Source of the DNA: a virus
DNA: 54,795 bases
Direction: 5' to 3' (one strand)
Virus record (IMG/VR): IMGVR_UViG_3300045988_094320
Shown: in pieces, positions 1 through 54,795 of the stretch
How the letters are laid out: the number at the start of each line of letters is the position of its first letter
Position numbering within the stretch: position 1 is the first letter of the stretch
Notes under the pieces: model-generated
What the model was told of the DNA's origin: nothing
The model's database searches: none
What the model saw: only the letters and a program-made list of their open reading frames with translations
Made by a program: the position numbers and the translations under genes

Positions 1-99
1 AAAAGGGCAGACTATTGACGGTCAGGAAATCAATGCTGTAACAGCTACATATCAAGTAGATGTGATTGTCAACACACAGCAGTCAGACGCAAAAAAAAT
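1..99. repeat. Terminal direct repeat, identical to 54697..54795 (circular-assembly overlap or terminal redundancy)
   Basis: nt 1-99 (aaaagggcagactattgacgg...agacgcaaaaaaaat) recur exactly as the last 99 nt of the window. Confidence 0.95.
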
Positions 100-244
100 A
101 CTTGCCATAGTAGCAAACGTATTTAAGCGAATGAGATTTGAAGTAATATCAATGCCAGAGTTTGATTCAGAAGAAAAGATATATCGAAGTACAGCAAGAT
201 TTAGGCGGCTAATAGCCGCAAATGACAGATTATTAGATCAATAG
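2..244 (+). CDS. Tail-completion / head-tail joining protein, C-terminal part of a gene that starts at GTG 54500 and crosses the circular junction
   Basis: The frame of track ORF 62..244 is open from nt 2 and continues the frame opened at 54500. The combined product is about 146 aa. It lies between the gp10-like gene and the major tail gene. Confidence 0.6.
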   Translation, partial: KGQTIDGQEINAVTATYQVDVIVNTQQSDAKKILAIVANVFKRMRFEVISMPEFDSEEKIYRSTARFRRLIAANDRLLDQ

Positions 245-290
245 ACCGAAAGGTCTTATTTTTTTATAAAAAATTAAGGAGGTATACAAC

Positions 291-767
291 ATGGCATCAG
301 CAGGAGTTTCCACACTTGGAATTACTTTTGGTTATGGAGTAGAAACAACAGCCGGAACAAAACCTACGGCTTTTACACGACTTACCCGTATCAACGCGAT
401 CGGCGGTATCGCAATCGAAACTGAGCAGATTGACGCATCCGCGGTTGAAGATTTTATCACAAGATATGTACGTGGGCGTGGCGACACAGGCGGTTCTTTC
501 CCGGTAACGATCAATTTTACAGCGGAAACGGTCGCAGAATGGGAAAAACTTATCTCTGATTACGAAGCACTCACAGACGGCAAGAGAATGTGGTATGAGA
601 CAATCATTCCCGAATTTGAAAAAGCGTTTTTCGTTGTGGCACAGCCGCCTACGGCATTTCCACAGCCGGAAATAGGGCAAAATGAACTTCTTACGGTTGA
701 AATGAACTTAACGGTTGAAGAATACAAGGGAATGGATACAAAGGTAGCTTTTACACCGGGGGAATAA
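291..767 (+). CDS. Major tail (tube) protein
   Basis: 158 aa with an AAGGAGG RBS 7 nt upstream. It directly precedes the frameshifted chaperone pair and tape measure and is followed by a hairpin attenuator. Assigned by synteny, not by motif. Confidence 0.65.
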   Translation: MASAGVSTLGITFGYGVETTAGTKPTAFTRLTRINAIGGIAIETEQIDASAVEDFITRYVRGRGDTGGSFPVTINFTAETVAEWEKLISDYEALTDGKRMWYETIIPEFEKAFFVVAQPPTAFPQPEIGQNELLTVEMNLTVEEYKGMDTKVAFTPGE

Positions 768-861
768 ATAGCCAGTCGGAAATGAGTAATAGCAAGGCTG
801 TGCTGACTGGTTATGATGAAGAAACAGCCGAGCCAGAGATTGATAAGTATTAAATAGTAAA

Positions 862-887
862 GGGCGGTCTACGGACTGCCCCTTTCC
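862..887 (+). terminator. Hairpin terminator/attenuator after the major tail gene
   Basis: GGGCGGTC-tacg-GACTGCCC (8 bp, one G:T) followed by a T-rich ctttcc tract. Confidence 0.5.
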
Positions 888-925
888 TATGTGAAAAACA
901 TAGGGGGAAAGGAAAAGGTAACAAA

Positions 926-1279
926 ATGAAATATTTTACATTAAATGGAAAAGAATATAAGTCCAAAGAACTTGACTACAATACAGCCTGCGACCTTGAA
1001 GATATGGGTGTTTCACTGGAAATGGCAAATGAACGCCCTATGTCAATGGTACGTGCGTATTTTGCCTGCTGTGCTGATATTAGCAAAGAAGCGGCAGGGA
1101 AAGAAATTGAAGCACATATTGTAGCTGGTGGAAAACTGGATGATGTTATAGATATTATGACAGAAGAGGTTGAAAACAGCAGTTTTTTTCGCGCTCTCAG
1201 CAAGACAACGGAAACGGAAAATGCAGAGAGTACGTCGGAGCAGGGAAAAGAAGAGAAAAAAGAAAGAAGCAAAAATTAA
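926..1279 (+). CDS. Tail assembly chaperone (gpG-like)
   Basis: 117 aa with an acidic C-terminus. It sits upstream of the tape measure and contains an in-frame slippery heptamer, with an overlapping -1 ORF downstream. Confidence 0.75.
   Translation: MKYFTLNGKEYKSKELDYNTACDLEDMGVSLEMANERPMSMVRAYFACCADISKEAAGKEIEAHIVAGGKLDDVIDIMTEEVENSSFFRALSKTTETENAESTSEQGKEEKKERSKN
1183..1189 (+). promoter_or_regulatory. Programmed -1 ribosomal frameshift slippery site T_TTT_TTT
   Basis: The seven-T run is phased X_XXY_YYZ relative to the 926 frame (codons AGT TTT TTT CGC). The -1 frame is open from 1174 to 1668. Confidence 0.65.
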
Positions 1280-1668
1280 GAGATTTGCTTGAAAAAGAAG
1301 TATTTCCGCAGGCGTATGTAATGGGTGTTACGTGGGAACAGTTTTGGAAACTAAACCCACGTAAACTTGATTCTATTTTTGCCGGATACAAAGCCAAGCT
1401 AAAAGAAGATGATTATAAGAACTGGCTAAACGGTATTTATACGCAATCGGCTGTTTTTGTTTCGATAGACATAGCACTGAATGGCAGAAAATCTAAGAGC
1501 AAATATCTAAAACGACCGATTCTTGAAGAAATGGAAAATCAGCAAAATATGTCAGAGGAAGAAATGCAAAAGCAAAGAGAATTGTTTGTTGCAAAACTCT
1601 TGGCAATGCAAGCAAATTTCAATATAAATCATAGGGAGAAATCCAAAAATGAGCAAGAAAGTAATTGA
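1189..1668 (+). CDS. gpT-like -1 frame extension of the tail chaperone (fusion 926..1189 + 1189..1668)
   Basis: The track ORF 1285..1668 frame is -1 relative to 926..1279 and is open back to 1174. This is the classic G/GT arrangement upstream of a tape measure. Confidence 0.6.
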   Translation, partial: SRSQQDNGNGKCREYVGAGKRREKRKKQKLRDLLEKEVFPQAYVMGVTWEQFWKLNPRKLDSIFAGYKAKLKEDDYKNWLNGIYTQSAVFVSIDIALNGRKSKSKYLKRPILEEMENQQNMSEEEMQKQRELFVAKLLAMQANFNINHREKSKNEQESN

Positions 1669-2512
1669 TGTATCATCATATCAAGGTTCAATAAATTGGC
1701 GACTGGTAAAACAGTCAGGCATTGATGGCGCAATCTTAAAGATTATGCGGAAAAACCTTGCTAAAGATAAGTTTTTCGAGGTCAACTACAAAAACGCAGA
1801 AAATGCCGGTGTTCCTGTGATTGGCGTATACAACTACAGTTATGCGACTACAGTTGCAAAAGCAAAGGCGGATGCCAAGAAAGTATTAGAGCATCTAAAC
1901 GGAAGAAAAAAGACCGTATGGCTCGATGTAGAGGACAAGTGCCAACAGGGGCTTGGAGCGGCTCTTATAGGCATCATACGAGCTTACAGAGATATCATTG
2001 TTGCCGCAGGATATGACTTCGGTGTTTACACTGGATACGCATTTTATAACAAATACATTCTACCTTATGGCGGAGTAGATTGTAAGCTGTGGATTGCAAA
2101 ATACGGTATCAATGATGGCAAGTACAATGTCAACCGTCAGCCTGTGGTTAGCGGTAATATGGTCGGATGGCAGTACACGTCCAAAGGAACTGTAGGCGGC
2201 GTATATGGCAAAGTGGATTTAAGTATTTGGTATGAAGATATTGAAAACAATACCGCCGCTGTATCACATAGAAATAATTACCCGGAACCGCGCAGACTGT
2301 TGAAAAAAACAGTACCTTGTCAACGCGGAGAGGATGTTAAGTGGCTTCAATGCGAGCTTGTATATCACGGTTTTCTTGTACGCAAAGACATTGACGGAAT
2401 TTTTGGAAAAGATACGGCAAATGCGGTAGGAAGATTTCAGAAGAAAGTGGGAATAAAAGTCGATAAGAAGTGCGGAGTGGTAACAATCAGTTACCTAAAA
2501 GCAACTAATTGA
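1649..2512 (+). CDS. Endolysin: GH25 muramidase with a C-terminal PG_binding_1 domain
   Basis: The N-terminus DVSSYQGSINW...GIDGAILKI fits the GH25 signature. The C-terminus GEDVKWLQCEL...DGIFGKDTANAVGRFQKKVGI fits the peptidoglycan-binding-1 repeat. No signal peptide. The start overlaps the chaperone extension by 20 nt. Confidence 0.85.
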   Translation: MSKKVIDVSSYQGSINWRLVKQSGIDGAILKIMRKNLAKDKFFEVNYKNAENAGVPVIGVYNYSYATTVAKAKADAKKVLEHLNGRKKTVWLDVEDKCQQGLGAALIGIIRAYRDIIVAAGYDFGVYTGYAFYNKYILPYGGVDCKLWIAKYGINDGKYNVNRQPVVSGNMVGWQYTSKGTVGGVYGKVDLSIWYEDIENNTAAVSHRNNYPEPRRLLKKTVPCQRGEDVKWLQCELVYHGFLVRKDIDGIFGKDTANAVGRFQKKVGIKVDKKCGVVTISYLKATN

Positions 2513-2525
2513 CAACAAAATTTAG

Positions 2526-2556
2526 AGCGGTGTGGATTTCCATGCCGCTTTTTTTA
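2526..2556 (+). terminator. Intrinsic terminator between the lysin and the tape measure
   Basis: AGCGG-13 nt loop-(G)CCGCT followed by TTTTTTT. Confidence 0.6.
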
Positions 2557-2579
2557 ATTTACGGAAAGTTGGTGGAAGT

Positions 2580-5500
2580 ATGGCAGAAGTAGATAGCTTA
2601 GAGATTGCTATAAAAGCGCAGGCAACACAAGCAAATAACGCATTAGATAAACTGGTAAACAATCTTACTAGGCTGTCAAACTCTCTTATGAGCGTAAATA
2701 CAAGCGGTCTCAACGGTTTGTCAAATGGAGTAACAAAGCTGTCTAATGCTATGGCTGGAATCAGCACGGTAAAAACGGCAGATTTTACGAGAGTTGCTAA
2801 TGGAATCACAAAAATTTCAAGCATTGACACGGCTAATTTGAACCGCTCTGCATCTGCAATCGGTATGCTCGGAAAAGCCTTAACACCGCTGACCGCTTCT
2901 GGTGCATCTGACAGAGTTACAGCACTTGCAAAAGCGATTTCACAGCTTGGTTATAAGTCAAGCACAAAAGCCATTGACAATATACCTAAACTGGCTAAAG
3001 CTATGAAACAGCTTATTACAACGCTTTCCGGCGCACCAAAGGTAAGTCAAAATCTTATAGATATGACTAACGCGCTTGCACAATTTGCGCGTACTGGGGC
3101 ATCCGGCGGCAATGCGGCAAAGGCACTTGCGAATAACTTTACCTCTTTTGGTTCTACGGCAGTAAAAGCTAAAAAACATACGTTTTCACTAGCATCCGCT
3201 TTCGGAAAACTATACGCTTCATACTGGCTTCTGATTCGCGGAGCTGGGAAGTTAAAAGAAGCGATCAACATATCATCTGCTTTGACAGAAGTACAAAACG
3301 TAGTTGTCAATACGTTCGGGCAATATACAGATTCGCTTGAAAAATTCTCGAAAAATGCAATACAGCAGTATGGTATTTCTGAGTTGACTGCAAAGCAGAC
3401 AGCAAGTAGGTATCAGGCAATGGGTATCGCAATGGGAGTACCTATTCAGAAAATGTCTGATATGTCTATTGCGTTGACGAAGTTATCCGCTGATATGGCA
3501 TCTTTCTATAATGTAGAGCAAAGCCAAGTGCAGCAGAATTTGCAGTCTATTTTCACTGGCGAGACAGAACCAATGAGAAAATATGGTATCGACCTCACAA
3601 ATGCCACATTGAAAGAATGGGCTTTAAAAGAGGGTCTTGATGCGGATATTTCGTCTATGACGCAGATGGAAAAGACAATGCTTCGATACCAATACGTAAT
3701 GCAGAATACAGCGAATGTGCAGGGGGACTTCGCTAGGACTGCAGATACATGGGCGAACCAGCTTCGTATCTTGCGAGAGCAGTTTAAGGCGCTTGGGGCT
3801 ATTTGGGGCAATGCTTTTATCAATATGCTTAAACCACTTGTCAAGGCACTGAATACGGCTATGCAAGCTGTAATTAAGTTTTCTGAAACTGTTGTAAATG
3901 CGCTTGGGGTTATTTTTGGTTGGAAGATTGAAATGCAGTCCGGCGCAATAGCAGAAGATTACGACACGGCGGCTGGAAGTGCTGATGATTTAGCGGCAAA
4001 CACAGGGAAAGCGGCAGATAATGCTAAAAAGCTAAAACAGCAGTTGCAGGGCTTTGATAAGTTAAACAATCTTACAACAAACCAAGGCAGCGACAGCGGA
4101 ACTGGAAAGGGAAGCGGTGCTGGTGGCGCTACTGGCGGTGCATCTGGCGGCAATCTGAAATTCAATGTTAAGGAAACGGAAAGTTTTTACAAGAGCAAGA
4201 TAAAAACGCTTGAAGGACTTGGAAAGTATATCGGGAATAGCCTGTCAAAAGCTATGGAATCCATTAAATGGGATAAAGTATATAAGAAAGCAAAAGCGTT
4301 CGGTACAGGTCTTGCACAGTTTTTAAATGGTCTTATCAGTCCAAGACTTTTCGGAAATGTCGGAAAAACCATTGCTGGCGCACTTAACACAGCTATCTAT
4401 GCCGCGCTTTCATTCGGAACGACATTTAACTGGAAAAACTTAGGCAATTCGATTGCAAAAGGAATCAATAAGTTTTTTGACACGTTTGATTTCGCAGCAT
4501 TCGGAAAGACCGTCAATACATGGGTACATGGTATATGGACTACTCTTACTACGGCAATCAAGAAGATAAAGTGGGAAAATGTATTAAAAGGAATTACTGA
4601 TTTCCTAGGAGAACTTGATCTCGAAACAGTTTCAATTATTCTTGGTGTCATTACAATCAAAGGAATAAAAAAACTTCTGTTTTCTGAAAAATTCAAAAAA
4701 TGGTTGGGAGAAAAAGCATCAAAGGTAATTGTCAAAGCAATAGCTTCAAAATTGGGAGTAGAAGCGACTTGGTCTGTAGTAGGAAAAACTATTTTAACCA
4801 AGGTCGGCGGAATATTTGCAGGAATCGGCGCAAAAATTGGAGCCACAATAAACATGGCAATAGCTTCTGCTGGCGGTATGCAGGCAATAATTGCAGCAGG
4901 CACCTTAATAGCAGAAACATTATTCGCAGGAATAGCCGCGGCAATAGCAGGATGGAATTTAGGTCAGTGGCTAAATGAAAAACTAACAGGCGAAAAAATA
5001 GATATGTCATTCTCGGAGCAAATGACAGAAATCAAAAATTCCTTTTCTGATGGTTCGTGGAAAGAAGCGTTGAAACTTTGGGGCGACGATATCTACAACG
5101 GTTTTCTTGCTGTTTCAGAATCAGAAGACCAACTTATGAAGCCTGTTAAAGATGGGCTGAATGAAGTGAGAGGAATGTTCTCTGACGGTCAATTCGGAGA
5201 AGCTATGTCTCTTTGGGGGCAAGATATATACGATGGTTTCTTGTCAGTATCGCAGTCGCAAGATAATTTTATGAAGCCTTTTAAAGACAAGTACAATGAG
5301 GTAAAAGGTCTTTTTGCTGACGGACAGTTCGGCGCGGCTATGGGAGCATGGGGCGACGATATCAAACTGAAACTGAACAATGTAAAAGATAGTTTTCTGC
5401 TGACATGGGATAACATAAAGTTAGGCGTTAAAAGCGCATGGCAAGCTACGGTTGACGGTCTGAAAGAAATATGGAACAAATTCGCAACGTGGCTGAACGA

Positions 5501-5900
5501 GAAGCTATCGTTCGATATACCGCCAATCAATATTGCTGGCAAGGAATTATTCGGTGGCACACATATCGACCTCGGCAAAATACCGACTTTTGCAAGCGGC
5601 GGTTATGTTCCAAAGCAGTACAGCTTGCTCATGGCTGGCGAAAATGGTATACCAGAAATCGCAGGAACGGTAGGTGGAAAGACAGCGGTTGCCGGCGGCG
5701 CGGAAATCACGGGCATTAAAGAAGCAATCTTACAGGCATCAAGCAATGAAATGGCTCTACTGAGACAACAAAACACGCTACTGCAAGGTATTCTTGCTAA
5801 AGAGTTTGGCATCAGTCAGTCCGACGTAGGAAAAGCCGCTAGAAGTTATGCAAAGGACTATAACCAGCGGACAGGAAAAGACGCATACAGTTTCGCTTGA
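2580..5900 (+). CDS. Tail tape measure protein
   Basis: 1106 aa from ATG 2580 (RBS GGTGGAAG); the track ORF opens at 2532, inside the terminator. It has a TP901-type core (FYNVEQSQVQQNLQSIFTGETEPMRKYGIDL), a Gly-rich linker, a hydrophobic block and 45-aa tandem repeats. Confidence 0.9.
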   Translation: MAEVDSLEIAIKAQATQANNALDKLVNNLTRLSNSLMSVNTSGLNGLSNGVTKLSNAMAGISTVKTADFTRVANGITKISSIDTANLNRSASAIGMLGKALTPLTASGASDRVTALAKAISQLGYKSSTKAIDNIPKLAKAMKQLITTLSGAPKVSQNLIDMTNALAQFARTGASGGNAAKALANNFTSFGSTAVKAKKHTFSLASAFGKLYASYWLLIRGAGKLKEAINISSALTEVQNVVVNTFGQYTDSLEKFSKNAIQQYGISELTAKQTASRYQAMGIAMGVPIQKMSDMSIALTKLSADMASFYNVEQSQVQQNLQSIFTGETEPMRKYGIDLTNATLKEWALKEGLDADISSMTQMEKTMLRYQYVMQNTANVQGDFARTADTWANQLRILREQFKALGAIWGNAFINMLKPLVKALNTAMQAVIKFSETVVNALGVIFGWKIEMQSGAIAEDYDTAAGSADDLAANTGKAADNAKKLKQQLQGFDKLNNLTTNQGSDSGTGKGSGAGGATGGASGGNLKFNVKETESFYKSKIKTLEGLGKYIGNSLSKAMESIKWDKVYKKAKAFGTGLAQFLNGLISPRLFGNVGKTIAGALNTAIYAALSFGTTFNWKNLGNSIAKGINKFFDTFDFAAFGKTVNTWVHGIWTTLTTAIKKIKWENVLKGITDFLGELDLETVSIILGVITIKGIKKLLFSEKFKKWLGEKASKVIVKAIASKLGVEATWSVVGKTILTKVGGIFAGIGAKIGATINMAIASAGGMQAIIAAGTLIAETLFAGIAAAIAGWNLGQWLNEKLTGEKIDMSFSEQMTEIKNSFSDGSWKEALKLWGDDIYNGFLAVSESEDQLMKPVKDGLNEVRGMFSDGQFGEAMSLWGQDIYDGFLSVSQSQDNFMKPFKDKYNEVKGLFADGQFGAAMGAWGDDIKLKLNNVKDSFLLTWDNIKLGVKSAWQATVDGLKEIWNKFATWLNEKLSFDIPPINIAGKELFGGTHIDLGKIPTFASGGYVPKQYSLLMAGENGIPEIAGTVGGKTAVAGGAEITGIKEAILQASSNEMALLRQQNTLLQGILAKEFGISQSDVGKAARSYAKDYNQRTGKDAYSFA
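5043..5370 (+). repeat. In-frame 135-nt (45-aa) tandem repeat, about 2.4 copies, inside the tape measure
   Basis: FSDGSWKEALKLWGDDIYNGFLAVSESEDQLMKPVKDGLNEVRGM / FSDGQFGEAMSLWGQDIYDGFLSVSQSQDNFMKPFKDKYNEVKGL / FADGQFGAAMGAWGDDI... Confidence 0.85.
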
Positions 5901-5925
5901 TAGATTTTTCCCCTTGTGATATGAT
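5897..5925 (+). promoter_or_regulatory. Sigma70-type promoter with extended -10 for the moron gene
   Basis: TTGATA (5897-5902), 17-nt spacer, TG-a-TATGAT (5917-5925). It overlaps the tape-measure stop codon. Confidence 0.5.
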
Positions 5926-5946
5926 AAGAAAAAAATCACAAGGGGG
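5909..5946 (+). promoter_or_regulatory. 12-bp hairpin that sequesters the moron Shine-Dalgarno sequence
   Basis: TCCCCTTGTGAT (5909-5920) pairs perfectly with ATCACAAGGGGA (5935-5946). The 3' arm contains the SD AAGGGGGA, 8 nt before ATG 5955. Confidence 0.6.
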
Positions 5947-5954
5947 ATATAAAT

Positions 5955-6746
5955 ATGGCACTTATTACTTGCCCGGAATGCGGGAAAGAAGTATCAGACA
6001 AGGCGGCTACTTGCCCTAACTGTGGTTGCCCTTTGCAACAGTCACAACAGACAATTCAAGTCGAGGAATGGAAACCGCAGAAACCAAAGAAAATGAAGAA
6101 CAGTACATTGAGTACATGGGCGGCTGTATTAGCGTTTTTCACGTTTACAAGCCCTATTGGTTTTATTGTAGCCATAGTAGACTTAGCAAAAAAGGATAAA
6201 GAACACAAGCATACAGGTTCCTATTTTGCAATTATATTTTTTGCCTGTATTGTTTTGATGGTATCCTGCCCGAACAAGGACGATGAACCACAGAAAGTAG
6301 GAAGTGTTGAAACAAGTCAGCCTGCTACAACAGATACAAATACTTCTGCGGAATCTGCAAAAAGTAACATATTCCATGTAGGGGATGTGGTTGAAACAGA
6401 AGATTTCAGAATCACATATCTTGAATCGCAGGAATATACAAGCGACAACGAATTTTTACAGCCAAAAGACGGATACAAATACTGGAAATTCACATTTAAG
6501 TTTGAAAACATTTCAAACGATGTGAAGAATGTATCGAGTATAATGGATTGGGAATGTTATGCAGATAATTCAAAGGTAGATCAGACATATCTTGAAATGG
6601 ATAATGGTCTTGACGGTCAGTTATCCGCAGGACGTGAAACACAAGGCTCTTTGTTTTTTGAAGTACCGAACGATGTTCAGAATTTGGAACTTGAATATGC
6701 AATCAGCTATTATGGAAATGACAGAATAGTATTTGTCTCACAATAA
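5955..6746 (+). CDS. Membrane protein with an N-terminal zinc ribbon, TM segments and a C-terminal DUF4352-like beta domain (moron; candidate exclusion or surface protein)
   Basis: CPECG..CPNCGCP is followed by two hydrophobic stretches, and the C-terminus FRITYLE...YWKFTFKFENIS...GSLFFEVP resembles DUF4352. The gene is insulated by its own promoter and terminator between the tape measure and the distal tail gene. Confidence 0.6.
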   Translation: MALITCPECGKEVSDKAATCPNCGCPLQQSQQTIQVEEWKPQKPKKMKNSTLSTWAAVLAFFTFTSPIGFIVAIVDLAKKDKEHKHTGSYFAIIFFACIVLMVSCPNKDDEPQKVGSVETSQPATTDTNTSAESAKSNIFHVGDVVETEDFRITYLESQEYTSDNEFLQPKDGYKYWKFTFKFENISNDVKNVSSIMDWECYADNSKVDQTYLEMDNGLDGQLSAGRETQGSLFFEVPNDVQNLELEYAISYYGNDRIVFVSQ

Positions 6747-6760
6747 ATTGAATAACTTTT

Positions 6761-6790
6761 AAAGGCAGTCGAAATAGGCTGCCTTTTTTA
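6761..6790 (+). terminator. Strong intrinsic terminator after the moron
   Basis: AAAGGCAG-10 nt loop-CTGCCTTT followed by a T run. Confidence 0.8.
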
Positions 6791-6878
6791 TTTCAAAAAA
6801 TAATTCGGTGTTGAATTGGCATCTATCAGAAATGGTAGGTGCTTTTTTAATGCCTATTTTTTAAACAGGAGATTTACG

Positions 6879-7283
6879 ATGGCATACGCTGGATACCTTA
6901 TCAGAGTTGGAAATTATACAATCCCAAAGAAATACATGAGGGCAGAAAAATACGACGTAGTTCTTCACGGACAAGACTTGGATTCGTACCGTGACGCTAA
7001 CGGTCAGCTACAGCGTACAGCCTTGCAGCATACGGTTGTTGATGTAACTTTCTCTACTCCGCCTATGATGCATGAAGTGGTATGGAGAAACCTCATAGAC
7101 AGCATTAGAGCGCAGTATACGAACTCTATTGAGAAGAAGTGCACTGCATCGGTTTACGTGCCGGAAATAGGCGATTACAAGGTGCAGGACGTATATCTTC
7201 CTGATATCAAGACCAATATATACTATGCGGACGATCACGACATTATATACAACGAAATCGAACTGCAATTTATCGGGTATTAA
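6879..7283 (+). CDS. Small distal-tail (Dit-like) component
   Basis: 134 aa from ATG 6879 (RBS CAGGAG). It is the first gene after the tape measure/moron. Assigned by synteny only. Confidence 0.5.
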   Translation: MAYAGYLIRVGNYTIPKKYMRAEKYDVVLHGQDLDSYRDANGQLQRTALQHTVVDVTFSTPPMMHEVVWRNLIDSIRAQYTNSIEKKCTASVYVPEIGDYKVQDVYLPDIKTNIYYADDHDIIYNEIELQFIGY

Positions 7284-7295
7284 GAGGTAGTAATT

Positions 7296-8990
7296 ATGCT
7301 GAATGTGACAGAAAAGACAAAACTGGCATTTTTGCAGAGTAGCAGCCACAAAGAATTGAGTATAACATTCCCGGATCACGACTTGATTGTTGGAAATGCT
7401 AACATTGTTCAAGAGAGCATGGAACTGGAAGAAAGCATTATGTCCGGGAACGATCTTGAATTTATCGGCTGCGAAAGTAGCAGATTTTCTATAGATTTAT
7501 CCGGCACATTGATTGATATAGACGGTGTACCAGTAACCAAGGATTTAACCGGCACCGATATATCTGTTTCTATTAAGGCAAGCGGATCCGAAGAAAGCGT
7601 ACCGCTATTTGTCGGAACCGTAGTTGAGTATGACGGAAAAAGTAATACGCGCAAGAAAACAATCACTGCATATGATGCCTTGTATTGGCTGGGAGATTCA
7701 GTCAAAGGGGAAGTAGACTGGACGGACTACAATACTCTCAAATTTCCTATCACGATAAAGAAATTCAGAAACTGGCTTTTTGGAAAAGTGGGGATTGAGC
7801 AGGAAACCGTTGCACTTCCGGCAGATGATATAGAGACAAGAGGTCTTGACGATTATGTTTACAGTCAGACGAGAAAGTACCAGCGTGGAGAACTGTGTAA
7901 ATATCACGGAAAAGTATATGCAAGAAAGGTATATACCAAACAGAAAGAAATTAGCTTTGAATCTGCAAAGTGGTATCAGCCGGCAGAATATGACAGCACA
8001 AGAGTATACAAATACGGAACGGTGATTACTAAAAACGATGCATTTTATCTGTGCAACAAAGATTTTTCTTCGGCTAAAGAGTATTCAGAGGAAGATTGGT
8101 CGGAAATCGAATTTGAAACGGAATACAGCGACGAAAACACGACATACCTTGACCTTATTAAACTTGTATGTCAGTTAAATTGCGTATGGGGCAGGATCAA
8201 TCGCTATGGAAAGTTTACATATACTTTCCCTACACAGCTGACAGAAGATGATTCTTTTTATCCAGGAGCAGAATCTTTTCTACCAATGTATCCTACCACT
8301 GGTATTGATGATTCTACTGGCACTGATTCGGCAAGTAATTCCGTTCACTATGCGCACTACAAGGAAGCGACATACGAGACATACAAGATAAAACCGCTGA
8401 ACAGGTTCATTGTTCGTGATTCTTCTAAGGATAAAGCTAAAGGAAATGTAGGAACTGGAAAGCGGAAATATATAGTGCAAGGAAACCAGCTGTTATTTGG
8501 TCTTGACAGAATATGGAAAACACAGCTTGCAACGCTTCTAATGGATCAAAATGAGGGTTTCACTTACCAGCCGTTTGAAGCCACGACAATGGGACTTCCA
8601 TATATAGAGTGCGGAGACGTAGCAATGTTTTATGTCTACGATTTCATCAATTCGGCGCAGCAGCAGAAAGATATTTGGGTAGAAATGTCCTTTATTATTT
8701 TGCATAGAAAACTGACTGGCATTCAGCAGCTTATGGATGAGCTGTCTGCAACCGGCGAAAAAGGAAACACGCATATATCCGGCAGTGAAGCGCAAGTGAA
8801 TCAAAACTACACAAACACACAGATTCAGAAATTACAGACCAGCCAAAGCTACACTGAATCAAATGTTGAAAATCTGAATGAGCAGGTGGAACAGTTACAG
8901 GCAAGCGGATTGAAAGTAGAATCGGTCACAGCACTTCCGGCAAGCCCGGATGCAAACACAATCTATCTGATTCAGGGAACGGCAGGTTGA
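7296..8990 (+). CDS. Tail-associated hub / minor structural protein (Tal-like)
   Basis: 564 aa in the second position after the tape measure, with a C-terminal coiled-coil-like segment (NLNEQVEQLQASG). Confidence 0.6.
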   Translation: MLNVTEKTKLAFLQSSSHKELSITFPDHDLIVGNANIVQESMELEESIMSGNDLEFIGCESSRFSIDLSGTLIDIDGVPVTKDLTGTDISVSIKASGSEESVPLFVGTVVEYDGKSNTRKKTITAYDALYWLGDSVKGEVDWTDYNTLKFPITIKKFRNWLFGKVGIEQETVALPADDIETRGLDDYVYSQTRKYQRGELCKYHGKVYARKVYTKQKEISFESAKWYQPAEYDSTRVYKYGTVITKNDAFYLCNKDFSSAKEYSEEDWSEIEFETEYSDENTTYLDLIKLVCQLNCVWGRINRYGKFTYTFPTQLTEDDSFYPGAESFLPMYPTTGIDDSTGTDSASNSVHYAHYKEATYETYKIKPLNRFIVRDSSKDKAKGNVGTGKRKYIVQGNQLLFGLDRIWKTQLATLLMDQNEGFTYQPFEATTMGLPYIECGDVAMFYVYDFINSAQQQKDIWVEMSFIILHRKLTGIQQLMDELSATGEKGNTHISGSEAQVNQNYTNTQIQKLQTSQSYTESNVENLNEQVEQLQASGLKVESVTALPASPDANTIYLIQGTAG

Positions 8991-8994
8991 TGAA

Positions 8995-10347
8995 ATGGCA
9001 AGAAAACAATCAAGTACGATATGGTACCAAGGAAATCCACATAAAGAGATATATTTTCAAGGTCATTACCACGACAAGATGTATAAGGGAAGTCAGCTTG
9101 TGTGGGAAAAACTGGATAATGAATATGCCCCAAATAAATTGTACAGAATATATGATTATGCTACTTGGGATAACAAAACATATTGTATCGTTGCGATGTA
9201 TGATTTCAATCCGTCTACCAAAGAGCAAACTTTTGAAGATGTATATATAGCCAAATTTAACAGCGAAAAAATGTGCCTTGACTTGACTTTAAAAGGATTT
9301 TTGACAAGCGATAATTATGATAACTATTATTTGCACGCTTGCAAAGACGGAATTGTTCTAATCGAATGGGATAGCAAATTTTCAAGCACCAATACTGAAA
9401 ACGAACCTGTAATGAGAATTGCAGATTATCCGCTAAGTAAAAATTCTGTATTTAGAAAAATTGAACAGGGAACATTTACAGAGGATACTACAATCTTTGT
9501 TCCAGCTCATACAAGAAAGGATAAATCGACTGGAACACACTATTATGCCCCACAATATGTATTATTTTCTTCTGATTATTATATAAAGCAAACAATAACA
9601 TCTGAAAATCAAGCGGTTATAACCAAATATAACTATGCAAACGAAGTAATTAAGCAATCAACACCTACTGACTATGCAGTAGAAGGCGCAAGGCAATCAA
9701 GAGTAAGAAATGTATTTGAATTGTCAGGAAATAAATATGTAAGTTACGTGACAACATATAATAGCATCAATACATCGATGGAAAATATACGAGGTCTTCT
9801 TGTAGACAAAGAAATATCATCAAAGGTGCAACAAGTGATTGAAGCTACGAGCGATGCTTATTATCAAATAATCAACACAAGCAATATGGGTCTTACTAAA
9901 ATGTGCCAAAAAAGAGTAATGGCGAGATACAAAGATGGCGTAATTTTCTCAGCATTTATATATCCAAAAACCGGAACCGGATCAATGTATGTTACGATCA
10001 GAAATTATATAGGAAAAGTAGACGGCATATCTATGGTAAATACAGATATATCACCTCATTGTTTCGTTACTTCTAAAAACTCTATTATAATGGTTCATTA
10101 CAACGGCAAAATTGCAGATGTATATGAAATAAAAGAAAATGAAATAAAGAAATTTAGCACAGGAATATCTCTGGGAGTTTCATACACGAGCAGAGAAATA
10201 TGGATAGCAGAAGATGAAAATAATTATTATGTAATATCTGATGGATATTACGCGGATTCAAACTATTATGGCTTGATATATGCATTCGACAAAGAAACTT
10301 TAGAATTTAACGGAACTCGTCAAAATATGAAATATAGGTATATCTAA
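8995..10347 (+). CDS. Tail tip/baseplate structural protein, function unknown
   Basis: 450 aa, beta-rich and Tyr/Asn-rich, lying between the hub and fibre genes. Confidence 0.45.
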   Translation: MARKQSSTIWYQGNPHKEIYFQGHYHDKMYKGSQLVWEKLDNEYAPNKLYRIYDYATWDNKTYCIVAMYDFNPSTKEQTFEDVYIAKFNSEKMCLDLTLKGFLTSDNYDNYYLHACKDGIVLIEWDSKFSSTNTENEPVMRIADYPLSKNSVFRKIEQGTFTEDTTIFVPAHTRKDKSTGTHYYAPQYVLFSSDYYIKQTITSENQAVITKYNYANEVIKQSTPTDYAVEGARQSRVRNVFELSGNKYVSYVTTYNSINTSMENIRGLLVDKEISSKVQQVIEATSDAYYQIINTSNMGLTKMCQKRVMARYKDGVIFSAFIYPKTGTGSMYVTIRNYIGKVDGISMVNTDISPHCFVTSKNSIIMVHYNGKIADVYEIKENEIKKFSTGISLGVSYTSREIWIAEDENNYYVISDGYYADSNYYGLIYAFDKETLEFNGTRQNMKYRYI

Positions 10348-10358
10348 AGGAGATCATC

Positions 10359-12338
10359 ATGGCAAATTACACACCGACTTTTACAAAACCATACCCTAGC
10401 GGATGGGTAGATAAGCCGTCCAAGACGACGCCAGTCACAGCGGCAATAATGAACAGTTATGATACGGCTATTGCGGCACTGGAAGCATATCTTAGAGATA
10501 ATGCGATTGATACGGTTACCGTTAGCGTAGAGCAGTTTCCGTCAGACGGAAGGCAATGGCTTGGAACGATTACAGTTGGAAGCAACCAGTATAGAATCTA
10601 TATGCCATCGTTAAAATACGAAAATTCAGTTTCTGATGGCATTAAGATAGGAACTATCACTTTGGGGGAGCAGTCTTTTGATGTTTACGCCCCCACATCT
10701 TCCGCAGGCGGCAGTACCGTATCAGTAGTTCCCAAAACTCTTACTGGCACAAATATTGCAGAAATTACAGTAGACGGCACTACCTATCAGCTTTATGCAC
10801 CTACTGGCGGAAGCGGTAGCGGAAGCACCGTGACAGCAGAAGCTACGCTGACAGAGGGTACACAGATAGGCAAGATTACGATTGACGGAGTTGAAACAAT
10901 CCTTTATGCACCAAATGGCGGCGGCGGAAGCGTTACAGTAGATTCTGCTCTTTCTACAGAATCAGAGAACCCAGTGCAAAACAAAGTAGTAACCGCCGAA
11001 TTGAATAAAAAAATAGAAACACTTGACGATGAATCACAAGCACCCGATGTAGTCAATTTTGATTTAGATTCTGAACTTTCTCTAACTTCTGTCAAAGGTG
11101 TACAGAACAAAGCCATTGCAGAAGAATTTCAGAATTATGCAAACGGCACTAAAGTTGCAGCAAAAGCTAAAGAAGCAGAAACAGCAAAAACAGCTGCAAG
11201 TGCTACAACCGCACAATCAGCCACAACCGCTGAAAGTGCAACAAAAGCCACACGGGATGCGCAAGGAAATGTAATCGACACAACATATGCAAAAAAGACA
11301 GAAATTCCTCAAGGAGCCGTTGTTGATGATGCTTTATCTGCAAGTAGTACTAATCCGGTACAAAATAAAGTTGTAAAAGCTGAGTTTGACAAGATAAATA
11401 GTAATTTAACTGATTTGAAAATGCTTGGTTGGTCAGTACCAAAAGAATGCCCTGTGCAGAATGAAGCGAATAGTAATCAGTTTGTGCAGAAAGTCGGAAG
11501 AGTTGATTTAGGAAGTCAGGCTTGGACTTCAGTTAGTACAAATACTTCATTATATAGTACATCCATCAAAGATATAAAAACATTATCAAACAATATATTT
11601 TTACTTGGGTATTCTGTTACATCATATGATATTGAAACTTCAAAAATGACAAATAAAAATATAAAAATGTCCGGTTTAGATAAACAAGATTTTTATATTA
11701 AAAATGATTCATATACAGATTTGGATTCATTTAAAAAAGCAATGCAAGGTCAATATCTTTATTATGAACTTGCTACACCTATCACACGCACGATTGACGG
11801 AAATGAGGCTATTAGTCAGTTAAATTCCGATTTATCCAATATAAAAGACGGCACAACGCCTTCTGCGAAAGCTTTAGCTGACGAAGATGGGAATAATATA
11901 AAGAGTACCTATGCAAAGAAAACGGAAACATTCGAGATTGTAACTGAAGATGTTAATGTAGTTCTTAACTCCGATTTATTTGATTCTACCTATAGTGATA
12001 TTACCTGTATACGCATTGGAAAACTTTGTGTTCTAAGTTTTACCATACGTGTTCAAAATAATATATCTAGTACCATAGATAAGATTGTTTTAATGTCAAT
12101 AATAGGAACAAAATATCAACCGAAAAAATTAGGTGCTAGTACTAGTAGAAGACAAATCTTTCAGGGATTTGCTGTTGGTAATTATGACGAGAATGGAAAA
12201 CAATCAGAATCTCTCAATAATACGGTAAGAATTATTACAAGTTCGGATAGTAATTATACGCAAATTATTACAAGAGACAAAAATAGAATAAACTGGAGTG
12301 GTTATGTGCAAGGTCAAATAATGTGGGTAACTGATTAA
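10359..12338 (+). CDS. Tail fibre / receptor-binding protein with internal repeats
   Basis: 659 aa with four modules of about 45 aa ending in Y(A/M)P. It has duplicated ALS..S.NPVQNKVV.AE motifs, an Ala/Thr-rich linker and a divergent C-terminal domain. Confidence 0.7.
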   Translation: MANYTPTFTKPYPSGWVDKPSKTTPVTAAIMNSYDTAIAALEAYLRDNAIDTVTVSVEQFPSDGRQWLGTITVGSNQYRIYMPSLKYENSVSDGIKIGTITLGEQSFDVYAPTSSAGGSTVSVVPKTLTGTNIAEITVDGTTYQLYAPTGGSGSGSTVTAEATLTEGTQIGKITIDGVETILYAPNGGGGSVTVDSALSTESENPVQNKVVTAELNKKIETLDDESQAPDVVNFDLDSELSLTSVKGVQNKAIAEEFQNYANGTKVAAKAKEAETAKTAASATTAQSATTAESATKATRDAQGNVIDTTYAKKTEIPQGAVVDDALSASSTNPVQNKVVKAEFDKINSNLTDLKMLGWSVPKECPVQNEANSNQFVQKVGRVDLGSQAWTSVSTNTSLYSTSIKDIKTLSNNIFLLGYSVTSYDIETSKMTNKNIKMSGLDKQDFYIKNDSYTDLDSFKKAMQGQYLYYELATPITRTIDGNEAISQLNSDLSNIKDGTTPSAKALADEDGNNIKSTYAKKTETFEIVTEDVNVVLNSDLFDSTYSDITCIRIGKLCVLSFTIRVQNNISSTIDKIVLMSIIGTKYQPKKLGASTSRRQIFQGFAVGNYDENGKQSESLNNTVRIITSSDSNYTQIITRDKNRINWSGYVQGQIMWVTD

Positions 12339-12355
12339 AAAGTGAGGTATAAAAA

Positions 12356-12604
12356 ATGTCAGCATTAGAAAAAATAACCGATTGGCTCAAACTAGGAAAT
12401 AAGATAATGATTCCAAAAACCTATGCATCTTGTGTATATGACGAGAATGGACAGACAGTAGAAGCGAGAATGAATTATATTCAGCAGCAGCTTGATTCCG
12501 GCGGCGGTGGTCATGATGGTTTTTTGACTTATGGCGGAGTAGGAGTCGGTGGCGTTGCAACTTATCATGAACTGAGTAAGGCTCCAAATCAACCAACATC
12601 ATAA
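12356..12604 (+). CDS. Hypothetical protein (Gly-rich C-terminus)
   Basis: 82 aa track ORF with RBS GTGAGGT, following the fibre gene. Confidence 0.4.
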   Translation: MSALEKITDWLKLGNKIMIPKTYASCVYDENGQTVEARMNYIQQQLDSGGGGHDGFLTYGGVGVGGVATYHELSKAPNQPTS

Positions 12605-12624
12605 GAAAGAGAGGTATATAAATT

Positions 12625-13368
12625 ATGTCAACTATAATGGGACTTGATTATTTGTACTTGATGGAAAGTGTTATAGATTCAACCGGAAAGACAGATTATG
12701 TTGTGGGTGTTAATCCTGCAAAAATTAAAGCCGCTTTAGGGTTAGAGGTAACTCAGCTGGAAGTGGATTCTACTCAATCAGCAGACACAAATTATCCTTA
12801 CAAATATCTAATTCATTACGCAAATAATAACAATGATGGAATTGTTATCCGAGTTTATAAAGGCAAAAATGGTATAATTGTTTCTCCATATGTAAACGGC
12901 GTTTTGAACTATTCAGAAAGTATTTTAAATATTGCATCAATTTCATCTACATCTCAGCTTGTCATGTATTACAAAAAAAGTGACGATTATGTAGTTACTG
13001 GATTTGCAAGAACCACTGATAATGTCAGGCTGCAAGTTGCGTTTATCAACTATAGCAATGTAGGAGACACAGAAAAGCAGAAATGTATCTTATTTTCAAG
13101 AAATGTATCATCAGAATTATATAAATACATTTTGCCGGGCGGAATATATAATTCTGCATCCAATAAGAACTCATCTATATCAAATGATATCGTCGCATTA
13201 TATCCTTTGATTGATGTGACTGGCAGAATAGTGATATACAAGGCGTATATATCGGCGATAAATAAAAGTATTCTTGACACGTTTTATTTTGTGGTTGATG
13301 GGAAAGCATATATATCACTTATTAGTGGTAATGCATCGGCAAATAAGGTTTGTATTCGGATAAATTAA
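12625..13368 (+). CDS. Hypothetical protein, last gene of the late strand block
   Basis: 247 aa with RBS AGAGAGGT. Very AT-rich coding with no recognisable motif. Confidence 0.45.
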   Translation: MSTIMGLDYLYLMESVIDSTGKTDYVVGVNPAKIKAALGLEVTQLEVDSTQSADTNYPYKYLIHYANNNNDGIVIRVYKGKNGIIVSPYVNGVLNYSESILNIASISSTSQLVMYYKKSDDYVVTGFARTTDNVRLQVAFINYSNVGDTEKQKCILFSRNVSSELYKYILPGGIYNSASNKNSSISNDIVALYPLIDVTGRIVIYKAYISAINKSILDTFYFVVDGKAYISLISGNASANKVCIRIN

Positions 13369-13593
13369 CAGCAAACTTAACTTAAGAAAGAAAGGAAAAC
13401 ATATGCACAATTTCCCCAACTTTGCCACAACTTAGTTTCCTGAAAGAGTTGTCGATGAAATTCTCTTGAATCTGCCGAAAAGAAGTGCTATTGTACAAAT
13501 ACGCCTTGCATATGTACGCATGGCGCAATCAATCTCTGGCGCGTGGGCTTGTCCCGACAACAGGCTCACGCATAATGTGTGAAAGGGGAAAAT

Positions 13594-13722
13594 ATGGACG
13601 ATGGAGAAGTCAAAAAACATTACATAAGCGAAATTACAGAAATGATCTCAAAAATAAATGATGCAGGCACTTTAGAGTACCTGCATACATTCATAAAACT
13701 TTTTCTAAAGAAGTGGGGATAA
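13594..13722 (+). CDS. Small hypothetical protein (42 aa), not in the ORF track
   Basis: ATG 13594 preceded by AAAGGGGAA. It encodes MDDGEVKKHYISEITEMISKINDAGTLEYLHTFIKLFLKKWG and is convergent with the repressor gene. Confidence 0.35.
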   Translation: MDDGEVKKHYISEITEMISKINDAGTLEYLHTFIKLFLKKWG

Positions 13723-13724
13723 CC

Positions 13725-14093
13725 TCACTTCTTCTTTTTGGATAGCATAACATCTATCATATCTAAGATAGTCTCTTTGTCTCTTTGTTCGAGAAGAGAT
13801 AATTTCCAAAGCAAATCGATATCGTTTTCAGCTACGCTAGAATTATCTTTTCTCGCTGGAGAAACGTCAAATCCCATAAGCCACGCTTCGGAAACATTCA
13901 ATGCCATTCCTAAAACAACTAATTTTTCTTGACTAGGTTCAAACCTACCGGATACATACTGGCTGATATCCGACTTATTCATTTTCACGCCATATTTTTT
14001 ACAATACGGTAAAGATAAATTGAGGATATCGACTTGCTTCAGTCTTCTTTCTTTCATTATCTGTTTGAGCCTGTCAGATGTTGTTTCTTTCAT
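13725..14093 (-). CDS. CI-like repressor, XRE-family HTH
   Basis: LKQIMKERRLKQVDILNL...SDISQYVSGRFEPSQEKLVVLGMALNVSEAWLMG is an HTH_3 signature. ATG 14093 has a GGAGGAA RBS. The gene is divergent from the Cro-like gene. Confidence 0.85.
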   Translation of the reverse strand: MKETTSDRLKQIMKERRLKQVDILNLSLPYCKKYGVKMNKSDISQYVSGRFEPSQEKLVVLGMALNVSEAWLMGFDVSPARKDNSSVAENDIDLLWKLSLLEQRDKETILDMIDVMLSKKKK

Positions 14094-14140
14094 AGTGCTT
14101 TTTCCTCCTTCCGATATTGAATATACCACATTTCAAACTT

Positions 14141-14183
14141 AAGTTCAATATATAAAACTAAAAAAGTAAAAAACATTGAACTT
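14141..14183. promoter_or_regulatory. Operator-like inverted repeat AAGTTCAAT ... ATTGAACTT
   Basis: 9-nt arms at 14141-14149 and 14175-14183 share the GTTCAA/TTGAAC core with the palindrome at 14224. Confidence 0.5.
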
Positions 14184-14188
14184 TTTAA

Positions 14189-14217
14189 TTGACAAGTACA
14201 TAATGCGGTGCTATTAT
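14189..14217 (+). promoter_or_regulatory. Early rightward promoter
   Basis: TTGACA (14189-14194), 17-nt spacer, TATTAT (14212-14217). Confidence 0.7.
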
Positions 14218-14223
14218 ACAATT

Positions 14224-14241
14224 AGTTCAAGTTGCTGAACT
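14224..14241. promoter_or_regulatory. Operator palindrome AGTTCAAGTTGCTGAACT
   Basis: Perfect 6+6 inverted half-sites AGTTCA/TGAACT immediately downstream of the -10. Confidence 0.6.
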
Positions 14242-14265
14242 AAAACTCAGAAAGGAGAGTATATA

Positions 14266-14490
14266 ATGGCATTTAATTACAGTAGGTTAAGAGGTCGAAT
14301 TGTTGAAAAATTTGGAAGTCAGGCTGACTTTGCAAAAGCGTTCGGTTGCTCAGAAAGAACACTGTCTCTTAAAATGACAGGAAAAAGACCTTGGAAGCAG
14401 GTTGAAATTCTAAAGGCAATTAAATTACTGGAATTATCCAAGGACGATATACAGGAATATTTTTTTGCCTTGGAAGTTCAGGACATTTAA
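14266..14490 (+). CDS. Cro-like / early HTH regulator
   Basis: 74 aa with RBS AAAGGAGAG. GSQADFAKAFGCSERTLSLKMTGKRPW is HTH-like. It is the first gene of the rightward operon. Confidence 0.65.
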   Translation: MAFNYSRLRGRIVEKFGSQADFAKAFGCSERTLSLKMTGKRPWKQVEILKAIKLLELSKDDIQEYFFALEVQDI

Positions 14491-14493
14491 CTT

Positions 14494-14784
14494 TTGCGAT
14501 TATTTCACAGGAAAGGAGTTGAGATATTGAGCAGAATAAAGGTTCGTGCAGTTTCGTTTTTCAATAGGCATTTTGTAAAAAAGAAATTTTTGAACAGTAT
14601 GTTCGTTGTCCCTTTTTGCAAAGACGGAAAAATGTATCTGCACATTTCGCAGGTATGCAGAGACGGAACAAGAGTTGTAAAAAGAACATTCCTCATTGAG
14701 CATTTGGTTGATGATAACTTGGCGGTTACGAACCAAACGCTCGCAGAAGAAAAAAGAGTGTTTAAGAATCCTACATTACTTTAA
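14494..14784 (+). CDS. Doubtful ORF
   Basis: Track ORF with a TTG start and a basic, low-complexity product. Its 3' end overlaps the better-supported minus-strand gene. Confidence 0.2.
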   Translation: MRLFHRKGVEILSRIKVRAVSFFNRHFVKKKFLNSMFVVPFCKDGKMYLHISQVCRDGTRVVKRTFLIEHLVDDNLAVTNQTLAEEKRVFKNPTLL

Positions 14785-14947
14785 TCCATGTAGTGTATCC
14801 GCACTCTTTGCATTCTGGCAACATTTCGCCTGTATGCTTTATGACGATAACTCCATTACTGTTTTCGCCACCGCACTGCATACATACATATGTACCTTTA
14901 TCTACGGTCTCATATGTCTCGAATGTTCCAGAAAAGACGTTACCCAT
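14771..14947 (-). CDS. 58-aa rubredoxin-like zinc-ribbon protein (below the ORF-track size cutoff)
   Basis: ATG 14947 has RBS AAGGAGGTG at 6-nt spacing. It encodes MGNVFSGTFETYETVDKGTYVCMQCGGENSNGVIVIKHTGEMLPECKECGYTTWIKVM and has its own extended -10 promoter. Confidence 0.6.
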   Translation of the reverse strand: MGNVFSGTFETYETVDKGTYVCMQCGGENSNGVIVIKHTGEMLPECKECGYTTWIKVM

Positions 14948-14977
14948 ATTTGCACCTCCTTATTATTTAATATGGAG

Positions 14978-14986
14978 ATTATATCA
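14978..14986 (-). promoter_or_regulatory. Extended -10 promoter (TGATATAAT on the minus strand)
   Basis: Plus-strand ATTATATCA is the reverse complement of TG-a-TATAAT, about 30 nt upstream of ATG 14947. Confidence 0.5.
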
Positions 14987-15006
14987 CAAAAAGGAAGTGA
15001 ATTTAA

Positions 15007-15165
15007 TTGAATGTAGTGACGGATTATTCAGAAAAGGTAAAAGATATCCTCTACCAGCAGTTGAAAATGTTGGCAGAGGAAAGTAGAAAAACGGATAGCG
15101 TAGAAACAAAGCTAAAGATTGCCGCTGAGATAGACAGGATTGCGGACACTTTGCTTAAAGATTGA
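15007..15165 (+). CDS. Possible small helical protein (52 aa, TTG start)
   Basis: Open frame ..NVVTDYSEKVKDILYQQLKMLAEESRKTDSVETKLKIAAEIDRIADTLLKD with AAGGAAG upstream. Not in the track frame list. Confidence 0.3.
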   Translation: MNVVTDYSEKVKDILYQQLKMLAEESRKTDSVETKLKIAAEIDRIADTLLKD

Positions 15166-15177
15166 AAGGGGATTGTC

Positions 15178-15363
15178 GTGACAGGAACATTGATAACACT
15201 AAAAGGAGTGCTCAATACGCTCAAAAGTATTGACGGTACACTGAAACGTATTGAGCAGTCTTTAAATGCAGAGAATCAGCATGTAGTAATCAAAGATGCT
15301 ATTACTCATGCATTCATCGGAGATAAATATAAACCTACAACAGGCAGGAAAGGAGAGGCATGA
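15178..15363 (+). CDS. Hypothetical protein
   Basis: 61 aa with a GTG start and RBS AAAGGGGA. Its stop overlaps the next start. Confidence 0.4.
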   Translation: MTGTLITLKGVLNTLKSIDGTLKRIEQSLNAENQHVVIKDAITHAFIGDKYKPTTGRKGEA

Positions 15364-16157
15364 ACGAATTACAGATTTTTAATTCCGATGTATTCGGAAA
15401 CATTCGTACAACAGAAATTGAAGGAAAACCTTATTTTGTTGCTACCGACATTGCAACAGCGCTTGGTTATGCGACACCTAGAGATGCAATTTCAAGACAT
15501 TGCAAGGGAGTCGTGAAACGCGACACCCCTACATCTAGTGGCGTACAGTCCATGTCATACATAAATGAGGGGGATTTGTACAGGCTGATTATGAAATCCA
15601 AACTTCCGTCAGCAGAGAAATTTGAATCATGGGTAATGGACGAGGTTCTGCCAACAATCCGCAGGCATGGGATGTATGCAACGGAAGAACTAATTGCTAA
15701 CCCAGATTTGGCAATTCAAGCCTTTACAGCTTTGAAAGCGGAACGAGTGAAAAATGCAGAACTGGAAAGCACTGTACAGCAGATGGATAAGGTAATAACA
15801 GAACTGACACCGAAAGCAGACTATGCAGACAGGATTTTATCGTCAAACGACTGCATGACCGTTACGCAGATTGCGCAGGACTATGGCTTATCCGCAGTTT
15901 CATTCAATCGGATTTTGAGCCGCGCAGGTATTCAGAGAAAAGTCGGAGAACAGTGGATTTTGTACGCAGAGTACCAAGGCAAGGGATATGTGCAGAACAA
16001 AACTTACGACTACGAAAAGTCAAACGGAACCACTGGCACAAAGTTATCGACCGTGTGGACGCAGAAAGGCAGGATGTTCCTGTACAACAGGCTGAAAGAA
16101 ATCGGAGTTTATCCAATGATGGAGAAAGAAGAAAGGAGACAATATGAAGGGTTATAA
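15360..16157 (+). CDS. Antirepressor (Bro-N + KilAC domains)
   Basis: The N-terminus LQIFNSDVFGNIRTTEIEGKPYFVATDIATALGY fits Bro-N. The C-terminus MTVTQIAQDYGLSAVSFNRILSRAGIQRK fits KilAC. Confidence 0.85.
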   Translation: MNELQIFNSDVFGNIRTTEIEGKPYFVATDIATALGYATPRDAISRHCKGVVKRDTPTSSGVQSMSYINEGDLYRLIMKSKLPSAEKFESWVMDEVLPTIRRHGMYATEELIANPDLAIQAFTALKAERVKNAELESTVQQMDKVITELTPKADYADRILSSNDCMTVTQIAQDYGLSAVSFNRILSRAGIQRKVGEQWILYAEYQGKGYVQNKTYDYEKSNGTTGTKLSTVWTQKGRMFLYNRLKEIGVYPMMEKEERRQYEGL

Positions 16158-16998
16158 GGGATTTAACAAGGATTTTACTTGCCTTGAAAAACAGTATGAA
16201 GAAAACACTGATTATGAGGAAAACGGAGATGATATTTGTAAACAGGGAGTTATGCATTTTTGCAAAAATCCGTGGGATGTTCTTAATTATTATCCATTAG
16301 TGGATGATAATGGAAACTTTTCAGAATTTGCAGAGGTAGAGGCGGACGGTGATATTTTTGAAAAAGAAAATAAGTGCGCCTCTACAAAATTACATATTGG
16401 TGAAAAGTTAGGATTGAAAGGCTTTATAAAGGCTTGCGTAAATTTTACATTAGAAAAAACAAAATACAATGCTGATTCAAAAGAAGATTTATTGAATGAT
16501 AACGAATGCGATTCCGCAAAGATTGGCAGTAGTGGAGATTCCGCAAAGATTGGCAGTAGTGGAGATTCCGCACAGATTGGCAGTAGTGGAGATTCCGCAC
16601 AGATTGGCAGTAGTGGATATTACGCAAAGATTGGCAGTAGTGGAGATTCCGCACAGATTGGCAGTAGTGGAGATTCCGCAAAGATTGGCAGTAGTGGAGA
16701 TTCCGCAAAGATTGGCAGTAGTGGAGATTCCGCACAGATTGGCAGTAGTGGAGATTACGCAAAGATTGTATCGGAAGGTAAAAATTCTGTTGTTATGGCT
16801 GCCGGATATAATTCTATTGCAAAGGCAAAGGTTGGTAGTTGGATTACTCTTGCTGAATGGGTTCAAACAAACGAAAGATACAAAAACGGAGATCTTATTT
16901 GGATTCCCAAATTAGTAAAAACAGAGTATGTAGATGGAGAACGCATTAAAGAAGATACATTCTACAAATTAAAAAATGGAGAGTTTAAAGAAGTATGA
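16144..16998 (+). CDS. Nonapeptide-repeat protein (N-terminal domain resembles the DUF7666 family)
   Basis: 284 aa. MKGYKGFNKDFTC..YEENTDYEE is followed by about 9.6 copies of GDSA(K/Q)IGSS and then a SVVMAAGYNSIAKAKVGSWITLAEW tail. Confidence 0.7.
   Translation: MKGYKGFNKDFTCLEKQYEENTDYEENGDDICKQGVMHFCKNPWDVLNYYPLVDDNGNFSEFAEVEADGDIFEKENKCASTKLHIGEKLGLKGFIKACVNFTLEKTKYNADSKEDLLNDNECDSAKIGSSGDSAKIGSSGDSAQIGSSGDSAQIGSSGYYAKIGSSGDSAQIGSSGDSAKIGSSGDSAKIGSSGDSAQIGSSGDYAKIVSEGKNSVVMAAGYNSIAKAKVGSWITLAEWVQTNERYKNGDLIWIPKLVKTEYVDGERIKEDTFYKLKNGEFKEV
16510..16767 (+). repeat. 27-bp in-frame tandem repeat, 9 full copies plus one partial
   Basis: The unit gattccgca(a/c)agattggcagtagtgga is nearly identical between copies. 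Variants encode K or Q, and two units are YYA/DYA. Confidence 0.95.
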
Positions 16999-17477
16999 AG
17001 AAACTGTTAGTAATCACATTATCCGTTTTTATATTTTTGCCACAGTCAGTTATGGCAAAGGAAGAAATTGAGCAGACACATATCAGCGTTGAAGCACAGG
17101 TTTCGTGCTACGAGTACGGAGAAATGTATGATATCTGCCCGGAACTTCTTATGGCAATGATTGAAGCAGAAAGCAGTGGAAATCCAAAAGCCGAAAATGG
17201 AGACTGCAAAGGTCTGATGCAGATTTCAGAGAGATGGCACACAGGGCGCATGGCAGAAATCGGAGCAGATGATATTTGGAGTGAAACTGACAATATTCAT
17301 ATCGGCGCAAATTACCTTCACGAACTGTTTAACAGGTACGAAGATGTGGCACTGGTGCTGATGGTTTACAACGGCGAATCTGATGCTGTAGAGAAAGCAA
17401 AAAACGGACATATAAGCGATTATGCGCGGAAGATACTTGACAGAAGCGCAGAGTTAGAAAGATGGAAAGGAAAGTGA
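16995..17477 (+). CDS. Secreted lytic transglycosylase (SLT domain)
   Basis: Signal peptide MKKLLVITLSVFIFLPQSVMA, catalytic motif MIEAESSGNP, and GLMQISERW. Confidence 0.8.
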   Translation: MKKLLVITLSVFIFLPQSVMAKEEIEQTHISVEAQVSCYEYGEMYDICPELLMAMIEAESSGNPKAENGDCKGLMQISERWHTGRMAEIGADDIWSETDNIHIGANYLHELFNRYEDVALVLMVYNGESDAVEKAKNGHISDYARKILDRSAELERWKGK

Positions 17478-17482
17478 TTAGT

Positions 17483-17614
17483 ATGTATATACCACCGTTC
17501 TGGTGCGGTGTAGCCGCAACACTTTTGGCTGAACTTGTAGCAACTATTATTTACGCTGCCGTATCACTAAAAAATGATGATATCAACGATAGCAACAATA
17601 GCAGCGAGGGCTAG
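17483..17614 (+). CDS. Small membrane protein (43 aa), not in the track
   Basis: MYIPPFWCGVAATLLAELVATIIYAAVSLKNDDINDSNNSSEG, with one TM helix. Confidence 0.35.
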   Translation: MYIPPFWCGVAATLLAELVATIIYAAVSLKNDDINDSNNSSEG

Positions 17615-17617
17615 CCT

Positions 17618-17776
17618 ATGAGTGTATCGAGGAAAGTCAAGCATAGAACAATGCTTGCAATCGGAAAAGACTGGATTTACGTGTATGGAAATGAAACACA
17701 CGTAAAAATCAAAAATGCCAAAACAGGGCAGACAAAAACACTTGTGAATAGGAAGAAAAGGAGAAAACGAAAATGA
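17618..17776 (+). CDS. Small basic protein (52 aa), not in the track
   Basis: MSVSRKVKHRT...LVNRKKRRKRK, tightly packed between neighbouring genes. Confidence 0.3.
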   Translation: MSVSRKVKHRTMLAIGKDWIYVYGNETHVKIKNAKTGQTKTLVNRKKRRKRK

Positions 17777-17886
17777 AAATTGTAACAGATTTCAATCAAA
17801 TGTCGGTTGAGGAATTACAGGTAATCGCAGATCACTTAGGTTTCGGTTTTGTGATCGACGGTGGGAAAATCGTGGAGGTAGAGTAA
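17773..17886 (+). CDS. Small protein (37 aa), not in the track
   Basis: MKIVTDFNQMSVEELQVIADHLGFGFVIDGGKIVEVE. ATGA overlap upstream; the stop abuts GTG 17887. Confidence 0.3.
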   Translation: MKIVTDFNQMSVEELQVIADHLGFGFVIDGGKIVEVE

Positions 17887-19806
17887 GTGAAGGCACTGAA
17901 AATTAAGTCAATCGAATTATCGAATTTTATGAAATTCGGGTCATTTAAGGCGGATTTTTCGGATTTTACCAAGATTTCCGGAATGAATGCAGAGGGAAAG
18001 TCAACAATCGCAACAGCTATCTTATGGCTTCTGTTTAATTGCGACTATGATATGCACGACAATCCGGCAGTCAGAAGAACCGTGGACGGAAAGCCGGTAG
18101 ATGATATGGACGTGTCCGTAACAGCCGTATTTTACATGGACGGTAAAGAGGTAATTGCTACCAAGATGCAGAAAAGAAAGTACGGAAAAGACGAAATTTC
18201 TTACAAGGATGATAATTCGTATGAAGTCAACGGCGTTCCGAAAACACTTACAGCATTCAATGAGTATTTTGAGATCGTACCTAAAACAGACAAGATTTAT
18301 GTTATTCCGAATGCGTTTCTCGCAAAGAAGCCGGATGATATGAGAGCCGTTCTTTTTGCATTGGTTGACGGTATTACAGATCACGATATCGCATCCAGAG
18401 CTGACGAATTATCGGAACTGGTTCCGCTGTTAGAGAAATACACCGCGGAAGAACTGAAAGCCATGAACAATAAGGCATCCAAAGATGGGAAAGATATTTC
18501 TGCTGACAGGAAATCCAAAATTGACGGCGGCATGGAACTGATCGCGCAGAAACAGGAACTTGATCTTGCGGAAGTAGAACTGAAAAAGAAAGCACTGGAA
18601 GATCAGCTTGCGGACTGCCTTGAAAAACAGAACGGCGCAGAAGGGCTTCTTGTAGCGTACGACAAAGCAAGCTCTGACGCTCTGAAACTTAGATTTGATC
18701 TATCTGATATGCAGAATAAAGCGAATGCGGAAGCCCGAAAGAATAAGGACGATGCAAGCAAAGAACTGGCACTTGCAGGAATAGAAGTCGGAAAACTCAA
18801 CCATGAGTTAGAGCGTGTTGCTACACACATGGCTACCATGTCAGATAAGGCAGACGCGGCAGAAGCCGGGAGAAAAGATCAGGCTGAAAAATGGAAGCAG
18901 GCAAAGGAACGCGTATTTGACGAAAACAGCCTTGTTTGCCCATATTGTGGTCAAGAGTTGCCGCAGGACAAGAAAGAAGCCATGATGGCTGAATTTGAAA
19001 GCCACAGGGCAGAGGAATTAAAGTCTATCGAAGCAAACGGAAATCTTTTCAGGAAAACCAAAGAAGAATGCCTTGCAGAAATCGAAGCAGACAGGGAAAC
19101 AGTTGAACGACTGGAAAAAGAGATTAGAAAAGCAGAAGAGAAGCAGGCAGAACTGAAAGAAAAGTACAATTCATTGCCGGATTCCGTGGACGTTTCACAG
19201 ACGGAAGAATACAAGGAAATCGAGAAAAAAATTGCAAAATGCGAAGAAACAATGAAGCAGTTTGATTCTACAGCCGGATTGAAAGAAGAATTGAAGCAGC
19301 AGGAAAACGAGATCAGAAAACAGATTGTTGACTGCAATAGTCAATTATCGGCAGCAGACACTACGGACATTGAGAATCAGATTGCTAAGTGGAAAGAAGA
19401 ACAGAAAAATGCGGAACAGGCTGTAGCAACGGCAGAAAAAATTCTGTATCTACTAAAACAGCTTGATAAGTGCAAGAACGAGAAATTGACCGAAGAAGTC
19501 AATAAACACTTTTCACTTGTTAAATGGAAACTGTTTGACTATGCAAAGAACGGCGAATACAAGAATTGCTGTATACCTACGGTTGACGGAAAGTCGATTC
19601 TTGATATTTCCAGTAACAAGGGCAATCGAATACTTGGAAAAATCGATATTTGCAGTTCATTTCAGAAAATCAAAGGTATTTCGATGCCGATTATTCTTGA
19701 TGATGCAGAAAGCCTTGACAGCGGAAATCTGAAAACAATATCAGAAATGGTTGAATCTCAGTTAATCGCACTGATCGTAACTGATAAAAAAATGAAAATC
19801 GAATAG
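17887..19806 (+). CDS. Rad50/SbcC-like SMC-family ATPase with a zinc hook
   Basis: Walker A GMNAEGKST, a long coiled coil interrupted by CPYCGQ (CxxC hook), and a C-terminal Walker B/D-loop MPIILDDAESLD. Confidence 0.75.
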   Translation: MKALKIKSIELSNFMKFGSFKADFSDFTKISGMNAEGKSTIATAILWLLFNCDYDMHDNPAVRRTVDGKPVDDMDVSVTAVFYMDGKEVIATKMQKRKYGKDEISYKDDNSYEVNGVPKTLTAFNEYFEIVPKTDKIYVIPNAFLAKKPDDMRAVLFALVDGITDHDIASRADELSELVPLLEKYTAEELKAMNNKASKDGKDISADRKSKIDGGMELIAQKQELDLAEVELKKKALEDQLADCLEKQNGAEGLLVAYDKASSDALKLRFDLSDMQNKANAEARKNKDDASKELALAGIEVGKLNHELERVATHMATMSDKADAAEAGRKDQAEKWKQAKERVFDENSLVCPYCGQELPQDKKEAMMAEFESHRAEELKSIEANGNLFRKTKEECLAEIEADRETVERLEKEIRKAEEKQAELKEKYNSLPDSVDVSQTEEYKEIEKKIAKCEETMKQFDSTAGLKEELKQQENEIRKQIVDCNSQLSAADTTDIENQIAKWKEEQKNAEQAVATAEKILYLLKQLDKCKNEKLTEEVNKHFSLVKWKLFDYAKNGEYKNCCIPTVDGKSILDISSNKGNRILGKIDICSSFQKIKGISMPIILDDAESLDSGNLKTISEMVESQLIALIVTDKKMKIE

Positions 19807-19815
19807 GAGATCAAA

Positions 19816-20079
19816 ATGGAAATTAAAAGAGAAACCACAGTGATGGTACTTACTACAGACGGAAAAGAAATCCGTGAAGGGAATTACGTTGTTTTCAATG
19901 CATCGGGAAGATGCCATGCAGGTTATTTCGCCGGAATTAGCAAGAAAGGTGCTTTGATTTTTAAAAGCATTATTTATGGCACAGATGTTACTTTTCATGT
20001 GATGCCTAAATGCATCGAAACAATTTATAAGGCTTCAATCAAATTGTCAGCAGAAAGCGAGGAAAAGAATGAGATTTAA
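19816..20079 (+). CDS. Hypothetical protein
   Basis: 87 aa track ORF in the operon. Confidence 0.45.
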   Translation: MEIKRETTVMVLTTDGKEIREGNYVVFNASGRCHAGYFAGISKKGALIFKSIIYGTDVTFHVMPKCIETIYKASIKLSAESEEKNEI

Positions 20080-21109
20080 TGCAGGAGACAATGTAAGAGT
20101 AAAGAAATTTAAAGAAAGACCTTTCTATTGGAATTGTGAAGGAAAAATGGATCATCTGATGGGGAAAGTTGTAAAAATTGAACGTACCGTAAACAGTAGA
20201 TATGTAGTGCGCGATTCCAAAAATGATTGCGATTGGATTTTTAGAGATGATGATCTTGAGCCGGTAAATGGAACCATCGTTATTTATAGCAAAGACCGTG
20301 AAGTTATCGCTCTTGACAAGGCTACAGGAGATAAAGCTATCGCACGTTGCAATCCGGCAGATGAATACGATTTCCGAATTGGTGCCAAATTGGCATTTGA
20401 ACGTCTCATGAACGGAAATAAAGAAAACATCACAGTTGAGGATATGCGAAAGAGGTTAGAGTCCTATTGCGGCAGTAGATCGTGCAGTGATTGCAAATTA
20501 AAATCCCCAACGTGTCGTTGCGGGATGGGTGTTCATTTCATGACAAAAGGCACAGCCGGTAATTACGCAATGAGCGACGAAGAAATCAAAGCTGCATTTA
20601 ATATCATATTTGGCACCGGCATTAAAGAGGTCAAACCGAAAGAACCGCATAAATTCAAAGTTGGCGATATTGTCAAGGGTAATTCGGAAAGTGATGGAAG
20701 GTACGCTATTACCACTAGCAATATGACAAGGGGCAAAGTTACCCATGTTTCAGAAAGCGATGCCATCACGATTGAAGTGTTAAGTCATAAGACCATGCCG
20801 AATGAAGTTGGGAAAGAATATGTCGATGTTGAATCTAAGTATTTTGACCTTGTGGAAGAAACGCCAAAGCTTTACAACGGCAAGATTATTTTTACTAAAG
20901 GAGACAACATATTCAAAACCGGTCATATTTACGAGGTTAACGATGGAAGAATAAACACGGATCAGTATGGACGTGTTCCTGCAGAAGAACCCTTTAAGGA
21001 TATTGAAGATGTGAAAGATTACTTTGTAGGAAAACGTGACGGAAGCAGAAAGAGAAAAAGAGGATGGTCGCAGTACACTCTTGAATTGATGGAAGTTAAG
21101 GAAGATTGA
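20069..21109 (+). CDS. Hypothetical multi-domain protein (repeated SH3/KOW-like GDxV modules)
   Basis: 346 aa with FNAGDNVRVKK.., FKVGDIVKGNS.., GKIIFTKGDNIF.., and a central CSDCKLKSPTCRC motif. Confidence 0.5.
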   Translation: MRFNAGDNVRVKKFKERPFYWNCEGKMDHLMGKVVKIERTVNSRYVVRDSKNDCDWIFRDDDLEPVNGTIVIYSKDREVIALDKATGDKAIARCNPADEYDFRIGAKLAFERLMNGNKENITVEDMRKRLESYCGSRSCSDCKLKSPTCRCGMGVHFMTKGTAGNYAMSDEEIKAAFNIIFGTGIKEVKPKEPHKFKVGDIVKGNSESDGRYAITTSNMTRGKVTHVSESDAITIEVLSHKTMPNEVGKEYVDVESKYFDLVEETPKLYNGKIIFTKGDNIFKTGHIYEVNDGRINTDQYGRVPAEEPFKDIEDVKDYFVGKRDGSRKRKRGWSQYTLELMEVKED

Positions 21110-21132
21110 CTAAAAGAAAGTGAGGAATATTT

Positions 21133-21360
21133 ATGATTTTATCCCAAAATGGAGAAGTTCAGGCACATGGTAATATAGCCGAATTGTCAGCAGATTTATT
21201 TGTAATTCTGCGTGTAATGAGAAAAAGAATAGGAGACAAATGCGTTGATATGGCATTGAAAAATTCACAACTTTCCGATGAAGAATTTTTAGAAGAAGTT
21301 AAAAGAACGAGAGAAGCAATGAGTTGCCTTAAAAATCTTTTTAAGGAGGAGGAAAAATAA
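21133..21360 (+). CDS. Hypothetical protein
   Basis: 75 aa track ORF with RBS AGTGAGGAA. Confidence 0.45.
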   Translation: MILSQNGEVQAHGNIAELSADLFVILRVMRKRIGDKCVDMALKNSQLSDEEFLEEVKRTREAMSCLKNLFKEEEK

Positions 21361-21362
21361 TT

Positions 21363-22436
21363 ATGGCAGAGAATACATCGGTTTCAGATAAAAAAGCATT
21401 TACCACTTCGTTAAGCGAGTGGAGTAATACAATGACAGGACTTATCATCAACGATTATAAGGCTGTCGGAATGGATATGGACGATTACGCAAAAGAGTGT
21501 GCTATGGAAGCTATGACAAGCATATTTAATCTTGTTAAGAGCGACCCTAAGATTAACATGGGAAACCTTGATACAAGTAATTTAAGGGGCATTGTCAAGC
21601 GTTGTGCAAGCCTTAAGTTGAATGCTAGTGCATATCCAAGAGAGTGTTATTTTCAATTAAGGAATGTAAAAATAGGAACTGACACGCAGACAGGCAAAGA
21701 TATATGGCAGAAACAGGTTGAAATGGGAATCGAGGGTACAGGTTATGACTCTTTGCTTGCAAACTACGGAAAAGATGTTAAACAGGTATATCCGTATTGG
21801 GTAATTAAAGAGGGTGACAAGTACATACCGCCTAAACATAAAGGGCTTACAGTTACAGAGCCAGAGTGGGAAGAAAACGGATTATCTGATAAGGCAGTAA
21901 GGGTTGTGTATCCTGTTAAGCTGTTAGACGGAACAGTAACATATCTTTCTGCTGATAGAGACAGTGTTAAGGTAAATCTTTTAGCTCATGTTAAGCAAAA
22001 CTTAATGAATGAGACTTTTGGTGTTTGTGAGGATAGATACCACGCGGCACCAAAGCAGAAAGCAGAAATTAAGGCTAAGAAAGATGAGATACTTAACGCC
22101 TTAAGAGCGTGCAAGACAGTAGATGAAATGCTTGAATGCGAACTTGCAAGACCTTTTATAAGCGGTGCTTGGATTGATACCCCAGAGAGCATGATTCAAA
22201 GAAAAATGTGCAACAATGCTACAAGAAAATATCCAAAGAATTATGACCCAATGGCACGACAGGCACAGGTTGAAATGGACGAGGTATATCAAGTTGCACA
22301 GGCTGAAATCGCCGAAAATGCTAATACTGTTGAGTTTATAGAAGATAAGGCAGATGTAGTTGACACCACGGCAACAGGAGCAGCTGACAAGCAGTCAGAG
22401 GAGCTACCACCATTTATGCAGAGCGAGGAGAACTGA
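21363..22436 (+). CDS. Possible ssDNA-binding/annealing recombination protein (function uncertain)
   Basis: 357 aa lying between the SMC-like ATPase and the MBL nuclease. It has an acidic C-terminal tail, EELPPFMQSEEN, reminiscent of SSB-type tips. No firm motif recognised. Confidence 0.35.
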   Translation: MAENTSVSDKKAFTTSLSEWSNTMTGLIINDYKAVGMDMDDYAKECAMEAMTSIFNLVKSDPKINMGNLDTSNLRGIVKRCASLKLNASAYPRECYFQLRNVKIGTDTQTGKDIWQKQVEMGIEGTGYDSLLANYGKDVKQVYPYWVIKEGDKYIPPKHKGLTVTEPEWEENGLSDKAVRVVYPVKLLDGTVTYLSADRDSVKVNLLAHVKQNLMNETFGVCEDRYHAAPKQKAEIKAKKDEILNALRACKTVDEMLECELARPFISGAWIDTPESMIQRKMCNNATRKYPKNYDPMARQAQVEMDEVYQVAQAEIAENANTVEFIEDKADVVDTTATGAADKQSEELPPFMQSEEN

Positions 22437-22437
22437 T

Positions 22438-22770
22438 ATGAGAGTGATTTCACAGGACGGAACAATTGATATGCCATATGAAGAGGTGATTATTCAGAGA
22501 TTCAGGTCAAGAATTTATTTTCTGAATAAAAACTTAACAGGCATTGAGTCGCTTAGTGATGACATGCAAATTGCTGAATATCCCACCGAAGCAAAGGCGA
22601 TTAAGGCTATGGAAATGCTTAGAGAAGCATATAACAATAATGAGTTTTATCATTGCACAGCCACAACAAATACATTTCAAGAAACTATTAGTCTTTTAAG
22701 CAACGAAAAATTCAAAGAGGTAACAAGCGAGTATTTTCAGTTTCCACAGGATGATGAAATTGAGGTGTGA
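22438..22770 (+). CDS. Hypothetical protein
   Basis: 110 aa from ATG 22438 (RBS GAGGAG). The track ORF start at 22360 overlaps the upstream gene. Confidence 0.45.
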   Translation: MRVISQDGTIDMPYEEVIIQRFRSRIYFLNKNLTGIESLSDDMQIAEYPTEAKAIKAMEMLREAYNNNEFYHCTATTNTFQETISLLSNEKFKEVTSEYFQFPQDDEIEV

Positions 22771-23504
22771 GTATGAGATTAAAATGCTTAGGCTCATCGT
22801 CAGCTGGAAATTGCTATCTGCTAACTTCCGAAAGTGGAGAAACACTTATTCTTGATTGCGGAATACCGATTAAGGAGATTAAGAAAGGCTTGAACTGGAA
22901 CATTAAAGATGTTGTGGGTGTGTTATGCACCCACAGCCACCAAGACCATAGTAAATCGGTTAAAGACTTAAACAATATGGGTATTCCTGTATGCACACCA
23001 TATAAAAAGTTACTTATGAGCCAGTTTTTATCTAACTCATATTTCACAGTCAGAACATTTGATCTAACAACAGTAGACGGCAGGTGGACACACACAAATG
23101 CAGATGGTAGCGAATGTCCGTGCTACGGATTTTTGATTTCGCACAATGAAATGGGAAGAATGATTTATGCGACCGACACAGAATTGATTAAGTGGAAATT
23201 CAAAGGAATAAATCATATTCTCTTAGGCGTGAACTATGACAAGGATTTAATCGACAGGGATAACGCAGGCAAAGCTAATCACGTATTCAGAGGTCATTTA
23301 TCCATTGACACGGCTTGTGATTTTGTTAAAGCAAATTATTCAGATAGCTTGCAGAATGTTATAATGTGCCATCTATCGGCAGAAAATGCTGATAGTGATA
23401 GTTTTATCGAGAAGATGAAAAAAGTTGCCAGAAATGCAAATGTGGACGTTGCGGTTGCAGGGAAAAGTTGGGATTTGAAAAATCCTAGTGAATGTCCGTT
23501 TTAG
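22767..23504 (+). CDS. Metallo-beta-lactamase-fold hydrolase/nuclease
   Basis: LGSSSAGNCYLL...HSHQDH (HxHxDH) motif, 245 aa. Confidence 0.8.
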   Translation: MSMRLKCLGSSSAGNCYLLTSESGETLILDCGIPIKEIKKGLNWNIKDVVGVLCTHSHQDHSKSVKDLNNMGIPVCTPYKKLLMSQFLSNSYFTVRTFDLTTVDGRWTHTNADGSECPCYGFLISHNEMGRMIYATDTELIKWKFKGINHILLGVNYDKDLIDRDNAGKANHVFRGHLSIDTACDFVKANYSDSLQNVIMCHLSAENADSDSFIEKMKKVARNANVDVAVAGKSWDLKNPSECPF

Positions 23505-23516
23505 AAAGGAGACCAT

Positions 23517-23669
23517 ATGGCTAAGTATAAAGATATTTTAGGAAATATGAGAGAGTGTGAGGATAAGACAATAACAATCAGCCTCGAAAGATACAATACT
23601 TTGATTATTAAAGAAGCTATTGCCGATTGCCTTGTAGAAGCCAAGAAAAAAGAGGAAGAAGATAATTAA
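23517..23669 (+). CDS. Small protein (50 aa), not in the track
   Basis: MAKYKDILGNMRECEDKTITISLERYNTLIIKEAIADCLVEAKKKEEEDN, with RBS AAAGGAGA. Confidence 0.35.
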   Translation: MAKYKDILGNMRECEDKTITISLERYNTLIIKEAIADCLVEAKKKEEEDN

Positions 23670-23684
23670 GAGGGAGATGAATAT

Positions 23685-23948
23685 ATGAGACTTAAAGATA
23701 CTACAGGAAGATTTGATAGTAGCAAATTCTACAAAGGCAAGTACAAAAAGTTTGAGTGCCATATAAATTATTCTTCTAATGATGATATTTGGTATTATTG
23801 CATATCGTCTAATGATGAAAGAGATATAAGACACAATAGCTTGTGGAGCGGTGAAAAATTTAAAACACAGGAAGAATGTGTAAATGCTTGTCAGAAATAC
23901 ATTGATGAGGTAATCAAAGGCAGAAAGGAGAAGAAATGGGGACATTAA
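23685..23948 (+). CDS. Hypothetical protein
   Basis: 87 aa track ORF with RBS AGGGAGA. Confidence 0.45.
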   Translation: MRLKDTTGRFDSSKFYKGKYKKFECHINYSSNDDIWYYCISSNDERDIRHNSLWSGEKFKTQEECVNACQKYIDEVIKGRKEKKWGH

Positions 23949-24253
23949 CAGAAAGAAATCCTTTGTGGATCAATGATGAAATGTGGGAAAGTGCTTGCGA
24001 GCCAGACTGTGAAGAAATAGACGCAGTATATCGAAAGCTAAAAGAATATGAGGACTTAGAGGAACAGGGCAGAATTGTTAAATTGCCTTGTAAGGTGGGA
24101 GATACCGTTTATTTTATAAAAAACAGTGAAACAATAGTCAAGTGCAAAGCAGATATGATATTTATCGGTATCTTTTGGGAAGAATTTGGTAAAAAATGGT
24201 TTCCGACAAGAGAAGAAGCAGAAGCAAAACTGAAAGAATTGAGAGGGCAGTAA
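23936..24253 (+). CDS. Hypothetical protein
   Basis: 105 aa track ORF overlapping its neighbours. Confidence 0.45.
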   Translation: MGTLTERNPLWINDEMWESACEPDCEEIDAVYRKLKEYEDLEEQGRIVKLPCKVGDTVYFIKNSETIVKCKADMIFIGIFWEEFGKKWFPTREEAEAKLKELRGQ

Positions 24254-24618
24254 TGAGTAAACGAAAAGCAATACCTAAAAAAGTGAGACAATCTGTATAT
24301 ATCATGCATAACGGACATTGCGCTTACTGCGGCAAGAAGATTGATTATAAAGATATGCAGGTAGACCATGCAACACCACTTAGGATAGGTGGAGCAGACG
24401 ACATTTCAAATTACATGCCAGCTTGTAGGAGCTGCAACCACTATAAAGCCACTTTAGATGTCGAGAGATTTCGAAAGTATCTTTCAGAAATACATAAAAG
24501 GCTTATGCGTGACAGCATACCTTATCAAGTGGCGGAGCGGTTTGGAATCGTTAAGCATGTGTCTGACGATGTGAAATTCTATTTTGAAGAATTGAGAGGT
24601 AGAGAAGATGGAAAATAA
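24253..24618 (+). CDS. HNH endonuclease
   Basis: From ATG 24253 (TAATG overlap): GHCAYCGKKI...QVDHATPL...NYMPACRSCNHYK. Confidence 0.85.
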   Translation: MSKRKAIPKKVRQSVYIMHNGHCAYCGKKIDYKDMQVDHATPLRIGGADDISNYMPACRSCNHYKATLDVERFRKYLSEIHKRLMRDSIPYQVAERFGIVKHVSDDVKFYFEELRGREDGK

Positions 24619-24892
24619 GTGTAAAAATTGTATTGCAAGGAATATGTGCGAGGATGTCACAGGAAGTTGTCAAGAAGCTATAGGCTATGCAAATACTATT
24701 TATAACAGAGCTCTTGGTGATTTGCGAAATGAATTAAAAAATCATTATGCAGAGCACAATATTGATAGTGTTTTAGGAGATAAAGACGCAGATGATTATT
24801 CTTATGCAATAGCTTGCAATTATCTTGAAGATTATATTGATGAAATGACAGAGAAGTTGAAGAGAGGTAGAGAAAATGAAAGTAGTAATTGA
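24608..24892 (+). CDS. Hypothetical protein
   Basis: 94 aa track ORF. Confidence 0.45.
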   Translation: MENKCKNCIARNMCEDVTGSCQEAIGYANTIYNRALGDLRNELKNHYAEHNIDSVLGDKDADDYSYAIACNYLEDYIDEMTEKLKRGRENESSN

Positions 24893-25256
24893 CATACCTA
24901 AAGATTTCACAGGAGATTATATTACTGATAAATTCAAAGATTTCTTTTCGAGGGTTATTGCAGATATTGATTGCAAAGGTATGTGTGGTAGATATGAGAA
25001 GGAAATTTCTGAAATGTTCTTAAAAGCATTTGATGATAGTGAAGAAAAGATTTTTTGCAACTGCCAGCACAATAGTAATTCAAGAGATAATGAGCCTTGC
25101 TGTAGGTGCGATAGCAGAAAGACCAATGCCGAAAGGATAAGGAATATGTCGGATGAAGAACTAGTAGAATTTCTTGTCGGATTTAAAAACACATTTGGCG
25201 AAGAATACGAAGGACAGGGCAGTTGCTTGGATTGGTTGCAATCGGAAGAAGAGTAG
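24876..25256 (+). CDS. Hypothetical protein with a C-terminal MSDEEL...WLQSEEE module
   Basis: 126 aa. Its C-terminal 40 aa are paralogous to the next small ORF. Confidence 0.45.
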   Translation: MKVVIDIPKDFTGDYITDKFKDFFSRVIADIDCKGMCGRYEKEISEMFLKAFDDSEEKIFCNCQHNSNSRDNEPCCRCDSRKTNAERIRNMSDEELVEFLVGFKNTFGEEYEGQGSCLDWLQSEEE

Positions 25257-25293
25257 GATCGTTGATATGACAAACGCATAGAAAATTAGAAGA

Positions 25294-25455
25294 ATGTCGG
25301 ATGAAGAGCTGGCAGATTGGCTTCATAACATGTGTGATTTTGAAAAGGACGAAGAACCTTATAAGTCAATTTGCAATCTTGACACAGAGAAAGAAGAGGA
25401 AATCCATGATAGTTACGGAGATTTATTAAAATGGCTTCAATCAGAAGCAGAATAG
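25294..25455 (+). CDS. Small protein (53 aa), a stand-alone copy of the MSDEEL...WLQSEAE module; not in the track
   Basis: MSDEELADWLHNMCDFEKDEEPYKSICNLDTEKEEEIHDSYGDLLKWLQSEAE. It shares the 14-nt ATGTCGGATGAAGA with 25146. Confidence 0.4.
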   Translation: MSDEELADWLHNMCDFEKDEEPYKSICNLDTEKEEEIHDSYGDLLKWLQSEAE

Positions 25456-25463
25456 GAGGTAAT

Positions 25464-25748
25464 ATGAAGTATATAAGCAATGCAAAATATGGAGATCCGG
25501 TTGAGTCTGGAACTATTTACAGGGGTGATAGCAAAAGATTAGGTATATGTGTTCACACACTATACGGTTGCGGAGAAACGCTATATATGAATTGTCAAGC
25601 ATTAAATATCCGCGATAGAAAATTAAATAGTGCATCTTTGATAGCCGCTATAAATGAAGCTCAATCATTGGTGAAACAGGAACTTGATTTACTCGGCAAG
25701 GAACTTAATGCCATATTGAATGGTGAGATTGAAATATCAAGGTATTAG
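25464..25748 (+). CDS. Hypothetical protein
   Basis: 94 aa from ATG 25464 (RBS AGGAGGT). Confidence 0.45.
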   Translation: MKYISNAKYGDPVESGTIYRGDSKRLGICVHTLYGCGETLYMNCQALNIRDRKLNSASLIAAINEAQSLVKQELDLLGKELNAILNGEIEISRY

Positions 25749-25760
25749 AAAGGATAGAAC

Positions 25761-26243
25761 ATGGAAGATAGATATTTATTCAAGGCGAAGGAACTTGATG
25801 ATGGAGAATGGGTGCAAGGATATTGTGTAAAAGGTTTGGATGCGTTTGAGAATTGTGAAGAAGCACACATAATATTTGAACCTAACACAATGTTTTATTC
25901 TAGTGGAGAGACAGACGGATGGTACAAAGTAGACCCAACCACAATCTGCCAGTGTACTGGCTTAAAAGACAAGAACGGCAAGCTGATTTGGGAGAACGAT
26001 ATTGTTTCTTTTGAAGATACAGGAGAGGAAGGATATGAATACAAAGAAGGATTTGATTTTATAAATAAGGCAATGGTCGAATTTGCAGAAGGGCGTTGGA
26101 GTTTAACTGACTTTGCAAGTGATAACAGTGGTGTTATGGATGAAATGTATGACCATGCTGAATTTATGGAATTTTGGCAATGTTGTGAAGTTATCGGCAA
26201 CAAATTTGACAATCCTGAGTTATTAGGGAGGAACGACGAATGA
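25761..26243 (+). CDS. YopX-family protein
   Basis: YLFKAKELDDGEWVQGY...QCTGLKDKNGKLIWENDIV is the typical YopX signature. Confidence 0.8.
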   Translation: MEDRYLFKAKELDDGEWVQGYCVKGLDAFENCEEAHIIFEPNTMFYSSGETDGWYKVDPTTICQCTGLKDKNGKLIWENDIVSFEDTGEEGYEYKEGFDFINKAMVEFAEGRWSLTDFASDNSGVMDEMYDHAEFMEFWQCCEVIGNKFDNPELLGRNDE

Positions 26244-26953
26244 GTGTAAAACCAATATTATTCAACACAGAAATGGTTCGGGCTATTCTGGGCGGACGGA
26301 AGAGTTGTACAAGGCGAATTTGCAAAGATGCCAATGAGTGTACTGTGCCGGATATGGATTTTTACAACGCTGACAAGAGAACTTATGCAGTACATAACTT
26401 TGCAGATAAGAAACATACGGAGCAGTTAAGCATAGCAGAAAGAACTTGCCCTATCTGTCCGGGAGATATCCTGTACGTTCGGGAAACATGGGAGCGTTTT
26501 GAATGTTGGAACTGTGATGGAGACGAAAGAGGGAATTGCCCCAAAGAACCAAAGAAAAGCGTTTTGGATAAAACATTGGGTTGCTATATGTATCGAGCAA
26601 CAGATGAAATAAGTGGAGACGCAAAGTGGCATCCATCTATTCATATGCCGAAAGAAGCCGCACGTATTTGGCTTAAAGTTACGGATGTGAGGGTGGAACG
26701 GCTGCATGACATCACATATAATGGAGCACTCCGAGAGGGTTCAGAAGGTATAAGATGCGATCATGTAGCACTCGGGGTGCATGGATGTACAGATTGCATG
26801 AATACTGGATGGATTGAACCGCCACAGGTCGAATTTATGCAGATATGGGACAGCACCATCAAGAAGCCTGACCTTGACCAGTACGGATGGGATGCAAATC
26901 CGTGGGTGTGGGTTATCGAATTTGAGCGATGTGATAAGCCGGAAGGAGTGTGA
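26240..26953 (+). CDS. ASCH-like (PUA-fold) protein
   Basis: N-terminus KPILFNTEMVRAILGGRKSCTRRI, followed by ILYVRETW and HMPKEAARIWLKVTDVRVERL. Confidence 0.55.
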   Translation: MSVKPILFNTEMVRAILGGRKSCTRRICKDANECTVPDMDFYNADKRTYAVHNFADKKHTEQLSIAERTCPICPGDILYVRETWERFECWNCDGDERGNCPKEPKKSVLDKTLGCYMYRATDEISGDAKWHPSIHMPKEAARIWLKVTDVRVERLHDITYNGALREGSEGIRCDHVALGVHGCTDCMNTGWIEPPQVEFMQIWDSTIKKPDLDQYGWDANPWVWVIEFERCDKPEGV

Positions 26954-26957
26954 ATTT

Positions 26958-27305
26958 ATGGAAGATAACAAAAATGAAATGTCAATAACAGAAGCTATTG
27001 AAAGGTGCGACATTATGCTAAACGCTATCAGCATCAATGGCGCAGAGAAAGGTTTTGCAAATTATGATAATGGATTTCCAGATTGTGTAGTAATGAAATC
27101 CCTTATTAGAAGATGCAAATGGGCTTTGAAAAGGCAGATACCGAAGAGGGCATATCATATATCTCCTGTAGATGATAATGATAATGCGAATGTGGAGTGC
27201 CCAGAGTGCCATGCCACAACAGATTATGCAGTCAATGTAATTAAAAGAGGGCATTGTTGGAAGTGTGGGCAGTTATTGGATTGGAGTGATGAAAATGACG
27301 ATTGA
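26958..27305 (+). CDS. Hypothetical protein with a C-terminal zinc ribbon
   Basis: 115 aa from ATG 26958, with CPECH...CWKCG. Confidence 0.45.
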   Translation: MEDNKNEMSITEAIERCDIMLNAISINGAEKGFANYDNGFPDCVVMKSLIRRCKWALKRQIPKRAYHISPVDDNDNANVECPECHATTDYAVNVIKRGHCWKCGQLLDWSDENDD

Positions 27306-27618
27306 TGAAGCAATAGAACATTCAAAAGAAAAAGCTAAGGAACAGAGATATTATGCGAATTTTGAGCGAAACGGAATGATGTATCAGTCTTGCATTAAAT
27401 GTGCAGAGGAACACGAACAGCTTGCAGAATGGTTGGAAGAACTGAAAGCCATGAAAAACCTTGATAAAACCAATTTTATCGATGGCTATAATAGAGGAAT
27501 TGATGATTTCTTGAAAGAAGCAGATGCAACATTCCCTATGCAGAGTGACGGAACAGCGGTCTTGAGACGATTAGAAAAGATTGCTGATAGGTTAAAAGGC
27601 GGTGGTTCTGGTGAGTAA
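27295..27618 (+). CDS. Hypothetical protein
   Basis: 107 aa from ATG 27295 (RBS GGAGTGA). Confidence 0.45.
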   Translation: MTIDEAIEHSKEKAKEQRYYANFERNGMMYQSCIKCAEEHEQLAEWLEELKAMKNLDKTNFIDGYNRGIDDFLKEADATFPMQSDGTAVLRRLEKIADRLKGGGSGE

Positions 27619-28207
27619 ACCAAATTATAGGCAGATATATGCAAAGAAAGCAGCTAGAGAAAATCGAATTAAGTCTATTTGCCCTAACATTTCAAACACA
27701 AGCGGTATATATGCGTTTTATCGGTCAGATGAAGCAGGTATTCGCAGGAGTTACGTGGGGCAAGCAGTAAACCTTTTGGAAAGATGCGCTTCACACCTTG
27801 GAGAGTATGACCATATAGCATTAAGCCTAAAAAAACACGGGTTTTACAGTGAGGACAATCCTTGTGGTTGGAAGTTGGATTTTAAGACTTGCCCTAAATC
27901 TGAATTAGATGAAAAGGAAGTTGCTACGATCAAGCAATTTGCTGACAAGGGATTTCAGATGTACAACGTCACAGCCGGTAGCCAAGGGCAAGGGAAGTTG
28001 ATAACAGGTCAATACAAGCAACCTAAGACCTATACGCAGGGCATACAACAAGGATATAAAAAAGCTTCAAAAGAAGTTGCGCATTTATTTGAATTGCACC
28101 TTGATTATAAGACTAAATCTGAACCCCCTAACAAAAATCAAGAAAAAGCATTGAATAAATTTTTGGAGTTTTTAAATTATTGCAAAGGAGATTCTGGAAA
28201 TGAATGA
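27602..28207 (+). CDS. GIY-YIG nuclease (free-standing homing-endonuclease-like)
   Basis: SGIYAFYRSDEAGIRRSYVGQAVNLLERCASH fits GIY-x10-YVG with downstream R and E residues. GTG start. Confidence 0.7.
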   Translation: MVLVSKPNYRQIYAKKAARENRIKSICPNISNTSGIYAFYRSDEAGIRRSYVGQAVNLLERCASHLGEYDHIALSLKKHGFYSEDNPCGWKLDFKTCPKSELDEKEVATIKQFADKGFQMYNVTAGSQGQGKLITGQYKQPKTYTQGIQQGYKKASKEVAHLFELHLDYKTKSEPPNKNQEKALNKFLEFLNYCKGDSGNE

Positions 28208-29144
28208 GATATGGAAAAGCGTTGTCGGATATGAAAATCTTTATGAGGTATCAAGTTTCGGTCGGGTCAGGAGCGTTGATAGGACAACTATTGGGAAAAC
28301 AGCTTTTAGTGATGATTCTTTGTATCATTTTAAAGGAAAAATATTGAAACAAGGAAATAGGAAAACTTCTGGAATGCCTTATAAGCAGGTTGTTCTTTAT
28401 AAAAACAAGGAACACAAGACTGTTGCCGTACACAGATTGGTTGCAGAGGCATTTATACCCAACCCTGATAATTTGCCTCAAGTAAATCATAAGGACGAAA
28501 ATCCAAGCAATAACAATGTTAGCAACCTTGAATGGTGCACATGTAAATACAATGTGAATTACGGAACTGCAACCGATAGGAGAGCACTAAAGACAAGAAA
28601 TAATGCATACGATCAAAAACCTGTTATATGCTTGAATACAAATATTGTCTATCGAAATAGTTGTGAGGCAGAGAGAAAAACAGGAATAAAGGCAAATACT
28701 ATTAGAGAGTGCTGCAAAGGTAATTACAGCAATGCCGGCGGGTTCAAATGGCAGTATGCCAACGAAGCCGATGTTACAATCAAAAGCGTGGGTGCTCAAG
28801 AAATGGCAATACTAGACACTATGTTTAAAATTGAAAAAGAAAAGGGGATTATTTCATATTTAAAAAATTCAGTCGTTGTATCGACAGCTGAAATTTCCAA
28901 CAGGCTAAATATTTCTGCTTATGAGGTTAGGAAATCAATTAGAAAACTTGTTGGATTAGGGCTTGCAGAGAAAAGCGCAATTGGCAAGAAGTATATAAAA
29001 CCAAGCGAAGTAAATGAATGCCAAGTTTCGGGGCATATTCCGCCAGAAATAGGATTTTCACTAACAAAAACAGGATTTAAGGTATCACAGAAACAGTATG
29101 AGAAGTTTATGGATTTATTGAAAGTGGGTGAAGATAATCAATAA
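28200..29144 (+). CDS. HNH homing endonuclease (NUMOD4 + HNH_3 + C-terminal HTH)
   Basis: IWKSVVGYENLYEVSSFGRVRS fits NUMOD4. HRLVAEAFIPNP..LPQVNHKDENPSNNNVSNLEW fits HNH_3. There is a winged-HTH-like tail. Confidence 0.85.
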   Translation: MNEIWKSVVGYENLYEVSSFGRVRSVDRTTIGKTAFSDDSLYHFKGKILKQGNRKTSGMPYKQVVLYKNKEHKTVAVHRLVAEAFIPNPDNLPQVNHKDENPSNNNVSNLEWCTCKYNVNYGTATDRRALKTRNNAYDQKPVICLNTNIVYRNSCEAERKTGIKANTIRECCKGNYSNAGGFKWQYANEADVTIKSVGAQEMAILDTMFKIEKEKGIISYLKNSVVVSTAEISNRLNISAYEVRKSIRKLVGLGLAEKSAIGKKYIKPSEVNECQVSGHIPPEIGFSLTKTGFKVSQKQYEKFMDLLKVGEDNQ

Positions 29145-29313
29145 AGACTATGACTGTCATTGCTGGAACGATTATCCGAACGAGAATCATAGATACTATG
29201 GATATTCAGATACACCGAAAAAGAGCGGCAAATGGAAATGTGTTGATTGCTACGAATATGTGGGCAAATCCAAATTCGGTGCAACGCATTGTAGGAAGAA
29301 AGTAACTAACTAA
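29128..29313 (+). CDS. Small Cys/His-rich protein
   Basis: 61 aa track ORF. Confidence 0.4.
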   Translation: MKIINKDYDCHCWNDYPNENHRYYGYSDTPKKSGKWKCVDCYEYVGKSKFGATHCRKKVTN

Positions 29314-29332
29314 AAATCAAAGAAAGGAATAA

Positions 29333-29361
29333 GGTTGTCCGGACATAAAACCTAGGTTTCC
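29333..29361. promoter_or_regulatory. Bipartite double palindrome, copy A (TGTCCGGACA + AAACCTAGGTTT)
   Basis: 10-mer at 29336-29345 and perfect 12-mer palindrome at 29348-29359, about 16 nt upstream of ATG 29378. Confidence 0.7.
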
Positions 29362-29377
29362 TTTTGGTAGATTTAGA

Positions 29378-30232
29378 ATGTATAAAAAGAAGATTAAATG
29401 TGAGATATATCGTGATTCTATGCAGAATTACAAGAAATACGCAATACCGCCAGCACAGCTTATTATTGCAGATGTTCCTTACAATGTAGGAACTAACTTC
29501 TATGGAAGTAACCCTATGTGGTACAACGGCGGCGATAATAAAAACGGAGAGAGCAAACTTGCGAAAAAGGCGGCTTTCAATTCAGATTTTAATTTTAATC
29601 TGTATGAATACTTCCATTTTTGCTCAAAAATGTTGAAAAAAGAGGACGCAAAGCCTATCGCAAGGGGCAGAAGTAGTAACAGTCCTTGTATGATTGTATT
29701 TTGTTCATTTGAACAGTTATCAACATTGATTGTGGCGGCAAAGAAGCATGGATTTGTAAATTACATACCTTTAGTGTTTGTTAAGAATTACAGTCCACAG
29801 GTACTTAAAGCAAATATGCGTATCGTAGGGGCTACGGAATATGCGCTTGTGCTTTATCGAGATAAACTTCCGAAATTCAGAAATGGTTGTCAGACAGACG
29901 AGAACGGAAAGAATATCAGAGGGACGGGTCGCATGGTATTTAATTGGTTCACATGGGAGAAAGACGGTAAAGACATACCGAAGATTCACCCAGCGCAAAA
30001 GCCTGTTGCAGTTATTAAGAAGTTGATTGAGATTTTTACGGACGAGGGCGACGTGGTTATCGACCCTTGTTGTGGTAGCGGTAGCACACTTAGAGCCGCC
30101 GCAGAACTTGGCAGAAGTGCTTACGGATTTGAAATTGACAGGAACTTTTACGAGCGAGCAAAGAATGAAATGCTTTTATTTGATAGAGATCAGCAAATGT
30201 CTATATTTGACTTAGAGATTGATAAGGAGTGA
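29378..30232 (+). CDS. Orphan DNA methyltransferase (N6A/N4C, beta class)
   Basis: Motif IV ADVPYNVG precedes HPAQKP and motif I VIDPCCGSGST. No adjacent restriction gene. Confidence 0.85.
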   Translation: MYKKKIKCEIYRDSMQNYKKYAIPPAQLIIADVPYNVGTNFYGSNPMWYNGGDNKNGESKLAKKAAFNSDFNFNLYEYFHFCSKMLKKEDAKPIARGRSSNSPCMIVFCSFEQLSTLIVAAKKHGFVNYIPLVFVKNYSPQVLKANMRIVGATEYALVLYRDKLPKFRNGCQTDENGKNIRGTGRMVFNWFTWEKDGKDIPKIHPAQKPVAVIKKLIEIFTDEGDVVIDPCCGSGSTLRAAAELGRSAYGFEIDRNFYERAKNEMLLFDRDQQMSIFDLEIDKE

Positions 30233-30918
30233 GAAAAGTGGCAGAAAGACGTATGTTTACAAAAAGGATAACTGAAAGTGACTCTTTTTTAGATATGCCC
30301 AGTAGTACGCAAATGTTGTATTTTCATTTTTCTATGAATGCGGATGATGATGGATTTGTGAATAACCCAAAGAAAATACAAAAAATGTGCGGTGCTTCTG
30401 ATGATGATTTTAAATTGCTGATTGCAAAATCATTTATCATACTATTCGACAGCGGAATAATCGTAATAAAGCATTGGAAAATGCACAATTACATTCAGGC
30501 AGACAGGTACAGACCTACAGATTATGTAGAAGAGAAATCTATGCTTGGAATCAAGTCAAACAAGGCTTATACGTTGGATGTATCCAAAACGGATACAGAA
30601 TGTATACAGAATGGATACGTAGGTAAGGTAAGTATAGATAAGGATAGTATAGATAAGGATAGTATAGGGGAGAGTGTGAGAGTGGAAAAAGCTAAACGCT
30701 TTTATCCGCCCACTCTTGATGAAGTTAAACAGTATTGCGAAGAGCGGAAGAATAATATTGATCCGATGGCATTTATTGATTTCTATTCGAGCAAAGGTTG
30801 GATGATTGGGAAAAATAGAATGAAAGATTGGAAGGCGGCTGTTAGGACTTGGGAGCGAAAAAGAAAAGAACAATCCCGGGCAGAAAGCAGCGTATATGAC
30901 GAATGGAGGGATGCCTAA
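30229..30918 (+). CDS. Replisome organizer (phage replication initiator)
   Basis: N-terminus RRMFTKRITESDSFLDMPSSTQMLYFHFSMNADDDGFV fits Phage_rep_org_N. The C-terminus is DnaD-like (FIDFYSSKGWMIGKNRMKDWKAAVRTWE). Confidence 0.75.
   Translation: MRKVAERRMFTKRITESDSFLDMPSSTQMLYFHFSMNADDDGFVNNPKKIQKMCGASDDDFKLLIAKSFIILFDSGIIVIKHWKMHNYIQADRYRPTDYVEEKSMLGIKSNKAYTLDVSKTDTECIQNGYVGKVSIDKDSIDKDSIGESVRVEKAKRFYPPTLDEVKQYCEERKNNIDPMAFIDFYSSKGWMIGKNRMKDWKAAVRTWERKRKEQSRAESSVYDEWRDA
30631..30670. repeat. 15-bp iterons (2.6 copies) inside the replisome organizer gene; candidate ori
   Basis: agtatagataaggat x2, then agtatagggg; they encode SIDKDSIDKDSIG. Confidence 0.55.
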
Positions 30919-31544
30919 TGACAAGAGAGGAAACGATAGAGCTTCTAATGATGATACAAGCAGCGTTCCCAAATTACAAGCCGCAGGATAAAACGGTAGC
31001 TGTCAATACTTGGTTTCTGATGCTTGCAGATTATCCGTATCGGCAAGTGCAGATGGCGCTTAAAGCCTATATTGCGACGGATACAAGTGGATTCGCACCG
31101 AGCATCGGGCAGATTATTGATAAGATACAAATAATAGCCGATCCTGCGGAACTGAACGAAATGGAAGCATGGTCGCTTGTCGGCAAGGCTTTACGCAATG
31201 GAAATTACAAGCCGAGAGAAGAATTTGAGAAATTGCCCGATCTTGTGAAAGAAGCGGTAGGAAGCCCGGAAAACATACATAACTGGGCGCAGTCTGACAT
31301 AAAGAGCATTGAGAGCGTGATCCAGTCCAATTTTATCAAGAGCTATCGGCTTGTTGTGAACAGGCAAAAGGAAATGCAGAAATTGCCAAAAGACATAAAA
31401 GCTGTGATTTCCAGCAGTAGGACCTGCATCGGCAAGGAAATTGAAACATCACAAAAGACTGCGTTGGAAGCAAAAGAAGAGCCGGCAGAAGAACGAAAAT
31501 GCATTCCTATGCCGGATCGTTTGAAAGAAAAACTGAAATTGTAG
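30918..31544 (+). CDS. G39P-like helicase loader/inhibitor
   Basis: From ATG 30918 (TAATG overlap): TREETIELLMMIQAAFPNYKPQDKTVAVNTWFLMLADYPYRQVQMALKAY..FAPSIGQII. Confidence 0.65.
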   Translation: MTREETIELLMMIQAAFPNYKPQDKTVAVNTWFLMLADYPYRQVQMALKAYIATDTSGFAPSIGQIIDKIQIIADPAELNEMEAWSLVGKALRNGNYKPREEFEKLPDLVKEAVGSPENIHNWAQSDIKSIESVIQSNFIKSYRLVVNRQKEMQKLPKDIKAVISSSRTCIGKEIETSQKTALEAKEEPAEERKCIPMPDRLKEKLKL

Positions 31545-31554
31545 GAGGTAAAGA

Positions 31555-31585
31555 GGTTTGTCCGGACAAATAAAGCTAGCTTTAC
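31555..31585. promoter_or_regulatory. Bipartite double palindrome, copy B (TGTCCGGACA + AAAGCTAGCTTT)
   Basis: 10-mer at 31559-31568 and perfect 12-mer palindrome at 31572-31583, about 12 nt upstream of ATG 31598. Confidence 0.7.
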
Positions 31586-31597
31586 TCACACAATTAT

Positions 31598-32221
31598 ATG
31601 TACGACAAAGAAAGATACGAAAGACTGAAAGCAGAGGGCATATGTGTATCATGTGGGAAACCAAATGATCGAGTCAATAGAATTTACTGCTCAAAATGTC
31701 AAAAAGAAAGAAGCGAAAAACTGACAGAAACAAGAAGATGGTATGCCAAAATGGGATATTGCCCGAGGTGCCAAAAAAACAAATTGTTTGGATCTGAAAA
31801 GGTATGCCCTGAGTGCACTGCTGAAAATACGAACAGGATCGAAAGAAAGAGAGAAATTAGCAGGGAAAAATACAATGAGTACATGAAAGATTACCATAAG
31901 AAATTACACAATCAGAGGAAAGTGGATGGTATTTGTACTCGCTGTGGAAAAGTAAGCGTAAAAGGAACAGGATATTATACCTGCATAAAATGCAGGGAAA
32001 AAGAAAGAAAAAATATATATCCGCGAGAATACGGCTGGGCGAGAGTTGCCGAGGGTAAATGCTTCTTTTGCGGAGAGCCAGTGAAGAAAGGCTATAAGGT
32101 ATGTGAAAAACACTGGAAGTCAAATTGTGAGAATGCGAAAAAGGCGGACAGAAGCTATCTGCAAAGAACGAACAAATTGTTTTTTAGGAAGAAAGGGAAA
32201 TGCGTAAATGAGACTAATTGA
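31598..32221 (+). CDS. Cys-rich protein with repeated CxxC...CxxC zinc-ribbon modules
   Basis: 207 aa with at least four modules (CVSCG..CSKC; CPRC..CPEC; CTRCG..CIKC; CFFCG..CEKH), each followed by basic helices. No SD upstream. Confidence 0.55.
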   Translation: MYDKERYERLKAEGICVSCGKPNDRVNRIYCSKCQKERSEKLTETRRWYAKMGYCPRCQKNKLFGSEKVCPECTAENTNRIERKREISREKYNEYMKDYHKKLHNQRKVDGICTRCGKVSVKGTGYYTCIKCREKERKNIYPREYGWARVAEGKCFFCGEPVKKGYKVCEKHWKSNCENAKKADRSYLQRTNKLFFRKKGKCVNETN

Positions 32222-32441
32222 TGCAGAAAAATTGATAGAAGAATTTTCGGGAACAGGTAATTTTGATGCTGTTGAAGTAAGAAGTAGAATAGCATATACT
32301 CCAACAGCATATGACTTAAATAAGGTTGTGGAGCAGCTGGAAGCAGAGAAAGGAACATACTTTGACGGATTGCCTTGCGAGGGTACGAAGATAACAGTTA
32401 ATGCAGCAATCGAAATCGTGAAATCAGGAGCAAAGCAGTAA
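32208..32441 (+). CDS. Hypothetical protein
   Basis: 77 aa track ORF. Confidence 0.4.
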   Translation: MRLIDAEKLIEEFSGTGNFDAVEVRSRIAYTPTAYDLNKVVEQLEAEKGTYFDGLPCEGTKITVNAAIEIVKSGAKQ

Positions 32442-32456
32442 AAAGGAGAATGGCTT

Positions 32457-32855
32457 ATGAGGTTATCAGAACTGACTAAGCCAGAGATTGATGCAATCGT
32501 CGGAAATGCTAATTTTACGGAAGAAGAATATCAAGTGTTCCAGTATTTATCTAAAGGTGTAACACTTGATGAAATGGTTTATAGGTTAAAGCTATCGAAA
32601 GCTACTATTTCAAGAATTGTATTCAAGGTCAAAATGAAAATAGAAAGGATTGATAAAATGAAGCAAAATATACCTGTATGGGAAAAAATCACAATGACAG
32701 TAGAAGAAGCTGCAGAATATAGCAGCATTGGCATAAACAAAATCAGAGAGCTTTCAAGCGATCCCAGATGTAATTTTGTTATCTATATAGGCAAAAAGCG
32801 GTTAATAAAGCGAAAAGAGTTTGAAAAGTTCATTGCTGATAATGTGGAGTTGTAG
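32457..32855 (+). CDS. Fusion of a sigma-70 region-4-like HTH and an excisionase-type HTH (Xis-like)
   Basis: N-terminus FTEEEYQVFQYLSKGVTLDEMVYRLKLSKATISRIVFKVKMKI. C-terminus MTVEEAAEYSSIGINKIRELSSD...KKRLIKRKEFEKFI. It lies immediately upstream of int. An internal ATG at 32658 has an AAAGGA RBS. Confidence 0.6.
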   Translation: MRLSELTKPEIDAIVGNANFTEEEYQVFQYLSKGVTLDEMVYRLKLSKATISRIVFKVKMKIERIDKMKQNIPVWEKITMTVEEAAEYSSIGINKIRELSSDPRCNFVIYIGKKRLIKRKEFEKFIADNVEL

Positions 32856-32861
32856 ACTTAT

Positions 32862-32903
32862 AAAGCCTTATGTGATATTATATGTATTTGCATAAGGCTT
32901 TTT
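32862..32903 (+). terminator. Terminator hairpin whose loop contains the int promoter
   Basis: AAAGCCTTATG (32862-72) pairs with CATAAGGCTTT (32891-901), followed by TT. The loop carries extended -10 TG-a-TATTAT (32873-32881). Confidence 0.6.
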
Positions 32904-32926
32904 CCATACAGAAAGGAGCGTAAAAG

Positions 32927-34057
32927 ATGGGAAAAGACCTAAGAGGTAAGGAAATAGGGCAGGGTTTGTCCCAAAGGAAAGATGGGTACTATGTCGCTAG
33001 GTATACTGACAGGTACGGAAAGCGCATACAAAAACTGTTCTTGAAAATGAGAGAAGCCCAAAAATGGCTTTCAGAAAATAAGTATGAGGAGCAACACTCA
33101 AATATAGACTTTCCATCGGACATGATTGTTGAATCGTGGTTCCAATACTGGATTGCAATAAAAGAGAAAACAGTAAGACCGAATACCGTCAGAAATTACA
33201 GAGAGCGTTATAACAGGAATATAAAGCCGATAATAGGGAATAAATTATTAAGAGATGTAAACAGTATTCATTGTCAGCAAATATTTAACAAAATGGATGA
33301 TGAAGGATACAGGAAATCGACAATATATCAGACAAGAATCGCATTATACAATATGCTGCAATATGCATTTGACAACGATGTAATAAGAAAAAATCCATGT
33401 ACGAGGTCTGTTATATCTGATATGGGAAAAGAATCCGCGAAGAAAGAAGCACTCACAATAGAAACACAGAAAAAATTCTTGGAGTATGCTTCCGGTATGT
33501 CTTATGAATATCAATATAGATTTATTCTACAGACTGGATTGAGAACCGGGGAGCTTGCAGGTTTAAAGTGGGAAGATATAGACTTTAAAGGCAGAACACT
33601 TACGGTCAGCAGAAGTTTGGAGTATAGACATTCAGCAGGTGAATGGAGAGAGGGGCAGCCGAAGAGTAAATCCGGGTACAGGACTATACCCCTGACAGAT
33701 GAAGCAATTTATATCCTAAATAAGCAAAAAGAGAAAAATGCGCATCTGAAATTTGTCGAAATGCAATGGAAAGACAGAATATTTTTGTGCAAAACCGGAG
33801 CACCTGTTAAGAACAGCACATATGACACGGCGTTATTTAAAATATGCGACAAGGCAAAAATTCCTAGATTCTCAATGCATGTATTGCGTCATACATTCGC
33901 TACGAGATGTATAGAAGCCGGAATGATGCCGAAAACTCTTCAAACGATTTTAGGACATTCAAATATCGGAATAACTATGAATCTTTACGTGCACACAACA
34001 GACGACCAGAAGAAAATAGAAATTGAAAAAGTGGCAAAAGCACTAAAAGTTGTGTAA
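32927..34057 (+). CDS. int: Tyrosine integrase
   Basis: 376 aa with ..GLRTGELAGLKWEDIDF.. and HVLRHTFATRCIEAGMMPKTLQTILGHSNIGITMNLYVH (R..HxxR..Y catalytic signature). Confidence 0.95.
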   Translation: MGKDLRGKEIGQGLSQRKDGYYVARYTDRYGKRIQKLFLKMREAQKWLSENKYEEQHSNIDFPSDMIVESWFQYWIAIKEKTVRPNTVRNYRERYNRNIKPIIGNKLLRDVNSIHCQQIFNKMDDEGYRKSTIYQTRIALYNMLQYAFDNDVIRKNPCTRSVISDMGKESAKKEALTIETQKKFLEYASGMSYEYQYRFILQTGLRTGELAGLKWEDIDFKGRTLTVSRSLEYRHSAGEWREGQPKSKSGYRTIPLTDEAIYILNKQKEKNAHLKFVEMQWKDRIFLCKTGAPVKNSTYDTALFKICDKAKIPRFSMHVLRHTFATRCIEAGMMPKTLQTILGHSNIGITMNLYVHTTDDQKKIEIEKVAKALKVV

Positions 34058-34318
34058 AATTGGTACATAATTGGTACATAAAAATAAAACAAAGACAAAG
34101 AAATGCGATAAAACAGGCATTTCTGGTAAGGAGAAAGTTGAAATGAAATTAGGCATCGTAGTTAATTGACGTTTTTTATATAAATTTACGTGGTTTAATA
34201 TATTGCTACAAATACCTATTTTATTGAGTTTTTTGAGTTTTTGTGAAATTGTATATTTTTATATATTTTCACGTATTTTTATAAAAATTGGTACATAATT
34301 GGTACATAACTGGTACAC
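34058..34318. other. attP-like region: five direct 11-bp arm-type repeats flanking an AT-rich core
   Basis: aattggtacat x2 (34058-34079), then aattggtacat x2 plus aactggtacac (34286-34318). About 205 bp of AT-rich DNA lies between, with the inverted GTGAAA/TTTCAC pair. Confidence 0.55.
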
Positions 34319-34337
34319 GGAAAAAGCCTTATGCAAA
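34319..34337. repeat. 19-nt perfect inverted copy of 32887..32905
   Basis: GGAAAAAGCCTTATGCAAA is the reverse complement of TTTGCATAAGGCTTTTTCC. Confidence 0.95.
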
Positions 34338-34353
34338 ATGAGAATAAATTGAT

Positions 34354-34381
34354 AAGAATGTGAGAACCACATTCTTTTTTT
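34354..34381 (+). terminator. Strong intrinsic terminator downstream of attP
   Basis: AAGAATGTG-agaac-CACATTCTT followed by TTTTT. Confidence 0.8.
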
Positions 34382-34416
34382 ATGCGCCAAAATATAGCCA
34401 TAAGGAGTTGATAGTT

Positions 34417-34578
34417 ATGTTTTCGGACACAGTTTTAGAAAAGATATTTGCAATGCCGGATATGCAGATGCTTGATCTTCAAACACAATCAAACATTGTG
34501 CACGGCATTGAGACAATACTGGAAAAAGAGGAAAAGAAGAATGCTGATGAATTTCAGTCAGATGGGAACGCCGAATAA
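34417..34578 (+). CDS. Small hypothetical protein
   Basis: 53 aa from ATG 34417 (RBS TAAGGAG). The track ORF start at 34360 lies inside the terminator. Confidence 0.35.
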   Translation: MFSDTVLEKIFAMPDMQMLDLQTQSNIVHGIETILEKEEKKNADEFQSDGNAE

Positions 34579-34649
34579 AGATGTATTTTTGACACAGGAT
34601 GAAACAAATATATTGGTCGAAGCTGAAAAAGCGGAAAGAGAGGAACATT

Positions 34650-35120
34650 ATGCAGCCTTACCCAAATCCAAATTACTACCAGAACTATATGCAGCCGCCG
34701 CAGCAGATTTATAGTCAGCCGGCAGTACAGCAGTACCAGCAACCTTCATATATGCAGCAGGCAGCGCAAAGAATAAACGGAAGAGTGGTGCAGTCCGCAG
34801 ATATGATTACCGCAAACGATGTCCCGATGGATGGATCGGTTGCGTTCTTTCCCACACAAGATCTGTCAGAGATATACGCAAAGAGTTGGGATGCGAATGG
34901 CAAAATCGTTACAAGGCTTTTTAAGCCTGTTTCAGATTCACACCCTTCCAATCCCACACAAGAAACAGAAAAATTGAAAATAGGGCTATCAGACGAAGCC
35001 ACAGAGGTATTCAACAAGCACTTTGATACACTGTTTTTCAAAATAGAAGAACTGGAAAAGAAAATTGACGAGAAATCTTTGACTAAGACTAATGCAAGAA
35101 CAAAAGTTAGTCAAGATTAG
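34650..35120 (+). CDS. Protein with a Q/P/Y-rich N-terminus and a conserved-looking beta domain
   Basis: 156 aa from ATG 34650 (RBS GAGAGGAA). The first 40 residues contain 13 Q, 7 P and 7 Y, followed by INGRVVQSADMITANDVPMDGSVAFFPTQDLSEIYAKSWDANGKIVTRLFKPV. Confidence 0.55.
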   Translation: MQPYPNPNYYQNYMQPPQQIYSQPAVQQYQQPSYMQQAAQRINGRVVQSADMITANDVPMDGSVAFFPTQDLSEIYAKSWDANGKIVTRLFKPVSDSHPSNPTQETEKLKIGLSDEATEVFNKHFDTLFFKIEELEKKIDEKSLTKTNARTKVSQD

Positions 35121-35154
35121 TCCAAGTTTAGTCTAAAAATAGGATGGTGGCTTT

Positions 35155-35385
35155 ATGATGAATCAAGGAATTATACAGGCAATAAATAAATTAAAGACAA
35201 TCAGGAACCCACAACAGGCAGCCATGCAGGCATTGCAGAATGCAGCAAGGCAAGGAAATCAAATGGCAAGCGGAATTTTGCAGAATATCCAGTCTGGAAA
35301 CATGGCAGGCGTAGAGCAGACACTTAATAATTTTATGGGTGAAAATGGAATCAGTATGAATGATATAAGTCAAATGTTTAGATAA
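35155..35385 (+). CDS. Small Q/N-rich helical protein
   Basis: 76 aa track ORF. Confidence 0.45.
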   Translation: MMNQGIIQAINKLKTIRNPQQAAMQALQNAARQGNQMASGILQNIQSGNMAGVEQTLNNFMGENGISMNDISQMFR

Positions 35386-35398
35386 ATAGTACATATTA

Positions 35399-35434
35399 GG
35401 GTTTTGTCCGGACAGAGTAAAAACCAAGGTTCCC
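35399..35434. promoter_or_regulatory. Bipartite double palindrome, copy C (TGTCCGGACA + AAACCAAGGTT)
   Basis: 10-mer at 35405-35414 and imperfect second palindrome at 35421-35431, 33 nt upstream of ATG 35468. Confidence 0.65.
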
Positions 35435-35467
35435 TATTTGTAAATAAACAAATGGAGGTAAACTAAT

Positions 35468-36238
35468 ATGTTTAGTAACGGAGTAAGCCTTGCTGACATT
35501 GCGGCAGTAACGGGCAACAACAGAGACAATGATGGTATGTGGGGCAATGGCGCATGGTGGATTGTCATTCTCTTAATTTTCGGGTGGGGAGGCTTCGGCA
35601 ATAATGGCTGGGGCGGTAACGGTGCCGGAAATGGTTATACAGATGCGGCAATTCAGAGAGGTTTTGACAATCAGGCTGTTATCAGCAAACTTGACGGTAT
35701 CACAAACGGTCTGTGTGATGGATTCTATGCTGTAAACAACAGTATGCTTACAGGTTTCAACGGAATCAACACCAATATCATGCAGACAGGCTATGGCATC
35801 CAGCAGGCAATCAACGCTGACACAATCGCGAATATGCAGAACACAAATGCATTGCAGGCGCAGCTTGCAAACTGTTGCTGCGAAACTCGTGAAGCTATTC
35901 AGGGTGTAAACTACAACATGGCAACCAACACTTGCGCATTACAGAACACCATGAACAGCAACACAAGAGATATCATCGACAGCCAGCAGGCAGGAACGAG
36001 AGCGATTCTCGACTATCTGTGTCAGGATAAGATCGCAACATTACAGGCTGAGAACAGCGATCTCAGACAAGCTGCATCACAGGATAGACAGAATGCACTT
36101 CTGACTACTGCAATGACAGCGCAGACACAGCAGATCATCAATTCTGTAAACCCACCGGCAATCCCAGCATATGTTGTTCCTAACCCAAACACATATGTGC
36201 CATACGGATGCGGATGCAATCAGAGTTGCGGATGCTAA
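35468..36238 (+). CDS. Membrane-anchored N/Q/G/W-rich protein with a Cys-rich C-terminus
   Basis: 256 aa with RBS GGAGGT. A TM segment (WWIVILLIFGW) is flanked by GNG/WGG repeats. There is a long N/Q/T/A-rich region with a CCC motif, and the protein ends YGCGCNQSCGC. Confidence 0.6.
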   Translation: MFSNGVSLADIAAVTGNNRDNDGMWGNGAWWIVILLIFGWGGFGNNGWGGNGAGNGYTDAAIQRGFDNQAVISKLDGITNGLCDGFYAVNNSMLTGFNGINTNIMQTGYGIQQAINADTIANMQNTNALQAQLANCCCETREAIQGVNYNMATNTCALQNTMNSNTRDIIDSQQAGTRAILDYLCQDKIATLQAENSDLRQAASQDRQNALLTTAMTAQTQQIINSVNPPAIPAYVVPNPNTYVPYGCGCNQSCGC

Positions 36239-36354
36239 TTACAACAGAATAATTGAGTATCTTAATTAAGTTTAACTCGTTTTCAACAGGTTAAAAATGG
36301 TTTTAACGAATTAAAACATGATTATGTCTGCAAAAGCAGTATTACTTGTAAACC

Positions 36355-36390
36355 AAGGGGCAGACTGAAATATGTTTGCCCTTATTTTTT
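36355..36390 (+). terminator. Intrinsic terminator
   Basis: AAGGGGCA-loop-TGCCCTT followed by ATTTTTT. Confidence 0.6.
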
Positions 36391-36409
36391 GAAAGAGAGG
36401 TAAATAAAT

Positions 36410-36832
36410 ATGGCAGAATTTACAGGAATTGCATTACAAACAGTTGCCGCAGGAGAAGATGTTGCTTTTACAGAAACACCAGTATGTGGTAGCAAGTGCA
36501 TTGTTCATAGACAGGGAAGCGGTATTGTCAAGTTAAGAGGTATTACAAACCAGTGTAGAGCAAGATTTCTTGTATCGTTTAGTGGAAATATTCAGATACC
36601 AACAGGCGGTACGGTTGGAGCTATCTCACTTGCACTTGCGGTAGATGGCGAGCCTTTGCAATCAACACGAATGATCGTAACACCGGCGGCAGTAGAAAAT
36701 TTCTTTAACGTATCAGCACAGGCATACGTTGATGTACCTTGTGGTTGTTGCAGTACAGTATCTGTGCAGAACACATCTACACAGACTATTGAGGTTCAGA
36801 ACAGTAATTTGATTGCGATAAGGGAGGCTTAA
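36410..36832 (+). CDS. Small beta-rich protein resembling the BclA C-terminal / C1q-TNF-like domain
   Basis: 140 aa. The pattern ..QTVAAGEDVAF..GSGIVKL..FLVSFSGN...GAISLALAVDGEPL....VSAQAYVDVP..STVSVQN...IEVQNSNLIAIRE matches my memory of exosporium BclA-C-type domains. No collagen repeat. Confidence 0.5.
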   Translation: MAEFTGIALQTVAAGEDVAFTETPVCGSKCIVHRQGSGIVKLRGITNQCRARFLVSFSGNIQIPTGGTVGAISLALAVDGEPLQSTRMIVTPAAVENFFNVSAQAYVDVPCGCCSTVSVQNTSTQTIEVQNSNLIAIREA

Positions 36833-36836
36833 TATT

Positions 36837-37466
36837 ATGCACAAATGGGCTAAACAGATAATGGAATGCGTCAAGGCTAAGGTTGACGGAATTGGAATTG
36901 ACAATTTTGAAGGGCAAAATCTTGACGATTTAAAGGATTTTACAGAAATAGCGAAGAACATAGCTTGTTTTGACAAGGATTACAGAATCGTTGAAGCTAT
37001 GGAAAAGTCAGAAGATAATGAGGATATTATGCGTATGCTCGAACAGTACGAAGATTATCCGGAACGCAGATTTTACGACCATTACAGATATGCCGATGGC
37101 AGATTTGCACCAAAAGGTCGCGGAACATACCGCAGAGGTTATGAAGAGCCGCCGTACTGGCACATGACACCAGAGCGTTATCACGACATGGAATACAGCC
37201 GTGATATGGATAGGGGAAATGGTCGTATGTACTATACGGAGCCTACGCACACAGAAAGCCGGTATGAAAGCGCAAAGAGGGCTTACACAGAATCAAAGGA
37301 ACTGCACAAAGGAAATGAGCCGCAGGACAAAGAAGCAAAAATGCGCGAACTGGAAAAGTACATGAAAGAAATGTCAGATGATCTGCTGAATCTGATGAAA
37401 GGAATGTCACAGGAAGAAATGAATATGGCAAAGTCCAAATTATCAGTCCTTGTCAGCAAAATGTAA
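36837..37466 (+). CDS. Tyr/Arg/Glu-rich protein, unknown function
   Basis: 209 aa with a central low-complexity region RRFYDHYRYADGRFAPKGRGTYRRGYEEPPYWHMTPERYHDMEYSRDMDRGNGRMYY. Confidence 0.55.
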   Translation: MHKWAKQIMECVKAKVDGIGIDNFEGQNLDDLKDFTEIAKNIACFDKDYRIVEAMEKSEDNEDIMRMLEQYEDYPERRFYDHYRYADGRFAPKGRGTYRRGYEEPPYWHMTPERYHDMEYSRDMDRGNGRMYYTEPTHTESRYESAKRAYTESKELHKGNEPQDKEAKMRELEKYMKEMSDDLLNLMKGMSQEEMNMAKSKLSVLVSKM

Positions 37467-37470
37467 AAAC

Positions 37471-37503
37471 AAAGGCTATGGGTGCAATGCTCATAGCCTT
37501 TTT
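37471..37503 (+). terminator. Intrinsic terminator
   Basis: AAAGGCTATG-11 nt-CATAGCCTTT followed by TT. The RBS AGGAG of the next gene follows directly. Confidence 0.75.
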
Positions 37504-37516
37504 AGGAGTTGATTAT

Positions 37517-37843
37517 ATGATATTTACAGTAAATGGAAATAACTGGATACTGCAATATGTAAGACCTAGCAGCGAAGAACTGCGCAGGTCAGACGGCGTA
37601 TACACTCTCGGCGTTACCGACAATACAACCAAAACGGTAACGATTGCGGATAACCTGTCAGATCGAATGACAGACAAGGTACTATGCCATGAGTTGACGC
37701 ACGTTTACAGCTTCGAGAATGGCTGCCACATGGATATGCACACAGAAGAGATAGTTGCGGATTTTCTATCTCTGTATGGTCGAGATATCGTGTACATGGC
37801 TGATGATCTGATGAAGATTTTCCCAAGAAAAGTTGCGTACTAA
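37517..37843 (+). CDS. ImmA/IrrE-like or SprT-like zinc metalloprotease (HExxH)
   Basis: 108 aa from ATG 37517, with ..TVTIADNLSDRMTDKVLCHELTHV.. Confidence 0.55.
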   Translation: MIFTVNGNNWILQYVRPSSEELRRSDGVYTLGVTDNTTKTVTIADNLSDRMTDKVLCHELTHVYSFENGCHMDMHTEEIVADFLSLYGRDIVYMADDLMKIFPRKVAY

Positions 37844-38092
37844 TTAGATTTATGCAAGCTGGAAAACTGGATTTTGAAAATCTTGATAAAAACACTAAAA
37901 AGATCTGCTTTCAAAAAATTTTTCACGAAAAAAATTTCAAATCGGGGAGAATTTGAACCCCCCCCGGTACCATTTTACAGGCTCAAAAACCAAAACGGCG
38001 TTTTTGACGAATTTTACAAAATTTTCGTGAAATTTGGGTTGGAAAATTGAAAATGATTTATAGTGCTTTCGGTTCGTAGATGATACTGGGCC

Positions 38093-38263
38093 TGTCCGGG
38101 CGCGTGCTGATCTTTTCGCTGATCTTTTACGGATCGCCGGCATATTAAACAAATGCCATATATACCGCTGTACCTGTTTGATTGTTCTGATCTTTCGCCA
38201 TGCTCCGGCATATGGAATCTGGGCGCACCTGTCCGGGTGTCCTTCTTGCTGATCTTGTCCGGG
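38093..38263. repeat. Cluster of short repeats: CTGATCTT x4, TGTCCGGG x3, CCGGCATAT x2
   Basis: CTGATCTT at 38107, 38119, 38187 and 38249. TGTCCGGG at 38093, 38230 and 38256. CCGGCATAT at 38137 and 38205. There are five GATC sites within about 150 bp. Confidence 0.85.
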
Positions 38264-38301
38264 CGTGGTTGCAGAATTTCAGAGTGCACAAATTAAAGGC
38301 T

Positions 38302-38329
38302 ATAAGATGCGAATATTTGCACCTGTGAA
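38302..38329 (-). promoter_or_regulatory. Minus-strand promoter P2 (diverged duplicate of P1)
   Basis: Read on the minus strand: TTCACA, 16-nt spacer, TCTTAT. Confidence 0.4.
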
Positions 38330-38401
38330 CGCGCATAACGCCATCAGAGCCATGCAAGACATGCAAGACATATAAATACACTTATAGATATAATTAAGGC
38401 T

Positions 38402-38430
38402 ATAATATGCCTATATTGTCAAATTGTCAA
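38402..38430 (-). promoter_or_regulatory. Minus-strand promoter P1, near consensus
   Basis: Read on the minus strand: TTGACA (38430-38425), 17-nt spacer, TATTAT (38407-38402). Confidence 0.6.
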
Positions 38431-38459
38431 GGTATGAAAAGAAGCCGAGAAAATCCCGG

Positions 38460-38654
38460 CTATTGTTCGATGATTTCAAAGCATTTTTGTATTTCTTCCA
38501 GACTGTGACAGCATTCCCCGCCTGGATAACGATATATAGCCATATAATCGCCACAGCCTAAAGGTTGTATATCTTTCAAATATGCTCTATATCCTCCGTT
38601 CCCTTTTATAATCTTTGGGTATCCGTCTTTCCTCATTTTTTCAATTATTGTCAT
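38460..38654 (-). CDS. Small Cys-containing protein (64 aa)
   Basis: ATG 38654 with RBS GGAGGAA at 7 nt. It is the last gene of the leftward operon and is followed by a hairpin at 38441-38461. Confidence 0.5.
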   Translation of the reverse strand: MTIIEKMRKDGYPKIIKGNGGYRAYLKDIQPLGCGDYMAIYRYPGGECCHSLEEIQKCFEIIEQ

Positions 38655-38744
38655 GCTCTTTTTCCTCCATATTCTAATTTTATCCCAGTTACCCGGGTAA
38701 AAGCAAGCCGGGGAATCGAACCCCGGAAGCACCGACCTTGCTAA

Positions 38745-39077
38745 TTATTTGCTTGCTAAAATCTCCCTTGCTAATAAATCCCAGTAAAGGCTATCGCCGC
38801 GCTTGTCAAGCCACTTTTCGGCTTCTTCTGTGCTTTCGTCTAACCATTCAGCCATAAGCTGGATAATATCATAATAACTATAATCAACGCCAACGCCCAA
38901 ACCTCTCAGCCATTCTATGCAGGCGTTACGCTCTCCAAGTCTTGCAATCGCCCAACCGTATTCACTTACAAACTTTTCCTTAATGTCCTTAATTGTGATA
39001 AGCTCTTCACTCTGTGCAACCTCTGCCAAATAATTTCTAACCGCTACTTTAACTTCCTTGCTGTTTGTTCTTCTCAT
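38745..39077 (-). CDS. Acidic helical protein (110 aa), unknown function
   Basis: Track ORF; Trp/Glu-rich C-terminal half. Confidence 0.55.
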   Translation of the reverse strand: MRRTNSKEVKVAVRNYLAEVAQSEELITIKDIKEKFVSEYGWAIARLGERNACIEWLRGLGVGVDYSYYDIIQLMAEWLDESTEEAEKWLDKRGDSLYWDLLAREILASK

Positions 39078-39105
39078 TTCTTTTTACCTGTGCTATAATA
39101 TAGCT

Positions 39106-39168
39106 ACCTTTCTTTTTTTGATTGGTGGCGGCTTGTGCTTGGTAGGCGTGCCGCCTTTTTTCTTTTTT
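39106..39168 (+). ncRNA. Candidate cis-antisense sRNA of about 60 nt
   Basis: A perfect extended -10, TGCTATAAT (39091-39099), lies about 27 nt upstream of hairpin GGCGGC (39127-32)/GCCGCC (39150-55), which is followed by TTTTTTCTTTTTT. It is antisense to the intercistronic leader of the minus-strand operon. Confidence 0.4.
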
Positions 39169-39233
39169 GGTCTGCCATCATCAGCACCGGGAGACCGTCC
39201 CGCGGTGGACGCTCCAAGGTCGGAGCGTTTCGG

Positions 39234-39386
39234 CTAAATCATGTTAATTGCTTCGGCGTTTAGTTCTATGCATTTCTGGTTGCATCTTTCGATTGATCCA
39301 GTAAAAACGATCTTGCCTGATCCGTTTATTTCTTCAACAACGCAATAACCGAAATAATCGTTATAAGATACATAATATTTTGGCAT
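39234..39386 (-). CDS. Small protein (50 aa), not in the track
   Basis: MPKYYVSYNDYFGYCVVEEINGSGKIVFTGSIERCNQKCIELNAEAINMI, with RBS GGAGCTGGGAAG. Confidence 0.4.
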   Translation of the reverse strand: MPKYYVSYNDYFGYCVVEEINGSGKIVFTGSIERCNQKCIELNAEAINMI

Positions 39387-39401
39387 CTTCCCAGCTCCTT
39401 T

Positions 39402-39515
39402 CTATTTCTCAATCAGCTTAATATCCTGATCGGATTCAATCGCTGTTACTTCTGATCTTGTAAATTCCTCTGATCCTACATACATACCGTTTACATAAAT
39501 TCTATAAGTTTTCAT
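39402..39515 (-). CDS. Small protein (37 aa)
   Basis: MKTYRIYVNGMYVGSEEFTRSEVTAIESDQDIKLIEK, with RBS AAAGGAAG. It is the internal start of track ORF 39402..39776. Confidence 0.35.
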   Translation of the reverse strand: MKTYRIYVNGMYVGSEEFTRSEVTAIESDQDIKLIEK

Positions 39516-39577
39516 TTGCTTTTCTTCCTTTCGTTTGGCGCTTGGTTTTTCTTTTGATAGCTTTATTATAACAGATA

Positions 39578-39717
39578 TAAGGCACAAAACAAGTCGGAAT
39601 ATTATACAAATATAAGGCACAAAACAATTATTCTTTTGTGCAATGTGTATAAGGCACAAATATATTGAGACACTTATATATAGAAGAAAAATAAAACCTT
39701 GACATATAAGGCACAAA
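39578..39717. promoter_or_regulatory. Four direct TAAGGCACAAA boxes in the divergent promoter region
   Basis: Boxes at 39578, 39613, 39650 and 39707. The last sits between TTGACA (39699) and TATTAT (39722) of the RHH gene promoter. On the other strand the boxes overlap two TATAAT-containing leftward promoters. Confidence 0.7.
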
Positions 39718-39759
39718 GCAGTATTATATCTATATAATATTAAAAGGAGGTTGTGAGAT

Positions 39760-39954
39760 ATGAACGAAGAACACAAGACAAGCGAAGCACAAAGAAAAGC
39801 TATATATAATTATGATAGCAAATTTGAGCGGATCAATTGCAGATTCCAAGCAGGCACAAAAGACAGAATCAAGGCATTGAAATATTCGGCGAATGACTTT
39901 ATAAAATTGGCGGTTGCCGAAAAGCTGGAGCGCGAAGAAAAAATATTGAAATAA
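39760..39954 (+). CDS. Ribbon-helix-helix (CopG/Arc-like) DNA-binding protein
   Basis: 64 aa with RBS AAAGGAGG. ERINCRFQAGTKDRIKALKYSANDFIKLAVAEKLERE fits the beta-strand plus two helices RHH pattern. Confidence 0.5.
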   Translation: MNEEHKTSEAQRKAIYNYDSKFERINCRFQAGTKDRIKALKYSANDFIKLAVAEKLEREEKILK

Positions 39955-39997
39955 GGCACAAAATACTATTGACATGTAAGGCACAAAATGATATCAT
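39952..39997 (+). promoter_or_regulatory. Two more TAAGGCACAAA boxes and a second boxed promoter
   Basis: Boxes at 39952 and 39977. TTGACA (39969-74), 17-nt spacer containing a box, TATCAT (39992-97). Confidence 0.6.
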
Positions 39998-40045
39998 AAG
40001 ATCAAACAAAAACGAAAGGGCAGCTAAGGCTGTAGGGTGGTTGAG

Positions 40046-40285
40046 ATGAAAACAGAGGATATTAGAAAAATTCTTGCACATGGTACAAACATGACAGAAC
40101 GCGACATAGAAAGGCATATAAAAGATGGCGTTTCTGTATACGATAACACGGATGCAGGATACAAAGACTATGAGCGAGAGTGTATAGCAGGTTTAATTGA
40201 TCCGGAAGAGATCCCGGAAATGTGGAAAAGTTTGGAAACAGTAGAAAACGGTGTGAAAAGCTACAAGATTGATTTTGTTTTATAG
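40046..40285 (+). CDS. Hypothetical acidic protein
   Basis: 79 aa from ATG 40046 (RBS GGGTGG). Confidence 0.45.
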   Translation: MKTEDIRKILAHGTNMTERDIERHIKDGVSVYDNTDAGYKDYERECIAGLIDPEEIPEMWKSLETVENGVKSYKIDFVL

Positions 40286-40297
40286 GCTCAAACATTT

Positions 40298-40327
40298 AGC
40301 CCCGGCTGAAAAGCTGGGGTTTTCTTT
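40298..40327 (+). terminator. Intrinsic terminator
   Basis: AGCCCCGGC-tgaaaa-GCTGGGGTT followed by TTCTTT. Confidence 0.65.
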
Positions 40328-40364
40328 GGTTGCCGTTTGGTTGCCGTTTGGTTGCCAAGTGGTT
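40328..40364. repeat. 11-bp direct repeats GGTTGCCGTTT, about 3.3 copies
   Basis: Copies at 40328-38, 40339-49 and 40350-60 (GGTTGCCAAGT), then GGTT. Confidence 0.9.
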
Positions 40365-40444
40365 AACAATACAGCTAAAAACAAGGCTGCCAAAACAGCT
40401 ACAAGCCGCATAAAAACTGGATTTTGACAAAAAGCAGATAGGGT

Positions 40445-40515
40445 ATACATACCCTATACATACCCTATGCATACTGTATCCATACTGTATACATAGTGTA
40501 TCCATACCGTATACG
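40445..40515. repeat. 11-bp phased iterons AT(A/C/G)CATA(C/G)(C/T)(C/G)T, 6.5 copies
   Basis: atacataccct atacataccct atgcatactgt atccatactgt atacatagtgt atccataccgt atacg. Confidence 0.9.
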
Positions 40516-40516
40516 C

Positions 40517-40591
40517 AAAGAAAAAAGAGAAAAAGAAAGCAGAAAGAAAAGAAGCAAAAGAAAGAGTAAAGAATAAAGATAAATAAAGAAA
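40517..40591. repeat. Polypurine tract (plus strand), followed by about 140 bp of AT-rich DNA with a central (CG)3 block
   Basis: 75 nt with only 6 pyrimidines. The region 40600-40736 is almost pure A/T except tatatatcgcgcgcggatatat. Confidence 0.85.
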
Positions 40592-47839: not shown

Positions 47840-48271
47840 ATGACAACGAAAGAATATTTGAATCAAATAGGAACATTGAATGATCTGATAAATGAAAAGC
47901 TGTTAGAATTATCACAGTACAAAATTAGACATATGAGCATATCTTCCGTTGAAAACAAAGAACGCGTTCAGACAAGCCCTAATTTTGATAAATATACTGA
48001 TATTGTGAATGAAATTATAGAAAAGGAAAAGGAAATCGATTACTTGACAGATAGATATGTCAACTTAAAAGAAAAAATAAAAATGCAAATAAGAATGCTG
48101 GATAATCCATCTTACAGAAAATTGCTTTTTGACAAATATATTTTTTTCAAAAGCGTACCTCAAATTGCTACAGAAAGAAATATAACAACAAGTGCAGTAA
48201 AAAAGGCACAAAAAACAGCAATCAAAGAATTTGAAAAAAAACATGGCACAATATATTGTATTTATAGTTGA
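47840..48271 (+). CDS. DUF1492 / sigma-70 region-4-like transcriptional regulator
   Basis: EYLNQIGTLNDLINEKLLEL...VQTSPNFDKYTDIVNEIIEKEKEID...LDNPSYRKLLFDKYIFFKSVPQIATERNITTSAVKKAQKTAIKEF. Confidence 0.65.
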   Translation: MTTKEYLNQIGTLNDLINEKLLELSQYKIRHMSISSVENKERVQTSPNFDKYTDIVNEIIEKEKEIDYLTDRYVNLKEKIKMQIRMLDNPSYRKLLFDKYIFFKSVPQIATERNITTSAVKKAQKTAIKEFEKKHGTIYCIYS

Positions 48272-48296
48272 CTTCCACCCCTATATGTGGTATTAT
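48268..48296 (+). promoter_or_regulatory. Near-consensus promoter inside the morphogenesis block
   Basis: TTGACT (48268-73), 17-nt spacer, TG-g-TATTAT (-10 at 48291-96). Confidence 0.65.
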
Positions 48297-48355
48297 GGCA
48301 ATGTGAAAAAGTATAAGTGTTTTCTCATATCCCCTCGTAACAAGTGTTTGAAAAG

Positions 48356-48381
48356 GCATCGCAGTAATGCGGTGCTTTTTT
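48356..48381 (+). terminator. Intrinsic terminator about 60 nt downstream of the 48268 promoter
   Basis: GCATCGCA-gtaa-TGCGGTGC (one G:T) followed by TTTTTT. Confidence 0.7.
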
Positions 48382-48394
48382 CATGGAGAATTTT

Positions 48395-48586
48395 ATGAAA
48401 GAAAAGAAGATATATTGTCCTAAATGCGGTCGCAAAGTGGCTACATACGATGGACGATCCCAAATAGATATCGTTGTGAAATGTAAAAAATGCAACAAAA
48501 AAATCGTGTACAGGGTTGCGACAGGAGATATTGAAGTAAAGCCGTTACCAGTAAGACAGACAACAAGCGGAATGACGTTTATCTGA
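48395..48586 (+). CDS. Com-like zinc-ribbon protein
   Basis: 63 aa from ATG 48395 (RBS GGAGA). IYCPKCGRKVA...VVKCKKCNKKIVY resembles Mu Com-type regulators. Confidence 0.5.
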   Translation: MKEKKIYCPKCGRKVATYDGRSQIDIVVKCKKCNKKIVYRVATGDIEVKPLPVRQTTSGMTFI

Positions 48587-48599
48587 TGCAGAGGTGTGT

Positions 48600-50042
48600 A
48601 TGAACAGAAGATTTTTACAGGACATCGTAAAAGGATGTTACGGTAGAAAAATTGCATATACGAATGTTGAGCAGATAACAGAAGCTAATGTCGTACAAGT
48701 AATCGGAAACTGCATCGGTGCATTTTATTACAACAAAACAGTAATAAAATATCTATGGGACTACTACAAGGGAGATCAACCGATTCTGTATAGACAAAAG
48801 GTAACAAACGAAGATATCACAAACAGAATCGTGGAAAATCATGCCTACGAAATTGTTCAGTTCAAAGTGGGTCAGACATACGGAGAGCCGATACAATTCA
48901 TTAGCCGAAAGGATGATAAAGTAATCAACAAGGCTGTGGATATGCTCAATGATTTTATGGCAGATGCTAATAAACAAGAAAAGGATATCAAAGCTGGCGA
49001 ATGGCAATCTGCAACTGGTACATCATTCAAGGCAATACAGCCGTTCATAGGGGAAGTACCGTTGAGAATTGTGGCACCTACTCCAATGAACACTTTTGCA
49101 ATTTATCAAGAGGGAACAGAAGAAGCTCTTTTAGTAGTTCAAGAGTTGAAAGATGAAAACGGTAAAATGTATAAACTGGCGTTTTCTGATACAAAATCTT
49201 TCAAAATAGTTGATGGAAAACTGGAATACTCAAAATTGCATACATATGGCGCGATTCCGATTGTTGAATTTCCGAACAATCACGAAAGGATATCGGATAT
49301 CGAACTTGTTATTGGAATGCTGGATGCAATCAATAATATGCAGTCTAATCGAATGGACGGAGTAGAGCAGTTTGTACAATACTGGATCAAATTTATAAAT
49401 TGCGACATAGATCAAGAAGAATTTGAAAAAATGAAAGAAAGCCATGCGCTTACTGTAAAATCAAATAATTCTGATAATAAGTCCGATGTGGATATTATGA
49501 CGCAGGAACTGGATCAAACACAGTGCCAAGTGGCTAAAGACGACTTATGGAATAATACGTTGTCAATTTTGGCAATTCCAAATAAACAGGGAAACACCGG
49601 CGGAGATACACAGGGAGCCGTCGAACTTCGTAATGGATGGGATTTTTCAAAGACAAGAGCAAAATTGAAAGACCCTATTGTAAAATCGGCAGAAAAGAAG
49701 CTGGCATATGTTGCATTGAATGTCCTGAAAATTGCAGGAATTGATCTGAAATTATCTATAAGAGATTTTAATGTCCAGATCAATCACAGTCCGCAAGATA
49801 ATATGTACACTAAGGCACAGACGCTTACAGTATTGTTGCAAGCCGGCATACATCCTCTTATTGCCATAACTACTGTTGGTCTTTGGGGAGACGCGGAAAA
49901 GACATTTAACTTATCAAAACCGTATCTCGAAAATCTATATAAGACTATTGATGATGCAGAAGCGCAGCAGGAAAAGGCAAAAGAAATCGTAAATCAAATG
50001 AATAAACAGCAGAAAAAGCAGTTACCGAGTAATAATCGGTAG
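48600..50042 (+). CDS. Portal protein (SPP1 gp6-like)
   Basis: 480 aa from ATG 48600. YLWDYYKGDQPILYRQK...NRIVENHAYEIVQFKVGQTYGEPIQF is the typical portal N-terminal signature. Confidence 0.9.
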   Translation: MNRRFLQDIVKGCYGRKIAYTNVEQITEANVVQVIGNCIGAFYYNKTVIKYLWDYYKGDQPILYRQKVTNEDITNRIVENHAYEIVQFKVGQTYGEPIQFISRKDDKVINKAVDMLNDFMADANKQEKDIKAGEWQSATGTSFKAIQPFIGEVPLRIVAPTPMNTFAIYQEGTEEALLVVQELKDENGKMYKLAFSDTKSFKIVDGKLEYSKLHTYGAIPIVEFPNNHERISDIELVIGMLDAINNMQSNRMDGVEQFVQYWIKFINCDIDQEEFEKMKESHALTVKSNNSDNKSDVDIMTQELDQTQCQVAKDDLWNNTLSILAIPNKQGNTGGDTQGAVELRNGWDFSKTRAKLKDPIVKSAEKKLAYVALNVLKIAGIDLKLSIRDFNVQINHSPQDNMYTKAQTLTVLLQAGIHPLIAITTVGLWGDAEKTFNLSKPYLENLYKTIDDAEAQQEKAKEIVNQMNKQQKKQLPSNNR

Positions 50043-50050
50043 CTGTTTTT
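50019..50050 (+). terminator. Terminator-like hairpin overlapping the portal stop codon
   Basis: CAGTTACCGA-7 nt-TCGGTAGCTG (one G:T) followed by TTTTTATTTT. Confidence 0.5.
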
Positions 50051-50138
50051 ATTTTATAAAATTTGCACCTATGCGTGAAATAGGAGAACTCGGCAGGAGC
50101 AACCTGCGACAACAAAAGCGTGAGTAACGGAGGTAATC

Positions 50139-50717
50139 ATGACAAGAGAACAGGCAAAACAGAACCTTATTTCAATCGGAGTGGCAGAGCCTACAGATGA
50201 GCAAATCACAAACTATCTGAATCAGGTAAACGACGAAACGCAGAAAGAAAAAGACAGGGCAGATGGCTACAAGGCTAAAGCTGACACGGCAGATGGTTTA
50301 CAGAAACAGCTTGACGAATTGCAGGCTGGAAATCTGACAGAGCTTGAAAAGGCAAATAAGGCATTAGACACAGCTAATCAGCAGATCGCAGAATTGCAGA
50401 AAAATAATGCTATTAGAGATTTACGTGAAAAGGCTATGACCGATTTCAAAGTAACAGCAGAACAGGCAAAAACGATTGTCAAAGACGATGGGAGCTTTGA
50501 TACGGCTGCTCTTGGAAAAATTATGTCCGAAAAAGAAACCGCCGCAGCACAGGCGAAAGAACAAGAAATCGCTGGTAAACAGGATATTCCGGGCGGTGGT
50601 AGCACAGGCGGCGGAAAAGATAAAACAGAAGCGGAAAAAACCGCAGAAGCAATCGGAAAAACACTGGCTGGAACAAATGAAGCAGCCAAAGCGATTGTAG
50701 ATGGATATTTAAAGTAG
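50139..50717 (+). CDS. Scaffolding protein
   Basis: 192 aa, highly charged coiled coil, lying between the portal and capsid genes. Confidence 0.7.
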   Translation: MTREQAKQNLISIGVAEPTDEQITNYLNQVNDETQKEKDRADGYKAKADTADGLQKQLDELQAGNLTELEKANKALDTANQQIAELQKNNAIRDLREKAMTDFKVTAEQAKTIVKDDGSFDTAALGKIMSEKETAAAQAKEQEIAGKQDIPGGGSTGGGKDKTEAEKTAEAIGKTLAGTNEAAKAIVDGYLK

Positions 50718-50727
50718 GAGGTTAATC

Positions 50728-51090
50728 ATGAAAGTACAGAACAAAATTGTTACAACCCAAAAAGAAATCTTGAAAAGAAAGCTGGGTGGAGAGCTGTTTG
50801 AGGAAATCACTCTTGATGCAAGTGCTTTTACTGACGGTGTTTGCAAAGCAGGTAGTCCGATTGCAGCAGACGGAAAATTCGTAAACGGAAGAACAACAGA
50901 GGGTGATAGCGTTTCGGCTAACGATGCCGCACCGGTTGGTATTTTACTTACAGATGTATATGAAGAAAACCCTAACGGAACAATCGTTAAGGCATTTGCT
51001 TGTGTAAACACCGCAAATGCTAACGCAAATGCAGGTATCACAATCGCCGATGCAGTAAAGACTGCATTATCGTTGATTGTTTTTGAATAA
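50728..51090 (+). CDS. Head decoration-like protein
   Basis: 120 aa directly upstream of an E-type major capsid gene, in the position of lambda gpD. Assigned by synteny. Confidence 0.5.
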   Translation: MKVQNKIVTTQKEILKRKLGGELFEEITLDASAFTDGVCKAGSPIAADGKFVNGRTTEGDSVSANDAAPVGILLTDVYEENPNGTIVKAFACVNTANANANAGITIADAVKTALSLIVFE

Positions 51091-51159
51091 TTAGTAACCG
51101 GCTATTGATTAGAGATAGTTGCTAACCGCAGATAGATAGCGGTAGAAAGTGAGGAAATA

Positions 51160-52227
51160 ATGAATATTAGAGATGTATATAGCGCTAAAAACATTGCGTT
51201 AGTACAGACGCAAGTTGCAAGTAATAAGATTGCATATCTCGGCGCTGGATTGTTTCCAGCGAAAAAGAAAATGGGACTTGATCTGAAATGGATCAAAACC
51301 TCAAAAGGTTTGCCTGTTTCTCTTGCACCATCAAATTTTGATGCAGTATCGACATTAAGAAGCCGTGAAGGATTCCAGCTGACTGAAACAGAAATGGCAT
51401 TTTTCCGTGAATCAATGCTTATAAAAGAATCAGACGAGCAGGAAATCATGCGCGCGCAGGACAGCACAGATCCGTATGCAACGGAAGTCTTAAGCAGAAT
51501 TTTTGATGATGCCAATACGCTGGTTGATGGCGCAAATGTTGTACCAGAAAGAATGATTATGCAGTTACTGGCTCCAGCAGACGGAAATCCAAAGATTTCT
51601 ATTCAGGCAAACGGTGCAACATATGCATACAACTACGATCCGCAAAACACATACAAACAAAACAATTTTGCTTCAATTTCAACTAGCACTGATAAGTGGA
51701 GCGATACAACAAATTCTGAACCTATGGCAGACGTTCAAAAAGGATTAGATGCCGTAGAAGCAGCAACAGGCGAAAGACCCACAATCATGATCGTGTCTCG
51801 TAAGACAATGGACTACTTAAAGCAGAATGCAAAGATCAAGTCAGCAATTCTTGCGCAGAACACAACCGCAAACATCTTCATGAATGATAACCGTGTCAAA
51901 GAGGTATTCTCAAACGAGCTGGGCATCAGAATTATTGTATATGCAAAACAGTACAAAAAAGAAGATGGAACGGTCGAGAAATTCTATCCGGATGGATTTG
52001 CTACGCTTATCCCAAGTGGCGCTCTTGGTAATACATGGTACGGTACCACACCGGAAGAGAGGACACTGATGGGTAAATCTACAGCAGATGTATCCATCGT
52101 TAATACAGGTGTTGCGGTAGCAGTTACAGTATCAGAAGATCCAGTACAGACAAAAACTACTGTATCAGAAATCGTTCTGCCATCCTATGAAAGAATGGAT
52201 AGCACATATGTAATCAAGTGCTACTAG
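51160..52227 (+). CDS. Major capsid protein (lambda gpE-like family)
   Basis: 355 aa. The N-terminus IRDVYSAKNIALVQTQVASNKIAYLGAGLFPAKKKMGLDLKWIK and the overall pattern fit the capsid protein E family. Confidence 0.85.
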   Translation: MNIRDVYSAKNIALVQTQVASNKIAYLGAGLFPAKKKMGLDLKWIKTSKGLPVSLAPSNFDAVSTLRSREGFQLTETEMAFFRESMLIKESDEQEIMRAQDSTDPYATEVLSRIFDDANTLVDGANVVPERMIMQLLAPADGNPKISIQANGATYAYNYDPQNTYKQNNFASISTSTDKWSDTTNSEPMADVQKGLDAVEAATGERPTIMIVSRKTMDYLKQNAKIKSAILAQNTTANIFMNDNRVKEVFSNELGIRIIVYAKQYKKEDGTVEKFYPDGFATLIPSGALGNTWYGTTPEERTLMGKSTADVSIVNTGVAVAVTVSEDPVQTKTTVSEIVLPSYERMDSTYVIKCY

Positions 52228-52231
52228 GAGG

Positions 52232-52486
52232 TTGCTTATGAAATACGACCATGCTGTTAAATATAACGGTACTTGGTATGCGCCTTTTGAAGAAATCAAT
52301 GAGGGAGTAGTTGATTCTACTCCCTCTGATAATTTCATGAATAAGCCGGTATATACCAAGACGGAAATAAACAGAATGAGCACAGCGGATCTGCAATCGC
52401 TAGCGAAATCAGAAGGTATCGAAGATGCAGAAGAAAAGACGGGTACAGAGTTAAAACAAATCTTAATCAACAGGTTTGCATCGTAG
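52232..52486 (+). CDS. Small protein with a Rho-N/SAP-like helix-extended-helix motif
   Basis: 84 aa, with MSTADLQSLAKSEGIEDAEEKTGTELKQILINRF. Confidence 0.45.
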   Translation: MLMKYDHAVKYNGTWYAPFEEINEGVVDSTPSDNFMNKPVYTKTEINRMSTADLQSLAKSEGIEDAEEKTGTELKQILINRFAS

Positions 52487-52495
52487 GTGGTAATC

Positions 52496-52876
52496 ATGGC
52501 AGAATACAGCATTTTGGAGCAGGTTAAAATCCGGCTGAAACAATTTCATATTGAGACGGTTACAAATGAGGACGAAACTACTTCCGACGTTGTTGTATTT
52601 GACGAGCCGCAGAATAATCCACTGATTGAGCAGTTAATCAAACAGGCAAAGCAGGATATTGTGGCTATGCGGAACTATCCAAGCACATATACGTCAGATA
52701 GAATCGAGGATGACCTTAAAAACTACGAAGCAGTTATTGTGAATTTGGTTGTGTATGATATGTCGCAAGCTGGCGAGGAATTTATGTCAAGTTTCTCCGA
52801 AAACGGTGTAAGCCGTAATTGGAGAAACCGAAGTGAGCTGTTCGTTGGCGTATATCCGTTTGCCAAAGTCTTATAG
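52496..52876 (+). CDS. Head-tail connector (gp6-like)
   Basis: 126 aa from ATG 52496 (RBS AGGTGG). Position and size are typical. Confidence 0.6.
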   Translation: MAEYSILEQVKIRLKQFHIETVTNEDETTSDVVVFDEPQNNPLIEQLIKQAKQDIVAMRNYPSTYTSDRIEDDLKNYEAVIVNLVVYDMSQAGEEFMSSFSENGVSRNWRNRSELFVGVYPFAKVL

Positions 52877-52980
52877 AAGATTGTGCGTTACCGTGTTTGC
52901 TATGCGGATGCGGTAGCAGGCGGCACACTTTAAGGGCGGTGGGCGGTGTGCCAACAAAAAAGAAAGGCGGTATATGATTG

Positions 52981-53289
52981 ATGACTATTGAGGTATCAAC
53001 AGCAATCATTATAAGCGTGTTATCACTAGGTTTTTCCGTCTTTATGGGATTGAAAAGCAACAAGCGTACAGATACAAAAGATATTGAAGATCGCGTGAAA
53101 GAAAACACAAGAATCAATATGAAACTGGATGCAATATTAGATACCATCAACGAGATGAAAGATGAAAGGTCAGAAATGACAAAGAAATTGGCGGAACACG
53201 ATTCAAGGATAGCAAAAATCGAATCAAGTGCCGCTTCTGCTCATCACAGGCTAGATGGTATTGAAGAAAGATTAAACGGAAAGGAATGA
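52981..53289 (+). CDS. Membrane-anchored coiled-coil protein (XhlA-like / holin accessory?)
   Basis: 102 aa from ATG 52981. The N-terminal TM segment VSTAIIISVLSLGFSVFMGL is followed by a coiled coil. Confidence 0.45.
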   Translation: MTIEVSTAIIISVLSLGFSVFMGLKSNKRTDTKDIEDRVKENTRINMKLDAILDTINEMKDERSEMTKKLAEHDSRIAKIESSAASAHHRLDGIEERLNGKE

Positions 53290-53293
53290 TAGT

Positions 53294-53488
53294 ATGAGAG
53301 ATTGGAAACAGTGGGCTAAAGCCGCAGGAATTAGAGCAATTAAGACTATTGCGCAGGCAGCTATCGCAGGAATCGGAACAGCGGCAGCCATGGGAGCTGT
53401 AGACTGGAAATATGTTTTATCCGCGTCTGTGCTGGCTGGAGTATTGTCATTGCTTACTAGCGTAGCAGGGCTTCCAGAGGTAGAGTAA
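53294..53488 (+). CDS. Holin (phage r1t-holin-like)
   Basis: 64 aa. WAKAAGIRAIKTIAQAAIAGIGTAAAMGAVDWKYVLSASVLAGVLSLLTSVAGLPE matches the r1t-type holin pattern, with two TM helices. Confidence 0.7.
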   Translation: MRDWKQWAKAAGIRAIKTIAQAAIAGIGTAAAMGAVDWKYVLSASVLAGVLSLLTSVAGLPEVE

Positions 53489-53976
53489 TGTCACTTGATA
53501 TCAACAAGCAGAAAATGACATATGCACTTCCGACAGGTCAACAGCCAAAATACGAACTGGATTCTGATGGAAATATAGCTTATGAGGGCTATATGGGAGA
53601 AGATGGTCTATTTGTTCCATATCTTGATGATGATGGAAACAAAATACCAAAACTGACAGGAGATACGATAGATACTTATTCGGCTCCTGTTATTTTTTAT
53701 TCTTCCATCAACAACAAGCTAAACGAAGTGCTTGCGAAGGAATTTGGTATTGACGATTCTACAAATTATGCACAGCTTGTCACTGATAAAGAAGAGTTTC
53801 CGCTGAAAGTCGGGGCTCTGATATGGAAAAAGTCAGAAGTTGTTTACACGGTTATCAATGGCGAACCTATGGTAGATGCTACGACCGCAGATTACATGGT
53901 CAAAGGCGTAGCAGACGAAGGATTGACAGTTGACCTGTATCTGCTACAAAAGAATGTTAAAAATGCGGAGCAGTAG
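53488..53976 (+). CDS. Head-tail joining protein, unknown family
   Basis: 162 aa track ORF with an ATGA overlap with the holin. Confidence 0.45.
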   Translation: MSLDINKQKMTYALPTGQQPKYELDSDGNIAYEGYMGEDGLFVPYLDDDGNKIPKLTGDTIDTYSAPVIFYSSINNKLNEVLAKEFGIDDSTNYAQLVTDKEEFPLKVGALIWKKSEVVYTVINGEPMVDATTADYMVKGVADEGLTVDLYLLQKNVKNAEQ

Positions 53977-53979
53977 GAT

Positions 53980-54513
53980 ATGGCAAAAAAAATCACTATA
54001 ACTCTATCACAGAAGTCCGTACAAGACGCTATAAGCCAAATTAAGGCATACCAAAATGACTTGACATATAAATGTCAGCTATTGGCTGAAAAGCTGGCAG
54101 AAAAAGGCGTAGAGATCGCAAGACTGCAATTAGCAGACCTTGATGCCATATTCACTACAGAACTGATTTCAAGTGTTCATGCGGAATACAAAGGAAGTGT
54201 AAAAGGCGGCGGTATATGGGCGGTAGTAGCTGGTACAGATCATGCAATGTTCGTAGAGTTTGGTACTGGCATTGTCGGTAAAAGATCGCCGTATCCCGGC
54301 AAATTGCCGGAAGGTGTTGACTGGCAGTATGCAAGCGGTAAGACAATCAGGCAGCTAGCAGATGGTCGGTATGGTTGGTTTTATCAAGACGATAACGGAG
54401 AGTGGTGGTTCACGGAAGGTATGCCAAGCAGACCATTTATGTACTACACGGCGCAGGAGCTTGAAAAAATCGTGGTTGAAACGGCAAAGGAGGTATTCAG
54501 TGGAAATCGATAA
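53980..54513 (+). CDS. HK97 gp10-like head-tail/tail component
   Basis: 177 aa, with AMFVEFGTG...PSRPFMYY. Confidence 0.6.
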   Translation: MAKKITITLSQKSVQDAISQIKAYQNDLTYKCQLLAEKLAEKGVEIARLQLADLDAIFTTELISSVHAEYKGSVKGGGIWAVVAGTDHAMFVEFGTGIVGKRSPYPGKLPEGVDWQYASGKTIRQLADGRYGWFYQDDNGEWWFTEGMPSRPFMYYTAQELEKIVVETAKEVFSGNR

Positions 54514-54795
54514 TTTATGGGTTTTTGACAATGAAACAAGGATAATCAGTAACCTTAACTCTTTTGCTATCCCTGTATTGAAGCAGAATTTTACAAACAT
54601 GAAATTCCAAAAGGGAATCACGATTACAAATTTGAAAAGCAGACTGGCAGGAACGATATTTCCGACCATATACGTGCACGAAATGAGCGGCACGGAAAAA
54701 GGGCAGACTATTGACGGTCAGGAAATCAATGCTGTAACAGCTACATATCAAGTAGATGTGATTGTCAACACACAGCAGTCAGACGCAAAAAAAAT
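54500..54795 (+). CDS. Tail-completion / head-tail joining protein, N-terminal part (continues at nt 100 after the circular junction, ending at 244)
   Basis: GTG 54500 lies 6 nt after AAGGAGG (54487-93). The frame stays open to the window end and is in phase with 2..244. Confidence 0.6.
   Translation, partial: MEIDNLWVFDNETRIISNLNSFAIPVLKQNFTNMKFQKGITITNLKSRLAGTIFPTIYVHEMSGTEKGQTIDGQEINAVTATYQVDVIVNTQQSDAKK
54697..54795. repeat. Terminal direct repeat, identical to 1..99
   Basis: Exact 99-nt identity with the window start. Confidence 0.95.

Follow-up and report, generated by a model that had tools for sequence, protein, structure and literature searches.

A candidate accessory RNA cassette between two convergent genes of a temperate gut Clostridia phage

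What does a temperate phage keep between two convergent genes in a stretch where no gene is evident? The question is raised by positions 37844-38459 of IMGVR_UViG_3300045988_094320, a ~55-kb siphovirus of uncultured gut Clostridia; the window is the whole analysed stretch of 54,795 nt. Judged by comparison with relatives, the region is two-part, with a fixed AT-rich spacer (module A) and an optional cassette (module B plus the promoter P1). The reading that we tentatively favour, with a probability of about 45%, is that of a fixed spacer joined to a horizontally exchanged accessory non-coding transcription unit made up of a terminator, P1 and module B.

A fixed spacer and an optional cassette

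The main features of the locus are as follows.

37517..37843, plus strand: left flanking gene, a putative HExxH metallopeptidase of 108 aa that converges on the region, with an AGGAG ribosome-binding site before its ATG
37844..38050, no strand assigned: module A, an AT-rich (29-39% GC), A-tract-rich spacer retained in all close relatives
38051..38395, minus strand: module B, the ORF-free cassette body of ~350 bp, predicted to be transcribed
38402..38430, minus strand: promoter P1, with -35 TTGACA at 38430-38425, a 17-nt spacer and -10 TATTAT at 38407-38402
38443..38461, minus strand: intrinsic terminator of the upstream leftward gene (fold -11.8 kcal/mol, z=-3.2)
38460..38651, minus strand: right flanking gene, an ORFan of 63 aa that ends a variable cluster of leftward genes

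The left gene had been given a start at 37478, which the ribosome-binding site and the gene-caller record move to 37517. Its Pfam matches (DUF6782, SprT and M78-like) are all sub-threshold; the exact protein is recorded on 18 contigs and has 246 homologues. The right gene found no match in family searches and is swapped for other genes in relatives. The neighbouring leftward genes form an exchangeable set of ORFans across relatives, and the cargo genes of this cluster are without Pfam or PADLOC annotation. Among 50,697 phage records BLASTN found nothing similar to the region, comparison of the portal protein revealed no close cultured relative, and a scan at the protein level, with each species represented by one genome, yielded a single contig of 2.5 kb.

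Module A is 89-100% identical in relatives and is present in L002, L004 and L005, all of which are without module B. Weak homology extends to the matching position in distant clades (nhmmer, best E=0.0024). Module A carries frameshifting indels and is therefore taken as non-coding. Two elements lie within it, both described in the initial annotation and both present where it had placed them.

37921-31 and 38022-32, no strand assigned: 11-bp inverted pair TTTCACGAAAA / TTTTCGTGAAA, enclosing two hairpins
37944..37965, minus strand: G-run box GGGGGGGG-TTCAAAT-TCTCCCC, a hairpin of G/C runs

The inverted pair has an invariant right arm; its left arm is variable (CACGAAAA, CACAAGAAAA, CGCGAAAA), and no compensation is seen. 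The minus-strand fold of this stretch reaches z=-2.2 in the window only, with +0.97 in L103 and -1.36 in the distant-clade L021 at the equivalent stretches. The G-run homopolymer ranges from 6 to 13 nt in relatives, and the U-tract of the hairpin is interrupted. The pattern GGGGGNWTYAAAW occurs a single time in the window. Of 105 loci, 65 have it, those of the L100 clade in two copies and the others in one, with matching position and strand where these were checked. Other clades keep only the box GGGGG-N-WTYAAAW and not the hairpin stem. No contig ends at the box, which removes it as a cos or pac site; contig ends cluster ~3.2-3.7 kb upstream of the metallopeptidase-like gene, in what is read as the att-int region.

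The G-run hairpin had been called T-arm-like. The minus-strand GG-TTCAAAT-TC does resemble the T-loop consensus, but by its sequence the closing pair of the would-be T-loop is G-T rather than G-C, the hairpin adjoins no acceptor strand, and other clades do not keep the stem. Neither ARAGORN nor the Rfam tRNA model calls it, and a tRNA or tRNA-like element was rejected, as the matches of both are confined to 43228-44119. The tRNAs of this phage lie only in that interval, and one of them has the anticodon UUA (ARAGORN). The Rfam scan suggested in the initial annotation was run with release 15, and no family reaches the gathering threshold in 37844-38459; at E up to 10, all matches in the region, including one to a CRISPR-DR family, are far below threshold. 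A type III toxin-antitoxin RNA and a CRISPR mini-array were also rejected. TRF finds only arrays of 12 nt x1.9, 9 nt x2.3 and 8 nt x2, and the same-strand downstream gene expected of a type III system is absent after the unit.

The cassette (38051-38440) was recovered in 28 distinct copies and in 16 further metagenome loci, each time in this position. L002, L004 and L005 lack it. The L002 and L004 contigs (54,757 and 54,598 bp) are otherwise near-identical sister genomes of complete length in which ordinary protein genes abut module A, and a 16-mer invariant in nearly every cassette copy is found nowhere in them. All checked copies adjoin an ImmA-like gene, and the orientation, which was checked for the 17 viral loci, is convergent. 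Module B is the most divergent segment of the region, with 74-84% identity to relatives. In one comparison it is 78% identical between flanks of 100% identity, and mosaic exchange is therefore indicated. Two cassette-bearing clades share ~80% identity in module B versus ~70% in the adjacent protein. The L090 and L091 cassettes are 99.5% identical (module B identical), and their candidate initiator and methylase genes differ. Other clades possess an analogous terminator, promoter and ORF-free stretch of unrelated sequence with a different repeat, CGGCTT, and the distant-clade loci are almost free of GATC (0.08 per kb versus 3.4 expected). Comparison among these genomes shows the cassette to be dispensable, mosaic and limited to one locus.

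Promoter, terminator and conserved blocks of the cassette

The initial annotation had proposed a near-consensus minus-strand promoter, and this claim holds. P1 matches the sigma-70/sigma-A consensus at 11 of 12 positions, with a spacer inside the usual 16-18 nt, and is the best promoter-like site in 37400-39400. Among 16 variants, taken from copies recovered without the promoter as bait, the -35 element and the 17-nt spacing are invariant and the -10 element is invariant in 15, while the spacer sequence varies. A P1-like arrangement is also present in L103, and the distant clade has TTGACA-17-TATGAT. Because the hexamers and their spacing are kept, the spacer drifts freely and a terminator lies immediately upstream, P1 is supported as a genuine, selectively maintained promoter. 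A leftward transcript is predicted from it, probably starting near 38395. The terminator stem varies in a compensatory manner (AGCCGGGATTTTCTCGGCT, AGCCGGATAGCTCCGGCT, AGGGCATATACTGCCCT); P1 directly after such a terminator therefore points to an insulated transcription unit. These substitution patterns show that promoter and terminator are under selection. No canonical intrinsic terminator was found on the 3' side of the unit.

A diverged duplicate promoter, P2, had been proposed at 38329-38302. The duplication stands, as the paralogous 22-nt blocks at 38296-38317 and 38396-38417 are real and 86% identical. The promoter does not. P2 was judged as P1 was, and its -10 element was further required to have A in second and T in sixth place; in relatives this element reads TCTTAT, TGCGAT, TCTGAT or TGTTAT, among others, and the promoter scan does not list the site. 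The second TTGACA is restricted to the window's lineage. A promoter for a ColE1 RNA I-like counter-transcript on the plus strand of the P2 block was rejected, with a good -10 in only ~5 of 20 copies.

Module B contains the following conserved motifs.

Minus strand, first part of the conserved blocks (alignments A2, A3): TAATTATAT, TTTATATG, GCAAATATT, TGAAATTCTG, GCCCGGAC
Minus strand, remaining conserved blocks (alignments A2, A3): GATCAG, AGATCAGGA, GCAGCGGTATAT, GATCAGC
38107..38256, plus strand: CTGATC(T) array in a single orientation, at 38107, 38119, 38187 and 38249, plus GGATCG at 38131

The four copies of CTGATCTT and the five GATC sites (38109-38254) reported earlier were confirmed, the former at the four positions of the array. 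CTGATCTT occurs 8 times in the window versus 2.3 expected, with 4 copies within 150 bp. The array includes a 12-nt tandem (38106-38128); its core is 6-7 bp and its spacing irregular (12, 68 and 62 bp). GATC is under-represented window-wide, with 114 sites versus 176 expected, and its local density is ~12 times that of the window (0.73 expected in 38050-38400); GATC and CCGG are each ~7-fold enriched in module B. Of the 20 aligned copies, 19-20 retain the four consensus sites and 16 retain the fifth, which is deleted in the other 4; in the L103 clade the number of GATC sites is 6-8. Fourteen of 16 GATC columns are invariant versus 118 of 267 elsewhere (P=0.001), and the invariant columns of module B are clustered (P=0.006). 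Module B has internal duplications as well as indels of 1, 12 and 24 nt, and the minus-strand stretch from ~38381 to 38300 is free of indels in 20 copies. The alignments show conservation that is block-wise, with the GATC(AG) motifs above their surroundings.

The other repeats previously listed fare unevenly. CCGGCATAT is present twice. TGTCCGGG is present three times (38093, 38230 and 38256), but its first and second copies are not conserved, and the tandem 9-mer at 38351-38371 exists but is confined to the window's lineage. The AT skew of module B agrees with the transcribed-strand bias of the phage genes; on the RNA-like strand no G-skew was seen apart from the G-run.

A long structured RNA had been suggested as the product. 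The folding energies are shuffle-like (z-scores of +0.34 and -0.60), and no convincing covariation was found for a global fold; "structured" is not supported on these measures. The RNAalifold covariation term is +2.3 with 9 sequences and -3.2 with 20, and two-sided changes fall mostly in columns where the two clades are not homologous. Paired cells are more numerous than in shuffles, for a structure that was itself taken from the alignment under test. Helices with at least two covarying pairs number 17 versus 15 on the two strands, the top ones being GU-rich and of low complexity. Only helix 8 (columns 135-143 with 197-206) has two compensatory changes, in L003. Complementarity to the rest of the phage is at chance level only, and a trans-antisense target in the phage was rejected. 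A 15-mer in common with 40413-40427 is kept among near-identical genomes and no further.

Alternative explanations

The conservation of palindromic GATC and CCGG fits a function at the DNA level equally well. The region could be a protein-binding or methylation-sensing array with oriented CTGATC(T) and CCGGAC as sites for a DNA-binding protein of phage or host and transcription from P1 secondary, an explanation that we hold to be unlikely. It would account for the GATC columns as the most conserved part of module B, for the enrichment of GATC and CCGG, and for the use of a different repeat by the almost GATC-free distant clade. TGTCCGG is also over-represented (13 in the window versus 2.0 expected), and its palindromes are conserved upstream of three genes, other clades included. 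The proposal of a regulatory hub sharing CCGGACA is weak: the TGTCCGGACA palindromes are conserved family-wide, but conservation of the region's own half-sites is partial. Such an array would have a core of only 6-7 bp at irregular spacing and poorly conserved TGTCCGGG copies, and it leaves a near-consensus promoter and an insulating terminator unexplained. The suggested link between the GATC cluster and the phage methyltransferase is not borne out by co-occurrence. The cassette is unaltered when the methyltransferase gene is swapped, with identical cassettes beside an N6/N4 or a C5 enzyme, and it co-varies with no methylase gene, initiator gene or candidate binding protein. The best PDB match of the methyltransferase is annotated DpnA (E=1.7e-15).

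Another explanation, to which we give a similarly low probability, is a buffer that separates the convergent operons. The promoter and terminators would be all that counts in it, through antisense or interference against the metallopeptidase-like operon, and module B would be drifting filler arisen from local duplications. The convergence of the flanking genes, the divergence, indels and internal duplications of module B, the missing structural signal, and the ordinary protein genes set against module A in L002 and L004 are all compatible with it. Neutral filler is argued against by the conservation in blocks with preferential retention of GATC, by the indel-free stretch, and by a module B that is better conserved between clades than the adjacent protein.

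A second replication origin had also been considered and is now disfavoured. An essential origin is unlikely because the cassette is dispensable and untied to the initiator gene, which is itself swapped, and because better candidates exist elsewhere.

30591-30667: tandem 11- and 15-mers in the gene upstream of a G39P-like helicase loader
40325-40700: 11-mer iterons (40443-40514), a purine tract and an AT-rich block

An origin would be expected in every viable genome of the lineage, and module B and P1 are absent in L002, L004 and L005. Iterons would be at least three regular direct repeats of 11-22 bp with a co-varying initiator, and the region has a 6-8-bp core with irregular spacing. It contains no DnaA boxes.

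A transcription-primed auxiliary origin, similar to that of phage c2 or to ColE1 RNA II, is improbable in our estimate and deserves closer comparison. In the Lactococcus Ceduovirus c2, the origin consists of a non-coding transcript, PE1-T, made from a strong promoter without ORF or ribosome-binding site; a second promoter-like copy lies downstream, and dissimilar types occur in otherwise related phages (PMC7150918). The c2 origin separates early and late blocks that diverge from each other, no genome lacks it, and plasmids can replicate from it (PMC7150918). The region described here is likewise a promoter-driven non-coding stretch with a second promoter-like copy and alternative types. P1 could make a primer RNA that hybridises persistently at the G-run and module A, with the cassettes of the clades as origin types. 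The strong promoter, the predicted non-coding transcript without ribosome-binding site, the mutually non-homologous types among related phages, and, ~430 nt beyond P1, an AT-rich, A-tract-rich module that carries a conserved G-run are what this mechanism would require. Unlike the c2 origin, this unit points toward a convergent gene and can be done without, being absent from the ~54.6-54.8 kb L002 and L004 genomes; the phage also has an SPP1-like loader and the iteron candidates listed above. L090 and L091 share nearly the same cassette despite different putative initiators, and both the DnaA boxes and, apart from the G-run, the G-skew are missing. In a more specific and quite doubtful version, the origin would be exchangeable and dependent on the host machinery, with P1 priming, the GATCAG and CGGCTT types setting replicon specificity and GATC coupling its firing to methylation. 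An auxiliary origin, if true, would be the counterpart in a temperate Clostridia phage of the c2 PE1-T / ColE1 RNA II mechanism.

Clusters of GATC are a feature of the E. coli oriC and of the oriR of phage P1, and the pac site of phage P1 has repeats of TGATCA/G hexamers. The dense, conserved cluster of short repeats with the core CTGATC is comparable to these and would suit an origin. The host phylum is not known to have a SeqA/Dam sequestration system. The region differs from these sites in its distance from the terminase genes, in lacking a flanking cleavage site and DnaA boxes, in being dispensable, and in a related clade that lacks GATC altogether. The pac of phage P1 depends on methylation, according to work cited in PMC12707154. 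A pac site of this type was rejected here, with TerL ~8 kb off, a dispensable cassette and no contig ends at the site. The TerL gene is found at 46084.

An attP in module A was ruled out by the L100 junction and by repeats proximal to int. On a 464-kb bacterial contig, whose prophage junction was reached via the homologue P0093, host genes (MCP, MetH) abut homologues of the genes that come after int in the window, ~5.5 kb left of the region. The AATTGGTACAT repeats at 34058-34081 and 34286-34317 follow int directly, and they and the junction place the attP at 34.06-34.3 kb, not in the region.

The earlier statement that the region has no credible ORF is borne out, as the gene caller is silent in the gap and the frame and length of ORFs differ among relatives. 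Searches of Pfam and PHROGs in all frames gave no family at E<0.005 and none at the curated cut-off. A degraded or unconventional protein gene is very improbable, whether as a pseudogene, as a type I toxin or small hydrophobic peptide, or as an extension of the upstream gene by stop-codon read-through. A hydrophobic ORF of 22-23 codons, MPCMVCVALWAFYAFTGANIRLL, follows P1 in 18 of 20 copies, but it is without a Shine-Dalgarno sequence, its variable sites are distributed 14/14/17 by codon position with no third-position bias, and it has a premature stop in L137 and has lost its ATG in L107. A plus-strand ORF ending in ...SGRGCRIS.RTN is open in 26 listed copies, but its frame shifts between relatives. 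Small peptides were rejected on either strand for want of a coding signature. In the window, the frame past the TAA that closes the 108-aa gene offers 68 open codons and ends exactly where module A does, and the phage encodes a tRNA with the UUA anticodon. Read-through by a UAA suppressor tRNA was rejected all the same, because indels break the frame in L001, L002, L004, L006, L008, L091, L097 and L098. A degraded protein gene revealed by homology would have refuted the initial annotation; no Pfam or PHROG similarity was found, and a pseudogene was rejected. Taken over its relatives, the region is shown by these analyses to be non-coding.

A small accessory RNA gene as the preferred reading

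The cassette is thus read most likely as a small accessory RNA gene of a gut Clostridia phage, a "moron"-type accessory gene with an RNA product. Under the housekeeping sigma factor, P1 would fire leftward right after the terminator of the neighbouring operon. The predicted transcript of ~300-460 nt, without ORF or ribosome-binding site, would approach the convergent metallopeptidase-like gene at its 3' end and might extend into that gene. The RNA may work via short motifs in a single orientation (AGAUCAG in 4-6 copies, CCCGGAC and several blocks of 8-12 nt) rather than via an elaborate fold. Its role could be to dock or titrate a protein or a further RNA, and it may also act on the convergent operon by antisense pairing or interference. 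We infer that function lies in the transcript and not in the DNA, and likewise the transcript's 3' end and its target.

Phage morons and prophage sRNAs of the IsrK, DicF and AgvB/AsxR type are independent promoter-terminator units between phage genes. The cassette resembles them in being self-contained and terminator-insulated with its own strong promoter, in being present or absent among near-identical genomes, and in lying in a variable cargo cluster with a phylogeny decoupled from its flanks. It differs in having no defined 3' end, predicted target or structural signature, in an RNA much longer than typical sRNAs, and in its occurrence at one locus of only one family of uncultured gut Clostridia phages.

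The analysis removes the labels of tRNA-like element, attP, iteron origin and pseudogene from the region. That the cassette gives way, clade by clade, to an unrelated unit just as free of ORFs suggests a determinant of specificity, and the oriented, conserved GATC-bearing motifs provide a concrete experimental handle. If the transcript is real, this would be an RNA-only accessory gene swapped within a common family of uncultured human-gut Clostridia phages. RNA morons of this kind escape protein-centred annotation and may regulate lysogeny, superinfection or host physiology.

Organization of the gap and its surroundings

The phage is a temperate siphovirus of ~54.8 kb, and its portal shares less than 46% identity with those of the closest cultured phages. 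An SPP1-type portal, a large terminase, an E-type major capsid protein and a GH25 lysin are encoded in the window, together with an antirepressor, RecT, an HNH endonuclease, an N6/N4 methyltransferase, a G39P-like helicase loader, Xis and a tyrosine integrase. Its relatives come from human-gut metagenomes, and species genomes yielded one match, a Clostridia MAG. Almost all genes are carried on the plus strand, with a small leftward cluster at ~38460-39560. The gap between this cluster and a convergent gene, its flanks and the motif counts are listed below.

37517-37843, plus strand: gene of the 108-aa HExxH protein (ImmA-like, metallopeptidase-like), true start 37517, stop 37841-37843; left side of the gap, convergent
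37844-38050: module A
38051-38440: module B and promoter P1, the cassette
38430-38402, minus strand: P1, 11 of 12 matches; top promoter-like site in 2 kb
38460-38651, minus strand: last leftward gene; right side of the gap
CTGATCTT: 8 in the window, 4 of them inside 150 bp; 2.3 per window expected by chance
TGTCCGG: 13 in the window; 2.0 expected by chance
GATC in 38050-38400: 5; 0.73 expected at the window's own density
CCGG in 38050-38400: 5; 0.73 expected at the window's own density

All motifs listed in the initial annotation were found where it placed them or within 1-2 bases. Relatives were collected by means of the 108-aa protein, a 16-mer from P1 and a 25-mer from module B, and their comparison shows that the gap is a composite of module A and the cassette. 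Module A is 89-100% identical across all close relatives and is retained in three of them (L002, L004 and L005) where the remainder of the gap is replaced. Weak homology was detected at the matching position in distant clades (nhmmer, best E=0.0024). The element of module A surviving across clades is a minus-strand box, GGGGG-N-WTYAAAW, which is unique in the window and whose homopolymer varies from 6 to 13 nt among relatives. Of the 105 loci compared, 62 have a single copy and the three loci of the clade of L100, a 464-kb bacterial contig, have two; its relative position and strand are constant where checked. A multi-branch fold of module A is peculiar to the window clade, with z values of -2.2 in the window, +0.97 in L103 (another clade) and -1.36 in L021 (distant clade). 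The G/C-run hairpin, formerly read as T-arm-like, is present in the window but its stem is not kept in other clades, and the region is not tRNA-like.

A D-arm-less tRNA-like mini-element is located at 38704-38754 (minus strand), where gene 38745-39077 has its stop codon, with which the element overlaps. Its parts are an acceptor-like stem of 7 bp (AGCAAGC/GCTTGCT), an anticodon-like hairpin of 4 bp and a T-arm that is perfect (CGGGG-TTCGATT-CCCCG); the computed fold agrees (-20.1 kcal/mol), the T-arm piece is kept in relatives, and the element may signal processing by RNase P/Z. A type II hammerhead ribozyme (39166-39235, minus strand; 63 bits against a gathering threshold of 37) lies between two small leftward genes, in an intergenic segment 81-91% identical in relatives even with the flanking genes swapped. 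At 39570-39995, six copies of ATAAGGCACAAA were found, two of them in the spacers (-35 to -10) of TTGACA promoters on the plus strand, preceding a 64-aa gene (39760-39954) that is ribbon-helix-helix-like by eye. This looks like the operator array of a putative genetic switch that would lie between the leftward cluster and the genes read rightward. L094, a near-identical relative, encodes an additional 218-aa protein annotated as Cas_Csd1 (PF09709; 6196-6852) between the leftward cluster and the terminase. The DUF7666/collagen-like gene (16144-16998) contains a 27-nt unit repeated 9.6 times at 16510-16768 (95% matches).

Exchange of the cassette and conservation of its motifs

Module B and P1 behave together as a cassette. 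A total of 28 distinct copies were found in two clades, whose 108-aa proteins are ~100% and ~71% identical to that of the window, and a scan of metagenome contigs added 16 further loci. The ImmA-like gene lies ~200 bp from the cassette in every locus with enough flanking sequence, and the two are convergent in the 17 viral loci in which orientation was checked. In two related phages, L097 and L098, the three genes upstream match the window at 100% identity whereas module B is only 78% identical, and thus the phylogeny of module B is decoupled from its flanks. The 16-mer, invariant in all but two of the cassette copies found without the promoter as bait, has no match anywhere in the L002 and L004 contigs (~54.6-54.8 kb), where module A is adjoined by ordinary leftward protein genes; the cassette is therefore dispensable.

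The distant clade displays the same order of terminator, TTGACA-17-TATGAT, ~400 ORF-free bases and G-run box, in a unit that is unrelated to the cassette in sequence and has a different repeat (CGGCTT). The loci compared from this clade, L009-L080, are nearly free of GATC, with 44 sites in 532 kb (0.08 per kb versus 3.4 expected), which, judged from composition, implies strong selection by a putative GATC-specific restriction system in the hosts.

Among copies found without promoter bait, the -35 hexamer TTGACA (38430-38425) and the 17-nt spacing are invariant in 16 of 16 sequence variants, and the -10 hexamer TATTAT (38407-38402) is unchanged in 15 of 16, with a freely variable spacer sequence. 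Such a pattern is the signature of a predicted working sigma-A promoter. The terminator of the neighbouring operon, in which alternative stems are mutually compensated, lies directly upstream, so that P1 is an insulated, independent transcription start. Invariant columns make up 47% of module B in 20 aligned copies and are clustered: stretches of 5 or more such columns number 8, where 3.2 would be expected (P=0.006). Of the GATC columns, 14 of 16 are invariant, compared with 118 of 267 elsewhere (Fisher P=0.001; 20 copies), and the motifs that carry GATC have a common core, GATCAG as read on the transcribed strand, and a uniform orientation. Other proposed elements were less durable: the block of P2 (38329-38302) is a genuine duplicate, but relatives do not conserve it as a promoter; the tandem 9-mer and the second TTGACA are present but confined to the window's lineage; and two of the three copies of TGTCCGGG are not conserved.

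GGCC occurs once in 54.8 kb against 75 expected; the site (38087-38090) lies inside the region and is not kept in relatives (CTGGACC). CTAG (47 versus 183 expected) and ACGT (67 versus 183) are also depleted in the window. Palindromes of TGTCCGGACA, shared with the L103 and L100 clades, were found at 29336-29345, 31559-31568 and 35405-35414, ~30-55 nt upstream of gene starts, each followed after 4-7 nt by a second palindrome (ACCTAGGT, AGCTAGCT, AACCAAGGTT). They probably serve as activator sites for a class of phage promoters.

Coding potential and RNA structure

The earlier statement that the region has no credible ORF is upheld: the gene caller of the public collection called no gene in the 617-bp gap in any relative, six-frame ORFs differ in length and frame between relatives, and no frame of the gap matches Pfam or PHROGs. 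A degraded gene was rejected on the absence of such similarity. A plus-strand ORF ending in ...SGRGCRIS.RTN switches frame in its N-terminal part between relatives and is open only because the underlying DNA is conserved. The hydrophobic ORF of 22-23 codons just downstream of P1 has no SD and no third-position bias (14/14/17), and has a premature stop in one relative (L137) and a lost ATG in another (L107). Past the TAA stop of the 108-aa gene, 68 codons are open in the window and end exactly with module A, an intriguing extent given the phage's own tRNA gene with anticodon UUA; read-through was rejected, the frame being broken by indels in most relatives. Coding readings of the region are regarded as very improbable.

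The UUA tRNA, a UAA suppressor (43228-43313, plus strand; 41 bits with the Rfam tRNA model), is adjoined by tRNA-Gln, tRNA-Ser and a weak fourth tRNA (43535-44119); the genome has long ORFs and an otherwise standard-code look despite it. In other clades, a small ORF of ~45-51 aa, MTR(D/Q)KLIE(E/K)LG...YSA..., immediately follows the metallopeptidase-like gene (L103, 10320-10475; L021, ~4340-4440), which makes part of their gap coding; no counterpart exists in the window clade.

The long structured ncRNA proposed initially fares poorly. Folding energies of neither strand are better than those of shuffled sequence, and the RNAalifold consensus is shallow (-36 kcal/mol across 512 columns); its covariation term is +2.3 with 9 sequences and -3.2 with 20. 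Helix searches gave comparable counts on both strands. The formal pair count exceeds that of shuffles, but the structure rests on the very alignment used for the count, with sequences in two clades, and two-sided changes fall mostly in helices 13 and 14, in columns that are not homologous between the clades. A global fold is therefore unsupported. Local hairpins are possible; a single local helix (alignment columns 135-143 with 197-206) has two compensatory changes, both in one relative, L003.

Possible roles of the cassette

The best-supported reading, held tentatively with a probability of about 0.45, is that the cassette is an accessory, exchangeable non-coding transcription unit. P1 would produce a leftward, ORF-free RNA of ~300-460 nt heading towards the convergent metallopeptidase-like gene. 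Since the conserved features are short oriented motifs and not helices, we infer that this RNA acts as a motif-based platform or decoy, and possibly also as an antisense or interference partner.

The main architectural rival is a transcription-primed origin of the c2 type. The Ceduovirus ori is described as a non-coding transcript with a strong promoter, no ORF or RBS, and mutually dissimilar types (PMC7150918), which fits the architecture of the region well. However, the cassette is dispensable and other origin candidates are present in the window, and we consider this rival unlikely. An essential iteron origin, one form of the second replication origin suggested initially, is also unlikely because the repeats are too short and irregular, the region has no DnaA boxes, and L090 and L091, two relatives whose methyltransferases and genes upstream of the loader differ, have cassettes 99.5% identical with identical module B; moreover, two better candidates lie elsewhere. 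Tandem 11-mers (GGATACAGAAT x2.5) and 15-mers (TAGATAAGGATAGTA x3.2) at 30591-30667, inside a 229-aa gene immediately upstream of the G39P-like loader, likely represent an SPP1- or lambda-style origin within an initiator gene. A second ORF-poor region, 40325-40700, has repeats (TTTGGTTGCCG x3 and GTATACATACC x6.5, an array of 11-mers among them), a purine tract of ~85 bp and an AT-only block of ~90 bp with embedded CGCGCGCGG, and is, by its predicted layout, of classic origin- or packaging-site anatomy.

The motifs could instead form an array for DNA-level binding or methylation sensing, to which we give a small chance, and an equally small chance goes to a mostly neutral buffer with an antisense promoter. 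A pac/cos site was rejected, the region being dispensable, ~8 kb from the large terminase gene and free of contig ends. An attP here was also rejected: in L100, host genes abut homologues of the genes following int in the window. Tandem repeats of AATTGGTACAT at 34058-34081 and 34286-34317 enclose an AT-rich stretch immediately after the integrase gene and resemble arm-type attP sites, in agreement with the L100 prophage junction.

Because no Rfam family or annotated phage record matches the cassette, it is an undescribed element, but its kind is familiar, namely that of accessory RNAs or regulatory units lying between genes of temperate phages. It represents a tidy, testable case and not a surprise.

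Follow-up and report, generated by a model that had tools for sequence, protein, structure and literature searches.

Aca regulators are conserved proteins encoded beside genes that vary, and they can be used for guilt-by-association searches. In the case of RNA, tRNA shapes near coding regions are known from organellar tRNA punctuation, from the t-elements of plant mitochondria and from mascRNA, and they are thought to recruit RNase P/Z and to define mRNA ends. Aca14 from Pasteurella multocida is an anti-CRISPR-associated regulator of the RHH type, and it binds an AT-rich inverted repeat located over the -10 element (bioRxiv 10.64898/2026.07.27.740549). Clustered phage hammerhead ribozymes, whose cleavage was shown in vitro, have been proposed to process transcripts, such that long phage transcripts are cut to gene-length mRNAs; in prophages these hammerheads flank single genes or short blocks of non-constant identity, one of the flanked genes being the anti-restriction gene ardA, and those of type II have been described as forming a pseudoknot in which the loop of stem I pairs with the 3' tail (Perreault et al. 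2011, PMC3088659). The literature that we searched held no description of the tRNA-like element (TLE) presented below, no tRNA-like separators in phage operons and no ribozymes linked to anti-defence.

The window analysed here is the whole stretch of viral DNA of 54,795 nucleotides. The phage has genes for a tyrosine integrase and an excisionase, integrated copies of it are present in bacterial contigs, and the module that we studied lies ~6 kb from the prophage end. We consider it probable that this locus is an Aca-type, autoregulated accessory region, probably dedicated to anti-defence, of a temperate Lachnospiraceae/Clostridiales phage, and that its leftward message carries RNA punctuation. 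From left to right, its features are the following:

38433-38461, minus strand: intrinsic terminator of the leftward unit
38460-38654, minus strand: cargo ORF of 64 aa, Cys-containing, in 4/80 related loci
38679-38701, minus strand: conserved 5'-UTR hairpin (CCCGG..CUGGG), followed by an A/U-rich stretch and the GGAGG Shine-Dalgarno of the next gene
38694-38745, minus strand: TLE, the "top-half" of a tRNA, supported by covariation
38745-39077, minus strand: cargo ORF of 110 aa (phrog_11100), in 8/80 loci
39166-39235, minus strand: type II hammerhead (Rfam RF02276, 63.2 bits), with cleavage predicted after C39208 (39208/39207)
39234-39386, minus strand: cargo ORF of 50 aa, whose TAG stop provides the first two nucleotides of the hammerhead
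39402-39515, minus strand: cargo ORF of 37 aa, first leftward gene, in 2/80 loci
39565-39573, minus strand: extended -10 of leftward promoter PL1, TGTTATAAT (TATAAT 39570-39565 plus upstream TG), conserved in the footprint
39578-39588, plus strand: box 1, TAAGGCACAAA, in the spacer of PL1, kept in ~75/80 loci and in the footprint
39601-39606, minus strand: TATAAT -10 of leftward promoter PL2, read from the sequence, in the footprint
39613-39623, plus strand: box 2, TAAGGCACAAA, in the spacer of PL2, in the footprint
39650-39660, plus strand: box 3, TAAGGCACAAA, putative auxiliary site, with the partial inverted copy at 39634-39641
39699-39727, plus strand: the regulator's own promoter (-35 TTGACA 39699-39704; -10 TATTAT 39722-39727)
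39707-39717, plus strand: box 4, TAAGGCACAAA, in the 17-nt spacer of that promoter, in the footprint
39760-39954, plus strand: 64-aa RHH protein, the putative regulator (N-terminal helix, beta-strand ERINCRF, two helices)
39952-39962, plus strand: box 5, TAAGGCACAAA, overlapping the TAA stop of the regulator gene, upstream of the rightward cargo promoter
39969-39997, plus strand: rightward cargo promoter (-35 TTGACA 39969-39974; -10 TATCAT 39992-39997, with TG)
39977-39987, plus strand: box 6, TAAGGCACAAA, in the 17-nt spacer of that promoter
40046-40285, plus strand: cargo gene of 79 aa, in the slot taken by AcrIC5-family genes in relatives
40298-40331, plus strand: intrinsic terminator of the rightward unit

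The product of the putative regulator gene appears to be an RHH protein of the Arc/AmrZ type with an N-terminal helix. Direct searches with the protein itself gave no match in Pfam, NCBIfam or the PDB (phmmer), and the assignment therefore rests on a deeper alignment. Eight distant members of the family match families of the RHH clan (Arc, TacA1, RHH_1, NikA-like, DUF6290, HicB and CB_ParB_C), and the family profile shows weak matches to AmrZ (E 0.015) and Arc (E 0.22). The AF2 monomer built on the deep alignment reached a pLDDT of 92.7, with a helix, an extended segment at 22-32 and helices at 33-39 and 44-63; a shallow alignment gave a poor model (pLDDT 59), and Foldseek found no PDB match for either of the two. 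The RHH order is present, the ERINCRF strand, in which polar or basic residues alternate, being followed by an AGT turn (the G-x-[ST] turn before helix A) and then by the helices, and residues R24, N26, R28, G32 and T33 are invariant among close family members. A comparison of profiles by hhalign suggests, with a probability of 80.7% and an E value of 1.3e-5 over 47 columns, that the protein is distantly related to the recently reported Aca14, to which BLASTP detects no pairwise similarity (E 6.9). The RHH-like character proposed in the preliminary description is thus supported by the distant members, the profile, the AF2 model and the hhalign result.

The same description had reported six direct copies of the 11-mer TAAGGCACAAA, and exact counting bears this out: the 54,795 bases contain six exact copies, all on the plus strand, and no seventh, compared with 0.05 expected from shuffles, of which 0/100 reached six or more. 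The partial inverted copy that had been placed near 39634 corresponds to TTTTGTGC at 39634-39641, and the positions given for boxes 4 and 6, within the 17-nt spacers of two TTGACA promoters, also hold; both of these rightward promoters matched 11/12 consensus positions in a promoter scan. What had to be corrected is the statement that boxes overlap the leftward TATAAT elements. The measured gap between these elements and boxes 1 and 2 is 6-7 nt, with no overlap, and boxes 1 and 2 therefore lie within the spacers of the leftward promoters. The -35 elements of PL1 and PL2 are weak (TTGTTT) despite good -10 elements, and owing to its weak -35 PL1 was not listed by the promoter scan and was taken directly from the sequence. 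The boxes are single, asymmetric, spaced 25-59 bp apart and share one orientation. The sites of RHH proteins are as a rule repeats, either inverted or in tandem, which counts against the proposed binding. The neighbourhood of the array also contains 11-bp-phased repeats (40325-40523), which are not conserved in relatives.

The regulator gene and the box array recur together in 80 related loci of gut (Lachnospiraceae/Clostridiales) phages, and the box layout is found in ~75/80 of them. A phylogenetic footprint of 73 distinct upstream regions showed conservation of the boxes, of the partial inverted copy and of the promoter hexamers, and of nothing else. IMG/VR alone contains 211 relatives, to which a sister subfamily adds 138; two distant subfamilies (P0183 and P0147) are represented by one viral locus each. 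Among protein-coding genes, only the RHH gene accompanies the boxes in every case. Members of the sister subfamily carry the beta-strand NYRLNIVF instead of FER[VI]NCRF, and their loci present another box, TAACGCACAT, in an identical layout. The exchange is complete at the level of exact copies: one locus set contains 303 copies of TAAGGCACAAA and 0 of TAACGCACAT, and the other 0 and 303. Because box and protein covary between the subfamilies, the boxes are likely operators of the 64-aa protein, a view that draws on sequence comparison. Sites in both its own promoter and a cargo promoter, as expected for an Aca protein, are recognised here by position only, and these positions are conserved and covary with the protein.

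The cargo genes that surround this conserved pair differ from locus to locus. ORFs of 37, 50, 110 and 64 aa are indeed present on the minus strand, as had been described, but the picture of a leftward operon of four tiny proteins was incomplete, since a hammerhead and a tRNA-like element occupy gaps between them and the four do not form a conserved set. Each of the four leftward proteins occurs in 2-8/80 related loci, and all cargo genes of the window in 1-8/80, compared with 47/80 and 62/80 for the framing genes. The cargo proteins fall into 131 leftward and 75 rightward clusters, ~90% of whose representatives have no Pfam family. It had been noted that the leftward proteins lack recognisable domains, and we likewise found no Pfam or NCBIfam match for them, the one hit being that of the 110-aa protein to phrog_11100, a family of unknown function. 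One cluster, however, is AcrIC5 (PF22147; 40.2 bits versus a cut-off of 27), and at least 12 related loci have AcrIC5-family genes in the slot that follows the regulator on its downstream side. The acr/aca-like reading that had been offered as one option fits these observations, i.e. a conserved regulator, hypervariable cargo and AcrIC5-family genes in the rightward slot of relatives. The five cargo proteins of this window matched no known anti-defence family in Pfam, NCBIfam or PHROG, and we infer for them a function that would probably be anti-defence. Other relatives carry Rha/Ant anti-repressors, HicA/HicB, an HTH protein, a small recombinase and membrane-type DUFs, and because anti-repressors, HicB and a recombinase are among them, the term "anti-defence" may be too narrow.

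The hammerhead is a known kind of phage feature. Its 63.2 bits exceed the gathering score of RF02276 (37) and cover the full model (1-66); the cores (CUGAUGA, GAAA and the cleavage triplet GUC) are intact, three stems are present with stem II open, and the MFE structure is a three-way junction. According to the Rfam alignment, a pseudoknot is possible between the stem I loop (GGUCU) and the complementary 3' tail (AGACC). In a DNA search against deposited phages the hammerhead was the sole match. Homologous hammerheads were detected by nhmmer in at least 41/80 loci, on the minus strand every time, and in 44/46 cases they start between -2 and +3 nt from a stop codon. The ribozyme would be expected to cleave itself in vivo. 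Rfam detected no other ribozyme classes in 18 arrays without a hammerhead.

The TLE consists of an acceptor-like stem (38742-38737/38707-38702), a 10-nt linker containing GG, and a T-arm (38726-38708) with the loop UUCGAUU, which gives 6 + 6 bp, 12 in all, and a canonical 7-nt T-loop. Across TLE copies, the acceptor-like stem is joined to the T-arm by a GG linker or a mini-hairpin of 10-18 nt. The element has no encoded CCA, and neither ARAGORN nor the Rfam tRNA model calls it a tRNA. It has neither an anticodon arm nor a full cloverleaf; within Rfam there was only a faint match to mascRNA (17.6 bits versus a cut-off of 42.5). A search with a TLE model returned 34 matches at E < 1e-3, all of them on the minus strand and upstream of the regulator. 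In the covariation analysis 98.8% of cells were paired, double changes occurred in 6/12 pairs, and the observed score was reached by 0/500 shuffles. It should be noted that the model was seeded with short-linker copies only, that MAFFT misregistered the 5' acceptor strand of the long-linker variants, and that the structural regular expression for TLEs selects on pairing and is hence circular, so that it served for candidate finding only and was excluded from the statistics. Minority stem families score weakly with the model (the GCTAATA family, E 0.02-0.6), and in two loci (L024 and L002) single-sequence folds recover the T-arm only; we count these families as weak evidence. The placement of the element is nearly fixed: the start of 26/30 copies falls between -5 and +6 nt of a stop codon, and in 23/25 the next ATG follows 31-39 nt beyond the TLE. 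TLE and hammerhead each sit exactly between cistrons, recurring in relatives as the flanking genes change, and one locus (L005) holds a hammerhead/TLE hybrid in the same slot. Its shape and intercistronic position suggest that the TLE may be cleaved by RNase P or RNase Z. A further candidate for a structured RNA, at 37.9-38.4 kb, showed no fold signal (z = +0.74) and no conservation.

These observations can be combined into a working model. As a dimer or a larger oligomer, the 64-aa RHH protein would bind the boxes of 11-14 bp; four of these lie in promoter spacers (those of its own promoter, of the rightward cargo promoter and of the two leftward ones), and the other two would be auxiliary sites. 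Upon entry of the phage the promoters would fire, the regulator would accumulate, and it would then repress all of them, as Aca proteins do; both DNA binding and repression by this protein are predictions. The leftward message would be made up of small, horizontally swapped genes with an RNA element filling each whole intercistronic gap. The hammerhead would cut after C39208, leaving two products that end in hairpins, the downstream one with a 5'-OH, and the TLE, by mimicking the acceptor/T-arm half of a tRNA, would be a substrate for one or both of the host enzymes RNase P and RNase Z. In this way each cassette would have a standard 5' UTR for its expression, regardless of the genes beside it. 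We advance more tentatively, as possible but doubtful, the general proposal that hammerheads and anticodon-less tRNA mimics cut by RNase P/Z are interchangeable mRNA separators that create plug-and-play anti-defence cassettes with standard 5' UTRs.

Other views of the locus have to be weighed against this one. The location of the module ~6 kb from the prophage end, the recognisable cargo of the relatives (Rha/Ant, HicA/HicB, an HTH protein, a recombinase and membrane-type DUFs) and the fact that the window's own cargo has no anti-defence match would all suit a general lysogenic-conversion ("moron") or superinfection-control array, in which the RHH protein would keep the array constantly at a low level in lysogens and the targets of the cargo would be the host or competing phages. 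We regard this as somewhat unlikely, given the AcrIC5-family genes in the regulated rightward slot, the suggested remote relationship of the regulator to Aca14, and the very small, fast-turnover genes behind strong autorepressed promoters, which typify acr-aca loci; it should be added that the two views overlap and do not exclude each other. As to the regulation itself, the combination of good -10 and weak -35 elements (TTGTTT) in the leftward promoters, together with a single box orientation that makes leftward and rightward promoters face the boxes differently, could mean that a different factor reads the boxes, or that the RHH protein activates the leftward promoters, for example by substituting for the missing -35. 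However, no protein-coding gene other than the RHH gene accompanies the boxes throughout, the box sequence switches together with the beta-strand of the protein, the promoter spacer is a classic repressor position, and the sites from which Aca14 represses lie over the -10 element (bioRxiv 10.64898/2026.07.27.740549); we regard both options as quite improbable.

The preliminary description had also left room for a toxin-antitoxin-like module or a plasmid-type partition or copy-control locus. A module made up of small toxins and an RHH antitoxin would agree with the frequency of RHH domains among antitoxins, with the matches of distant members to TacA1 and HicB, and with the HicA/HicB genes that adjoin the regulator in three loci (L163-L165); yet the window contains no toxin or antitoxin family, and the hypervariable neighbours never include a fixed partner, whereas an antitoxin would be conserved together with its toxin, so that we hold this option to be very improbable. 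An RHH centromere-binding protein acting on repeated sites is scarcely credible: the direct repeats and the RHH protein do resemble omega/ParG systems, one distant member weakly matches CB_ParB_C, and the phased repeats lie nearby, but these repeats are not kept in relatives, the boxes are tied to promoter elements, and the flanks encode no ParA or Rep, the phage having instead an integrase and an excisionase and being found integrated. With respect to the TLE, it is unlikely that it is something other than a processing site, be it an attP core, a decaying tRNA gene, a recombination junction for the swapping of cassettes, or a decoy for defences that target tRNA. It is true that the site used by the integrase is tRNA-side (L168), but the TLE is intact ~6 kb inside three prophages (L166-L168), whose junction with bacterial DNA lies just downstream of the integrase region, and attP is thereby rejected. 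Decay of a tRNA gene is unlikely in view of the compensatory changes, the retention of both acceptor strands and the fixed placement between stop codon and Shine-Dalgarno. The hybrid in L005 indicates recombination between hammerhead and TLE, conserved junction sequences would favour the exchange of cassettes, and a decoy would be in keeping with a locus that may be anti-defence; these two roles could coexist with processing. We therefore favour the Aca-type reading of an autoregulated accessory, probably anti-defence, region.

If the regulator-box pair works as we propose, it will be a marker for hundreds of accessory/anti-defence loci in Lachnospiraceae phages, and more than 200 unknown families of small proteins will become guilt-by-association candidates in a host group for which few anti-defence genes are known. 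The pairing of TAAGGCACAAA and TAACGCACAT with two beta-strands is a natural specificity swap and, hence, a test case for DNA recognition by RHH proteins. The strict intercistronic placement of the hammerheads bears on a question that has stood since 2011, namely the purpose of bacterial and phage hammerheads. The TLE, if cleaved, will represent a new class of bacterial mRNA-processing signal, and both separators offer themselves as candidate parts for genetic insulation. If the separator proposal is true, the arrays will be the equivalent, in a bacterial virus, of mitochondrial tRNA punctuation and synthetic ribozyme insulators, and the released mini-tRNAs might act as decoys against immune enzymes directed at the acceptor ends of tRNAs.

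In summary, the locus shares features with several known systems and differs from each of them. Like Aca14, the regulator is small (~65 aa), has an N-terminal helix followed by the RHH domain, and has its predicted sites inside promoters; Aca14 controls its own and neighbouring operons with acr or other anti-defence genes, and the present regulator is likened to it by the positions of the boxes. However, the six boxes here are asymmetric, share one orientation and lie in spacers and auxiliary positions rather than forming an inverted repeat over the -10 element, the hosts are those of Lachnospiraceae phages, the regulator gene comes first, not last, and stands between divergent arrays, and the cargo message carries RNA separators. 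With the canonical acr-aca operons (Aca1-Aca13) it has in common strong promoters, predicted negative feedback by a small conserved regulator and variable partners, and it differs from these HTH systems in having an RHH fold and a bidirectional arrangement with four promoters and arrays of up to ~10 genes. Reading of DNA by a beta-ribbon, operators inside promoters and autoregulation, all predicted here, recall Arc, Mnt and AmrZ, the last also in the N-terminal extension, whereas the operator organisation differs and the profile similarity is weak (AmrZ E 0.015, Arc E 0.22). The likeness of the TLE to organellar punctuation and mascRNA comes from shape and position, and the element differs from these in belonging to a bacterial virus, in having no anticodon arm and in not being a functional tRNA. 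Finally, the hammerheads are like those described previously (PMC3088659) in being of type II, in the pseudoknot between stem I loop and 3' tail and in their changing flanking genes, but in the present case a defined regulator/operator system goes with the arrays, the stop codon of the gene upstream contains the start of the ribozyme, and a non-catalytic TLE can take the same slot.

The 11-mer TAAGGCACAAA is present in six exact copies (boxes 1 to 6 at 39578, 39613, 39650, 39707, 39952 and 39977), all on the + strand and grouped around the gene of the 64-aa RHH regulator (39760-39954, +), and no further exact copy is found anywhere in the 54,795-base window. In dinucleotide-preserving shuffles the 11-mer is expected 0.05 times on average and 0 of 100 shuffles reached six copies, so that the repeat noticed in the preliminary description is far from chance. 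The conserved unit exceeds the 11-mer and is about TATAAGGCACAAAA. The elements with which the boxes are associated are the following:

38461-38443, - strand: intrinsic terminator after the leftward ORFs
39570-39565, - strand: leftward TATAAT, with a TG upstream making it an extended -10
39606-39601, - strand: leftward TATAAT, read from the sequence
39634-39641: partial inverted copy of the box
39699-39727, + strand: sigma-70-type promoter of the regulator gene, 11 of 12 consensus positions, box 4 in the 17-nt spacer
39969-39997, + strand: sigma-70-type promoter of the downstream gene, 11 of 12 consensus positions, box 6 in the 17-nt spacer
40298-40321, + strand: terminator at the end of the rightward 79-aa gene

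The inverted copy and the placement of two boxes within the spacers of the rightward promoters are thus as originally reported. The two leftward TATAAT elements also exist, but they do not overlap boxes as had been stated: each is 6-7 nt away from a box, which places boxes 1 and 2 inside the spacers of two leftward promoters. The -35 elements of these promoters, as read from the sequence, are weak (TTGTTT), which explains why they are absent from the promoter-scan list. It should be noted that a box-like sequence is also located inside the regulator gene (39850-39860 in the window, +78 to +87 in many related loci), at the codons of the invariant G-T-K; it has two mismatches in the window and at most one in many relatives, and may be either a coding coincidence or an internal operator.

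The 64-aa protein itself has no match in Pfam, NCBIfam or PDB sequences, and it matches phrog_31631, whose function is unknown. It belongs to a family of very conserved 62-66-aa proteins from gut metagenomes, comprising at least 162 clusters (469 representatives at the 50% clustering level in an exhaustive profile search), in which R24, N26, C27, R28, G32 and T33 are invariant. An alignment of 58 diverse family members (A6) is the basis of the family-hit, PDB-profile and AlphaFold2 evidence. Individual members match Arc, TacA1, RHH_1, NikA-like, DUF6290, HicB and CB_ParB_C, and the family profile finds its best genuine PDB matches in AmrZ, over the N-terminal arm, the strand and the helices (E 0.015), and in Arc (E 0.22). 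The AlphaFold2 model (pLDDT 92.7) consists of a helix (9-21), an extended segment (22-32) and two further helices (33-39 and 44-63); a Foldseek search with this predicted structure gave no match. These lines of evidence agree, although each is modest alone, and the protein is taken to be an Arc/AmrZ-type RHH protein with an N-terminal helix.

A scan of IMG/VR yielded 211 relatives, the best 80 of which were analysed. Nearly all 80 loci have three to four boxes ahead of the regulator gene, a further box at the stop codon of the gene and another ~25 nt beyond that; the boxes share one orientation and are nearly absent from the 8-kb flanks. A footprint of 73 distinct upstream regions retains only the boxes, the -35 and -10 of the regulator promoter, the two leftward -10s and the inverted partial copy, and leaves the 37 nt from box 3 to the regulator's -35 free to vary. 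A sister subfamily, found with P0165, carries the beta-strand NYRLNIVF instead of FER[VI]NCRF, and in its 80 loci the six-site layout is kept while the box differs, being TAACGCACAT(A). Exact copies of the original box number 303 in loci of the first family and 0 in those of the sister subfamily, and the reverse holds for the sister box. Thus, the operator sequence switches when the DNA-reading strand switches, and this covariation is strong computational evidence that the regulator reads the boxes, as had initially been proposed.

The genes that accompany the regulator are far less constant. In a map of DNA conservation, four islands stand out from variable surroundings, namely the regulator with its boxes, the hammerhead ribozyme, 38650-38750, and ~41.8-41.9 kb. 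The last of these islands (~41780-41900) is a non-coding stretch that separates a 218-aa gene from the following ORF; 28 related loci conserve it, and it has no match in Rfam. The framing genes are widespread: of the 80 loci, 47 contain a 121-aa peptidase-like gene and 62 the 218-aa gene, and the window's own cargo genes are each present in only 1-8. Simple ATG-start calling on 81 sequences gave 385 leftward ORFs (131 clusters) and 158 rightward ORFs (75 clusters), some of them spurious on account of this method. About 90% of 84 representatives of recurrent clusters lack a Pfam family, and family searches assigned no function to the window's five cargo proteins. Recognisable cargo in relatives includes Rha/Ant anti-repressors, HicB, an HTH protein, a small recombinase, a few DUFs and a 58-aa AcrIC5-family protein (40.2 bits, cut-off 27), genes for which occupy the rightward slot, under a box-bearing promoter, in at least 12 loci. 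A conserved autoregulator combined with fast-changing small genes is, by analogy, the logic of acr-aca loci; the hypervariable cargo and the AcrIC5-family genes favour the acr/aca-like accessory reading put forward in the preliminary description.

All four leftward ORFs described at the outset (37, 50, 110 and 64 aa) are present on the minus strand, but it had been overlooked that intercistronic gaps of this operon contain a hammerhead and a tRNA-like element. The type II hammerhead (39235-39166, -) is full length (Rfam 63.2 bits, cut-off 37), with both cores (CUGAUGA and GAAA) intact and GUC as the cleavage triplet, and its minimum free energy structure is a three-way junction; cleavage is predicted between 39208 and 39207. 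The loop of stem I, GGUCU, is complementary to the 3' tail AGACC, allowing a pseudoknot of the kind described for type II hammerheads (PMC3088659). The ribozyme starts within the TAG stop codon of the 50-aa ORF. Homologous hammerheads, of two sequence subtypes and sometimes in two copies, are present in at least 41 of the 80 loci, all on the minus strand; 44 of 46 begin at -2 to +3 nt relative to a stop codon, and the next start codon is mostly 22-39 nt past the CUGAUGA. On the opposite strand, a promoter-like site (39071-39099, 10/12, with TG) is followed by a terminator-like hairpin with a T-run (39144-39156; region 39071-39170), a pair that could yield a ~60-nt antisense RNA directed at the 5' UTR that leads from the hammerhead to the 110-aa gene; conservation of 39100-39150 extends to ~15 loci.

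The tRNA-like element (TLE; 38745-38694, -) fills the gap between the 110-aa and 64-aa ORFs. It consists, in order, of a 6-bp acceptor-like stem (AGCAAG/CUUGCU), a 10-nt linker containing GG, and a 6-bp T-stem with the loop UUCGAUU; on its 3' side are a small hairpin and the Shine-Dalgarno of the next gene. Neither ARAGORN nor the Rfam tRNA model calls a tRNA here, and Rfam gives only a faint mascRNA match. A covariance model built on 11 short-linker copies, which had been identified by sequence similarity, gave 34 matches at E < 1e-3, all on the minus strand and upstream of the regulator. In an alignment of 32 hits, 98.8% of cells are paired, versus 41-61% when the partners are slid, both-side changes occur in 6 of 12 pairs, and 0 of 500 shuffles reached the observed covariation score. 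Relative to a stop codon, the start of the element is at -5 to +6 nt in 26 of 30 cases, and the next ATG follows 31-39 nt past it in 23 of 25. Some copies have a 4-bp hairpin in place of the linker, with the GG kept in its loop, which we interpret as a D-loop mimic; copies with unrelated stems (GCTAATA/TATTAGC, GCAACC/GGUUGC) exist with weaker evidence. RNase P and RNase Z recognise a 12-bp stack of acceptor stem and T-arm that carries a T-loop, and we therefore propose, by analogy, that the TLE may be a substrate of RNase P, RNase Z or both. In one relative (L005, ~3387-3490, -) this slot contains a hybrid: a hammerhead 5' part that extends as far as stem I continues, from CCCGGCU on, as the 3' acceptor strand of a TLE and its downstream UTR. 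Both elements thus occupy equivalent positions, and the hybrid suggests recombination between separators. In prophage contig L167 there is another minus-strand array, on the right-hand side of the regulator (10378-11936), with its own TLE (10938-10989), showing that separators are not confined to the divergent leftward unit. A role of the TLE as attP was rejected, as it is intact inside integrated prophages. A literature search found no description of such a tRNA-like intercistronic element.

The window is a temperate tailed-phage genome, with these landmarks:

13.7-14.5 kb: CI/Cro-like switch
32.5-34.1 kb: Tn916-type excisionase and tyrosine integrase
46.1 kb: terminase

The RHH module is the sole minus-strand block in its part of the genome, flanked by genes of unknown function (34.4-37.8 kb) and by the packaging region. 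In bacterial contigs the prophage junction lies immediately downstream of the region with the integrase: homologues of the 34.4-37.8 kb genes come after ligA and a homoserine O-succinyltransferase gene in L167, and a 23S rRNA gene and a tRNA gene in L168, which places the module ~6 kb inside one prophage end. The junctions put attP just downstream of the integrase gene (window 34058-34360; L167 2900-3130; L168 3195-3510), and the L168 prophage abuts the tRNA gene located after the 23S rRNA gene. Genome matches are Lachnospiraceae/Clostridiales MAGs, and one protein cluster is annotated from Clostridium sp. AF22-10. Upstream of the terminase, a small tRNA cluster (43228-43313, 43535-44119) includes a suppressor-type tRNA with anticodon UUA that would read UAA; with 34 of 81 ORFs, TAA is the most frequent stop codon of the window, so that no recoding is obvious. 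Many relatives (L011-L042, L166-L168) have int-alpA RNA motifs (RF02996) beside phage tRNA clusters, on the + strand 3-4 kb downstream of the regulator, and two prophage contigs have a DUF3800-I RNA (L163 3137-3260, L165 6203-6326); neither motif is present in the window. In prophages L163-L165 the regulator gene is directly preceded, on the same strand, by genes for the HicA toxin and the HicB antitoxin (9527-9987).

Two stretches adjoin the module. At 40325-40760, 11-bp-phased repeats (TTTGGTTGCCG three times at 40325-40364 and eight ATACCCTATAC-like units at 40427-40523) precede A-rich and AT-rich DNA that leads up to the 218-aa gene; this region looks like an origin or pac site, and the repeats are not conserved in relatives. 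Directly beyond the leftward terminator, an 11/12 promoter (38430 to 38402, -) faces ~500 nt without a convincing ORF (37850-38430, -), a stretch that contains internal repeats (CCTGTCCGGGCG three times), shows no unusual folding (z = +0.74) and is conserved in the two closest relatives and not beyond.

We propose that the four promoters would fire upon infection or induction, and that the RHH protein would then build up, bind the boxes and repress all four. The leftward transcript would be cut at the hammerhead and, by proposal, at the TLE, each cut leaving an upstream product with a hairpin end and a downstream product with a hairpin start, the latter bearing a 5'-OH after ribozyme cleavage. 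Each cassette would thus possess a standard 5' end and ribosome-binding region regardless of the genes beside it, which would suit an array with constant member exchange, and the conserved separators could double as recombination junctions. The leftward promoters might conceivably be activated rather than repressed.

The preliminary description had also considered that the module could be toxin-antitoxin-like, which is not supported, since the window contains no toxin family and the regulator has no fixed partner. Nor is the suggested role in plasmid partition or copy control supported, as ParA and Rep are absent and the phage integrates. A general moron or superinfection-control array fits part of the cargo; such an array would not be exclusive of an anti-defence role, the function that we infer for the cargo. 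The initial interpretation is borne out in part. We regard the module as an autoregulated accessory or anti-defence locus of the Aca type whose cargo is punctuated by hammerheads.

Clustered prophage hammerheads were reported in 2011 to flank genes of non-constant identity, one of them the anti-restriction gene ardA, and were proposed to process long transcripts into gene-length mRNAs (Perreault et al. 2011, PMC3088659). As regards the hammerhead, the biology was thus already known and is seen here in a defined regulatory setting. What is new is an RHH regulator family with a defined, covarying operator, its very wide distribution in gut Clostridia phages, and a candidate tRNA-like intercistronic element. 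A preprint of July 2026 (10.64898/2026.07.27.740549) introduces Aca14 as the first Aca of the RHH type. Its binding site is an inverted repeat lying across the -10 element, and it represses both the operon that encodes it and an adjacent anti-defence operon. Pairwise BLASTP of Aca14 (sequence from Supplementary Table S2 of the preprint) with the 64-aa protein found nothing, and hhalign aligned it with the family profile (81%, E 1.3e-5) over 47 columns comprising the N-terminal helix, the strand and both helices, suggesting that the 64-aa protein may be a remote relative. By analogy, it would bind DNA and repress transcription as an Aca14-type regulator does. The two systems differ, however, in that the operator here consists of six asymmetric boxes in one orientation instead of an inverted repeat, that the regulator gene is located between divergent arrays, and that the hosts are different.
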